A DNA stretch of 64,000 nucleotides, from NCBI RefSeq assembly GCF_964204645.1, contig NC_134026.1, forward strand, positions 8,455,950 through 8,519,949. The letters are read 5' to 3'. The stretch is from Tubulanus polymorphus. Lineage: Eukaryota > Animalia > Nemertea. The position numbers were made by a program, and so were the translations under genes. The notes beneath the pieces were generated by a model. That model was not told the DNA's origin, did not search any database, and was given only the letters and a program-made list of their open reading frames with translations. Below are positions 1-64,000 of this stretch, piece by piece; positions within the stretch are counted from its first letter, which is position 1; every line of letters begins with the position of its first letter.

Positions 1-706
1 CCACTTCAAATCACCGGCAAGCGTTCAGCATCGTAAACAGTAGCGGGACTGATAGCATTGCCAGCTCACATGCCGAAAGAACCGAGCTGGTATACCGTAC
101 ATCCCTGCTTAATCTTTTACAACATCTTGATTATCCGCACACTTTCCATCCGTATTTAGACGATTAGGGCATTCGAAACATTTCGGTTATATATTCATAA
201 TGTGAAATGAATCCACTAAGTGATATATAGAATATTCATTTATTCGCATGTATTTATCTTCAATTGATGTATATTGCTGCGTAAATAATGATTTTTCATT
301 CTCTATGCATAACCGAAATTGAAACGGAAAATAAAGATGTTTGATATTCATAACTTTGCTATCAATGTCACTTTGACCTTAGCAAAATAAATAACTTATC
401 GTAAAATCTTCCTTGAAATAAAGCTATACATATAAACACTTTCTTCTTAATAAGGAAGTTCTTAATAAGGACTTTCCTAAATTTACATGATGGTGCATGT
501 TGAATCCATATGAAAATTAAACGTCTTAAGTATACTTAACAAAGCATGCGTTCTTCCAAATGTAGTTCCAACAACGAATAAATAACTAAATCAATAAATA
601 AGCAACGCTTTCCCGACAACATAGAATGAGGTTAGAACCTTTTTCAAGTAAAATATTTTGTACTAAAGGAAGAAAGTGTCATATGCGATAACAAAAGGTC
701 CATAAG

Positions 707-746
707 AATGATGATGATGACGATGATGATGATGATGATGATGATG
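707..746. repeat. (GAT)n microsatellite; (CAT)n at 22476-22518 and (CAG)n-like at 25695-25741
   Basis: Directly visible. Confidence 0.9.
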
Positions 747-2084
747 ACCAAGGTTTTATACCAATTGAAGCATTTCGTACAGTCCGGCGAGAGCAACGCC
801 CATATAAGGCTGTTCTGGCACTGCTACAAAACGCCAAGCTCGTCTTTATGAGATACTTTGGCTGCAAGCAAAGAAGCTTCGGAAGAAAATTTGGCGTTAC
901 ATAATTATAGTCATATGCAAAATGCCTTCGAGGATCATATTGGCAAATACTAAAGAAGTTAAAAATAGCCCGGTTCTTTTGCGCCAAACGTTATTATTAT
1001 ACACCGAGGGATCGGAGATATCGACATTTATAACACCGCAAAAACGATAAAAGAAGAATCAGGGCATGAGAATTCGAATCGAATGCGCGAGACAAAAATA
1101 TTTGAATAAACAACGCATTAATTCGATCGATTGCTTATAATTCGACGAATTCGCGTCATCGTAAGCGAGTAGTAGTAGTTAGCGTTTTGTTCGACCGATA
1201 TATCAAATACCGAATCCGAACGGCGGCCCCGCGCCAAATACGATACTGGCAGCCATGTAAAATTCATACGGCGCGAGAACCGAAAGCAAATATAATGCTG
1301 AAATCTCCCTGCAGGTTTCTGTTTAATTAGTGCTGCGCAAACAACCGCTTCTAATGGAAGTATTATATGAAGCATACAATAACTTCAAATAATAGACTAT
1401 AAATGGGCTGTACGCCAAAGCCTTCGAAAGATCTACGTCTCGCGATGAATTGACGTCGATCGCGGCGTTTACAACCGCAGAACTTTCTAATGTTCTTCTT
1501 CTTCTTCGCACGAATATTTATTTTTCATCAAAATCGCGCTTTTCAATCCTAGTCGCGCGTATCGTTTTCTCGTTTTGAACGGCGCCGCGATATGCCGTGA
1601 CACGCGCGCGTTTTCGTTCTGCTTTCCGTTGTTGAAATATATTTATTCGTTTTTTTTTTCGTCAAAAGTCGACGCCGAGAAGACGTATGCGCCACATAAT
1701 CCATTCATTATTTAGGCCACGATTAAAATCGATCTCGACGCTCGGCATTTTTATTACCTGTTTAGGGTTCAGGTGTGAAAAGGACACTCACCAGACCGGT
1801 TAGTCGTGAACCGTAGTACAAGTCCCCCCTGCAAGCTAGCCGTTAGCTTGCATTAGAATAATAAAAAGGGATTCATTTAACATATGGAAATTCATGTATT
1901 TCATGACAAAAGATATCGATGGAACAATGAAACTTAGTCACTAATAACCAGGGATGGCCATGGGGGTGTTCTTCATTTTTATGGCCAGGGCCATAGGCCG
2001 CCCGTTGGAAGCCTTGCCAAAAATTCTACCTTGAATATAAGACTGAGCCATCAACCAGCGACTGTACACACATGTTCATATACA

Positions 2085-2088
<4 letters not shown>

Positions 2089-2161
<73 letters not shown>
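2089..2161. repeat. (TA)n microsatellite; others at 19324-19369, 24609-24645 and 25848-25926
   Basis: Directly visible. Confidence 0.95.
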
Positions 2162-2681
2162 GCGCTAGAATCGATTTTTCGTCCACCGAACGACATTTTT
2201 TTTTCCTCGTGAAATCTATAATCGTATGAAAAAGCGATGAAAATAGAAGGCGACAGCCAGAAGGCTGGAGTTATTTCAAAAAGCGCTCTGACGCGATTCT
2301 ACCTTGACAAATCCAGTCGACGGAGATTTCATTCGCTCGATCTTTGATGTTCTCGCGAACGTCTGCGCGTTGACGTAAAACGTTATTCCGTCGAACTCGA
2401 GCTCCAGGGCCAAAATATTTACTGATATCTATTTAATAGCTATTTATATAGATGCAAATATATATATATCGATGTAGATATAAAGGTATACGCATGCGGT
2501 GAACAACCCGAAATGGAAAAAAATCTTCCTCACGATCGTGAGTAGATATACAATAAACTACATCGGATGAAAATGATTATCAAAGTTATTTGCGAGAAAA
2601 AAAAACGCTCGGAAATGATAGAAAATTGTCTCCCCGCGTCCTTCGTTGCAGAATACTGACGGTAATTCAGCGTAATTAAGG

Positions 2682-3158
2682 GCAGTTTTATGAGGTATGA
2701 GACCGAGAGGACGCACACATAACCTCCTTGTCGTGTAATGGTCATCCTCCCCCGGCAGGAATTCGAACCTGATGGTATCGCTCGACTTAGCCGAGGCACG
2801 AAACCCTGCTTCACTAGAGCGGGTGGGCAGAGACCGGGTTTGCCACAGGTTTGCCAATCAGATTTGCCGAAGCAAAATTTCATACATATACTCAATATGG
2901 AAAAAAAGGGCTAAAATAAAACGCGTTTTCTGATCGGCTAATAATAATGATGACATCATCCGTACTACACATGTAGCTGCGCACCCGGGCTAGTCAGACA
3001 GGGATTCGTACTGTGGCGAGTCTCAACGCCATCAGGTTCGAATCCCCTGATGAGGTTTTGCGTCCGTCTTTTGGTCACATACCTCATGAACTATCAGGCA
3101 GGGTTTCCTACTGTGGCAAGTTCGACTCCCTATCGGGGGGGGGGGGAGGGGGAGGATG
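2682..3158. repeat. Divergent inverted pair of a B-box-containing (tRNA/SINE-like) repeat
   Basis: Left arm on the minus strand (GGAATTCGAACC 2758-2769), right arm on the plus strand (GGTTCGAATCCC 3035-3046), plus a partial third copy. Homologous to 62501-62808. Confidence 0.7.
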
Positions 3159-4136
3159 TGCTATGGCGAACAAATCCCCGGGGTATCATCGACAGGCGAA
3201 CATTCAAATTCACAAATATGACATAAGCTCGTCGTCGCACGTTGTGGTCGGCGTCAGCCGCGGCGGATGTACATGTCATGTTTCGGACGATCAGACGTTG
3301 ATCGCGCGCTAATGACCGCGCATTAATCACGAGTCGAACGTCGAATAATCCCGCGTCCATAAATCCGGGATACTTAGTTTCGACGTCGGGTTGCGTTACG
3401 ACCGCCGCAGCCATAGCCGAGGCGTCCCGCACAAGACGTCTTATTTTGAAGTTCATACGGCCCGTGGTTTTGGATCGCAGCCGACCGTGCCACGGAGACA
3501 TCTGATGTGATATATGATCGCGCCGGAGCAGTGTGTGGGCTCTTTCTCTCTCTCTCTCTCTATCTCGTATTGAATTCGACAGAAAATATCCATCAATGAA
3601 AGTAGAAAGTATCGACACTTTAGTCACGTATGGCTCAACTTGGGGGATTATGAACGGATTTGCAGTAATGATAGATAACTTCAAAGTGCTCCATTATGTG
3701 TAACGCAAGTCTGTCAACTGGGAGATATATTTTTCGAGCCCGTTTACCAAGGTCAACATTACCCTCGACCGACTGCAGCCTCCCATCGCCTGATTTATGA
3801 TCGCGGTCGTAAAAAGTCATGCAGTTCGAACTATTCGGCGAGTGAGTTTGCAATCGCTGATCCGTCCAACAGCACGAAATTTGACTCACAGCATAATTGC
3901 ATATTCGAGGTTTAATCCATATACAATTTCAATCCACGAGAATCAGTTCAATTCGTTAGAATAGGCCCGACATCCAGGCTTAGCTCTATCGCAAGGAGGT
4001 TTACTAAATTGACCAGAAATTGTTTAAAAAAAGCAATAAATGACGATAAATTATCCCCCTTGAGTCCAAATATTTGAGGAATTGAATGAAACCTTGTCTA
4101 ATATTAAGACTAATATTAAGCCTAGTTTAGAGTTAT

Positions 4137-4265
4137 GGGGCCAGTTCCAAAGACATGGCTAAGACCATATATTAGTTCTATAGCCAATCAGACAACTTAG
4201 GACCAGTCTTAGGATATAAGATTACTTCTCGACGTAAAGGTTGACTCAGGCTTGAAACCGGCCCC
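4137..4265. mobile_element. Short MITE-like element
   Basis: Imperfect 14-bp TIRs GGGGCCAGTTCCAA ... TTGAAACCGGCCCC. Confidence 0.5.
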
Positions 4266-6349
4266 ATGAAGTGAACAAACCATGAGTTAAATTTTCAATT
4301 TCAAAATGATACACAGTTCTAGTGAATACAGCAAGATATCAAATTTGTCGATTGAAGGCTCGTTGTAATGTTATCATAATAGCCCGGTTCGCGGATAACA
4401 TAACTGCATTTTTTCAATAATCAGGTTTATACTTCGAGTTTAAAATGTCACGGACGCATCATCGGCTAAAATCAGTTCGCGGAATAATTGCGCCGCTAAC
4501 AACAACGAAAAAAAACCGCGCGCACAAAAGCAAACGATTTTTCACACATGTACGGTTTGCTTTGGCAACAACAGCCATATACGAGCGTGCGGATATTTCC
4601 GATCCATTATCCGCTGCTGCTGCTGCTGCTGGTGCAAGTGAGAGCACGGAATGGCCAGTTTCCATGACTGCCGTTTACGACGACGATTGGACCCGCCACG
4701 ATCCCACTGGGGTATTTCATTAGTTCCAAATCGCGTTAAGTGGAATGCTGAATGGCGCGACTCCTAAATCAAGCTCCGTGGGCACTGATTTCTCATAATG
4801 TCTTATTGATAGCCGCCGAAAAAAAAAAACGCTAATGCAAAACGATTAAGACCTGGCCACTGAAAGCTCCGCTAATAAACTTTTATACGTCTATATCTAT
4901 AAATATACTTATATACTGCCTCCAGATTGGTAAATTGCAATGGCAGACGTACGCAGATTGAAAGATTGATTTCGCGGCTTGTACGAGGCTCTAAAGTCGG
5001 GTTTATTGAGAAAATATCACTTTCTATATATCTAATGCACTTCCTATCAGCGCGATATTCATTTTCTTTCAATCTCTCTCCCTCTCGCTCGCTCTCCCCT
5101 CGCTAGCTCTCTTCTAGATGCGGAGATTTAATTTATCGCGCATCTGTTCGGCAATATATTGGCAATTCGTTCACGCAGCTGATGGACAATTTTTACAGAA
5201 ATATTATACATAAAAGGTTTTTACGCTTCCGCGCTCGGCGAAATTGCGTATCGTTAATTTGAAATCAGCGAAATCCGAACGGACGAACGAGGGAGCGCGC
5301 AGCGGTGCCGAGTGGTTGAAACCATCCATTATTCTCCAGTCCTGGTCGTGTCAGCAGTGTCAATGGTTCTTCATCTCGTGCATTTAGTAATACAAATCTT
5401 GAAATAGATCTCGAGTGGTACTCAGTCCAGGTTCTATACTGGAAAAAAGTTTCTACGAAGGACATTCCCAACGTCAACTATATCTGGAAGGTCTTTACGA
5501 TGATTTCATCAATGATATCGTAACTTAATAAGCTCAAACCTGTTATAACCAAAATTCTAAAGACCAAAAGTAAAATCTATTATTCTGGAATTGAAAATAA
5601 AAGACACAATGTTTCAGAATCTCTCTGGATGAGACTAAGATTTTGTATATATCGGGTTTTAAACATATGATGATCTTAAGTCTGAGTGTGGTTATTCTAC
5701 TATTGCTCAAAAGTTGGACAGTTGATGTGGTGACCATTGCAAGTTCATCGTAACATCATAAGAAAGACTTCGAAGAAAACGTTTTTTAGCCGGGTCCTTT
5801 TCTACCTGACCACATGCGCTCTGCGTATGCGCAAACATTCCACCTACTCGGCTTCGTCGTTTCGTCGAAGGATCGCGCTCGACGACGTTTCCGCGAAAAA
5901 ACGAAAATCCATTTCTAAATCTGTTGTCGAAACTGACAGCTACAATTACACGGCGAGCCGTGTCAACAACGTACTTCTTACGGCGAAGCCATACAAATTT
6001 AAAATCTAATTAATGTATTGCATGTCGGGACATTTTTTTAACGGGCGTTAACGCGGACATACGGGGCATTGGAAACGGCGCGCGAGGACGAACGTGGTCG
6101 AAATACTATCGGTTTATTATACCGGCTAGAGAATGAACCTAGTGTGCTGATTTGCCTATATTAGATTAGGCCCGGGCCGCCTGGTCTGCGACCATTTAAC
6201 ACGGGCCAAATTTCGTATTTGGTAACGAATAAGTAATTTATGTATACACATTCTCTAGTTAGGCAAGGGCCCAGTCCAAATTATGTGTATGATAGCTGCT
6301 GTAATGGCGAATTAGGACTTACTTTATATTCTAGGGCTCAGGGGATTTC

Positions 6350-6642
6350 AAAAAATAGAGTAGAAAAGGGAGGAGAGGGAAAGAGGAAAGAGGAGAGTCA
6401 AGGAGAGGGGAGAGGAGAGAGAAGAGAAGAGAGAGGGGAGGAGAGTAGATAAAGGGGAAAGGAGAGTGCAGAAGAGAGTGGAGAGAAAAAAGGGAGAGAG
6501 AACGTATAGAAGAGATGGGAGAGAAGGGAAGAGAGAAGATAGAGGGGAGAGGAGAGAGTAGATAAAGGGGAGCAAGGGGAGGAAAGAAGAGAGAAGAGGG
6601 GAGAGGAAGAAGGGATAGGGGAGGGATGAGATAGGGTGGGAA
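6350..6642. repeat. Polypurine (GA-rich) low-complexity tract
   Basis: About 290 nt of almost exclusively G/A on the plus strand, with the internal repeat gaggagagagtagataaagggga twice. Confidence 0.9.
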
Positions 6643-9221
6643 TGCTCAAGAAAACAATTACTTCTCCAAGATCGCACGTTATGTATGACAAAGGTATTAG
6701 TTTCGAGAACTCAATAAAGTATACGAACGAACGAACGTGCGCTTAATAATCACTTGGAAAAAATTAATTATTCAAAGTACCGCAGAGTCACTCTCCACGA
6801 CAACAAATCCAGTATGAATAGTTAAGCCTGATTTTTCTATTCTCATTAGCGCGGGGTCGTACGCTAATACAACCTAATACGACTATTGTTAACGCCGCAA
6901 AAAATAATCGTTAATAACCACGAAATGTGTCGCTAATGAGCCCCGGACTGCTGAATATTTCAGAAGATCGCATTCGTCGAAAAAAAAATCGCTATACGAT
7001 CAACTCTACAAGTAGCATTACATACAGAGCATAATCGTACTGAAATGTCGCCTGAAAGTCATTCGATTACGTCAACTTATCGCACGAGGTATTTACTAGC
7101 TGTTAACTAGCGACTACGACGACACGAGGCTAAATATCTGAATCCGAAAAAAAAACTCTACACGGCTACACAACGCCGCGATATTATACTCGCAATTGAT
7201 TATTTGAAAATTTTCAATATAATAATAGGCTATTGGATCTTTTTGACTTCGTTAGCATGTGGGTGAGTGCCACGAGATCTAGTGTTAATTACAGTCAAGT
7301 TGAAAATCGATTTCGCGCGAACTCGAATAATTGCCGGATTGTGACGTGCCACGTGACGTACTGGCTGCATTTTTTTGATAGTCATTGTCGTTTTTTCAAC
7401 ATCGAACACTCGAAGCTATAATATATATATGGGTCAGTTAGCAGAGCTCGACCCTTGGGCAAAGCACTAGCACTTTATGACTGGTAAACGTAAATGATTT
7501 TGCAGAATTAAGGTTTGGTTTTATCTATTTTGTTTGTAACAACATCGTTTTAGCCCCCCTCCCCACGCACCACCTCAGCATTTACGAAATTGAATATGTC
7601 AGCGGTCTGGTCTGATCTACGTGCGACCTGAATTATGCTGAAGTTTGAGGCTGGTCTTAGAATGAAATTGTGTCTGGACACTGGTTGCATTATGCCGATG
7701 CAGGGATGCACACTGGCCCTTCATCATGGCTATACGTAAATTATTTCGCGGAATTAAGATTTGGTTTTCGATCTATTTTCTTCGTTTCTATCTATATTCT
7801 TCTTTACAAAATGGAATACGTCAGCACTACACTTCGCAAGAGTTCCCCGCCTCTCCGCAAATCTAAGTCTGAGGCTGTTCTTCGCGCAGACTGGACCCTT
7901 GTCGGATTATGCCGATCTAGAGAGGCTACGCTTCATATTACGGGTCCGCGACGCACGAGCCAGACGTGCGCCTACCTGATTACTAAGCTCGGCTAGAATA
8001 TTGCCCTCCGCCGAAATCCCAAGTGCGTCGTCTATCATTCGCAACGACGAATTTCGTCGGCCTTTTTCAAGCGATGACTTCTGCTATACGAAATCCAGCG
8101 CCGTGCATAGTCGTCGATAAAAACGCTATCAACGTTTTTCACAAATGCTTTTTACTAATTTTTCTTTACACGAGACTTAACCGCCGTGACGCCATCTTGC
8201 CCGCGACGGAAATAACCGTTTCGTATGAAAATTTCGAGGCATTTTTTTCATCGATAAACTACACAACCGTCCATAAAACACTAGATCCGCATTGTAACCA
8301 TGATATAATGTAGCGAATCCCACGAAAAAAAAAACCAAAAAAAAAAATGATATCAAATTCGAAAGTATCCTTGAGCTGGTCGTTTACCTCACTTTCGTTA
8401 CATGAACTACTGCAAATTTTTTTTGTAATTTTGTATTTTAGTGTTCTATAGTGCGGTTGGCAATCCCGTACCAACTAACATCTGTTTTGCACATAGAATG
8501 ACTTGTAAGTCGACCTTTGCGCCCGGGTGCAGGTTAAGGTGATTGGTATGTATTCACAATGTACATGCCACTATAATAGATAAATCAATAATAATAGTTT
8601 GTTCGTGGTTTCGAGTATATTCTTAAGTCAACTTCGGAAACTGAATCTGACATATTGGCAATAAACTAATTCTTTAGTGGAGGAATTTTTCGCCATTTTT
8701 TTTCACGAGGTTCTTTTCCAAGCGCACACGTGAAGGAGGGTAAATTATCTCGTCGCGCGCGAATCAATTTGTGAAAATAGACGACGACGACGACGCTTCT
8801 GTATGCATCGGGTCTACGATCGCTTTCGGCAACGATGAAGACAACGACGACGACTGAGAGGAGAGCAGACGATATTAAATTATCCGTCGGTGACAAAAAC
8901 AGAGATGGCATCGATTCACGTGAATCACACGACGACGGCGACAACGTTTTTAAGTACATTAAAAACCATTTCGAAAAAAAATTTATTACGATTCGTATCT
9001 TAAGAACCGGAGACGACGTTTTCCGAGCCGACCTCGAAACCGACCCGAGTCCATCCGGAGAAACCCACCGATCGATGCCTGCGAGCGATCGGTCGAATAT
9101 GCATAATCCGTCATTTAAACGGAATAACGTAATTGGAAATTTCGGATTCTAACCATCTGTAACTACGTTAAGACTCTTAAAGTTTGACTTATATGTAGCA
9201 GATACGAAACAGATGCTTCTC

Positions 9222-9445
9222 TGAAAGTCACACAGAAAAGCCGCTCTGATTGGTGGAAAGTCACGTAGATGTAGAAAGCCGCTCTGATTGGCTGAAAGTC
9301 ACGTAGATGTAGAAAAGCCGCTCTGATTGGCTGAAAGTCACACAGATATATAAAAGCCCGGAAAGTCACGTAGATATAGAAAAGCTGCTCTGATTGGCAG
9401 AAAATCATATAGATATAGAAAAACTGCTCTGATTGGCAGAAAATC
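9222..9445. repeat. Minisatellite, ~38-39 bp unit, about 5-6 copies
   Basis: Unit gaaagtcacgtagatgtagaaagccgctctgattggct. Five units carry an inverted CCAAT box. Confidence 0.9.
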
Positions 9446-10162
9446 GAGAAAAGACCATGATTTTGCCGCAGAGTTCTATGGGTCGACAATGTTACGAACA
9501 GCTAAAATCAGCCTAATGTGAATGGCTGACAATCCCATTAATTAATCAAGTGTCAAAAACGATTTCATAAGTTATTTCTTACGTACGGCATAGAGACGCA
9601 AGCGCGCGGCGTCCATATTACTTTTTTTCAACGGCGCAAGAATGCGACAACACGCTTCGCTGATTATATATCGTATGCCTAGGTTATTTTTGCAACGTTT
9701 ACAGACGTTCGGGGAAAATATCGCCTGTCATGCAGAAATCGCTGTTCCACTGGATAATCATTTCGAACCGGTGGGTCTCGGCGTTTTCAATGGAACTCCG
9801 CGCGTTGTCATGGCTGCATCAGGCAGTCTCAGGAAATTGGCGAAAACCCCTGCATCCATGTATGAAAAGGCTCGAATCATGACACGCACACAATCTTTTT
9901 TTCAACGCGACAGGCGGACGGACGGATCTGCGAAAGCTCCAGATTCCAGACCGTATCTTTTCATAGAAAAGAGATTTTCGGCACGAGAGGAAATTGCTTC
10001 GTAGACATATGGTCAGGGTCCAAAGTCGGTATAATCCGCATTACAATCCGTATCAACAAAACGTAAAGGAAACGTACTGGAAAATGACGACGTTGATGAT
10101 GTTAGATAGAGTAGAACCTCATTATTACGACCTCGAATTCACGATTTATGTGTTATCATAAA

Positions 10163-10276
10163 CCTAGAATTTCATTTTGAATACGACAATTTTGATAGTT
10201 TCACACTGGATGTAAAACTGGGCCCTAGAATTTCATTTTGAATACGACAATTTCGATAGTTTCATACTGGATATAA
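10163..10276. repeat. Direct tandem duplication, 61-bp period, 2 copies
   Basis: cctagaatttcattttgaatacgacaattt.gatagtttca.actggat at 10163 and 10224. Confidence 0.9.
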
Positions 10277-10407
10277 CAAACAGATTTTCCAGTCTCCCGA
10301 AGTTCGTCGTAATGAGTTTCCACTGCACATCGAATATGAATCGTCGCATGATCTTTTTCTCGTGCAAAGATTACATATTTTGATCCCTAGTACAAACAGG
10401 AATGGTT

Positions 10408-10947
10408 GTCAGGCTTGAAATATGAACGTGTGTAAGTCGCCAGCATCCTCGCTTCGAATGAAGCTGCCAATCTTAGCTGATGCATATGTGTAAACTACTG
10501 GTTCATAAGTCGTTCCAAAAGACTGATTGACCTATAATGGCCGCACACGGTCAGTGCTGGTCGTTTAACTTTGATTCTACCAGGGAGGTGGGAGTGAACA
10601 GGCCTGAAATACAAAAAATCAGACAAATCCATGTGTAGGTCACCAGCATCATCCCTTTGAATGAAGCTGCATATCAGAGCTGATGCATATGTATGATCTT
10701 TTGGTTCACAAGTTGTTCAACTGATTGACCAATAATGGTCGCATAGTCTGTACACATAGTCGGTGCTGGTAGTTTGACTTGATTCTACAGACTGATTGAC
10801 CTACGGCGGTCACACACAGTCAGTGCTAGTCATTCGACTTGATTCTACAGATTGAACTATATTGGTCGCACATAGTCGGTGCTGGTAGTTTGACTTGATT
10901 CTACGGACTGATTGACCTACGATGGTCGGTGCTGGTCGGTGCTGGTC
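10408..10947. repeat. Compound tandem repeat: ~190-bp duplication running into ~50-60-bp units
   Basis: Two copies of gtgt...ccagcatc...gaatgaagctgc...gctgatgcatatgt, followed by repeated ctgattgacc...gtcggtgctggtagtttgacttgattctac units. Confidence 0.85.
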
Positions 10948-13900
10948 GCCGCCGATCTAATGAAATTTCGAGTTAGCAATTCTCTCGACGCTAGTTTCTG
11001 GACGAACGATGATGAATCGTCAATTATGGCGAGCTTATATACAACCCGAAACACAATAGCGATCAGAGATCTCCAGTCGCTAACGAACGAATACAGTGTT
11101 CTTATATTGAACAATATATTTTTCGTCACCATCAAGGCGGATTAATTCGAAAATCTACTTAAATGTAATGTTGTTTCCCTGTAAACTCGCCGCGGCGCCC
11201 ACGACCGGAAGTATACCGGGGCAATATTTCCCGCGCGCGCAAAGAATTAGCGCGTCGAACTAGCCCCCTCTAGCGTGGAAAACGGTATGATCGATCGATC
11301 GAGCGACGCGTACGTACACCGCCGCGACATCCATGATCGCAAATAATTAGTAATAATCTATTGAACACGGAGACGCAGTCTCGGCTTAAGATTTAATTTC
11401 CATGACAACGGAGGAAGCACTTTAGCCCGGGATTCCGTTTCAAGCATTCGATAGACGGCAGTCGACGCTCCCGAGGTCGTCGCGCGGATCGCTATCGAAG
11501 CGCTACGATTCGGCCGAATTCGGTCGAGACCCGACGCGGAAAAAAAGCCGGGCGAAATTCCATCCGATCAAATATGGGGAAACTATGGCCGATGCGATCG
11601 TCGCTCGCGATCGGGGGTAGGCGCGATATGAATGAATTCGCGGATGCTAATATAGGAATGAAGGGATGAGAATGAGTCTTCGGAGATTACGCCGGGCGTA
11701 TGCAGATTGGAATCGAGCGTTACGCTCAAACAACGACGATCACAAATAGCGAAATGGATATTCTTCGTCGACTTCACGCGCCGAGTCATAATACTGAAAG
11801 GTATCTCTCGTGTTTATTGGTCGAACTGCAAATGTCAATGATAATACGCTAGTAACTGGTTATCCATCTGCTTTTTTCCGACGAGTTTGTACACATAATG
11901 TCCTTCAATTTTGGTATCAGCAGATGATGATCACCAACAATGCAGAGAAAAATATTTTCATACATCTACAAAGGTCGAGGTCGCTTATATCTCCGCTGGT
12001 AGCAGGCGGAATCGAGGGGAGGCTCGTCGTCGGCGCCGCTGTGCCTGTGCCGATGCCACGAGCAGACGTGACGAGATATTGACCGGTGGTTGCGGAGATC
12101 GAGGAGCCGCCGCCATACACGGGAGCGCGCGCGGTCACCAGAAACCCTTTGCGGCATCGATCGCGCAAAAATAGCGAGACGTGTCGGGAGAAAGAACATA
12201 AACGCTACGACGAGCATCACGACGGCCGTACATGAAATAAAATAATATTGAACAAGTTGCAATTTAGCGACGAGAGCAAATATGTACCGGGTGTGCTGAT
12301 CAATGGTTGATACACGGTATCCGCGATGAGAAAAATGACACACTCAGTTCGACTGACTTGCGCATGCACACACACACACACGCAAGAAAAAAGAGCCAAT
12401 TTTTTCCGGGCGAGTTCATTAGGGGTATTCTCGCCGCAAGGCTGCAAATATGATTTCGACCAGGTCGGCGGTAAGGGGGGCAAATAAGAAGGCGTAGCTG
12501 ACCGTATATCGATAACTAATTGGACGACGCGGAGCCCTTGATCTCAGACTTATACTTCTCGTTCGCCGTCGCAAATAGCAGTATCACATATCGACTAGAA
12601 GGCGCAGAATCTCTCTCTCTCTCCTGACGACGATGTTCTAATGAAATGCCTACAGCGCGAAATGTCAGAATGTCATTATGAAATGCACGCTGGTTTATTC
12701 TAATTCTGACATGTATTGTAATATATCGCACGCAGCATATCTCATACATGAAAGCTACGAATTAAAAGTAACACGAATCATCGACAACAACGTCAATATT
12801 TGCAATCTGTCCTTCTCACTCTTTATCCCTACTTAACTGCAACGGCAATCTAGATCTAGATACCAATTCAAATTGGTTGGGGGTTTTATGGAGGACAAAT
12901 TGCGGTTATTGGGCGAGGTGTTTCATGTTGATGTGACAATTTTTTCGTCCTAAATAATTGCGGCAAGGTTTTTAGCATAGTTTAAAATGTGAATAATTAC
13001 AAGGAGGCGTTAGATTTAGTAAAAGAAAATCATAACAAGTTAGTACAAAACATCAGCCATTTTTGAAGATATCTACCTCTATGAGGAAATTAGTGAACTA
13101 GCCTATAGCCTACCAGTGAGGAAGTTCATGATCTATTATTCTTATTGCTGTAACGCTGATTTGTTTATGTCTGAATGTCAACCAACTGGAGTATCCTTCT
13201 AGTAAAACATTATAATAATAACAATGACTGATATCTAGGGTCCCTAAACTTGAGTTTTAAAATCTTCAAAATCGAAGCTTTGATATCAGCATCATGCATT
13301 GGCAAGCTGAGTCTCTGCGTGTGTCGTGTCATGTGGTATATGCTGCTGATGCTGGATGATGAACCAGCTGATGGTGAAGATGTATCCATGTATAGAGAGA
13401 GAACAACTCAGTGTGTACTGTCATCTCAATCTTGCACGTTGAATGTAACCTATATCATCAGCATCGTCGCTCCCGTTGCCATCTGGCCATTCCCAGGCTT
13501 TGCCGGATATTCCTTGTAAGTTCTTCACAGGATTGAGATAGAGCTCGGTGTATCGACGCAGCAAGTATCATCATCGGTTTCCTTCAGCAGAAGGTGAAAG
13601 GATCAACTTTTCATCGCGCAGAAGCGACTGTTTGGAACCCCAATTCCCCGCGTCAACCAATGGCATTGCAAAAAATCCGAAATGGCTGACCGGCATCACA
13701 CATCTCTACATCATCTCTGATCTCTACATCATCTCTGATCTCAACACCATCTCCGAATATCTATAGCATCAAAAATACATCAAGAGTATTTTGTATTGCG
13801 TATAGATGAAATTTTACAACTATCTTTTTAAAAAGATTTGATAACATGACCAGGCGGGCCGACTTACTCATAGCTTTACCAGCCCATCTGCCCCAAATCG

Positions 13901-16900
13901 TAGTCGCCGATCGTCGTTCCTAATTCAAGACAAGAGGCCCATAACATCATTCTCGGATACTTCGATTAGAAATATCTAGTTACTCAAGCTGCAGAGGAAA
14001 TACGAGTCCTTTCTAACATAGCCGCTAGTAACGATACCACCACTTATTCGTCCGTGTACAGACACTGTTACTCACATAGCTTAGTAACTTCATTCTTCGT
14101 GAATTCGAAACAACAACAATTTCGGAAGATTCAGTTACTACACATCCGGCGAGGATACTGGAAAGTTTTTTAACCTCTCCCGCCGCATGGGAGCCGGATG
14201 TTGACATAACTACGATTTGGATCACGATGATGATACCGATGATGATACCGACGAAGGTGTAGATCTTAACAGTTTTCAGACAATGTATACACGTGAACAT
14301 GAATGAAATATATTCGTGCTCGCCTTCTCCCTCTCTTCCAAGTTCTTTCTCGTAGCATAAATATACCCGGCAGCAAAAATATGATAGTAGCTATACAGGA
14401 ATGCCAATAAAAATATTTGTACGCACGGATCCGTTAGCGAGATGGTTTACAAGTGCGTATGACTTGAAATAATCTTCAGCTACTTCCACTACAACTATTA
14501 TTACTATGTTATGCGCCGGCAACTCGACTCACTATCGACTCGCATTTTCCGCATCCACTCGTAGTAAACAAGCGACTTATCCTGCATGTAGTTTATCAAA
14601 AATGCACAGACATACGAAGTGACCAGCGCGGATTGTCAACGAATCGGGTTTGCGAATCGACAAAGGGTCGGTCAGCTTTTCCCGATTATAACAATGATGA
14701 ATGCGTTTTAACCAGGAAAAAAAATTTCGAAGATATCATTCCATCGGTTATAGTTTTCAAGCGGATAATCAGCTGAATGGATATAAGCTCACTCAGTTTT
14801 CGCGACATAATCGAGAAGCAGAATGGGAAAGAAATGGCTCGAAATCAATTTTAAACAAAAAGAACATTCTTTTCTTCGTATTTCTTTAGGATATTTTCGC
14901 AAACGAAAAAGATTTACAATTACGTCGCGCGAACAATAGCATTCGCTTTTGGTGCGAAGCAGATTGGAGTTTTTAAAACGGATTAAGGCAGAAGTGCAAA
15001 CGCTTACGACGAAACGAAAAAAGATTTGTAAACAATAGAAGCGAATGCAATTTTCAGGCAGACGTTCCCTACAGTGATTCGGTATGAAGAGCTCGGCTTC
15101 TGGCGGTAACAACAATGCCTTTTCTCCCTCAATATTCCTCTTCATGAGTGCCTGAACGCGGTCTTTTGTCGTGCGCTCGGTAGCTAACCCTCGCCATTGT
15201 CGCATAATACCTACGTACGCGAGCTTCAGAAAAGGATTTCGCCGAGGAATTTTTTGCGCACGTCCTATTACGTATTCTATACTGCTCATTACGGACAGAT
15301 AATGACACAGTCCTTCGACGGTGGTGACAGTCGAAATTGGCGGGCGCATTATGGTCTGATTTCTTCAATTTTCAGGCATAATTGGAAAGCAGAGTGCCAA
15401 TTGTGAGCGCTGATCAAGATATAATCAGTACACGACATTTCCGATATGGCTACATCGGCGGAGGCCAGCGTATACACGAAACAACTAGACGATATCGACA
15501 GTTTCTTTACGGATACGAACCGTCTACAGGAGAACCGAGAAAGTTCCGTTAAACGGACAGTTAAATGGACAATTGATCGGCCCTCGACGAGCGCGAGACC
15601 GAGAAACCTGATAAGTTCTCCTCGCGTGTCTGAATCTGCGGATGAAAATTGATTGCGTCTGTTTAGTTTTCAGCTAAAAGAACATCGCCTAATGAATAAA
15701 GTATTGCCTATGAACACCGTTGGCGAGCATGTCTCCGCATCTATTTCAAGCATCGGATATCACAGGTGTACGAGACTGATAAGTGAAAAAAAAGTAAACG
15801 CTGCTTTCTTTCGCGAGCATAAAAGAGGCCAAACGGCTCTACTGACTGATTATAAAAGAGCCGGGTTCTTCATATAAGTAAGATGATTTAAGAAGTCCAA
15901 CGTAACCTTTCATAAGTTCTCACTTAACTACCAAAAGCTATTGTCTCTGTACATCTCATCCATACTTCGGATTTTTTATGAATTCTAACTGAACGATATT
16001 TTAAGCTTTCCGGCTGTAAGATAGTGGGATTTACATTTTTACTCTTCTGTCGCTAGTTTGACCTCATCTCTTTACATATCTTTTCTTTCTATTGAATTTC
16101 TCCCGATCTAGCGGAAAAACACACGTCAAGTATAGCCCATTTCTGTCCTGCGACCTATCTTCTGGACTGAACAATGAGTTGGCACGCTTTCAATGCTCGT
16201 ACAACAACGATGATTTATCATAAAACTTGTATTTTGCATCGTACCGAAATTATGCCATCCAGAAACGCAATCTCGAGCCAGTAGGCATCCCATTACAATG
16301 ACAATAGATCGGCGAATTGTATATGGATTTTCTTTCTTATTTTTATCCATCATCTGGTAACATATTGTTACGCGCTCATCATCGATACGACACACAGTTA
16401 CGAGATGAGTGGATGTAACCTTGCCACCTCGTAGTTAACTGCGCTCAGCGCACAAGCAGCCGAGAGACTCAACGCAAATCAACGCAAATCGTACATTTCG
16501 CATAAAGCCGTGTCGGTTACTTACTGTTGTTACGTCATTAGACAATTTCGCCGATGCAGCACTCCTCAATGAATTCACAAAGTGTATCGAGGGGTGGGCT
16601 TGTTACAATGCCGACTTCTTTTTTAAGCGGCATTGGCGAGTTCGGGGACTTTTTTGACTCGTCGGTAATCTTGCGGCGGAGCGGAAAACCGGCGTAGATA
16701 TCGCGGGTACGTATAATACCTGATAATGGATGATCGTCGGTTACGTACATTAACCCGTTCGAGACCGGCGACCGCCGTGCAGCGCGAGATGGAATTCACA
16801 TCGATTTAACGTCGAGGTAGCTGCCGTCGAAAACGAGAAATACTACGATGACCGCGATCGCGCAGGCATTAAATTACCGGGTTGAGAAGTACCGTCGTTG

Positions 16901-17104
16901 CAGATAGACACGGGTCATCCTCGACTGCCTCGAATACTCGTCCTTTACTAGCCTGAAGTATTTTGCCCTACAACTAGTTGACAACAAGTGGACGATAGTA
17001 AAACGTACGCTACTCTCATGCGACCCAGGCTTCGATGAGAGCCACCTCGAATCCATTACTGACTGAGAAACACGTTCAACGTGGATCTGTAAATAGGTCT
17101 ACAT

Positions 17105-17337
17105 ATGGCTGCCAACTTACTGTTACCGGTGCCCGAGTGCTATCAGTAGCAAGTTGAATTTCTTTCACTAACATTTCATCGAGATGGGAAAGAAAAGGTT
17201 CAAATTATCGATTAATCAAAGTTACGACCATCAGTAATATCTTTCACATTTTCTGTTCAGCGTCAAACAAATCAAATCGGTATTTTTTGCGAGAAAATAG
17301 TGACGAAATACCGAAAATCAGAAAGGTTGGCAGCTAC
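17105..17337. mobile_element. Possible hAT-like MITE
   Basis: Inverted termini GCTGCCAAC ... GTTGGCAGC. No TSD could be confirmed. Confidence 0.35.
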
Positions 17338-19322
17338 AATAACTTCTGTCCTGCCAAAGGTTAGTCAGAAACGAGATTGCACAGTTTTCAAATCTACCGG
17401 GCAACTGTGGTTACCGGATACCGACAACTTTCTACTTTTGATACTCCTCAGGCATCAGATACCTGTAGAATGTCCGGTAGTTCATTTTCTAGGATTCATC
17501 CCGAAAATTTAGATCACGCATTTACACGATTTCCGGCTCTAAATCAGAGAATCGGTTTTTCGTTCTAACGCGCACGCGGCCACTGGTGATATCGAAAATG
17601 AAAATTTGATTCAATTTTTCATCGACTACATTCACAACATTCGAAGTCACCACTCGATCCAAATTTTCGTTTTTAACATTTCACATCATAGGCGCTCTCA
17701 AATATACTTGAGAAATATCGATCCTTGCAGTCGTAGAATAACCGTAGTCGTAGAATAACCGACTGCCTGGACAGCTGCGCTATTGTTCACACAGAGCAAT
17801 TCATTAATTAATACACATGGTAATCACTCTCGGAGAGCCCTGATGTTTAAGTAGACGCATTACTAAGATTACTACAGGCTATATATCGAGTCGAGAAGTT
17901 TTTTTTCCGATGACGTTGAATGCGACCATGATCTATAATTAATCGCGATATGACGGGAATGATGGATCTAAGTTGTATTTCCCCCCCCCCCCATTACTCT
18001 ACTCACGACATTCGCATTTTAGGTCGTAAATCTTTCGAGTCGATGATTAAAATCGCAGTTCGACCCGGTACTTTCGGCGCAACCGAATTTCAATCAACAA
18101 CAACTAAAAATATGGTATCGATTCAATCGGACCCTATCGAACAATTCCCGAATTAGCGATGGAAAGTATATCACTTTCTATCTATTCGGGAAGCGAGCGA
18201 GTAATGATAAGATTTTTTTTTTTTTGATGAAACGAGAAATTCCGACGGCAGCTCTCTGTAACGACGACCAGTTGACATTTGGTAGCGAGCTTTCTGTGTC
18301 CCTCATTATTCGACAGTGTCGTTTCAAAGCCGAGGTAAGCTGACAAAGGGCCTTCTCGAGCGAGCGAAAAACGAACGGTACATTTTTAAGCCTCGGCGTG
18401 CGCGTGAAGGGTTTTTCATCAGCTCTCTTGGAAAGGATTATAATCGGCACTCTCGAAGAAGAGCGACTGCGCTTCGTTAGCCGCGGCTGTTAAATTTCCT
18501 AGTTAGCTATACCCCTGACTGCGTTTCGGCTGAAAGTTTCCTACGCCACATGTTCGATAGGATAATACGGACATTCACCGCGTTAATACGTTAATACGCC
18601 GCCAGACTCAACCCGCTGACTAAAAAATTTTTTCGCGAGAGAAAATACTTCTTACGAAGGAAGAAGTAGTTATTCTCTCTCGAAAACAATTTTCCGCCAT
18701 CATCCCTGTAAATTAGCGCGCCATCGCTTTCGCGTGAAGAAAAGCTTTTTTCGCGAAAAAGAAGAATAGATGAACTCGCTCGCCGGGCGTACAGCGATTA
18801 AGTTATGAATAATTCGCTTAAATATGTCTAGCGACGAAACAGAAAATGACGTTTTAAAAATCCATCTCGGCCACAGCTTGCGAAGTCAAATGCGTTGCCG
18901 GCGTAAGATAGATGACTTTGTCGCAGATGGGATTTGCCGAAGGCTTCACCGAGAATATGAACATCTAATACAGCTTTACGCTATAAAGCCGCGCGACATA
19001 AGAACTAAGTAATTCTATTACACAACACGAGCTGCTGAAAAAAGCGACTAATTTCGCTATGAGTGAGTGCTACTTAAAAGGAAGCTTAAAACGAATCATC
19101 ATTCGACCGATGTTTGCTTTCAGTCGTACTATTCCAACCATTCAGGTCGATTTAGACTAAAACATTGATACCTCGTTTCTCATTGGTCCACCCTGAAATT
19201 TACGTTTTGTAAAATCATGATCAAGCTAACCATAACAGAATTGGCAGCTATGGAAACAAACTGTTTACAAATCTTATGACAGTTTACAAAATGACCCAGC
19301 TGATTATGCGAAACACTGGTAT

Positions 19323-19372
<50 letters not shown>

Positions 19373-20871
19373 CTACAATCTTAGATATAATATATGGCCA
19401 CCTTATTCACACAATGGCGCGAACGTCGCAAACGGGAATGGTAAGTGTTTAGAACATTTGAAACTCGATTATACAAACAAGTCGCTGCGTGACGGCCTTT
19501 AAAATTTGAAATCCATAAACGCTGCTGCTACTTATTGGCCTGATGGGTAATACGCGCGAAAATCATCTAAAGGGCAGACGGCGAGAGGGACTGAGCGCTG
19601 TTTAACGGAGACGGCAGAAAAGCGACTCTTCAGGGGCGCAGCTAGCGGGTTGTCTGACATTTCAAAACTAGAGTGATAGGAACAGAACCGACTCGGAGTC
19701 GAAAAAACTGCGGAGAAAACAGCTACCATTTCACTATAATGGCTGTTTACTAAAGGAATGTGAATTATTTTTAGACACGCGCAAGAGCAACAGCTTACTT
19801 TAAAACTCGCTGATTACACCAGTAAGTATGCGCATACACCGGCGCTGAGAGACTGGTTACGTAAAAGCCCGAAATTCCCCGGTTCTTTCTCTCTCATTCT
19901 CTCACTCTCACTCTCTCACTCTCGTTTTTATGAATGACTCATCTCGAAAAGCAATTATAGTAAAGAGAGACAGAGAGGGGGAGAGCTAGTTGACTTTATA
20001 ATGAAAAATCCACTATACGCGCGAACGCAAAATAGTACGACGGTAGAAGTGGCCGATTTGATATTGACAATAAATGAACCGCATATAGAAAAAAGCTAAT
20101 AAGACACAGTTTTAATGATGCATAATATTCCCATTTAACGGAGTAGATCGATATTTTCATCATCGTCATCGTCATCGGTAAGTTGGTACATCAACGACGA
20201 CAACAAAAAAAAAAGAAAAAAAAGGCGACTTCTACGCGATATTTTGCGGGCGCGAACGAAGCCGATATTTTATGCGACGAAAGTGGAAAACTCCGATTAC
20301 CGTTGAAGTACGCATATTCGCGCCGAGTGCGAAGCTTCGAACGTAAATGGATGCCGGATATCTCCTCGGCGCGGTCTGCCTGAAATTACATGTGTAAACG
20401 GCGTCGTCGTCCAACGATTGGTTCATCCCTAGTATACTTAAATCGTATTAAACTTTAACGACTAATGGTCAATAAATGCTCTGCGCACAATACGGCAGTG
20501 CATCTTATTGACGCTGAAGTAGAGCTTCGCTTGAAAGCTGTAGTGCCTAATTAATACACTTGAAATCGTCAACCTTAAGTATTCGAGAACGATATAGAAC
20601 GTACTGTATAACTAACGCGCCCGCGTGCGGCGTGCACACATGGAATGGTACTTCATCTCGACGTCAAATGCTTCATAAATATAACATTGAACTATTACTA
20701 TACGGCGCGCATATAAAATTTGTTGTCGGCAGATCCGAGAAGAACTTCGAATATACATTAACCCTTCTAGTGCGTCTACACCGCACTGCGGTGTATTAAT
20801 CGGTGATGATTTCTAATAATGACTGCACTGGGGCATATCGATATGATCATCGATTAGTTATTTTCTCTATC

Positions 20872-21161
20872 GAAAGATGGTTAGTACCTGTGAGAAATAT
20901 TACATTATTAGCAACTAATGATACACCGCACGACGGTGAAGAAGACACACTATAGTAGTATGCCCATTAATAAACGCGCTGGGGGTGGGATTTTTCAAAT
21001 TTAGAAAGATGGTTGGCACGTGTCAGATATTGAGAAATATCATATTAGCAAATAACGATACACAGCACAACAATGAAGAAGGGATACACCGCACAACGGT
21101 GTAGAGACAAACTTTAGCAGTATGCCCATAAATCGACGCACTAGGGAAGGTTTTTCAAATT
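20872..21161. repeat. Diverged tandem duplication (~130-160 bp x2), possibly inside a piggyBac-like remnant starting TTAA|CCCTT at 20762
   Basis: gaaagatggtt...gagaaatat...attagcaa...gatacac.gcac...gtatgccca...ttttcaaattt occurs twice. Confidence 0.65.
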
Positions 21162-21647
21162 TTCCCAGCACTTCGGGTATGAATAAGTGAGTATGCTTCT
21201 GCTGCATTGACGAGGAGGGGAAAATCGAAATGTCAGCGTCGTGACGACTGAAGAACGAAATACCTCGTGCAAGCCCCCGTAGGGTATCGAAAACATTTTT
21301 AGCATTCGTTCTAATTCGATCATAATTGAACGCCCGCAGGGTGAACGCCGGTTTTTTGAAAGATTTTTTATCCGCACTGAATGTTACTCGAAGGAAATGT
21401 AACACAAATTCATTGCAAACAAATTTTAAGTCAATAATCTTTGCAGATTTATGATTGAAAGTTCAGTCAGCCACGTGCCACTGACTTGCAACGTACATCA
21501 ACCCATTTCCGCAGTTCACCTCGGTTGAATAACTGTACTCTCAGGAATTGAATCTAACTTTCGAATATATAATTCAGTCTTGCTGGGTTCTCTAGGGTTT
21601 CCCCATTTCATTTTCCATAGCTTTTAACCGATACCCAGGTAATCAAA

Positions 21648-21750
21648 TTTCCCCTACCCCTAAGTTACACATCGCCAACCTAGAACGGGCATTGCAGGCC
21701 CATTCAAAGTAAATACGTAAATCAGTGCCAATTATCAATACCACCGATAA
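21648..21750 (+). repeat. Dispersed repeat, second copy at about 27221-27314
   Basis: Shared tacccctaa..ccaacct.gaac.ggca.tg.agg.ccattca..agtgccaattatca.tacca in the same orientation. Confidence 0.7.
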
Positions 21751-23465
21751 AGCGTTTTCAAAAAAGTCTGCTATCAAATTCGTAGTAAGACATTAAGGCA
21801 TATACGCTAAAAATTGAAATTGAAGGAAAACCTTATTTTCAGACCAGTTCTCTGATTTTCAATACATTTTCCTACACTCATACATGAGAACCCAAGACCC
21901 TCGGTTCAAAGAGAAAGTGTCGAATTTCTGCAAAAAAAACCCTTTATCCCAAAAGCTAGTAGTGCTGCTGTCTCGATAACCAGATATCAGTTACGCAACC
22001 GACCCTGACAAAAAGACATTACATTCAGTTTTCTAGTAATCTCATCGGCTAGTAAGCCATCGAGTAATTTCCATTTTCACCACCACCGCCCCCCCCATGC
22101 GGGCTGGCGCATCCCGATCGTGGTAGCTCGGATCATCGACGGCGCATAATACGACGATCAACGCGCGCAAACATGATCACATTTCCATGCGAATATCGCC
22201 ATTTCGAAGACGCGGCGAACGCATGCGATATCGCAATTTCGACGAAGATGACGCTCGGGTCATTTTTACACGAGTCTCCTAAGATAGGCGCGCCTCTCCG
22301 TGATATCCTCCATTATGGCGAGGTCACTACCATCAATCAGCGCTCGCGCGGAGTATGACCGAGAATTGCTACGTCGTAGTTATGGCCCGAAAGCGCCCGG
22401 ACAATGACGACAGAATTACACGAAATTACTCAATCCGGAGTAATCTTCGAAAAAATACGCGATCGTCGTCGCCCTCATCATCATCATCATCATCATCATC
22501 TTCACCCTCATCATCATCGTCGGATGAATGGAACGGGTATACCGCGGTCAGTGAGCGACGATGTCAACGCGACCACCGATCCAATGACGGACGACGAACT
22601 CGAAGTAATACTCGAATCTCATTACGATTTGATAAACCGATTTTCCGAGCTCTGAAGTTTCGCAGCCGTACCGTACCGACACGCGTTGGTCGTCGTTGGT
22701 CAATTAAAGCGTAAAGCAGAATCAGCCGCTAATAACGGGGCCTCGTAATATTCAATGAAACCGGGCGACGACGTACATGAAATATTGATGTTCGAAGTCG
22801 TGTTCGACATGGACGAGAACATCATCGTCGTCAGACGACGACAACAGCAGACGACAAGACGAATTATTGACCACTAATGGCGAATTCTCGAAAAACGACG
22901 ACATCTACGCACGTCGAGAGAAAGAGAGAAACGTCGGAAATCGATGCGAAAACCGCGGATCAACCCCGAACATGCGCCGCGGCACCCTCACTCTCTCTAC
23001 CTGATTCGTACTCGCGATGGCAGTAAAACACCGGGGAAATTTTAAATGATTTTTTCGTCATCAAACGGTGGACATTGTCGACTATAGCATGTATACCTGG
23101 AGATAGACGTCGATGTCTCCGGAACTGCATGGTTTGGTTAATCGCCCGTATCGGAAACACGAAACGTAACTGATTTTTCGACCATCTTCAAATACTCTGT
23201 TGTAAGGATACTTCGCGTTTAGTAACTGGCCGCGTCACGACTTTCAAAGACTCTTGAGTCCAACCCATACAATGCGCGGAAACAGGGATACACAGAAACT
23301 CGAAATCGAATCTCGGAAACATCGATGAAAGAGGGAAATGCTCGGAAATATGTTTCTGTCTCCTGTTTCCCTCAGTAGTATACGGTTGGGGGCTTAATTT
23401 TGACATTAAACGTGACTGAATGCCCCTACGGGCGTTTACCGAGAAAATCTCATAACTCAACCTAC

Positions 23466-23558
23466 CTTGCCGATTTTCTCCATAACCTTTTTGATATCCT
23501 CCTCGGTGGTGCTAGTAGACACGCCTCCGATGAAGATCTTCTTCGTTTTAGTCATCAT
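23466..23558 (-). CDS. msi: Musashi coding exon 6 (MMTKTKKIFIGGVSTSTTEEDIKKVMEKIGK; RRM2 RNP2)
   Basis: Acceptor ttcttctgcag, donor AAG|GTAGGT, 93 nt, phase 0-0. Aligns to [31 protein letters not shown]. Confidence 0.95.
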
Positions 23559-23660
23559 CTGCAGAAGAAAATAGGGAAATCAATGAAAACATTGTTACGT
23601 ATAATTTGACGTACGGGTAAACATAAATGTTGGTGTCGATGTGTGACTGCAATGTATATA

Positions 23661-23943
23661 GCCGTGATTACACGATTTGGACTGCATCGCAATGGTCCGG
23701 ATTAGACTCGGTCAAATTTAGCCCATGCTGATTAAGGGAATGCATACGCACATTAACCACTCACTCGATACTAAACAACGCTGTGACAAAGCGAAGAGAG
23801 TCACTTCCAAACCCATTCAGCATCCACTGCTCCGATGTTATCGGTCACGAGCCCATTTGACACCCATGTAAAATGATTGGCCCGGGCCTAGTCTGGTATG
23901 GGCCAAATGAAGCCCAAGAGAATAAAGCTCGAGTGATCGCGGC
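23661..23943. mobile_element. MITE, PIF/Harbinger-like family with GGCCCGGGCC-type internal motifs
   Basis: Imperfect TIRs GCCGTGATTACACG ... CGAGTGATCGCGGC, flanked by ATA and TTA. Lies about 100 nt upstream of the exon 6 acceptor. Confidence 0.6.
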
Positions 23944-24606
23944 TTACGTGTTGAGTGCGAACTTGCTATCATAGCCATTATCAGATTCTGCAACTGATAA
24001 TTCGATCCAAATTCATTCGGAAAACGAAAAATACTGTGGCTTATACACCAATTGCTTCAGGGCTATTTTCTAGTTCGATTTGATATCGACTCACACGTAG
24101 ATATGTTAAAATCTACGCCGTTAGAAATTTGTTCTGTCATATCAATTATTGCTTCATTTTAACGAATAACTTCGGGCCTAATGGGTAGAGGCTGGCTAAC
24201 GTTCATTCTAGCTATCAAAGAAATATTGATAGTTCATGATATATGCGATGATGGTAACTAACTCATGCCCCAAAACAATACAATACAATTAACTTTATTC
24301 GCGTTAAAGAGTCAAGGTAACCACAGCCCGAATGCTAACTAATCCCACCAAATGTAAATCTAGGTCTTAGTCCATAGTCCTAGTTTTCCAGCTCGAATTG
24401 TCAAATCTAGTAAGTTGGTATCGTGATGGATGCTTTCTGAATTTTGCATGATATTCAGTAGATATCTCAGCGGTTATGAAACAAGCTTTTAAACGGGGAA
24501 AAACTCCTAAAAAAAAAGGTTTAGAGAAGTTGCATCTATCTCTCTAATCCCTCGGCAGGGATGCGCAAAAACAAGCTCAGCTAACGTCATCACCTTCACC
24601 TTCACA

Positions 24607-24651
<45 letters not shown>

Positions 24652-24992
24652 TATTGTATTTTCCGAAGTGAGAAAATAAATATAGCGCACAAAAACAGCT
24701 ACGGATTTTTGTCGACCGACGCAACTGAACTAAAACTGTGATCGCTTAAGCTGTTTAGTATACTCCTACGTACGTACATTTGACAAATTGTAGTATTGCC
24801 GGTTTGCCTAAAGATAATTGCAAAAAGATATATAAAAGGTATGGAGATGCGGAACGTTATTCCAATATATGATAAAGGGGATTCGCGAGTGCTCTGATAT
24901 GTCGGTACAAATTGTATCCTTTCTTCTTCGTCTGAAAATGGACGGTTTTCTTCACTTTCATCGGGGTGGAATTGCCTACCACGCTGACATAA

Positions 24993-25254
24993 GCCGCAAT
25001 CATCTTGAGACGGTTTGGCCCAAACCAGGCCCGAGTCAACTTGGCCCGTGCCTAATTAGAGAGCCTCAGATACTTAACAATGCTTAATCGAAGCTATCAG
25101 AACCAGTTGCAATTGGCACGCAATAATTTGTCTAATGCTAACTATGACTCAGAAGTGGCCCGACGTTTCTCACAGGGCAATTTTGGCCCGGGCCAAACAT
25201 TTGGCACCCGTGCGAACAGTTCTTCACGGCCAAAAACAGCCGTGTAATCACGGC
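24993..25254. mobile_element. MITE, same Harbinger-like family
   Basis: gccgcaatca...cgtgtaatcacggc termini. Internal ttggcccgtgc..attagagagc, gaaccagttgcaatt and tttggcacccg.g.gaacag blocks are shared with 56130-56450. Confidence 0.7.
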
Positions 25255-25846
25255 ATTTGTCTCACACCACTCTGACAGTCTCAAATCTGTCTTCTATGAA
25301 CTGTTCAATTATCTCGATGCTAAATGATGTCACTCGCGAGATGTAGGTATATAATTGAGTGAGCGGGTTGGAATTTATGGTCATCTAGGGAGTGCGGCGG
25401 CAAGTCGTGCATACCGAGGCGCTGCAGCCGGCGAAGCCCCACCCATGAATTGACATTTCAATTGCGTGTTTGTTTTTCGTTGACGATGGACTTAAGAAAC
25501 TCGATTTAAGTGATTCGACGATGACGCGGAATTTCAAAAGCGTATACAGACACACGCACGCGCGGCGCGAGCGGTAGAATGCAGCTAAAAATAATATCAG
25601 TCGTCGGCGTTGTCGTTTTCGATCTATAATGCATCCGATTCCGGCGTGTATAGACTTTTCACTTTTTCAAATACCATCGAGCGCCTGAAGGCACCAGCAA
25701 CAGCAGCAGCAGCAGCCGTAGCAGTAGCAGCAGCAGCAGCATTCCAGCAGAAGCTAGTGAGGAGGACTCGGAGTGATAACGACGACAAAGATTTCATTGA
25801 ATGAATCGGTAGCAAGTATGGCTACAACTGCACTACTGCCATATAC

Positions 25847-25928
<82 letters not shown>

Positions 25929-26278
25929 CCATAAATATAGATAAATTGCGCATCCAGACGTAAGTGATTTGATAGCAAGGCGGGGAATATCGATTCTTGT
26001 AATATAATCGCTTTTCGTTTCGCTGGTAGAAAGTAACGTATTAATAACTTCGTAACTCGAACTTTTCGTCCGTGTAAGAGAAGAACATGTAAAAGTCACG
26101 AGTCAAGAGGCCGCTTGACGTAAACGACGTAAAGCTCTAAGGAAAGAAAACACGAAATCAAACGTCCTCAATCCATAAGCTGTCAGGAAGTTTAGTATAC
26201 ATAGTGTCTATTATTGCTCGGAGAAATCAAGGGATAATCCATCACAATTACTCGCAGTGCAGAATAGCTCATTTCCAC

Positions 26279-26397
26279 GGTGCGGTTTTATAGACCGGTA
26301 TTACCTTTAACCCGGGGGGAGGGGGGCTAACTCAATTCATTTTCAATTGAGTAAGCCCCCTGCGTGAAAGGTAATACGGGCCTATAAAACCGGTCCC
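26279..26397. mobile_element. Short palindromic MITE-like element
   Basis: Arms cggttttatagaccggtattaccttt / aaaggtaatacgggcctataaaaccg, with inner ctcaatt / aattgag symmetry. Confidence 0.6.
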
Positions 26398-28084
26398 AGA
26401 TGATTTCCACGTGTAACAAGTTCGTGTCATTTTGTAGTATAAATAATAAATAGTCAAGTCATTCATATGACATAAGATTGGATGAGGTGGGCCCAAAAAT
26501 CATAACCTTTCCAATCAATTAACACAGTCAGACATAGACAGAAACTGTCTGCAATGTCGACATACTTCACTGACTTGTCGCTGATTTTAAGCTTCTTTTT
26601 TTTTTTACAAAATCGACTATTCCCTGACTTTTTGGAAGTAAAGAAAATTCCGTGACCTCTCCCTGATTTGCAGGTAAGTGGCCGCGCTGCGGTGGGCCCC
26701 CGAGAGTTGACGCGACGCACATTCATCGACGTTACCATTATCGGCGTCTGGCTCTTCGTCGACCGTATATTCGACACGATATAAATTCCGGACGAGCGTC
26801 TCGGGTGTCGACGTCATCGCTATTTCCCCCGTCCTATCAGGCGGCGTTATCAAATTCTCATCCATGACCGATTCGACGCGACGCCGCCGATTGTGTCTCG
26901 AATACGCCGGCGATCAGATCGCGCTCGCGAGCGTCGCGCACGTCGCCGTCATCGTTCGAACGAGCCCCGATTCGCTTCCGATCCCGATTCGATAATCGAA
27001 TTTCCCGGCGCGAATGATATCGTCGTAGATTTAATTTTTCGCAGTCGTCGCCCGGGCGCGTATTTAGAAAGCTTCGTTTTCAATTAGCAAAACTGAATAG
27101 GAAAAGACAACGAGGTAGAAGAGCAAAGAGGAAAGAACGCGTTCGCAGTCGATAGAAAATTCGGCCGTGTTTCCTACGTGGCGGCCAGTTTTGTTTTCCG
27201 TCCCTTTTCTATACGCTGATTTTCCATACCCCTAATTACCTATCACCAACCTGGAACAGGCAATGTAGGTCCATTCATTGAAATAAAGTGCCAATTATCA
27301 GTACCATTGAATAACTGCGAGACTATGAATGTGTTATCTGGAAAGTGGCAACTCCCTGTTTTATCGATATTGTTCGTCAGACAATTCGGCATGCAGCCTG
27401 AAATTCATAACGGAAGGAAAAACATATTTCGAGAAGACCACTTTCCAATTCTCCATAGCCAAGCGATAAATAAACCATGCGTTTTCCATAGCATTCCCAA
27501 ATTCCCATTTTCCATCCAAAACTGCCCAAGACGTTCCAAAACCGGGCAAGAACCCCCCTGTTTTTGGTGTCGTCATAGTCTCTGGTCGTGATCTATGATT
27601 CACGAAGATTACGCGCACCGATCATCTCCCGCGCCATCGGAGACCTCGTTCGGTGCGTGCTCCGCCGCTGTCTCTTGGGCATATGCCGGATTTAGCGAGC
27701 GCTAGTGAAATATTATTACTCAACGTTTAAACGGAGCGACCGGAGATTTCTGACGGGTTATGCGCGCGCAGATAATGCCGCGGCCGTCTCGTCTGAAATA
27801 GCCATTATCGTAATCCGAAATGAAATAGAATGAATAATTCATTCGACGCGACGTTTTTAATCAGTATTTAATCTTTCGAAAGTTGTTTTTCGCGCTCGCC
27901 TGATTACGACGGCACGTAACGAAAATTTCACGAATTAAAAAACATTAAAAGCCTTTTCTTGTCCGGCCGCTGAAACGCTTTTGATATCAGCGCTGCTACT
28001 AACGGTAAACCTTGCCTTACTCAGACATGCCCGCCTCTTTCGACTAATTCGGACAAAACTTGTCTTTCCTCTCTTGGACTTTGT

Positions 28085-28163
28085 TGGACAGTTGTACTCT
28101 CTTTGACAGCTGAACTCTCGGACAGTTGGACTCTCTTTGACAGTTGGACTCTCTTGGACAGTT
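28085..28163. repeat. 18-bp minisatellite
   Basis: Repeated gacagttggactctctt(t/g) units, about 4-5 copies. Confidence 0.85.
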
Positions 28164-31117
28164 TGTCGAGAGTAAGCCGAGGTTTACTGTACTTCTGCTC
28201 ATTAATAGGCCGTCTGTATACGCGATTTATTTTCGGACAGATCGCGTCTCCATTCATCTTCGGCGAGGGGAAGTCTTTTAAATAAATCATATCAGCCGAG
28301 AGAGCAACTGTCCGGTGAGCATAATAGCGAGGTAAAAATCCGTAATCCGCCACCTGAACCCTCGAAGGACGCGAGGCAGATGAGAATATACGCGCAAGCG
28401 TCTAATGGTATGGTAGATGTATACGGACTGTGTCACTGTCTCCGTCCTCACATACAGTAGGAATGCTAATTGATATTCTCACCGTCACGTCATTGTGTAC
28501 CCACGGACGGATCAACACTATAGTGGACGAGTAAAAACCTTTGACAAGCAATCAAGTAATTTGTTTCAGTCGTGTAAACTGACACGCTGGTTGAGCAATT
28601 TTCGTCATCCTCGTCGTCGTCGTCACGATGATCGTAATGGATTAAGCCCACCGCTGTCGTCGAAGAGAAGGACGAACGAAACTAGCCGATCAATTAATAC
28701 ACAACGTTCAACTCGTATCGCGACGAGCTGAATTCGTTATAACAGGATGATGGCATGGCGCTACCGATGACAGCGAGAGAGGATGAAGGGTGACACTACA
28801 CTGAGGTAGAAGGAAGTGAGGCTGATAGATAAATAGATATTCATTTTCATTAAGGCGTTAATTAACATTATTATATACATAAATACATATGATATAGGTA
28901 ATTCTCAGTGATAGAAGAGACTGAATATAAGATGGAGGTTGGGGATAGAGGATAGGACAAAGATAAGGCAGTGGAGAAGATTGACGACGAGGATGAAAGA
29001 TCAAGCACTAGATTAAGGATAAGTTGGGAATAGGAGAGACTGAATGGAGTATAGAGGTTGGAGACAGAGGAGAGGCTGAAGATGATGAAAGAACAAGAAA
29101 GATAGTGAGGATGAAGTGAGAATAGGAAAGACTCATTGAAGGATTGAGGTTGGGGAAAGGGCAAAGATGAGGCAGTGGAAGAGATTGAAGATGTTGAACA
29201 GAGTGAAGACGCTGAGCGGAGATACAGAGGTTAGAAGTTGGCAATAAAAGCTGGGTCCGATTGACATAGAAATATGACGAAGGCTGAACGCAATAAGCCA
29301 AGCCTAAAGTTGATCATTCGAAGGTTGAATTTTCTAATCTTTACCCATTCAATTAACACCGCCTTTTCAAAGCGAGTAGCTGACAAAAGCCTAGGAAAAC
29401 TAGAAGGCAAATCAATGTTTTTCTGGATGTTTTACAGGATTTTGTTGTCGTTGCGAAACGTAGCTGGAATTCGGCGTATACCGCGCGCGCAGTCGTAAGT
29501 ACCGAATGACATGACGTCGACAAAGTCACAGGAGGATACCTCGTCTAACTCCCCGACAGCGCTTTTGATCGACACTTCATTCGAGGACTAATAACGTCGA
29601 AAAAATACGTATATGAATATATAGATTTTTTCTCTTATACACCGTACGACTGAATAGACGACTTATCGATATCATGATCGACTTACGTCACTGAATAATC
29701 GGACGATTTCGAAAAACAAAAAAAAACCGCTGTCTCCGCGATCCTGATGTAGATAATAGTTTCGCGTATGCGTCATTATTCGGGTCCCCGATGCGAAACA
29801 ATCAATCAAACGAACGACTTTGTCAACCACCGTACCGAAGGTCGCGGCGTCCCGCGGGGCTCATTATGCGGGCATTCTGATTTTTCAACAAAGCGCACAA
29901 TGCCGGAATTCGCCCGAGCCCGATTTTTTTCGCTAGCTCTCTTTCGAATAAGAGACGCATAATGATAACTCGTTCTATGGAGCGTTCGTAATATAAAGAA
30001 ATTCGTTATGGGTTGAAAAAGAAGAAAAAAACGCGCGCATAATAGTAAACGAAAATCTATACGCGGCGTCTAAATTTAGAACATTCAATTCCAATGTGAC
30101 AAGTGCAAAGGTCTTTCTCGACGGAGAAGAAAAAAACAAACGAATCGCATTCAAGCCGAAATACGAGGTCGCGATGAATGGGCTCGTCAAATTCGGGATC
30201 TTACATAAATGCTGAAAACGATATCGCTTTCTGTTCAAACAGGAATCCGACTCTTTATTATTGAAAGGCCGACTTTAAAATGTATATATACACACAAATA
30301 TACAAATCTTTAGCCCGGCGAACTAAAGCTTTTTTTCGCATTAATTGTCAACGTCGTCGCGAAGATCAAATTTCAAGACTTTCTCATTTTGACTTTTCAA
30401 TTTCGTCATCGGTCGCATAGTAGAAGCACGAAGGGCCGCCTGCGCTCGCAAACGTAAACAGAAAACGGTAAACAGAAAACGCGCCGCTGGAAGGTAAATT
30501 TACCATTAAGCATTGTAGCGTACCCTCATCGAAATCAAACCTGGCGCATACGCACATACACAGACAATACCGAGCTATTATCAACTGGCTAGAAAAATTG
30601 TTGATCTTCACTTAAACGCGAAGTTCAACAGTCAACAATAGCTGATCAATGGCGTCTAAAAATGCAGAAGGCGACGGGGTCTTTCGCCGCGAGAAGTTGT
30701 ATTTGTGCAGCAACGCTTGCCGTCCCTGCCGCTCGAATTGCGAGCATTATATATTCCGGTCTCAGTACGGATTAATCAGTGCACGGCGTGCGAAGAAATT
30801 CAATCAGGCCGCCGCTCTTTTCTCCCGCGCGTTGACACAAAGGCGATGAAAATTTTTTCTTAAAAGCGTCGTCGCTCGATGCGCGCTCGCGGATTCGGCG
30901 CAAATGATACAAGCCTATTGCCAGATTGAGAAAGTGGAAATCAATTCAGTCCCGTTTTTCGAAGATGCAACAACCACCGGCCCTGTTTCAGCGTATAAAG
31001 CGCGCTCGCGACTTTTATCGCCTCCAGAGATCTATATATCCGGGCGCACCGATCTAGGTGCAGCGAGCCTGACTCAACGAGAGACTAAAAAACTTAGAAG
31101 CGCCTCCTGCATTTTTA

Positions 31118-31482
31118 CCCATTAGCTCCCAGGAATTTCACTATGTCGCGTCTATCACAGACAATTTCAGGGAAAATCCCCATTCTTCTGCTACAAATTT
31201 TGTAGTAAATTGTCTAGGCTTTTATATGATACAAGATTTGATGATCAGAATCGTGACCTTTTGCCCCCCTCCCCGAAAATCATCCCGAATTACTTGGATA
31301 TAAGCGAGGATCAGTCACGTTCGTACTCGAGAATTTCAAATAGGAAGATGTTGATCTCTGACGACTTGGCTGTCTAGGTTATCCTTTGCTATCGGGGTCA
31401 AATCCCACTATAGCCGACAAAAAAAATATCAGGGCAGATTCGGGTGGCTTGAGGGGTATAGACAGGCTTGAGTATTAATGGG
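31118..31482. mobile_element. Second, diverged copy of the same piggyBac-like MITE, in opposite orientation
   Basis: Ends TTTA|CCCATTAG and TAATGGG|TTAA. Both subterminal regions and the internal block (ctcgagaattt.aaataggaagatgttgat) match the reverse complement of 41183-41661. Confidence 0.8.
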
Positions 31483-34400
31483 TTAAAACATATATCAGAT
31501 GGAAAAAAAAAAGATTATTCGACGTCGAATTCGGTTCTTTTTTCGAAACTGAAAGGCAAAGTGAAATTATGTAAAACTGAATCGAAGCCAATTGTTCAAT
31601 CGACAAATATAGAAAAAATCTGATCGAGCTGTCAAGTTTTCCATTGAAAGGTCTCATGCATTCTCGCATCTGTTGACATTTCCAAAAAAAAATCGAACAT
31701 TGTTCATGTATTAGAAAAAAAAGAAACATTGTTCATACATCCTAATTCATATTCAAATACTACAGGTTTTTTCTTCTTAAATCGACAATATTTCAGATAT
31801 TCAAGTATAACCGATTCAAAGCGAATCATAATGCATCGACCGACGTAGCGAAAAAATCTGATTTAACAATAACGTTAAGTTTTCCATTTTTAGCGGCTGG
31901 TCGAGCGATTTTTAGAATTAACATGTCGGCTAATTGATAACCGGTGCGGGTTTCAGTTTCAGCTCGAACATCATCGATTATTCATCATTGAGCAACTTTC
32001 TAAAACGCTCTCGCTGGCTTACTACCCAGAACCCCCGAAGAGAAAAAAAACAAAGTCATTAGGTTACATGTGGTTAGGTTTTCATCGAATGTCGGGAGCG
32101 CCGACTATTCACGGAGCTATACGAGAGATGATCGAAGCAGATGAATTTCCATCGAGAATCACCTGCATGTGATTAGCGCCGATTTCCTACGATGGTACCA
32201 TATCATACTGTTACTGTTTTTTATTGCGCAAAAAAATACTGCTTTTAAAACCCGAAGGTACGATGACTCAGTCGAGAAAATGTGGCGGTGGTGTCGATGA
32301 TGGTATTCGTACCTTTGATGATAACGATAATAATACGGCCGCGGCGCTTAGCGACGACGTAGAATTCCGTTCCATTCATCGAGAATCAGGAATGGCAATC
32401 AGCGTTTTATTAACGCCGCACAATGGCGGGTCAAGTTCCATTGAAAATTACGACAAAGATCCGGAATGGGAAAGATGAATAAGCGCGTAATGTAAGAACC
32501 GTTAGGGGCTTCGTCGGCGCGTGGTTTTTTTATTCTCGCGCTCTATCGGGCGAGCGAAAGTCTTCTAGGTTTCTATAATTTGAATATAAATTTGATTCGC
32601 CTTTCGCGATACCGATCCGCTCGCGAGGAGATGCCGCATCGTGGACGGAATATTGAATATATGCGTATACGTGCATGCGTACTCCCGACGTCAGCGGAAG
32701 CAACGAGTCAATAAAGAGAATTGGAACTTGTTGACTTCGATTTCGGTACATTCGCATTCGTGGTAACCATTTTTTTAATGATATACAACCAGGTTTCACA
32801 CCAAGGGCCAATCTAGAATACTTAGAAGAGGGTGGACCTGATAATTGGAATGGCAGATTTGGCAATGTAAGAGCCGCAAGCGGTTGGGGTTTGGCGGTCG
32901 GGGTTTCGGGGCCTCCCACGGAAAATTTAGAACAAAAACGGGCTTTCGTAGCTCTTATCAGAGCCTAATCGGATTAATTTTTTAATTTCCAGATCTTTTG
33001 GGAAGTGCATTTGAATTTTGACCAGTAATTTTGACCCTAAATCCTCCCTTGAGACTGTAACCATTGGTTGAAAAGACAGGAGATAACTACCGGCTTTTTG
33101 AAGATGAGCTTTTTGAAGATATCACGACGACAAGGGAAAAATTTGCGAGGCATTTAAAAAGAAAAACTGATCCGCGTATCAAATAATCCTGTGATGTACG
33201 CGAAGATGTTCAGCTCTTACGTTAATGCCGATCTTTATGCAGTTTTTCGCATTACGCTTTTACAACTGCACAGAAGCCCGTGCGAACAGTTGAGTAGACG
33301 CTCTTGTTCATCGCCTTCCCTATATACTTGATCTAATAAAAATATTTGGCCGCGCTCATTATTAACTCTCGTTCATCGGCGCGTCGGGAATTTTTACGTC
33401 CCGCCGCCCGCGAACGATCGCTGCCCGCCGACTCTATCGGCGTTAGTATTAGCTCGCGAACGCGGCTTCAAGCGCGGGTGCCCGATAAAACCGCAATAAA
33501 ACCGGGATTTCATCCGCAGTCGGATTAAGCATACAGCGATAAAAACCCGAATGATGTAATGGAATTACCTGCCGCTTAATAACTACACGGCACGCCGCAA
33601 TTAATACAAACATCAAAGCCATCCCTGCAAGGTCTTTACTTCGCTACAACTCGACGTGCGCTCGATTCCTAGTCGCAATATAGGCTACGAATTTACGGCT
33701 GTATTTTTGGCTCGATCGTTTTAAACCCCTAACCGATTCATGCGCATATCGGAAGAAAATCGCGGGAACCAGATCGTCGCCGTCGTGCAAGATGGCCGCC
33801 GCCGCCTTCTTACCGAGACGTCACCTTTCGCGTAGTTTATAAACGTCCGGCCTCGTCGATTATGCATTCAGTCAATGATACCTTAGTATCGCGCGGCGGC
33901 GTCGACTTCAGCTATATATGATTAGCATTTGATCGCGAAATTAATGGGGATACCAATCGTGATGTACAGTCGGTACAAGCGGCGGGCTTCACAACGCGCG
34001 GAGAGGAAAAGCGAGCTAAGCGTGCAAGCGGACATTTTATGATCGAACCGACGATGAGGGACGCGGAGTCAGTGCTACAACGTCGGTTGTTGAAACGCAC
34101 GCGCGGGTATCGAAAAAAAAACGGAATGAATCCCGATCCCATGTTTCGATCTCGATGGATACCATGCCACGATGTACACACGGGTAAGACCCGACAGGCC
34201 AGTAATCGCGCAATCTTGAGTCGCGATCATACAGAGTCGATTCGGCCCGTGCCAAATTGGCACGGATCGGGCCCCGAGACAAATTTGGCATGTGCCTAGA
34301 GAGCACTCACATATTAAAATGGTCATTGGAGTTACTATATTCTAAACACTGCCACATGCTCCACTTGGGCAGCCACCCCCTCCTGAAATATCTACTGCCC

Positions 34401-37293
34401 CACCAGAGTGGATGTCAATATTCTAACAATGCTGATTATTGCTTTATAATTGAGCTTATACGAAAAATTGAAGTTAATAACCAAAATTAAGCTTGCATTT
34501 TCAGTATTTTTTGGAGTCATGCTATTTCAGCAGCCAAGATAATGAAGCCCTTTTAGAATTCAAGCAGCATAGTGACCAGATGATACAAAACCATCTCATA
34601 TCTGACGGCCCAACATTTCCAGACCGTTATGAAAACAGCGCGGATATCAAATGAAAACTGAGCGACAGGCCATATATAGGTAACTCCAAGATCCAACTTA
34701 GCTCAATCAAAAGTCATTTAGTACAATGGATAACAAACATATAGGTTCCAACAAAAGCATCAAACACAAATAGCATAAACATACATAACTGATAGTGTAT
34801 AACAGATCTACAGCGGAATATAATCCCGGAAAGAGTAAGTAGTTTTAGTGGGTGTTCACCTACCGTTTTAGAAATCACTGTTCAAACCGTTATAAAGTTT
34901 TATCGAAGTGGGTGGCTTATAGATATACCGTTTTCGTCCACCATGACAACTGGTCAAGAAATCATATCAATTTAGGTCTTTAATCACGACCGAGGGCCCC
35001 AAAGGAATGTTTATCTGATTTCATTGATAAACCATTGTCCCGCAAACAAATGTTGTCATTTAACAAGTAGAGTAAGAGGGCTAGTTCCATATATGAAAGT
35101 CATATATCGGCAAATTCAATTTGATATATGAAGCGTATTATTACTCAAAGCCCGATCGTAGTGAAAATGACAGAACAAATTTCGTATAAATGAAGAACGA
35201 AAAGAAAAAAATAATCGAAGATTTTCTTTTAAATAATGGAATTTTCGAATAGAAAAAAGGCTTTCTTTACCTGGTCGTTATCTTGATCAAATTCACCGTC
35301 CTAGAGGAAAATGAAAACAGAACAAGTCTTGGTAAAATTGCACACAAAATCGAAACATCCTGAATATACGAAACCGACCAGCCAGCCTTTTTTTTGGTAT
35401 GTTTTTTAAATACGGTGGGTGGGGGGTAAGAGATCGCTTCGAATTGCAAATCTGTTATACCACTTGGCGTCGTCTAGCGCGCGTGCGTACACGCGAAAAA
35501 CTCGACTAAGCCATCTAATTTCGAGCGCGTGAAAATGTACAAATTCTCATGCAAGTTTCTAAAGGGTCGATTATTACCTTTTTCTTCTAAGAGTCTCAGT
35601 GCACTGCCTTTTATAACAGCCGAAGAAATTTGCGATGCTCACCGCGTGCTAGCACAAACAGTTCTAAAGGGCACAGGGCATCCGGGTGGTGGTATAATCT
35701 TTCTCGGTTTAAAGGTATAAACATGTCCCTACTTATTCCTCGGGGAGATGGGGGACTTATTTAGAACAACAAATATTTATCTAAGTGAAAGGGAAAAGGG
35801 CGCTAGCGCGCACACATAGATGCTCTATAGCTAAAGGTGGGTAAAAGTCAATACTCTAATGAACGGTTGGCAGTTTCTATGCATTTACAGACAAGACTAA
35901 GCCTAAGTGTAAACAAAGTCACTAAAATCTATAGGCCTGTAGGAATGAAAATATCTGGACTGAGGCTTATTTGGAGGAGGATGGTATAAGGCGGTGAAGT
36001 GGTGCTCTATATAATATTATGTAACACATTTGGGGTATGTATATATATATAACTGGCAAGGCTGGCAACTAGAATACAAGCAAAAATACATCGTAAATAA
36101 GAGAAAAAAAACATACATCATACAGGTGCTGAAAATGGAATAATCTGGAAAAAAGAAACCCACGCTAAACTCCCGGCTACTCGTAAATTGAAAACGTTCA
36201 TGCGGTCAATTAAATTCGATTTATTTTTATTTCTACGCGAAGATACTCGCGCCGAGATGATAATCATCGCTCGGAATGATGAAAGTGGCCTCGAAATATG
36301 ATTCCCGGGGTATTGATAATCCCCCTAACCCCCCCCCCCCAAGTTAAAACTACTGCAGCGGTTTATAGGTAGCATAACGCGAGCACTAACACTCACATAT
36401 ACACGCACACACACACACGCTCATACGCTAGACTATCTTTTCAGCTAAACATGAATGAATTTATCGCCGACATTGTCACATCTCGACCGTCTTCTACTAT
36501 CATATCAACATTAATATTTCATCATCGCGGATCATTATCGTCAACGCGATCGAGTAAATCTTTTCGGCGACAGTTCCGAGACAACAATTCGCCGTATCGC
36601 GATCGAAGATGCCGTTTTTCGAAGAGAAAACGAAATGGATATCTAAATTCCTAAAATACACGGACATGCCTATACTACTACGTAGCGAGGGGGAAATTTC
36701 TCGTCACGAGCAAATTGCTTTTATTGGCGCTACCCGCAAACAATGAAAATATTTAATAGCCCGAGAAATAGGACAGGTAGTTGTTAGCGGGACTAATGCC
36801 TTCTCTATGCAGTCTGTCGAATGACAATTAATCGGAAAAGCGCCCGAAGGTTTTTCCGACAATTGTGTCTACGTTTTATAGGCCGCACATACATAGGCAT
36901 AGGCCACCGTCGTGAATATCTCTCCACCGGCGTTCGCGGCACCAGAGCGAGTGGACACAACTTCGAATCTAACAATCTGAAGGGCTACGTCCTTATATTC
37001 AAAGTCCGTCGACCTGTAGTTGTTGTAAACGTTACCTTGAGGTGGGATATGAATTCATGGCGCTGTACGTATGCACTCGCGGATAGAGTTCAATGTCTAG
37101 CTATTTCAAAGGCAATAATAAGTAGCCCTAAACCTTACACAGCTATAAAGGCTCTAACTATAAATCGCGACGCATTTAACAACGCCGCACAATCGAATCA
37201 AATTTAAGTGACCCTTACTGTCTTAATAACTATCATGAGAAACATATATACATATGCCAAATTAGTCAGCGCAAACATTTCTAATGACATAAG

Positions 37294-37440
37294 ATGAAAA
37301 TAGCCCTAAAACAGCTAACGATCAAAACGCAAAATAGATGCAATTGTGAAATACGTTGGCCTTCATTTTTCTAAAAAAAAATGGTAAAAATGAAAATAAC
37401 CTTAAAACAGCTAATGATAAAAATGCAGAATAGATGCAAA
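37294..37440. repeat. Diverged tandem duplication (~96-bp period)
   Basis: atgaaaata.cc.taaaacagctaa.gat.aaaa.gca.aatagatgcaa occurs twice. Confidence 0.75.
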
Positions 37441-40400
37441 TGCCTAATAAGCTGAAAATATCCGAAAACGGCTATGGTAAACGTAATACAGGTGGCTTAA
37501 CCGTTTCCAGGGCTTAAACAACGCTAATCACCGCCAAGTACGGTTCAACGACAATAAAGGAAGTCGAATAGTCTTTAAGAAAAAAAAAAAACACTGAAAC
37601 GCTGTCATTTCGATATCTGAGATTTAGCGTCCTGGAATTGCGCTTGCGCGCGCGTTAATACCAAAGTTCACGAGTCTCTTATTAATCCCCACGCAATTAA
37701 TCGAGACAGCTGTTGCCAATACGAAGCCTGTTACTGATGGAGTACGGATTCAGCTCATAGCTAGCTCGAGTCAGCGACATCATCGATGACGACATCATCG
37801 ATGACGCCGACCGTCAACATTACCGACGACGATGAGAAACAGAGAGAGCAAGCAAGAGCGAGTGAAGCTATTTTTCACTCGCAAAGCTGCTGCACACATC
37901 CTACTTTGACTAATGGCTTCGAAAAGGCCATAGGTTATTCGACGAAATAGATAGATAGAGAGAGAGGGAGAATTTGCCAGTGTACAAAAGTGGATTGCGT
38001 TTGTTCTCAAAATATCGCAAACGCCGTTGATGTCTTCGTATCGCTTTACCTACTAATGTCTGACGTGATTAGCACGAACGACGATGTAAATACATTTGTC
38101 GCGTTAAAAACCCGGTCATATTCGGGAATGGTTATTTTATAAAAAATGAGAGAAAGAAACAAACCAGTTACCCGCGCACGTGATAATTTGACCGATCGAC
38201 GACGATGCCGTTCGCGGTGCATTTCGTATTTTAACGTGACAATTCAAAAAACTTAATTCGATAAAATCGAATGCCGGAGTGCCGAAATTGAGTTGTTCGC
38301 CTACATCTTAGTTCGCTAGTCTCGACCGGACTAATGATTTAGCATTTTCGCGTCAATTTCGCGATATCAAAATATAATTGAATTCGTGCTTATCGCTGAA
38401 AATTTTTCCTCGCCGTAACATCGCTCAAGGCTACGCGGGATATTTGATCAGGTGCGAGCTAGAATTCCTCATGAATGTTGGATTATCTATTATCTTCTAT
38501 ACACAGTCGCGTTGCGTCTGCCATAGGCTTATCTCATTATTCAGAAAGACAAAAAATCGTCGAATCAAATCAAAACGATGACAAATGGATCCGAATCAAA
38601 ATATCATCACCCGACTACTTGACTACTTCTCCGTTTTTTAGGGAAGGAAGAGAGAAAAATGATGTCATAATGGCCTATTACAGCCATGGACAATGCAGGC
38701 AAGAGATGTTTATACTGCCTTTAAGTTCCTTTATCCCCAAAGTGAGCAAACAACCCAAAATATATAAACGTCGTAATCATTAAAGTAAATATACTTGGTA
38801 ACAAAATATGCCAATTACGCTGGTGCCAAATGGGTTTACGTTTTACAGGGGCCATATTTGGCCCAACAAAAATCATCGTATCAGGCCTGTGCCAAATCTA
38901 TTCAGAATAATCCGCGTGAACACTAACTGGTTTTTGAAGTGACCCACCTCGCTTGCCACAGCATTGTTTTGACAAAATTCTAGTATCGATTGCGAGTGAT
39001 GATTTATCTAATCGATTAAATAAGAGGGGCCAATTTCAAGATGAAAAAAACACCCACGAGAAGCAAAATTGTCAATTCAATCATAATAAATCCCATCTTT
39101 TGACGGGTCATTTGCAATAGCTATTTTATATACGATGAATTGTTATATCCAAGTTCGTTATAACGAGGTTCCAGTGACGATCTATCTGTGAACACATTCG
39201 GTACAAAAGCACGGGCGATGATTTGGGTATAGCCTGGTCCGGCCAGTTTGACCGGGGCCGAAACATGGCCAGGCTATACCGTATTTGATTTTAAACCGTG
39301 AATTTTCAGTAAACGACGTAAATACCGATGAATATAGAGATGTAACTAATGACAGTGAGCGGTAGTATCACTGCCACTGCGTATACGAGTCTATTAAGCA
39401 CTCGGTGGATATTTATGAAAGTGGGATTTATTGACACGAGTAATTGCCAATTATCCCGTCATATTTTATTGTCCCGAACAGTGGATTTCACAGATATGTC
39501 GGGAAGCACTTCGCATGAGCGAGCGAAATAGGATCCGCGTAACGGCGCGGGCGTGATGACTTCTCATCAAATCCGGAGAGGCCCATCATCCGCAGTAAGC
39601 GTTTTTACGACTTTCAAATGTCTTCTAGAATACGTGGAAAGAGTATAATTTCTATATACGAAATATCCTGTAATACTTCGCTTGCAAATGATTTGTCGAA
39701 TAAAAGATTCATATGATTTTATATACTATAAGTGGATTTGAAATTTTAATTAGAAGTATTGATCTTTCAGGCACCAACTCAAGAAATTACTTAAGCAGTG
39801 AATTCTTTTTTCAATCAGCCAGCATTGGCCGGCCTATCAGGGGGTATCAGGGGGTGAGGTTTGGTCGAGACCAGGAATCATTACCTGCTTCAACATATAC
39901 TACAGCAGCACTGTGGCGCTATCACAAAAAAACAACTTTTGAGATTTCTGTAAAACTACATTTACATTTTTTGCAATGAACTTTCATTCGTTGAATAAAG
40001 AGCCTAAAATAAACGACTAATTTAGGGCTAATTAGTAGTTTTTTTATCTATCCGATCCTAGGTCATTGCGTGGAAGTATCTTTTGGTTAAGTTGTTGTGG
40101 AAAGTACAATTTAGATGGCATATGCCTTTTAACTACGTCCTATGTAAAAGCAAAATACATATATAGATATATAGCAGATAGTCTGAAATTAAAAATCATT
40201 CAGACAACCCTAGCGTGGTAGAACAACCAACTCACTTCTGGGTCATTCGAAAGTTAGTTAATGAACTAAACAAAAATGAAAGGCAAAATACTCGCACTAA
40301 ATGTTCGATAATAACAAATTCTTTACGACAAAAAAATCGACTGTATAATGCGCGTTCATAAACATCCGAGGGTGTATAGAAATGGTGTATATTTATGCGT

Positions 40401-41182
40401 TACTGACGAATTAAGCCAGCTGCGAATATTCGATCAAACGCATCGTAATCAACGACCAATAAGTGTCAATCACGCCAACAATCACCGTACTCGATAACCT
40501 TTCATTCCGTCTCTAAAGTCTGTGTCACCAAAAATACATAAAACGATAATAAACCCAAAGAAAGAAGTGCCTATAGCTAATCTAGAAATAATTAATTCAT
40601 AATAAATTCCCTTAAAATAACAGTATGCCTAACATACGACTAAATTACTTATAGTCTTTTTCTCTCTCTCTCTCTCTCTATGAACTGGATGAGGAATCGG
40701 GCAATTACAGATAAAGAATGTTACAACGCGAATTCATTGTTTAACTATGGATTTTACGCGCGCGGTTATAGCTGTGAGTTCTTCCATGGAATGATCACTT
40801 TATGCAAGAAAGCAATAAACTCTTCAATTAAGTAATAAAGAACTGGCGATTCTCTCTCGCTCATTCTCTCTAACTCGTGTGGAGTGCACTGGTTTAACCC
40901 CGTCAACTTGTCTTTTAAGCGCAGGTCTGAGCGCTGCGAACGAATTCAAGACCGATGACAATTAAAGTCCAACGGCGCTTTCGAGTATGAAACGCTAATT
41001 TTCAGCAAGGAGTTTTCGGCTTTCTCTCTATTTACGGGTAGAGGCAAATTTTTTTTCTCAAAGTTTGTTCTCTCAAGGTTTTCCGCTATCAATTCCCAGA
41101 CAAAAAAAATCTCCACATACACGAGCATAGGATGATCACACTATAAAGTAAAAGTATACAGGTTTTTTCCTGTGTATATTAA

Positions 41183-41661
41183 CCCATTAGCACTCAAGCG
41201 GCCCGTATCTGCCCCGCCTATTACTCCTCAAGCCGCCCGAATCCACCCAGGTACTTTTTTCGTATGCTGCACAAAAATGGTTATAGCGAGATTCGAACCC
41301 AAAAGTTTTTGATAAACTAGACACCCAAGTCTTTAGAATACCGTACAGAAATCAACATCTTCCTATTTCAAATTCTCGAGTATTTGGGGTATAAACATGA
41401 CTGATCTGAGCGCTCACTTCAAATCTTAGTAAGTTTGAATGAATTCCAGAGGTCTATAAGGAACTGATTTTGGTGGCCCACCTCATCTAATCTTACATCA
41501 AATGATAGCCTTTACTATTTACTATAAAATAACACGAACTTGTAATGCATGAAAATAAACAGCAAATGAGCTATTACGGTATCGCGATGAACTTGGATTT
41601 TCCTTCGAATTTTCTGACGAGTAATTGATACTACGTAGTGAAATTCCTTAGTGCTAATGGG
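41183..41661. mobile_element. Non-autonomous piggyBac-like element (479 bp)
   Basis: TTAA on both sides (41179-41182, 41662-41665) and perfect 12-bp TIRs CCCATTAGCACT / AGTGCTAATGGG. No transposase ORF. Confidence 0.85.
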
Positions 41662-43709
41662 TTAAACTATTTTCTGGGTTTATAGGAAATTGGAACGCTG
41701 TAAGCTACTAAAAAAAAAGATCAGCAACCTCGTAACCTCGACGCCTATACGCAGCTTAGCAAAAAAAAATCAAGTTTGAGCACTTACGTTTTTACAGGAA
41801 TATAATATACATACGTGGTACTTACAAATGTACTAGTACACCATATATAATTATTTGTTTAATGATTAAGTATCTGTCTGTCAGTTTTGTTAGTCGAGTA
41901 TGCTTCCTTATTGTGCTTGAGCCCAGCGGTAAGAGTGTCATTGTATGAACAGGTTGATATAGCCCCCTTCATATATATATATACACTTAAATACATATTT
42001 GTTTGTTTCACGCCGAATGCGGGCGCCCGAATAAAAAGTACCTGTCCATACACCCCAAGTCGGCATTCGTTTTTCGGAAATGCAAAAATTAATAGCCATA
42101 AATCTGAATATACGAAATCATACTCGCAAATTGAGCGTAAAAATAATCAAGATTAGGTTGAAATTCCGATCGAATTAGCTTACTGTACTTGGCTGCTTTG
42201 ATTGATTACAGTCAGTAATTTTCATACGGCTAAGATTCTTATTCATTAGTACGAATAATACTGATTGGACAGTGGCCTAGCGGGACACTATTTAGTTACT
42301 TCACGATGGTGAAAATTCGTAAAGAATTCCGTTAAATTAATCTATCCCGAGCTAAATGAATACTTCGCTTATACATGAACGCAATGCAATGCCTATATGC
42401 TTGTGAGCATACAGCATGCGTTGTGTAAAGAAGCCTTTGTCAATACCTCGTGCGGCAGACTTGTTCGAGAAACGAAATCGAAAAATCTCCCCACGGAATC
42501 TTTGAATTTCGCGAAAAGCTGAAAGCGCTTTCTATCAAATCCTATCTGAACGCGATCCTGATCGGCATATAAAACACGCAGTTAGCAGCAGCAGCAACGA
42601 CGACGACGGCTCCCCGAGCCGAGCGCGCTATAAGCGTACACGACGATGACGACGATGCACACAACATCACGACCAACAAATCAATGAAAATGCGACATCC
42701 ACCGCACAAGCACTAGCGACGTAATTACAACATAAGCCATTCTATAAAATTAAGCGTCTCCATCACCTCGAATAAGTGTACGGCAATAATTCAATGTCAA
42801 GTTACCAGAAACCCATGTACTCGTATACGCGTACTATTATGCAGATTTAATCACAATTATTCGCGATCTCGCGAAAAGAACGCCGTGTAGCGTCGGTCGT
42901 GTACACATATTGCTTGGGACATTCGGGGCATCTTTACGCCCGTAGGCGAAGACGTAGAAAAAAATCGACCAATAATAAATACGTGTGCGGCAAGATTGAA
43001 AAAAAAAGCGATAAGTTCTCTCGTTGCATAAGGGTAGTTTTAATCAGGCGACACAAGCTGATTTGCTAAGGTGTTTAAATACGGCGCAGAAGTGTATTTA
43101 AACACTGGTTAGCATTTAACAACCCTAAGGCTTTCTATCCACGTAAATGCTATCACGGCATTACCTACGGATAATAGAGCTATCTGTGTTCATTAAAATC
43201 GTACTATTGTCCGGAAACGAACCAAGAATTACATGAAATGCGAACCGATGCGACGCACACTAAGCCTATACCGTCCTAAAACTATACTAAAGCCTATATC
43301 GCCCTAAAACAGTCTTCTCTTTTTTGCGCGTGTAGACTTCTTATAGGCTTCTTCATATCGCATTTGCTTCCTCACTAACCATTAGGTCAATTCCGAACAA
43401 CAATTGAATTCCCCTAAACCCAAACCTACCTATAGCGCGTTAACAGACCAGTAACATCTGCTGAACAAATGTTTAGAATTTGATAGATACCACAAACAGG
43501 GATAAGAATAAGTTTACCCAGGCTCCCTGATGCAAATTGGCAATATCTAATCTTCAGCTCCCTAGGCATTCTCTAAATTGGAAACCTCTGCATTTATAAA
43601 TAGCACCGAAACACAGACAACATCATCATCAAACCGTTGAAGTCTGGTTGTCATTTGGCAGATGTACAGGGGTATACATTTGATAGCTCTTGATTCCTAG
43701 GGGAGAATC

Positions 43710-44005
43710 GACCTAGAGCGCAGAGCGGTCTAAGATCCCAGCTGTGGGCTTCGAAAACTGAGAACAAGGAACTGTTCTATATCGGTATAATTCCCACCAG
43801 AAACAGTGTAGCGTGATCAATCTGAAAATCATAGCATGGACGTATAAACTAGATCATAGCAAGTAAAATCAAAATGGTGTAAATTCAACCGATCACACAA
43901 CTATATCTGTACTTCGATTACCGATTTCAAAATCAAACCCCGTTTCATTCCTGCCAGGTGTGGTGGGTTTGTAAGGGACCCCAATCAATCCAAATCAAAT
44001 CAAAC
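43710..44005 (+). repeat. Possible tRNA-derived SINE remnant; its 3' part recurs inverted at about 60381-60420
   Basis: A-box-like gagcggtctaag at the 5' end, shared caaaatcaaaccc..caggtgtggtgggtttg block, and an (AAATC)n-like tail. Confidence 0.4.
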
Positions 44006-46709
44006 AAAATCTACCGATTAGGTAAATAACAGGGTCAATCCCTACATACAGATTCGAAAAAAAATCGAAGATACCATTCACAATTACCAATTCGTTATCT
44101 AATACAACCTACTCAAAATGATGACATTAGTCTTTTATCATTCTACATCCATCACGCATTGGCCATCGTTATCGAAACATTGTGGTCAAAACCGTTCTAA
44201 AAAACACTCGAAAATCCCGGACATAGCCGACCTAAACTACGAATCTCGTCGGAAATTACCAGATTTATTATTCATACGAAATATCATATCCTCGATCTCT
44301 CTCTAAAGAAGTCTTAAATATTTAAACTCCCGAGCTTTTAATATATATATTTTTCGAATCTCGCAGTATATGCCAGCGCCATATCGCTCCACAGAGAGAT
44401 TCGATCTTTTAGGGAATGATTTCGCCGGAGATCTTGAAATCAATGATGAACACTTATCAATCAGTCGAGCGCGCTTATGACTAAGAACGTTTTGAGGCCG
44501 CTTATCATCGATAGTATCTCGTACGTACAATATATCAGTATAACTATCTGATATCTTGAATATAGCTAATAATACCGGCGAAGGCCAACATTTCTCGTTA
44601 ACCTCCCATCGAAACCACTTAAGATCTGTCAAAGTAAAGAAATTCTGATTTACGACGACCAGCTCGACGATTGCTACTCATAAGTACATTTACGAAAACA
44701 GTTTTTATTCTTTCGATTTTCGAAATACTTCAAGTGGCGACATAATATACGCGCACGAGTCGACTCGAGAATTGTTGACTGCCGCGTATGAAGAACAGCA
44801 GGTAAAAAACACAATTGAACCGAATGTTCCGAACACGCACGAAAAATACATATTAATTCTTGAACAACTGCTGCTCTATTGTAGCACATGGTAATACATT
44901 ACTCCCCGGAAGCAAGCGGTTTTCCTCTGTATTACGGGGGCCCTCCCGACAACATACGCAGCTGTTTCTAAGTGGACTTAACAATCTCTCCAGTTATATA
45001 TAAAGATTTGATTCCCGTGAGATGTGAACTACTGACTACTCAGTGTTTGCCGAGGCTGTATTTACAAATGCACTGCTGCACTGGCTGGCTGGCTGCCTGC
45101 TGCCAGATTGTGTCATGTCGACGGAGAGTGATTTTCCTCAACCCGCTACAACAAGAAGAGGAGCTTCAGAGCAGGCGTTTACGATGCTTATATTCGCGCA
45201 CTGAAACAGCGGTTGTTGCAGCATTGTACTCGCGGATATGCTGAATTCAGCAGTCTTTATAGAATAACCGTTCCGCACAGCAACACAGGCCAAAGCTGGT
45301 CTCTGCATCGCGATCTTCGACGTCGCCCGCCATGCAGCTGAATCACGGCGATCTCGTTACCAGAAATGCATGCAAATTTCAACGAACAGAACGACGGAGC
45401 TCTGCGCAGCACGGCAAGAAATTCATTTCCTGTCGTACCCCCCTGGTGCAGTACAAAACCCCCGCGAGATAATGGAACGAATAGGATTATTCGCGTCGAA
45501 TACGTGTATATAGATTTGTAGTATAATATAATATTACCCCCGTACATAACGAGCAGAATCAGAATTGTCGAGCAGTTGGCGTCGAAGGGAAGATTTCGGA
45601 CACTCGTGTGCGCTTGCTCGGTGCAATCCGATGTAAAGCAAATAACCGAAACCCGATCTGCGCTGTAAACAGAAACAGGCCGCCGAGAGCTAAATCGGGA
45701 CATTTCGAAACTTTGCCAGCAATAAAAATCAACGCAACGGCTTGCGTGGCTTACATTTTTCATGTCATGTCGTAGCATTAGTCGTACCACACACCTCTTT
45801 CCCGATTCAGATTTCCGTCCATATAGGTCACTCGTCTATAGGCGGTTGATTTTCCGACTAACGAGATTATAGCCCTTTCAATGGAAATTATCAAAACACG
45901 GAATTAAGGATAATTGTTTGATTGAGAGAGTGCGGCGCATTTACTCCAGGGGGACCTAATTTTCGCAGACTGAAAATCGTATAATAGCGTTGTTGCCGAT
46001 GTCGTCGTATTTTGAGTCGTCTATCAATTGCATAACGAATTTGCAGGTGAAATAATAGCAGCAACGAACATAAAACGCCGACTCACAGATAGTGAATTCA
46101 AAAACTGAGTCAGCGAAAACAACGGCCGCGTCTAATGTTGATCGGTGATTAATACGATGAATCCGAACGAATGGAATCTAGACGAGAGGAACTATCGAAA
46201 AAAGATGATACGCTTAGAGAGAATGGTACAAATCGACAGAATCTATTACAGAGATTGACCCGCGTTTGAAATAAATACCGATAGGTGCAGTGCATTTGGG
46301 AATGAAATCATACAAATCGGCAGAATCAGAATTTACGATGCTACTGAACCTGGATCCGTAGGAATCGAATAAGCACTGCCGTTTTAAAGATTACTTTTCT
46401 CGAGAACGAATACGTTTTTGTTCGCTTGCATCATCGCAAGCGACAACGGATATACACGAATCTAGCTGAACAGATACTGCTGAACAGAATCTGCGTGAAA
46501 ACCAATTTATTTATTCTTAGCTCCTAGAGAGAGAGAGAGAGAGGAGAGAGTGGTGGCGGACGGGAGAGGAGAGACAGGCTGAATGACTCACTCATTGATT
46601 CAGTCAGATACAAAGACAAGGTGACAAATGGGCATGTGACCCAATTACTTGGCGAGAGAAATGATTTATCCCGAAGAATGTTAACTGCCTGCTCTCCTTA
46701 CGTACCCCC

Positions 46710-46815
46710 CTAATCATATTCTCTACAACTGCCGCAGGCCGACCCCGAGTTCCTACTTCGAATCTACTATTAAGTCTATATGAAAGACTACTACGATTTC
46801 TACTAAATTCTACTA
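46710..46815 (-). promoter_or_regulatory. Intronic cluster of Musashi-type UAG elements
   Basis: 10 UAG in 46753-46815, including four UAGUAG doublets, and 12 UAG in 46710-46815, all on the sense strand of the gene. Confidence 0.65.
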
Positions 46816-46820
46816 GTTAC

Positions 46821-46873
46821 CTTGTAATTAATCTATGTATATGATATGTTTTTTTTTTTTTTGGTTTCTACTT
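46821..46873 (-). other. Candidate stop-containing (poison) cassette exon in Musashi intron 5
   Basis: Acceptor ttttctacaattttgTAG, exon begins AAG TAG (stop in frame with exon 5), donor AAG|GTAACT. It is followed immediately by a dense UAG cluster. Confidence 0.45.
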
Positions 46874-47084
46874 CTACAAAATTGTAGAAAATTCTGACCT
46901 ACGCATTTGCCGACGTGTCCTTTAGGCTTTTATAATCCGATTTTTAATATAATCCTCAATAATACGCATTGTAATCCGAGTTTTAAATAATCGTATGTAA
47001 TCCCGCGCGAGATAACGCTGAAAAAATAGAGAGTAGTTTGCGTTTTCTTTTTCTGTTATCGTTCTCGTCGTTTAGATACGTTAC

Positions 47085-47126
47085 CTTCGTTGTGTTTTTC
47101 TTCGGCACTGCCACTTTCGGGTCGAT
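47085..47126 (-). CDS. msi: Musashi coding exon 5 (IDPKVAVPKKNTTK)
   Basis: Acceptor ttttcag, donor AAG|GTAACG, 42 nt, phase 0-0. Aligns to IDPKVAFPRRAQPK. Confidence 0.96.
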
Positions 47127-48115
47127 CTGAAAAAGTCGAAAATGAAAAAGATTAGTAAGATACTTCTTTACGAGGAGGACACGAAGATGGTAAAGATGGT
47201 AGGGTCAACGGGGCTGGTCGCGTCGAAAAAATCATCGAAATAATCAACGACGAACAGCTGGCTTTTTCTTGAGACAGGACTCAGGTTTTGTTTTCATAGT
47301 CTTGCTCGAATTAAAAAGCCACCGATATAAAGCAAAACCAGACATTTTAAAGGAGGTCAAAAGTTCTTCAACTCGCCAGGTTATTTACAGACAGAAACCC
47401 CCTAATGCAGAACAGAAGCAGTCAGGCATGCATCCTCAAAAACATTCTTCAAAAGCTGCACAAAGGCAACACCAATGAATACAATGCCTTTATCAAAGTA
47501 GGCCAACATAAGATGAAGCAAAACAATTTACATTAACAGCTGTGATAGGTAGTTGTTCAATGCTGCCATTATTGAAGGCCCCTTGCATGAATGCTAGAGT
47601 ATAAGCAGTGTTGAGGTCCATGATGTGTTCCAAGTGGAAGCTGGGACATAAATGAGAGTCCCGAGTAACAGTATTCCGGATTATATACACCCGGAATGTT
47701 GTCAATCACGGCTTTTTGCGGTGTATGCGCGCGCGTTTTAATGCCATGTCATTTCCACCTCCGTGGGGAGACTTGAAACGATTCCCCCTCCATTCAAAAC
47801 ACAGGTAGATTCCAGTGTAAAGGATATTTACAAACCAAACACGATGGTGCTGTATAAATATAAATGATTCATAGCGCGGCATTTCTCTCTGCCCGGCTAC
47901 CGCACAAAACCTGGAATATTTTTCACTACGAACTTAAAGTATACGGTGCTATTACACAATGTGGCTATTCTACGGGTGGCGTTTATTAATAGTGCTCAAA
48001 ACATAACTGAAAACCTCTACTACAAGATGCACTCAGTTTCTTCGGAAAGACAGAGAAGAAAGAGAGAGAAAAGTTTAAAATGAAAGGAATAAATAAAAAA
48101 GCAAGTTTTTCGTAC

Positions 48116-48206
48116 CTTCTTGGCATCTAATATATGTGCATTATTTCCACAATTTAATACTTTATCTACACATGACGGGTCGCAAAAGGTTACAAAGCCA
48201 AAGCCC
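48116..48206 (-). CDS. msi: Musashi coding exon 4 (GFGFVTFCDPSCVDKVLNCGNNAHILDAKK; RRM1 RNP1)
   Basis: Acceptor tttcag, donor AAG|GTACGA, 91 nt. Contains the RNP1 RGFGFVTF, which is also visible in ORF 48020..48229. Confidence 0.97.
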
Positions 48207-48618
48207 CTGAAACATCCAAATACAATCAATTAAAATGCAATTCTACCACTACTATACTTCTTTTCCATCCAAGACATAGCCGTCGATAATGAAACAAATC
48301 GCACAGCTCCGAGACTGAATTTCTACTATGAGTGCAAAATAAAATCTACCGGCATTTGCCTATCTTACATGAATATACTGTATAATATATAGTTCGGTTC
48401 TAAAGGACCTAGCCGAGCCATAAAGAGACTTTAAATTTCATTATGAGGAAAGTTATAAACTAGACTAACGCCTCTAGCATATAAAGACTCAAAAAGTTAC
48501 ATTTTCTAGACACTACTTTTCAACTATATATGAATATCAACTAGTGAATAAGACATGTAAATGCTATAAAATTTATCTTGCTATGGAAAATAAAAAACGA
48601 CAATAAATTTTAGCTCAC

Positions 48619-48700
48619 CTAGATCGTTTAGTGATTGGGTCTTTCATGACCATGCATTCCTTCACTTCTCCGAACTTTTTGAAATACTCTCTGAGGCTCT
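48619..48700 (-). CDS. msi: Musashi coding exon 3 ([28 protein letters not shown])
   Basis: Acceptor ttgcag, donor AG|GTGAGC, 82 nt, phases 1 to 2 consistent with neighbours. Close to vertebrate MSI [26 protein letters not shown]. Confidence 0.97.
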
Positions 48701-48932
48701 CTGCAACGGAATCGTGCCCCATTAATTTACGTAATCCAATTTTTAGAGATTAGCTCAATTATATATCGCTGAGATTTCACTATATTTAGCTTTCAATTGC
48801 TTTTCGATTTTTCTTATCACGTTTCAAGAGTAATCGGCATTTCCAAATTTCTGACGTTAACCACTCTTGATACATTCAACGACCCTATTCTATAATCAAA
48901 CTCCGATTGATACGCGTACAACGTTAACTTAC

Positions 48933-48973
48933 CTGGAGTAGTTTGCCAGCTAAGTCCTCCTATAAACATTTTC
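48933..48973 (-). CDS. msi: Musashi coding exon 2 (KMFIGGLSWQTTP; RRM1 RNP2)
   Basis: Acceptor ttttcag, donor G|GTAAGT, 41 nt. The KMFIGGLSWQTT peptide is the Musashi RRM1 signature. Confidence 0.97.
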
Positions 48974-49160
48974 CTGAAAATAGAATTTCGACCGATAATG
49001 CCCGTGAAAGTGAACGCTAATCGCGTATCAAATCATCGACAGTATTCATCGATATGGTAGCACGATTTTTTGAAGTACACACACATATATCGCTTGAAAT
49101 CTCCCGCGCCGAAATCGAAACCTCAACAACAAAGCGACATATACGACGAAAAACACTTAC

Positions 49161-49219
49161 CCCGGATGCTCCTCCATACCAGGAGAGGAGCTTTGTTGGT
49201 TCTGAATGTCCATTTTCAT
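49161..49219 (-). CDS. msi: Musashi-family RNA-binding protein, coding exon 1 (MKMDIQNQQSSSPGMEEHP-G)
   Basis: ATG at 49219 (second in-frame ATG at 49213). 59 nt ending in phase 2 at donor GG|GTAAGT. Joins exon 2 to give HPGKMFIGG, matching the Musashi HDP(C/G)KMFIGG junction. Confidence 0.88.
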
Positions 49220-49223
49220 GCTT

Positions 49224-49320
49224 CTAAAATCCCTACTGCTACTATACTAACGCAAGAACTGGAGATGCCAAACACGTGGATACTACTAAGACGGTTCGTT
49301 ACCTACTATTTACTACTACG
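49224..49320 (-). promoter_or_regulatory. UAG / (G/A)U1-3AGU cluster in the presumed Musashi 5' leader
   Basis: 11 UAG in about 97 nt directly upstream of the ATG, with 6 matches to RU1-3AGU. Confidence 0.6.
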
Positions 49321-49359
49321 TGGGAGGTTACATACTCTCTCCTAGCCGAACGCCGTCGA

Positions 49360-49445
49360 CAGCTGATTGACAGCCAATCTAGCCAATGCTCGCGGGCGCT
49401 GGGGCGTTGCTTGGCTACTGATTTGATATTATCATTGACGTCACA
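49360..49445 (-). promoter_or_regulatory. Putative proximal promoter of Musashi
   Basis: Tandem AGCCAAT boxes (CCAAT at 49374-49378 and 49383-49387), a GGGGCG GC-box-like site near 49401 and a perfect CRE palindrome TGACGTCA at 49436-49443, 150-220 nt upstream of the ATG. Confidence 0.55.
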
Positions 49446-50546
49446 CATTTGCTCCACCTGACGGTAAAAACGAAAACAACCCACCCATAAACAAGTACGC
49501 TGAAGGCGTGAAAACAGACAGCGGCCACGAGTTTTTTGGAGAGCGCGTTACGGGTAAAATATTTTTCGTATTCATTCAACGGAGAACGCTTTGACATTTA
49601 AAGGTTTTCCAGTAAAAATGCTTCCCCGAGTTGATATCGTCTGGGACTTAAAAGTATCCTTAACGCTCGCATATAACGCAATAATCCACAAAGATTATCC
49701 TTTGATACCATTACAGAAGAAAAATCGTTGTTAAGAAAAATAATAAGTATATTCAGGTGTATTTGAAGAAAATGTTGCAGCTGCGTTTACCGCCTGGGGT
49801 ACAAAAAAACTCACGTAAAACGCCTTTTTACGCTGTTTTTTGTACTAGCTAACACTAGACTTGCAAAGTTTCCACAACTTGAATAAGTTGTCGGGTAAGC
49901 TCGATGATTTGGACGAAAATATGTTCGATGAATCGTTTTTATGAGTCGGCGTTTTTATGAGTCAGAAGTTGGCAGAAGACGGACGGAGACCTTTTAGCGC
50001 GTTTCTGACAAAAGACAAACTGTTTGTGTCTAGGCAAATTTCGAATAAATGCTGTCTAAAAGTTTAATGGCCAGGACGAAAGTGAAACGCGTGCTGTGTG
50101 CCATACAGGCATAGAGACAACACATTCGTGTCAAGACAATAATCACAATAAACATTGAGAGATTCTTTTCAGCTTTTCCCATGGAATATACGGTTCAACT
50201 TTTTCAGAGGTCACTAAAGCCCGTAACGGCACTTGCGTGTGCTTATGTGTTGAATTTCAACTATTCGACATTTGAAACGCGTAAATACGTGTTTTAAAGG
50301 CAATAAAGGTTACAGGTTATGAAATGTAACGGTTTGCGCGAGGTTTTTAGAATATTTCCTGATTGTTCCAATGAAGGAAGGCCTCCTAATATCGGATATA
50401 TTCGGTCCCTAGCTAGAGTAAATTGGAATACTTTAGGCCTCGGGTCTGGGTGACTTTTTGACGGCCATCGCGCGCTAAAGGCAGAAAGCGCCGTCTATCG
50501 GTGGATACTGGAAATTACTATACGTGAGACTGAAATTGAAGCTGGG

Positions 50547-50660
50547 CTAACCCTAACCCTAATCCTATTCCTCTCGACCCTCTAAACCCTAACACTCTGA
50601 CGTCTCTAACCCTAACCTCTCATCCGCTAGGCCTAACCATGTCCTCTAGATCCTTAACCC
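50547..50660. repeat. Degenerate (CCCTAA)n telomere-like tract
   Basis: ctaaccctaaccctaatcc...aaaccctaac...ctaaccctaacc. Confidence 0.7.
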
Positions 50661-51374
50661 AGGTTGAAAAGCCGCCATCTTGTTTTTTCTCCCGAAAACA
50701 TGGAATGGGTATTACTAGAGAAAGATCGTTCTCAGTTTGAGAGTATGAGCGGTCGTTGTTAATTAATGCTGAGATGGAATGGTTGAGTTTCCATGTGAAA
50801 TCAATTTATTGGGTTTACTCTCTATCTCTCTGGCCAATAATCCAATCTCACTACTCGGTATATTCAGGGTCACTCACAGTTGCACTATTGAACTACATTC
50901 TGCAATCATTCAACGTTTCATTAGCGTTCTATGTAAATGTAAAATACAATCTAATACAATTCAATCTATAATGTAAAACGAATGCAGTAATTTATTCATC
51001 ATTTAAACGGTCTCATGAAATGGCATTTCATTCGGCTTCGATAACGAGTATACGACATGTTTTGGAAGCTCCAACTTAAAAGCATCATGTGGGGAGATAG
51101 ACCAGAGGACTCGGAAAATCTTGCATGGACAACAATCTGTAGCCTCTGTAGCAAATCGAACATTCCAGTCACCATGTTTTTGAGACCAAGTTTATTCCAC
51201 AAATGTGTAGAAAATGTACCGATGGCTCAGCTATATTTCGAGGATACACTGGTTCTTCATAGGTTAGATTCGTCCTTCGTTGGGTCAGCTCTTCCCCGAA
51301 TACAAACACAAATAGCCAAGCTCCATGTCCTCGAAATGTAAGAAGACAGAACAGCTCATAAATAAGGATGATAC

Positions 51375-51788
51375 CGCGAGAAATCCCACAATAATTAAGC
51401 CAAAAATGCAAAGTTCTTGAATAGAAAAAATGTATATATATATATTTGAGCGACGTTTCGGCTAAAAACTATTAGCCATCATCAGGCATAATGATTCAGA
51501 ATCGATTGACAAGATATGAATGTAACAAAATGAACTAACTGAGTGGTTAAAAGTTGAATACAGATTAAATTAATTAAAAACAAAGACCAGAAAAACAATA
51601 GTAAAGTACAGAGTAAGTAATTGACAAACTAGGGGTAATATTACAAGATGAAGTAATTTAAACACAAAGCCCTAAGCTTAAGTGATTAAAACGGAGGCAA
51701 ACTAAGGGGTAATCAAACAAAAAAAGGGCAGATATTTCTATTCAAGAACTTTGCATTTTCTGGCTTAATTATTGTGGGATTTCTCGCG
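51375..51788 (-). mobile_element. Penelope-like element remnant bounded by an inverted duplication
   Basis: 53/54-nt near-perfect inverted repeat (51375-51427 vs 51735-51788, one indel) enclosing the hammerhead motif. An inverted terminal duplication plus a hammerhead is typical of PLE insertions. Confidence 0.65.
51447..51498 (-). ncRNA. Minimal type I hammerhead ribozyme motif (Penelope-like element type)
   Basis: Minus strand reads gc-CTGATGA-T-GGCTAA(TAGTTT)TTAGCC-GAAA-C-GTC-gc: intact core, perfect 6-bp stem II, palindromic ACGT helix III and a GUC cleavage triplet. Stem I is weak. Confidence 0.75.
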
Positions 51789-52581
51789 TTTATTCATCAT
51801 ACACGGATATTGTAAGGATGTTACCATTTGCTTAATATAAAAAAATAATTAAGACATCATATGTTTTAGGGCTCCCAAAACGATGTTACCCTTTTTTTTA
51901 TTTTAGACAAAAATGGCGACACCCTTCTTTTCAAGTTGTTCACTCTATGCGGAGTTCACAAGGCAAAAAAGTTCCGAAGAACTCCTCGCTTGCGTTAATA
52001 ATACGTTCTTTTGGTGCAAAGCACCGTAATTGCCGGCGTGTTCCAGAAGACCAAAACATCTCATCCGCGCGATACACTTTCATGCTTGATATAGCAACCC
52101 GTTCCCGACCCATTCAGCTTGGCTGATCATTTTGAAACTAATAAATTCGCGAGCGCCCTGATAGCTACCCGAATCCGAAACGCGAAACGGAAGCTCCGCC
52201 TGTCCCCGACGCGCGGCCTAGGCGTACATACGTATTATTGCACCTTGATCAATTTTTCTCGCTTCACAGTCAAAGGTGTTTGAAATAAAAGAGCCTCGAT
52301 CGCGCTCTTGTCGAAGGATGAGAAACATTCCGAACAGCATGCGCGGGCGCTAATTAATACACTAATTAGCCGACTTGAAGCAGAAAACACACACACACAC
52401 ACAAAGACAACCGTTCCCTATCGCGCTGGAATCTGCGAGCATGGTTCGTGAACGCGCATAAAAATTGCGTCAACAAAACAACGGCGAAGAATATGAGAGC
52501 GGATGGGGCGTTTAAAACTTTTCCTTTCGCATCGACGCATCGATACGCTGAAAAACTTCTTTACGTCGAAATTGCTCTTTT

Positions 52582-52813
<232 letters not shown>

Positions 52814-54569
52814 TTGAGCACTTTGATAGACAACACTTCCGGAATTGCGTTTCTGTACTCTCGCGGCACGAGTGATTAAGACATACTCGGAGCAAAGGTC
52901 AAAGCGATAAAACCGAGATAGACGCAATGAAATTCATCTCTTGATTATCAGCTTGAAATGTCAGGCCGGATAGAAGATAAGATGCCGACATCGATGCATA
53001 TTCCAATTCAATTCAATTTAAAAACTTTATTGAACCTTATACGTTACATTACGCGCATCGGGTCGTGAGCAATGAAGTGAGGAAAAAAGGATACAAATGT
53101 GAAGTATTGTCGAGGGATTGCGGCAGCAAAATAGTGCGTACTCCAAAATACGGACAAAGAAAGCATTGAGAAATTTATTATTATAAGTTAATAAATTTAT
53201 TATTAGAAATTTATTATTCATAAGTTTTTCATCAAAGTCTTTTTTGCCTTATATTTTTTTCGATACTTTTAGACGTTCAACCCAACACATACGAGAGTCA
53301 TTATAATGACTTCTTATGGCAGCACCCTGATAAAGAACAATTTAAGAGATGTGCATTAAGTACCTTTTTCACACAGGACATTAGATATCAAAATTAAGAG
53401 GCTGTCTGTATATAGGCCAATGGCCAATGTAAACAATGATATGATATGATATGATATGATACAATTACAACAATAAGAAATGAAAAAGAATAAGATAAAA
53501 TGAATAAACTTCATCTTAAATTTCTGAAATTGGTAATGAAAATTACAAAAATCATTTTTCTGAAAATTTCAATGCTCATAAGGTGAAGCGGAAGGAAGTG
53601 AGAGATTTGCGCGGATCAAAATGTTCAGATATATACTTGGACACACAATTCAATTCAATTATTTAGAAGTTTTACAATAAAGTTTTGCAATAAAACATAC
53701 AAGTATAAAAAGCAATAAAAGAAAAGAAAGACATTGAATATCACAGAATAGAATTAACAAGAACAACGTCGTATAGATTCTAGATCATTCCAAAACTTCC
53801 TCAGCGCGAAGCGCGTATAGAGTCGCGGGCTCGGCAGACGATCTCGTCTCTGCATCGAATATGAATCACTGACTCGACTCGACCGCAATCGCGTGAAACA
53901 AAAATATTTTTATAAACGGAAAACAGAGAAATTGATAAACGATGAAACTGATTTATTTTGCAATGTTTGTCATCAATGCCGGCGAAGATTCGCACAAAAT
54001 GAATCTATCGATTAATTGGCAGTAGCAAATTGGTGCCGCCGTTCTTCGCTGTCACATAGTTTCGCGTTGTGCACTCGAATTTTCTTCGAAACGCTAACCT
54101 CGCGCCGGATCGATAGTTTGAAGATAACGCGGATTATCCTTCCAGTTTGACGTGCATGGAAAGGACAGAGGTGAAGAATGCGGCGTTGGTTATAAGTCTT
54201 TCAATCTCCGCGCGAAGGAACGAAAATCATAACCGCGAGTTTCAGTTTGTTGAAGGTCTCGTCTGGTTTGATAGCTCTCTCTCTCTTTATATATATGATC
54301 ACTAAGTCAAATAGACAACGAATGATGACGTTTTATAGAGGGGAGATTGAGAAAAGGAAACAAAAACGTCACTGGTGTATGATTTTTCGGCTGATATTGA
54401 AAATTGCAATTACCGAGGCTATATCCTCGTATATCCAGATCATGATACATAATACACGGGAGAATTATATTCGCTATTTAGCGTTCTAAAAATAAATGTA
54501 CCTCAGGCGCGGATTCAGACGGTATAGCGCCGAGGGACGTGCTACTGTCGCGAACATTTCGTGCCCTTT

Positions 54570-54942
54570 TTTCGTTTTTCATCCCCAAAGTAAAGGACAC
54601 ATCATTTTAAAAGGCTCCGTCAATTCCGAAAAAAAACAAGAAAGGCACTTTTGGTCGTTTTTATTAATCCCAAAAGTAGAAAAGGGCACATTTTTTTACA
54701 AGACGAGGATGAATATCCACAAGGCATATTCAGTCTTCCATCAATTCCGAGAAAACAGGAAAAAAGAGCATTTAAGTCGTTTCTATTAAACCTAAAAGTA
54801 GAAAAGGGCACATCTTTACAAGACATGGCAGAATATCAAAACTGGCACATTCAGTTTTCCATCAATTCCGAGAAAACAAGATAGGACAGTCTCTATCAAC
54901 CCCAAAAAGTAGAAAAGGGCACATTTTTTACAAGACGAGGCT
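54570..54942. repeat. Tandem ~110-125-bp repeat, 3+ copies, probably internal to a DNA-transposon remnant
   Basis: aaaagtagaaaagggcacat.ttt..acaagac recurs at about 54672, 54795 and 54905, and caattccga.aaaa recurs at 54621, 54742 and 54863. Confidence 0.85.
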
Positions 54943-56129
54943 TTTAAGCAAAAATGCACATTCAGCCATTCTTCAGGATTTCATCCTATTGCCTGGAACC
55001 TACGCTTCAATGCAGTAAATCGCCTGGAAAGCACTTCGTTTCAGAACTTCATTTATCGCTTGGAAATTGCATCAAAAGCAGTTCATTTTCAAAATCTTCC
55101 GGGAGGACTCCAAGCCCCCGATCGTTTTTCGTGGATTATGCCCTTTTTTATATAAGTTGTGCTACTGTCGCGGGATCCGCCCCCACCCTGGTTACCCTCA
55201 CAAAAATTGGATGCGACTATAGACCTTATCGAAGTCTGAATTTGTATAGATGAGCATTAGCAACCATCAGCAAGGGCAAAAATTGACGCCATCCAAATTC
55301 TTGTCCGATCTCGCAAGGCTTTGAACTCTACTGACCAACCATAGTTAAAATCTAGAAAGCTAGGCCAACATCAATCGGCTCGGCACATTAGCCACCGACT
55401 AACAGTACTCTCAAGTAACCTCCCACAGTAGAACGATGACCCCCGCAGTTTTCGATGAACTGTAAACAGTCAATTCTTATCGGAATACATAGAAAAAAAC
55501 GGGATTTCCTTTTTCCATTTTTCAATCCACAAAAATGCGAGGAAGCGGTATTCTGGTTAGACGTGTATTCGCCATCAGCGGGAAAAAGAAATACCACACC
55601 TTAACCTATTATGGCCTGTCTAAAAATCCGCACGCGCTACACAAACAGTAATCGGAAAATCTAACTTCAATTTCCTTTTATTATCGAAGGTTACACAGAA
55701 ACTGAGGAAGCAAGCGATGATGTTTTTTCCCAAGGCTGAAATTTATATTTGCTATTTTCGTCGAGATTCTAGCTTACGAATCAATACTCGCGCACTCTAT
55801 ATCAGGTAATAACATCCAGAAAGAAAATTGCATACAATATAGGCTTGTAACTGTTGTATTTTTCATGGTTGCCTCTACGGTTTTCAACAAGACGTACTCG
55901 CGGCTGTGCTAGTCGGTTTATGCACTGGGGTGCGTCTCCGTATCGCTGAATCCTCGAGACGTATAAACCCGTGTAAAAATGCCCTGAATAACCAGAAGGC
56001 TATAAGGGCAACCTTTGTTTAAGAATCAATGGAAAACGATGGTAAATAGCTGTGGTAAATCTTAGATTGTTCTATTTGTGATTACCTGGTTTTTGGTTGT
56101 TTACGTCCCAGGTTTACGATAGACCAGAC

Positions 56130-56450
56130 CCGCGATCACACGGAGACGATTTGGCCCGGGTCAAATTGGCACGGATCAGGCCCGAGTCAAATTTGGCCCG
56201 TGTCTCATTAGAGAGCGCGTTCGCACGCGAACCATTCACTCGATACTAAACAATGCTTGAGCAAAGTGAAGTGACTAACTACCGGAACCAGTTGCAATTC
56301 AAACGCGATGATTTGACCCGTGCTAAAATCTGGCTCGGGCTTGGACATACGTTTTTGGCCTGGGCCAAATAGGAACGGGCCTGAATTTGGCACCCGCGTG
56401 AACAGATTTCCCAGGACATATTCGGCTTAAAACGCTCGCCTGAGTCATGA
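56130..56450. mobile_element. MITE, same Harbinger-like family
   Basis: Starts ccgcgatcacacggagacgatttggcccgg and is colinear with 24993-25254. Fragments also occur at about 34220-34305, 6165-6215, 38880-38925 and 39230-39280. Confidence 0.7.
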
Positions 56451-59400
56451 CTCCTGTGAGATCGAATGAATATGGGAACATCGGCTCTCAGAACAACGAG
56501 AACACAAAGGATAAGGCTTCTCGGGACGGACCGAAATTGGACAACCCAAACCATATAGGCTTCCCGTGAAACGATACTTAGTCGGGGCATTTATTTGGGC
56601 TTATATTCATTTATCTCGTATATTCTGATCGGGACAGCTCCGTAGTAGTATATGTTGTGAGGTACTTGTCTTGTTGGAGAATGTCAACTGACAAAACTCG
56701 CAAATGATGATAGATCACTCGTTGTGCATCACTCCAGCTAAGGGTTGCCATGGAAAAACATATCTTGGCAATAAATCATATAAGAAACAATAAAACATGA
56801 CATTTGACCAATTAGACTTAGCAGGAGCGAATTTTGTGCCACTTCGCCAGCCACTTTGTCACCTGGAGCGATAACCCTACGCGTGAATTGCCATTCACTT
56901 TCTCAGAGATTTAACCCTTTACTGCGACTGACCAAAAAAACTGTCGAATCAAAACAATAGCTTATACCTGAACGCTAAACGCCATCTTAGTCGGATCCAT
57001 TTTTGACTGTAAAAACCGTTACAATAATGTCTTCATGTTGATACCTACGTCACTACGTCATCAATATTGGCGTTACGTTGTAAAATAACAATTACAATTG
57101 AGAAATTCAGCGTTATTTTCACAATTATAGATACATTATATGACTTTTATTTTCCATTCGGTAAATTTTGGTAGTTTTGATAATGAGTTTTGAGTGGATG
57201 CGCCATACGTTATAAATATTGGGGGCTAACCCGGTTAGACTGGTTGCTGGTGATGTCATTACATTTATCGTTTTTTCTTGTTACATATATTTATTGCTTG
57301 TTTGGCTATTCAGTATTAAGTCTATTCGGTATCTAGTACCGTATTCGAGTTCAGCCCTCCGAGAAATCAATTCGAAATCTCCGACTTTAAATCCGAGGGT
57401 TTAAAGCGATAAACGCGCATTTTTGCAAAATCTATTACTCCGAACCGACGTTCGTGCACGCCTGCTTATCACCAAGAATTGAAAATCTTGAACGTGCCCA
57501 TCCGCGGGTATGTTCATCTATGCTATAGGGGGATATCACTGAGTTTCTTTTATTGGGAGGTGAGAGATAATATGACTATCAGAATAGAAAAGAGCGTTTG
57601 GGAATTTTGCTGGACCTGTCACAAAAAAACAGGGGCGGATTTAGGGGTGGTCTGGAGGGTCCGGACCCTTGCCTTCCCATTGAGGTGACCCTTTCCACCA
57701 AGACAAAGATCATTAAAACCTATAAATTCGCATAATTTGCGGTTGTAATCCTAGAAAATATGTAACACCGAAGGTGGGGCCCTGCTAATAGCCTATGAAG
57801 CCCTGCTTTATCGGAAAATTCCTTAGTCTTCGCTTTCTGCCTTCAAATTTTCCGCACGAGTATGGATGGATATTTGAAGTCTCAAAGTGCAGAAAACCCC
57901 GATGCAAGTATAACGTATATTTCTATCACTAAACCCGTCATATTAGCGAACTCTAAGTCGGGCTTATATCACCGAATAACAATCTCATCGCTGACGTCAA
58001 AACGAGCTTGTTGAAAATCCAACGTTGCAAATCCGGGGGTATTTCAAGAGATTTTCGGAGCAATATCTGATGAAATGCGCACGCTAAAGATTATTAAGTA
58101 AACAAGCCAGATTCATTAGGAAACTTTTTCGCCGACGAGCTGATCAATATTCCATCCGAATTCATCCCGTTCATGACTGCGCAGAAAGGAAGTTGCCGTT
58201 GCAATATTAATCTCGACGAAGTACGCCGGCTCGTTCGGTAATCTTTCAAATCAAATAAGCCGCATGCGGGGGATAAATTTGATAGATGACGGGGGCCCAG
58301 CAGCGGCAGCGATACGACCGTAAGAGACGAGGAAGAAATCTACAACCGGACTCGCTCTGCTATACGTAATGGATGATAGTCGCGGTTGTAAAGATAATCC
58401 AATACAATTAGACAAACTATGATGAATGAATTGAGTAGGCAGTACGATCGCGTGAATAGCCCGGCTGATTTTCTTTCCGTCTTGCCCATATCGTCGGTAT
58501 AATCCCTTGTTTCTTGTGTCTTTAGAATACGACGTAAAGTCTTCGCCACCCGTCGAAAAAAAAAACAATGCGCTCAGTGCAATATTACGCTTTGTGTATT
58601 AGTATTAAACGATGAGAGATGTAATGAAGACACCGCGAATCTCATTCGAATGTTAGCGAGAATAAAGAAGCTATAACCACAAGTAGAATCATGTTGATTC
58701 ATCTCTCCAGGAAATCAAAAAATTAAAGACCATTTTAACAACTTTACTCTGGATATTTAAGCTTATCCAAGGGGGAGAGAGACCAAGGAGACTAGCCCCC
58801 CCCCCCCCTATATTTTTGGTGGCCCTAAAATTTAAAAAAAATTTCTTTTCATTTTTGAAGCAATATGAAATATTCCTTCATGACAGCCATTAAGTATTCT
58901 TGGAAAACACGAAAATTTCAAAATTTTCTGGTGGTGGGGCCCCCAGACCCCCTGCCTGGTGGTTTAGGTGGCTTCGCGCCATTGGTGCTCGCCATCTATA
59001 ACTCCTATTTCGGGATTGCTTTTGTGCCGTTCAGTACCCATGGTTCCCCACCTTTCAAAAAATCCTGCCTATACCCTTGTATTAGGTAGAAACTGGCAAC
59101 GGTCATAAGTGACGTCTTGATCACCACAAACATAACAACGTGCCTTTCGCAATTTGCAACAGTTTAGATACATATTTTGTGGTATGCCGATCCTAACTAG
59201 CGAAACGATTTTTCAACGATCCTGAAAATTCAAATTTTCTCAAACGCCATCGTAAAGATCGAAAACGTTTTGTTTGTATATGTATCTTGACTTGAAAATC
59301 ACAAGGCACTTGCGCTTGAGGCGTAAAGCAATACATATAAAGAATTAACATGGTTAAAAAGACTTAAACGATGAATTGCTTCGGAGGGCTAAAAGCTTTG

Positions 59401-59632
59401 TTGAATGAATACTTTCTCGTTAACGAAAATATTTTCGACCGACTGCGCGGCAATTACAGCAGAATGCTCGGGTAAACCCGTAGACCCATTCACGCGGAAT
59501 GAAGCTATACGTATAACCATATTTCAAACGGCACGACCAACACAAGATAGATAGATTATAATTGAATTCAATTCAAATGGAACAAGAAAAACCGCACGTC
59601 GCAACTAATGAGACACGGATTTGATATATGGA

Positions 59633-59676
59633 TTCTTGACTGCGACGTATAGATTATCTAACGTCGCAGTCAAGAA
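59633..59676. repeat. Near-perfect 44-bp palindrome
   Basis: TTCTTGACTGCGACGT / ACGTCGCAGTCAAGAA (16-bp perfect arms) enclosing a further TAGAT / ATCTA pair. Confidence 0.9.
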
Positions 59677-62500
59677 AGAGATACCAAAATTAAATGGCGT
59701 CTTCTCTGCGCATAAGAACACGCGCGCTTCAATACGCGTATTGTCGATATAGGCTGTTCGATGATGCGCCATTGAACATCGTTAGAGATCCGTCGAAATT
59801 ACCATAAATTCAACATTAAGGAAGATAAACACACGTTTTCGGCGAACGTATTCACGGGCTCTATATATTACGACTGAACGAATAATGCAGATTTCGCCTG
59901 AAATATCTGACGCGAGTTAACTTCATTACAGAATTGAAGAAGATAACGCCGCGTGTGCTACGGAGATGGATGCGATGAACTTTTATATAGTTTAGAAAAA
60001 TCTCAAACGGTCGTGAGCGGCGTCATTCAGCCGTGTGTTTTGATATGAATAAATGACATTGTCAATAATATCAGCGAAATACTTTCTAGCGCCTATCGCG
60101 CGAAATTCCATATATCGACGTCCGGAAATTCTGACATCGTTTCCGCAGTTGTCGGTTCAATTTGCTTTTTTTTGCATTGATTCAATTCCGGAGTCAAAGT
60201 TTAGTTTGCTGCGCGCATCCGACTCGACTGCTGGGAGTTTCAGAGAGTTTCTAAAACCGTTCACAAAATGTTCCCTCGACTCGCAAAATGATTTTTGGTT
60301 TTTGATCATAAAATAGGGATTGACCATCTATTTCATCGACCATCTATTTTCGTTTGACTTGTTTTTTCTTTTATTTAGTGTCAAACCCACCACACCTGCC
60401 GGCAGGGTTTGATTTTGGTTTTACCAATGCGATCGACGATCAAAATGTATCTTTTTTCTAATTTTGGTATAGAATCAGGACCAGAATAAGATCTTTGCCA
60501 GAGTTGAGACTTAGGGTAAAAAGGGACTTAAATCGTACGAACTTTTTTATTTCATTAGATTGGTTTTAAAAACAAATCTCAGGTTTCAGGCCCTGCGGGA
60601 ACCTCTAGTTTAAGCTGTAACTGCTGAGCTTCATTTTTTCGTTATATGTATCGTTAAATTGTTGTAATGTAAAAAATTTTAAAGTTTGTAAATTACACAT
60701 CTCGACCCGCGGAAAGGGTGTATCAGTATAATAAAGAGTTTATTGGATTGGATTGGATTGGATTGGATATTTTGATCAAAGGTATGCTGAGGAAAATAAT
60801 CGAGAACACTCAAAGCAATCATACTATGGATATCATTTTCATACAACCAGGCTTTCATTTTAGCTAAATAAAATCTAAAGTATCCTATATAAAACCGATT
60901 AGTGTCACAGCAGCCCCTCGAGCCATAACTATATACAAAATCGAAAAACAAACAAAAAATTCGAGGCGTGTAAATTTAACGCCCATGTAGAGCAAGTACG
61001 GGCACGAGAAAGCTCGAAGAATTTTGATAAGTATACACCGCGCACTATACATTCCCTTTGGGGCGTTCTAAATCTCCTTGCAGGTAAGAATTCCGATTGA
61101 ATTAACGATCCTGCCCTACAGGTCCGCTTGTTTCTTTCGTGTCGGCCATTAAAACATGAATGCGACCTGACACCGCTATTATGCGAAATAGCTTTTTTTT
61201 CAGCCGAATATAATATAAAGGTAAATTCGCGACACACACACGCACACACACACAAACATGCCCAGTTTTAATCAAACTCGTGCATGCATTTTTCAGGATA
61301 CATTCAAAAACTCCCCTAATAACGCAGGTCGTTATTTATTGGAAATAAATGGCTGCTAATATGGCGCGAAACAGATAACAGGGTGGCAATTATAGCTAAC
61401 ACCGTTTACCAATTAATTCCGAACCCGGCAAAAAAATTAGATTTATATTCACGCCGTTAGTTACCGCGCAACTACCGTAGGTTCTGCTAGATATTCCCCG
61501 TATACATATATGTATATAAATATAAATACGCATTTTCACCGTATAGCCGGAATGAAAAGATTTCTGGGGGATAGCAATTATCTTAGCCGAACAGGCCCGG
61601 CGCGGTTGATTGATTTTTCCGGCGCGAAGTAAGCCGTTATGCCTCGAATGAAAAAAAGCAATAGGACAGATCCCGCGTTCGTTAGCGGCTGAGCCAACGT
61701 TTCATAATTGCGTTCATAATAGGAGATTATTCGACTAATGCCGAGTAATGCAGATTCATTTACTTACCGCGTTCGTTTTAATACGACCAGGCGCTGGAAT
61801 GCGCTGATTAATTTCGGGCCCAGGCTACTAATCAAACTAGAAAAGTGCCCGTTTAGTCGTTTCGTGCACGGCGACGCAAGACGTCTATTGTGCGGCAATT
61901 TGCGACAGATTACGGACGGTCGTGTTCGTTAATTTATGAAAATGTTTTCAAAGAATACGCGGGGCGTGTAAACCTCGGCGAAATCACGGCAATTAACTGA
62001 TGGAACGCGGTCGCGATGGAATATTGTGAAGCGCACTCGAAAAAAAGTGAATTGATCACGAGAAAAAAGTTTGCGCAAATGTAATTAGTTTTTCCTGTAA
62101 TAAGCGGAAAGTGGAGGTCACATACTCATACGACGGATGTGTGGCTATATGAATGGAACCTTTCTGAACATTGCTCTCTACATGTTTCCCCGCGGGGTAC
62201 GGCAGTCGAGGCTGCGAGCTCAATTTAAAAAACGGCTTATGCTAGATTGAAAGCTTACGGCTAACTTTTTCGGTATTATTACCGCGTTTTCCAAATTCAC
62301 AGCATGTTTCAACGAATCCGAAAAACATTTTGCATTTCATTTCATTAACGATGCTCCGACTGCGATAAGGGAGAGTATGACTTACGACAAAAGTATTCGT
62401 CGAAGTTAGAATAAACGAAGTTGTATTCGAATATAGTGTCAATGCGAAAAATGGACCAGGCTTGAGTTCGTACAAAAAGCATCCACATTATTCTAAGCGA

Positions 62501-62808
62501 CATCCTCCCCGGCAGGGATTCGAACCGGTTAGCATCGAGACTCACCATGGTACGAAGCCCTGCCACACTAGCCCGAGTGCGCAGCTACATGCGCAGCTTA
62601 GGTGATGTCTTTGTCAGCCAATCAGAGATCCCGTTTTTCTTAAGCCCGGGTTTCATTTAAGGTTTTTCCAGCGATTACACGTCGAACAATCTGATTGGTG
62701 CCGCAAGTTTTTGCACGGCAGACCTGCGCTTGTATCTGCGCACCCGGTCCACTGTGGCAGGGTTTCGTGTCGTATGCCATCAGGTTCGAATCCCTACCGC
62801 GGAGGATG
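62501..62808. repeat. Second divergent inverted pair of the same B-box repeat
   Basis: CATCCTCC...GGAGGATG ends, B-boxes at 62515-62526 (minus) and 62783-62794 (plus), inner CCAAT motifs in both arms. Confidence 0.7.
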
Positions 62809-64000
62809 TATCTACCAGAGAGCCAGGTTCTGTAAAGTTATATATATAAATGAAACGAATACTGAGAAATCTCTCAAATGTCGGTTACGAAGTCAGATGA
62901 ATGATCTGAAGCATTCCAAACACTTTCCTCTCTTCGGCAACGTACCCGAATGAATACTCAAATGTATCACTCATCTTAATGAGGCAATTATCAGATTATC
63001 AGATTTAAAGACACATCCACGACGGTCTTCTATATACGCAGAAGAGTTGCCAGAGTACAACAATCTTGACACCGATTTCAAGAGCCCGTTTATATCTGCA
63101 ATGAAACGCTACAGGAAACATGAAATTTATAGCATATATAGAAAAAAAATATATCGAAAAACATTATGAATAAGCAGGACCCGTTTCCACACTTCTGGAT
63201 TGGGTTTAACTCATTTGAGTTGAAAATGAGCTGGTCTCAACTCAGAGTTTAACTCACAACACTAAAACTGAGTCGAGACGTTTAAAGTTTGGTTTGCGTC
63301 TACTTAAAGCCAATCAGAAGAATAGACAAAACCAAAGACTGTTATAGTCTTTATGAATTTTTGAAAAACACATACCTAGAAATGATCTTTTAACTTATAT
63401 GAAAAGGGGCACCTTCCCCCCCCAAAGAAAACAAGTCTGAGTAAACCTGAATAAATGATTTGAAAATGGATTCCTTTTCATTAAAAAAAAAAAGAAAAAC
63501 ATGAAAATTGTCTCCAAATTTCGAAATCCGATTTTTGAAGGGCACTTTCTAGGGGAACATTTTTAGGGGTTCGTTCGATACGTCCGATGACCCAACGTGA
63601 CCTTCCTTTTTCGAAAAGGAAGAAACCGGCATAAAATCCCAAGTTCGCTATACGCGATCAGCAAGATGAATTGCCGATCCGATTACGAGTAATTGGGGAC
63701 TAAATTCACAGTCACGACGATAGGGACTAACCGCGGGAGTCACTACCACCACCGCCGCCACATTGACGTCAATTGTGCAAGCGACTGAGAATCGTTCACT
63801 CTTCTCAAACAAACGGCAACCACTTTCATCAGATTGGCCTCGTTAGTTCATTGCTTGCTTAACACATGTAAAATGACAGGCCGTGCAAACATTTCTCATT
63901 AGGCAACGGCGACGAAATCACATCCTTACCAAACAGAATTTTCTTGATGGAATTCGCAAATGTGACAAATGTCGAGTCGGCGCGGGCTAATGCACAATTG

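Follow-up and report, generated by a model that had tools for sequence, protein, structure and literature searches.

A UAG array beside a putative unannotated 5′ splice site in the Musashi gene of Tubulanus polymorphus (Nemertea): a candidate element for Musashi-promoted unproductive splicing

Organization of the Musashi locus

The stretch of DNA analysed here, 64 kb of the nemertean Tubulanus polymorphus (the window), carries on its minus strand what is, judged from its translation, the Musashi gene. Seven coding exons translate into the first 146 residues of RefSeq XP_074642054.1 (T. polymorphus). The exons after exon 6 lie outside the 64-kb window. The coding exons are:

49219–49161, minus strand: Musashi coding exon 1, by translation
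48973–48933, minus strand: Musashi coding exon 2, by translation
48700–48619, minus strand: Musashi coding exon 3, by translation
48206–48116, minus strand: Musashi coding exon 4, by translation
47126–47085, minus strand: Musashi exon 5, end of RRM1, by translation; matches RefSeq protein P0002
35300–35271, minus strand: 30-nt in-frame linker exon, from RefSeq isoforms and the X3 contig
23558–23466, minus strand: Musashi exon 6, start of RRM2, by translation

The initial annotation had treated 47084–23559 as a single intron 5. This was wrong, as the 30-nt in-frame exon sits inside it. The ten residues of this exon are present in all five RefSeq isoforms of T. polymorphus. A 522-nt contig (X3; depth 46, guessed to be RNA) has 30 extra letters between exons 5 and 6, after allowing for a 3-letter difference at the end of exon 4, and its loose end matches 35300–35271. 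The contig carries the same species label and is diverged, differing at 15 of 86 letters (exon 3) and at 12 of 82 (exon 6); its joints at 48205/48618 and 48703/49151 are further evidence for exons 1–4. Because the 30-nt exon splits the former intron 5, the UAG element described below sits in an 11.8-kb intron with its downstream acceptor at 35300, and the predicted junction 46821 to 23558 is corrected to 46821 to 35300.

The 30-nt exon is acidic and belongs to the RRM1–RRM2 linker. No insert of this kind was present in any of the 14 Lineus isoforms. Other inserts occur at the same RRM1–RRM2 junction in two related proteins (P0009, P0010) and in many vertebrate MSI2 isoforms.

The matches of the tandem-RRM protein are Musashi wherever they are named, among at least 120 matches listed, the rest being unnamed or hypothetical. 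In the tree the Tubulanus protein groups with Lineus and two related proteins (support 100/98), within a weakly supported Musashi group (82/82). Contact residues were read by eye from an alignment with rodent MSI2, with residue numbering after the accessible part of PMC3326303. W29 and the RRM1 contacts K21, F23, R61, F63, F65, K88, D91 and K93 are retained, as are the RRM2 contacts K110, F112, R150, F152, F154 and K182, and K177 of RRM2 is replaced by Arg. F96 is valine in Tubulanus, Lineus and the two related proteins (P0002, P0007, P0009, P0010; nemertean-type), and position 96 is also not Phe in insect msi-type proteins. In mouse Msi1 this phenylalanine sandwiches the A of UAG and is termed Musashi-specific in the accessible text of PMC3326303. 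By sequence comparison, the Tubulanus protein is a Musashi orthologue with a variant RRM1. Since the UAG-contacting residues are kept except F96 (Val) and RRM2 K177 (Arg), UAG binding by this protein is likely.

A candidate 5′ splice site followed by a UAG array

Two adjoining features lie in the intron after exon 5:

46823–46815, minus strand: candidate unannotated 5′ splice site AAG/GTAACT, last exon base 46821, 8 of 9 consensus positions
46815–46753, minus strand: UAG array with 10 UAG, four UAGUAG doublets and five GUAG, by counting

The donor is present as had been predicted. Donors were scored as matches to a simple 9-position consensus rather than with a trained model. On this scale donor 46821 (8/9) outscores five of the seven real donors in the window, and it shares 8 nt with the exon 5 donor. 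It is among only six unannotated sites in 49 kb that reach 8/9, and the other five have 0–2 TAG in the next 80 nt. When the comparison was widened to 71 decoy donors (at least 7/9), the 80 nt that follow them held at most 4 TAG, compared to 10 at 46821. A recursive splice site (AG/GT) at 46821 was rejected by inspection, as there is no pyrimidine tract and the site is only 264 nt into the 11.8-kb intron.

The array begins at donor position +6 and runs to +68. Counting bore out the earlier figure of 10 UAG in 63 nt with four doublets, and the chance expectation of about one becomes ∼0.8 from the window average. In the proposed sliding-window count on both strands, the array proved to be the maximum of the 64-kb window, the next best stretches having 7 UAG on the sense strand and 5 on the antisense strand. 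Markov simulations of the 49-kb transcribed part (order 2 and order 5, 150 runs each) gave maxima of 4–7 TAG compared to the 10 observed, and none of the 300 runs exceeded 7. Four matches to (G/A)U1-3AGU fall within the array. A further four UAGs are found upstream of the donor, at 46901, 46876, 46870 and 46835; UAGs thus flank donor 46821 on both sides, with 14 in 150 nt.

The array stretch is single-copy, with a depth of ∼30 in sequencing run X1 against thousands in repeats, and it is identical to a 7.5-kb contig of the same run, which may be the source sample. Origin of the array from a transposon or repeat was rejected on single-copy depth together with self-BLAST. TRF found no tandem repeat at the array. 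A known ncRNA was likewise rejected, with no Rfam match for the region at E up to 1, and the global RNA fold of the region is not unusual (z −0.10).

The chance of finding such a donor in this place was estimated from 5000 trinucleotide-preserving shuffles of a 161-nt region, a design chosen to allow for its AG/GTA-rich composition. An 8/9 donor arose in 2.6% of the shuffles, a 7/9 donor in 26%, and an 8/9 donor followed by at least 8 TAG in 0.46%; the thresholds were set after the site had been seen, and the percentages are optimistic. Both the array and its placement at a strong donor are real, and chance is an improbable explanation for them.

A neutral origin was considered in the light of these counts, namely that the array is a decayed short local duplication (a unit of ∼10–12 nt with TAGTAG) lying by accident beside a donor-like 9-mer. 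The first three doublets are 10–12 nt apart with similar flanks, the local composition favours donor-like words, as the shuffles indicate, and other clusters with 7 TAG per 63 nt occur at 50608, where the cluster overlaps a telomere-like repeat, and at 43306. Against this origin stand the TRF result, the simulations, and the independent clustering of the TAG motif in this gene's 5′UTR, which is restricted to the sense strand. We consider it unlikely.

Exon models upstream of the donor

The donor could be joined to several upstream boundaries:

46873–46821, minus strand: candidate poison exon of 53, 50 or 47 nt, with acceptors at 46873, 46870 and 46867, predicted from sequence
46890–46871, minus strand: 8-bp hairpin over the pyrimidine tract and the first two AGs, predicted by folding
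47017–46821, minus strand: alternative 197-nt exon with acceptor 47017, predicted; stop at 46924
47084–46821, minus strand: alternative 264-nt extension of exon 5 to the distal donor, predicted; stop at 46985

The three tandem AGs described in the initial annotation would give exons beginning at 46873, 46870 or 46867, the first of them separated from the exon 5 donor (47085) by 211 nt, and the predicted exon length of 47–53 nt resolves into the three forms listed. Translation agreed with the claim that all three acceptors truncate the protein after RRM1, and including the 30-nt exon leaves the stop of the frameshift form where exon 6 begins. The description of the acceptor as pyrimidine-rich was upheld in part. 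A tract is present, but it is only moderately rich, with 11 of 16 pyrimidines; the last three real acceptors have 13–15 of 16 and the first three 8–9 of 16. Two further AGs lie within 40 nt upstream of the candidate acceptor, and an acceptor as good as this one was found for 13 of the 71 decoy donors. The hairpin pairs the acceptor pyrimidines with the AG-bearing arm (z −3.07 on a stretch picked after the hairpin had been seen). The candidate acceptor AGs are themselves GUAG/UAG-type motifs, and a run of 14 A residues (46862–46849) lies inside the candidate exon. The 47–53-nt exon is less secure than the array and the donor, since its weak part, the acceptor, is of middling quality, falls within the 8-bp hairpin and consists of UAGs.

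Two other boundaries would fit as well as the 47–53-nt exon. Acceptor 47017 has 13 of 16 pyrimidines, better than the candidate's, and the intron preceding it would be 67 nt. The 197-nt exon and the 264-nt extension of exon 5 would each bring in a stop within ∼35 codons. In six of the seven models translated, the reading frame ends after RRM1 and ahead of further introns; in the 12-nt model it remains open.

This last model is a 12-nt in-frame microexon (46832–46821; four residues), activated by Musashi and lengthening the linker between the RRMs. Besides its open reading frame, it is favoured by the existence of Musashi-activated microexons, one of them in mouse Msi2, and by the linker insertions that many Musashi proteins take at the same junction. 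Its acceptor, however, is poor and A-rich (7 of 16 pyrimidines), and the microexon is absent from all five RefSeq isoforms and from the X3 contig. We regard it as very improbable. If donor 46821 is used at all, our guess would give the 47–53-nt exon a little under an even chance of being the true form, the 197-nt exon and the extended exon 5 equal and clearly smaller chances, and the in-frame microexon a very small one.

hnRNP A1-type proteins bind UAG and silence nearby donors. The array may be a real protein-binding element with a job other than activating a poison exon. One possibility is an hnRNP A/B- or DAZAP-type silencer keeping a cryptic donor off; another is a Musashi site that acts on intron retention or on a terminal exon within the intron (acceptor 46523, AATAAA 46515). 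A function of this kind would agree with the presence of UAGs on both sides of the donor and in the putative acceptors themselves, with the lack of any transcript using donor 46821 among the RefSeq isoforms and the X3 contig, and with the very strong CT-repeat acceptor (16 of 16 pyrimidines) at 46523 and the AATAAA at 46515, 300 nt past the array. A silenced donor would, however, be expected to decay, yet 46821 is near consensus; the motifs fit the GUAG/UAG preference of Musashi (five GUAG), and the gene is Musashi itself. The tract at 46523 is moreover a simple AG/CT repeat of a kind that recurs in the window. On balance a different function of the bound array appears rather unlikely. The stretch concerned is 46550–46433 on the minus strand, where the acceptor-like CT repeat at 46523 is followed by the AATAAA at 46515.

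Transcript and comparative evidence

The candidate element is absent from all five RefSeq isoforms of T. polymorphus. It is also absent from the single X3 contig of the diverged relative, in which exon 5 passes to the 30-nt exon without room for it; as contigs drop rare forms, this is weak evidence. X3 cover is missing over the intron, which counts neither way. No RRM1-only protein of Tubulanus was present among the 120 listed of 214 short matches. Absence from RefSeq, from the X3 contig and from the short proteins is only weakly negative, since an NMD target is expected to be missing from all of them.

A comparable intron 5 was not found in the few genomic Musashi contigs of a metagenome scan, which consisted mostly of transcripts, and a scan of prokaryote genomes gave no related loci. 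A conserved RRM1-only isoform was considered and rejected: 46 of 101 short Musashi-like matches end after exon 5, and their tails are unrelated except in two frogs. The two frogs are distant from each other and carry near-identical 29-residue tails after Msi2 exon 5 (P0215, P0216), which suggests a conserved sequence or extended exon at the start of the vertebrate intron 5.

Musashi-promoted unproductive splicing as a possible feedback

The initial annotation proposed that Musashi switches on its own poison exon. In the form that we favour, stated tentatively, Musashi promotes unproductive splicing through donor 46821 as negative feedback. When abundant in the nucleus, Musashi would bind the UAG array; the bound protein would promote the use of donor 46821, and this use would yield a message with an early stop after RRM1. 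Such a message is predicted, from general knowledge, to be destroyed by NMD. Donor use, Musashi binding and NMD are steps that we infer, and the direction of the effect is taken by analogy from mouse retina. The proposal gains from the non-random pairing of donor and array and from the match to the exon layout of mouse retina. Counting against it are the other upstream boundaries that fit equally, the absence of the element from annotated and assembled transcripts, and the absence of F96.

According to the accessible parts of PMC4991804 and PMC9509328, Musashi favours the inclusion of exons in mouse photoreceptors by binding clustered UAGs in the proximal part of the downstream intron, and in mouse retina at least three UAGs clustered downstream of an exon mark Musashi-activated exons. 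The Tubulanus element has 10 UAG in this position. Clustered UAGs likewise lie just downstream of the donor in the vertebrate photoreceptor exons described in those parts (Ttc8 exon 2A; PMC4991804, PMC9509328). The photoreceptor exons are demonstrated there by RNA-seq, eCLIP and minigenes, whereas the Tubulanus element is known from sequence alone. It also differs in belonging to an invertebrate, in lying in the Musashi gene and in its predicted result, a stop.

A case of Musashi acting on the splicing of its own gene is likewise found in mouse. Inclusion of a 24-nt Msi2 exon is Musashi-promoted, at ∼0.85 against 0.38 in the knockout, in the accessible part of PMC9509328 (Supplementary Data 12). 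This exon is in-frame by length and by coordinates far 3′ of intron 5, so that it is not a poison exon. A second Msi2 row in the same supplement (41 nt, second exon; PMC9509328) is taken to be the deleted exon of the knockout.

Poison-exon feedback is common among RNA-binding proteins. The element would work like known AS-NMD autoregulation, as a candidate member of that class. Autoregulation of SR and hnRNP proteins by AS-NMD (RUST) is reviewed in PMC6884704; in the text accessible to us, these genes likewise have the motif of their own protein beside an alternative splice event that introduces an early stop codon. For them, inclusion, NMD sensitivity and conservation have been demonstrated, in contrast to the Tubulanus case, which is a prediction. 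The only Musashi autoregulation cited in the accessible part of that review is a positive 3′UTR feedback in Xenopus. Musashi1 binds its own RNA there, as is proposed for Tubulanus, but the Xenopus feedback is positive, cytoplasmic and exerted via polyadenylation, while the feedback proposed here would be negative and nuclear (PMC6884704).

A 2026 study of mouse photoreceptors describes robust feedback through which a single allele restores Musashi levels, and its accessible part names no mechanism (PMC13175383). In the same part, the splicing role of Musashi appears confined to photoreceptors (PMC13175383), which counts against the proposed switch. Neither a Musashi poison exon nor splicing control by an invertebrate Musashi turned up in full-text literature searches. 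The type of circuit is not new. If the proposed circuit is true, the places to look would be the intron after RRM1 and the 5′UTR, and the splicing role of Musashi would date from the bilaterian ancestor.

A second UAG array in the 5′ leader and other elements

Two further motif clusters were counted in the same gene:

49350–49220, minus strand: second UAG array, 12 UAG in 131 nt, ahead of the start codon
47003–46933, minus strand: four GGATTA copies, spaced out within 70 nt, shortly before the candidate exon

At least 49308–49220 of the second array looks like 5′UTR, since it is inside the X3 contig. This contig matches 49308–49151 except for 12 differing letters and 7 gaps, part of which are listed individually. 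Within the first 2.6 kb of the transcript there are 62 TAG, compared to 33 on the opposite strand; of the 17 sense TAGTAG in the transcribed part, 11 fall here, whereas none of the 8 on the opposite strand do. Most of this excess is due to the two arrays; between them the counts are 40 and 31. It is conceivable, though distinctly unlikely in our judgement, that spiralian Musashi limits itself at two levels, by a UAG-gated unproductive splice in intron 5 and by the UAG array of the 5′UTR. In that case the role of Musashi in splicing would be older than vertebrate photoreceptors, and such a circuit might be the mechanism behind the dosage-compensating feedback of mouse photoreceptors.

Conservation of a UAG-rich 5′UTR across all Musashi genes was not supported. 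In a comparison of 14 Musashi with 37 other RRM transcripts of invertebrates, the UAG density was the same (Mann–Whitney p 0.80). For this comparison 51 of 80 loci were analysed, loci longer than 5 kb, with less than 50 nt upstream or with no RNP1 in the longest ORF being dropped. With L003, a Musashi transcript that this comparison counts among the others, moved to Musashi, Poisson p < 0.05 was obtained in 4 of 15 Musashi and 3 of 36 other transcripts. The two transcripts that group with annelid Musashi (L002, L003) both have UAG-rich 5′UTRs, with 8 UAG in 96 nt and 8 in 185 nt, which serves as a lead only. The 5′UTRs of transcripts L008 and L010 are UAG-rich too.

Three more TAGTAG (48328–48022, minus strand) flank the 91-nt exon 4, the skipping of which would shift the frame. 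The GGATTA and TAGTAG clusters are the only such hexamer clusters in the window outside apparent simple or tandem repeats. The reverse complement of GGATTA is the K50 homeodomain (Otx/Crx) site; alternatively, the copies could be an RNA element. High-copy repeats, with depths of hundreds to tens of thousands in run X1, occur at ∼41200–41700, 43890–44020 and 51400–51800. A degenerate telomere-like (TTAGGG) stretch lies at 50635–50545, ∼1.3 kb before the start codon, and explains one of the remaining TAG clusters of the window.
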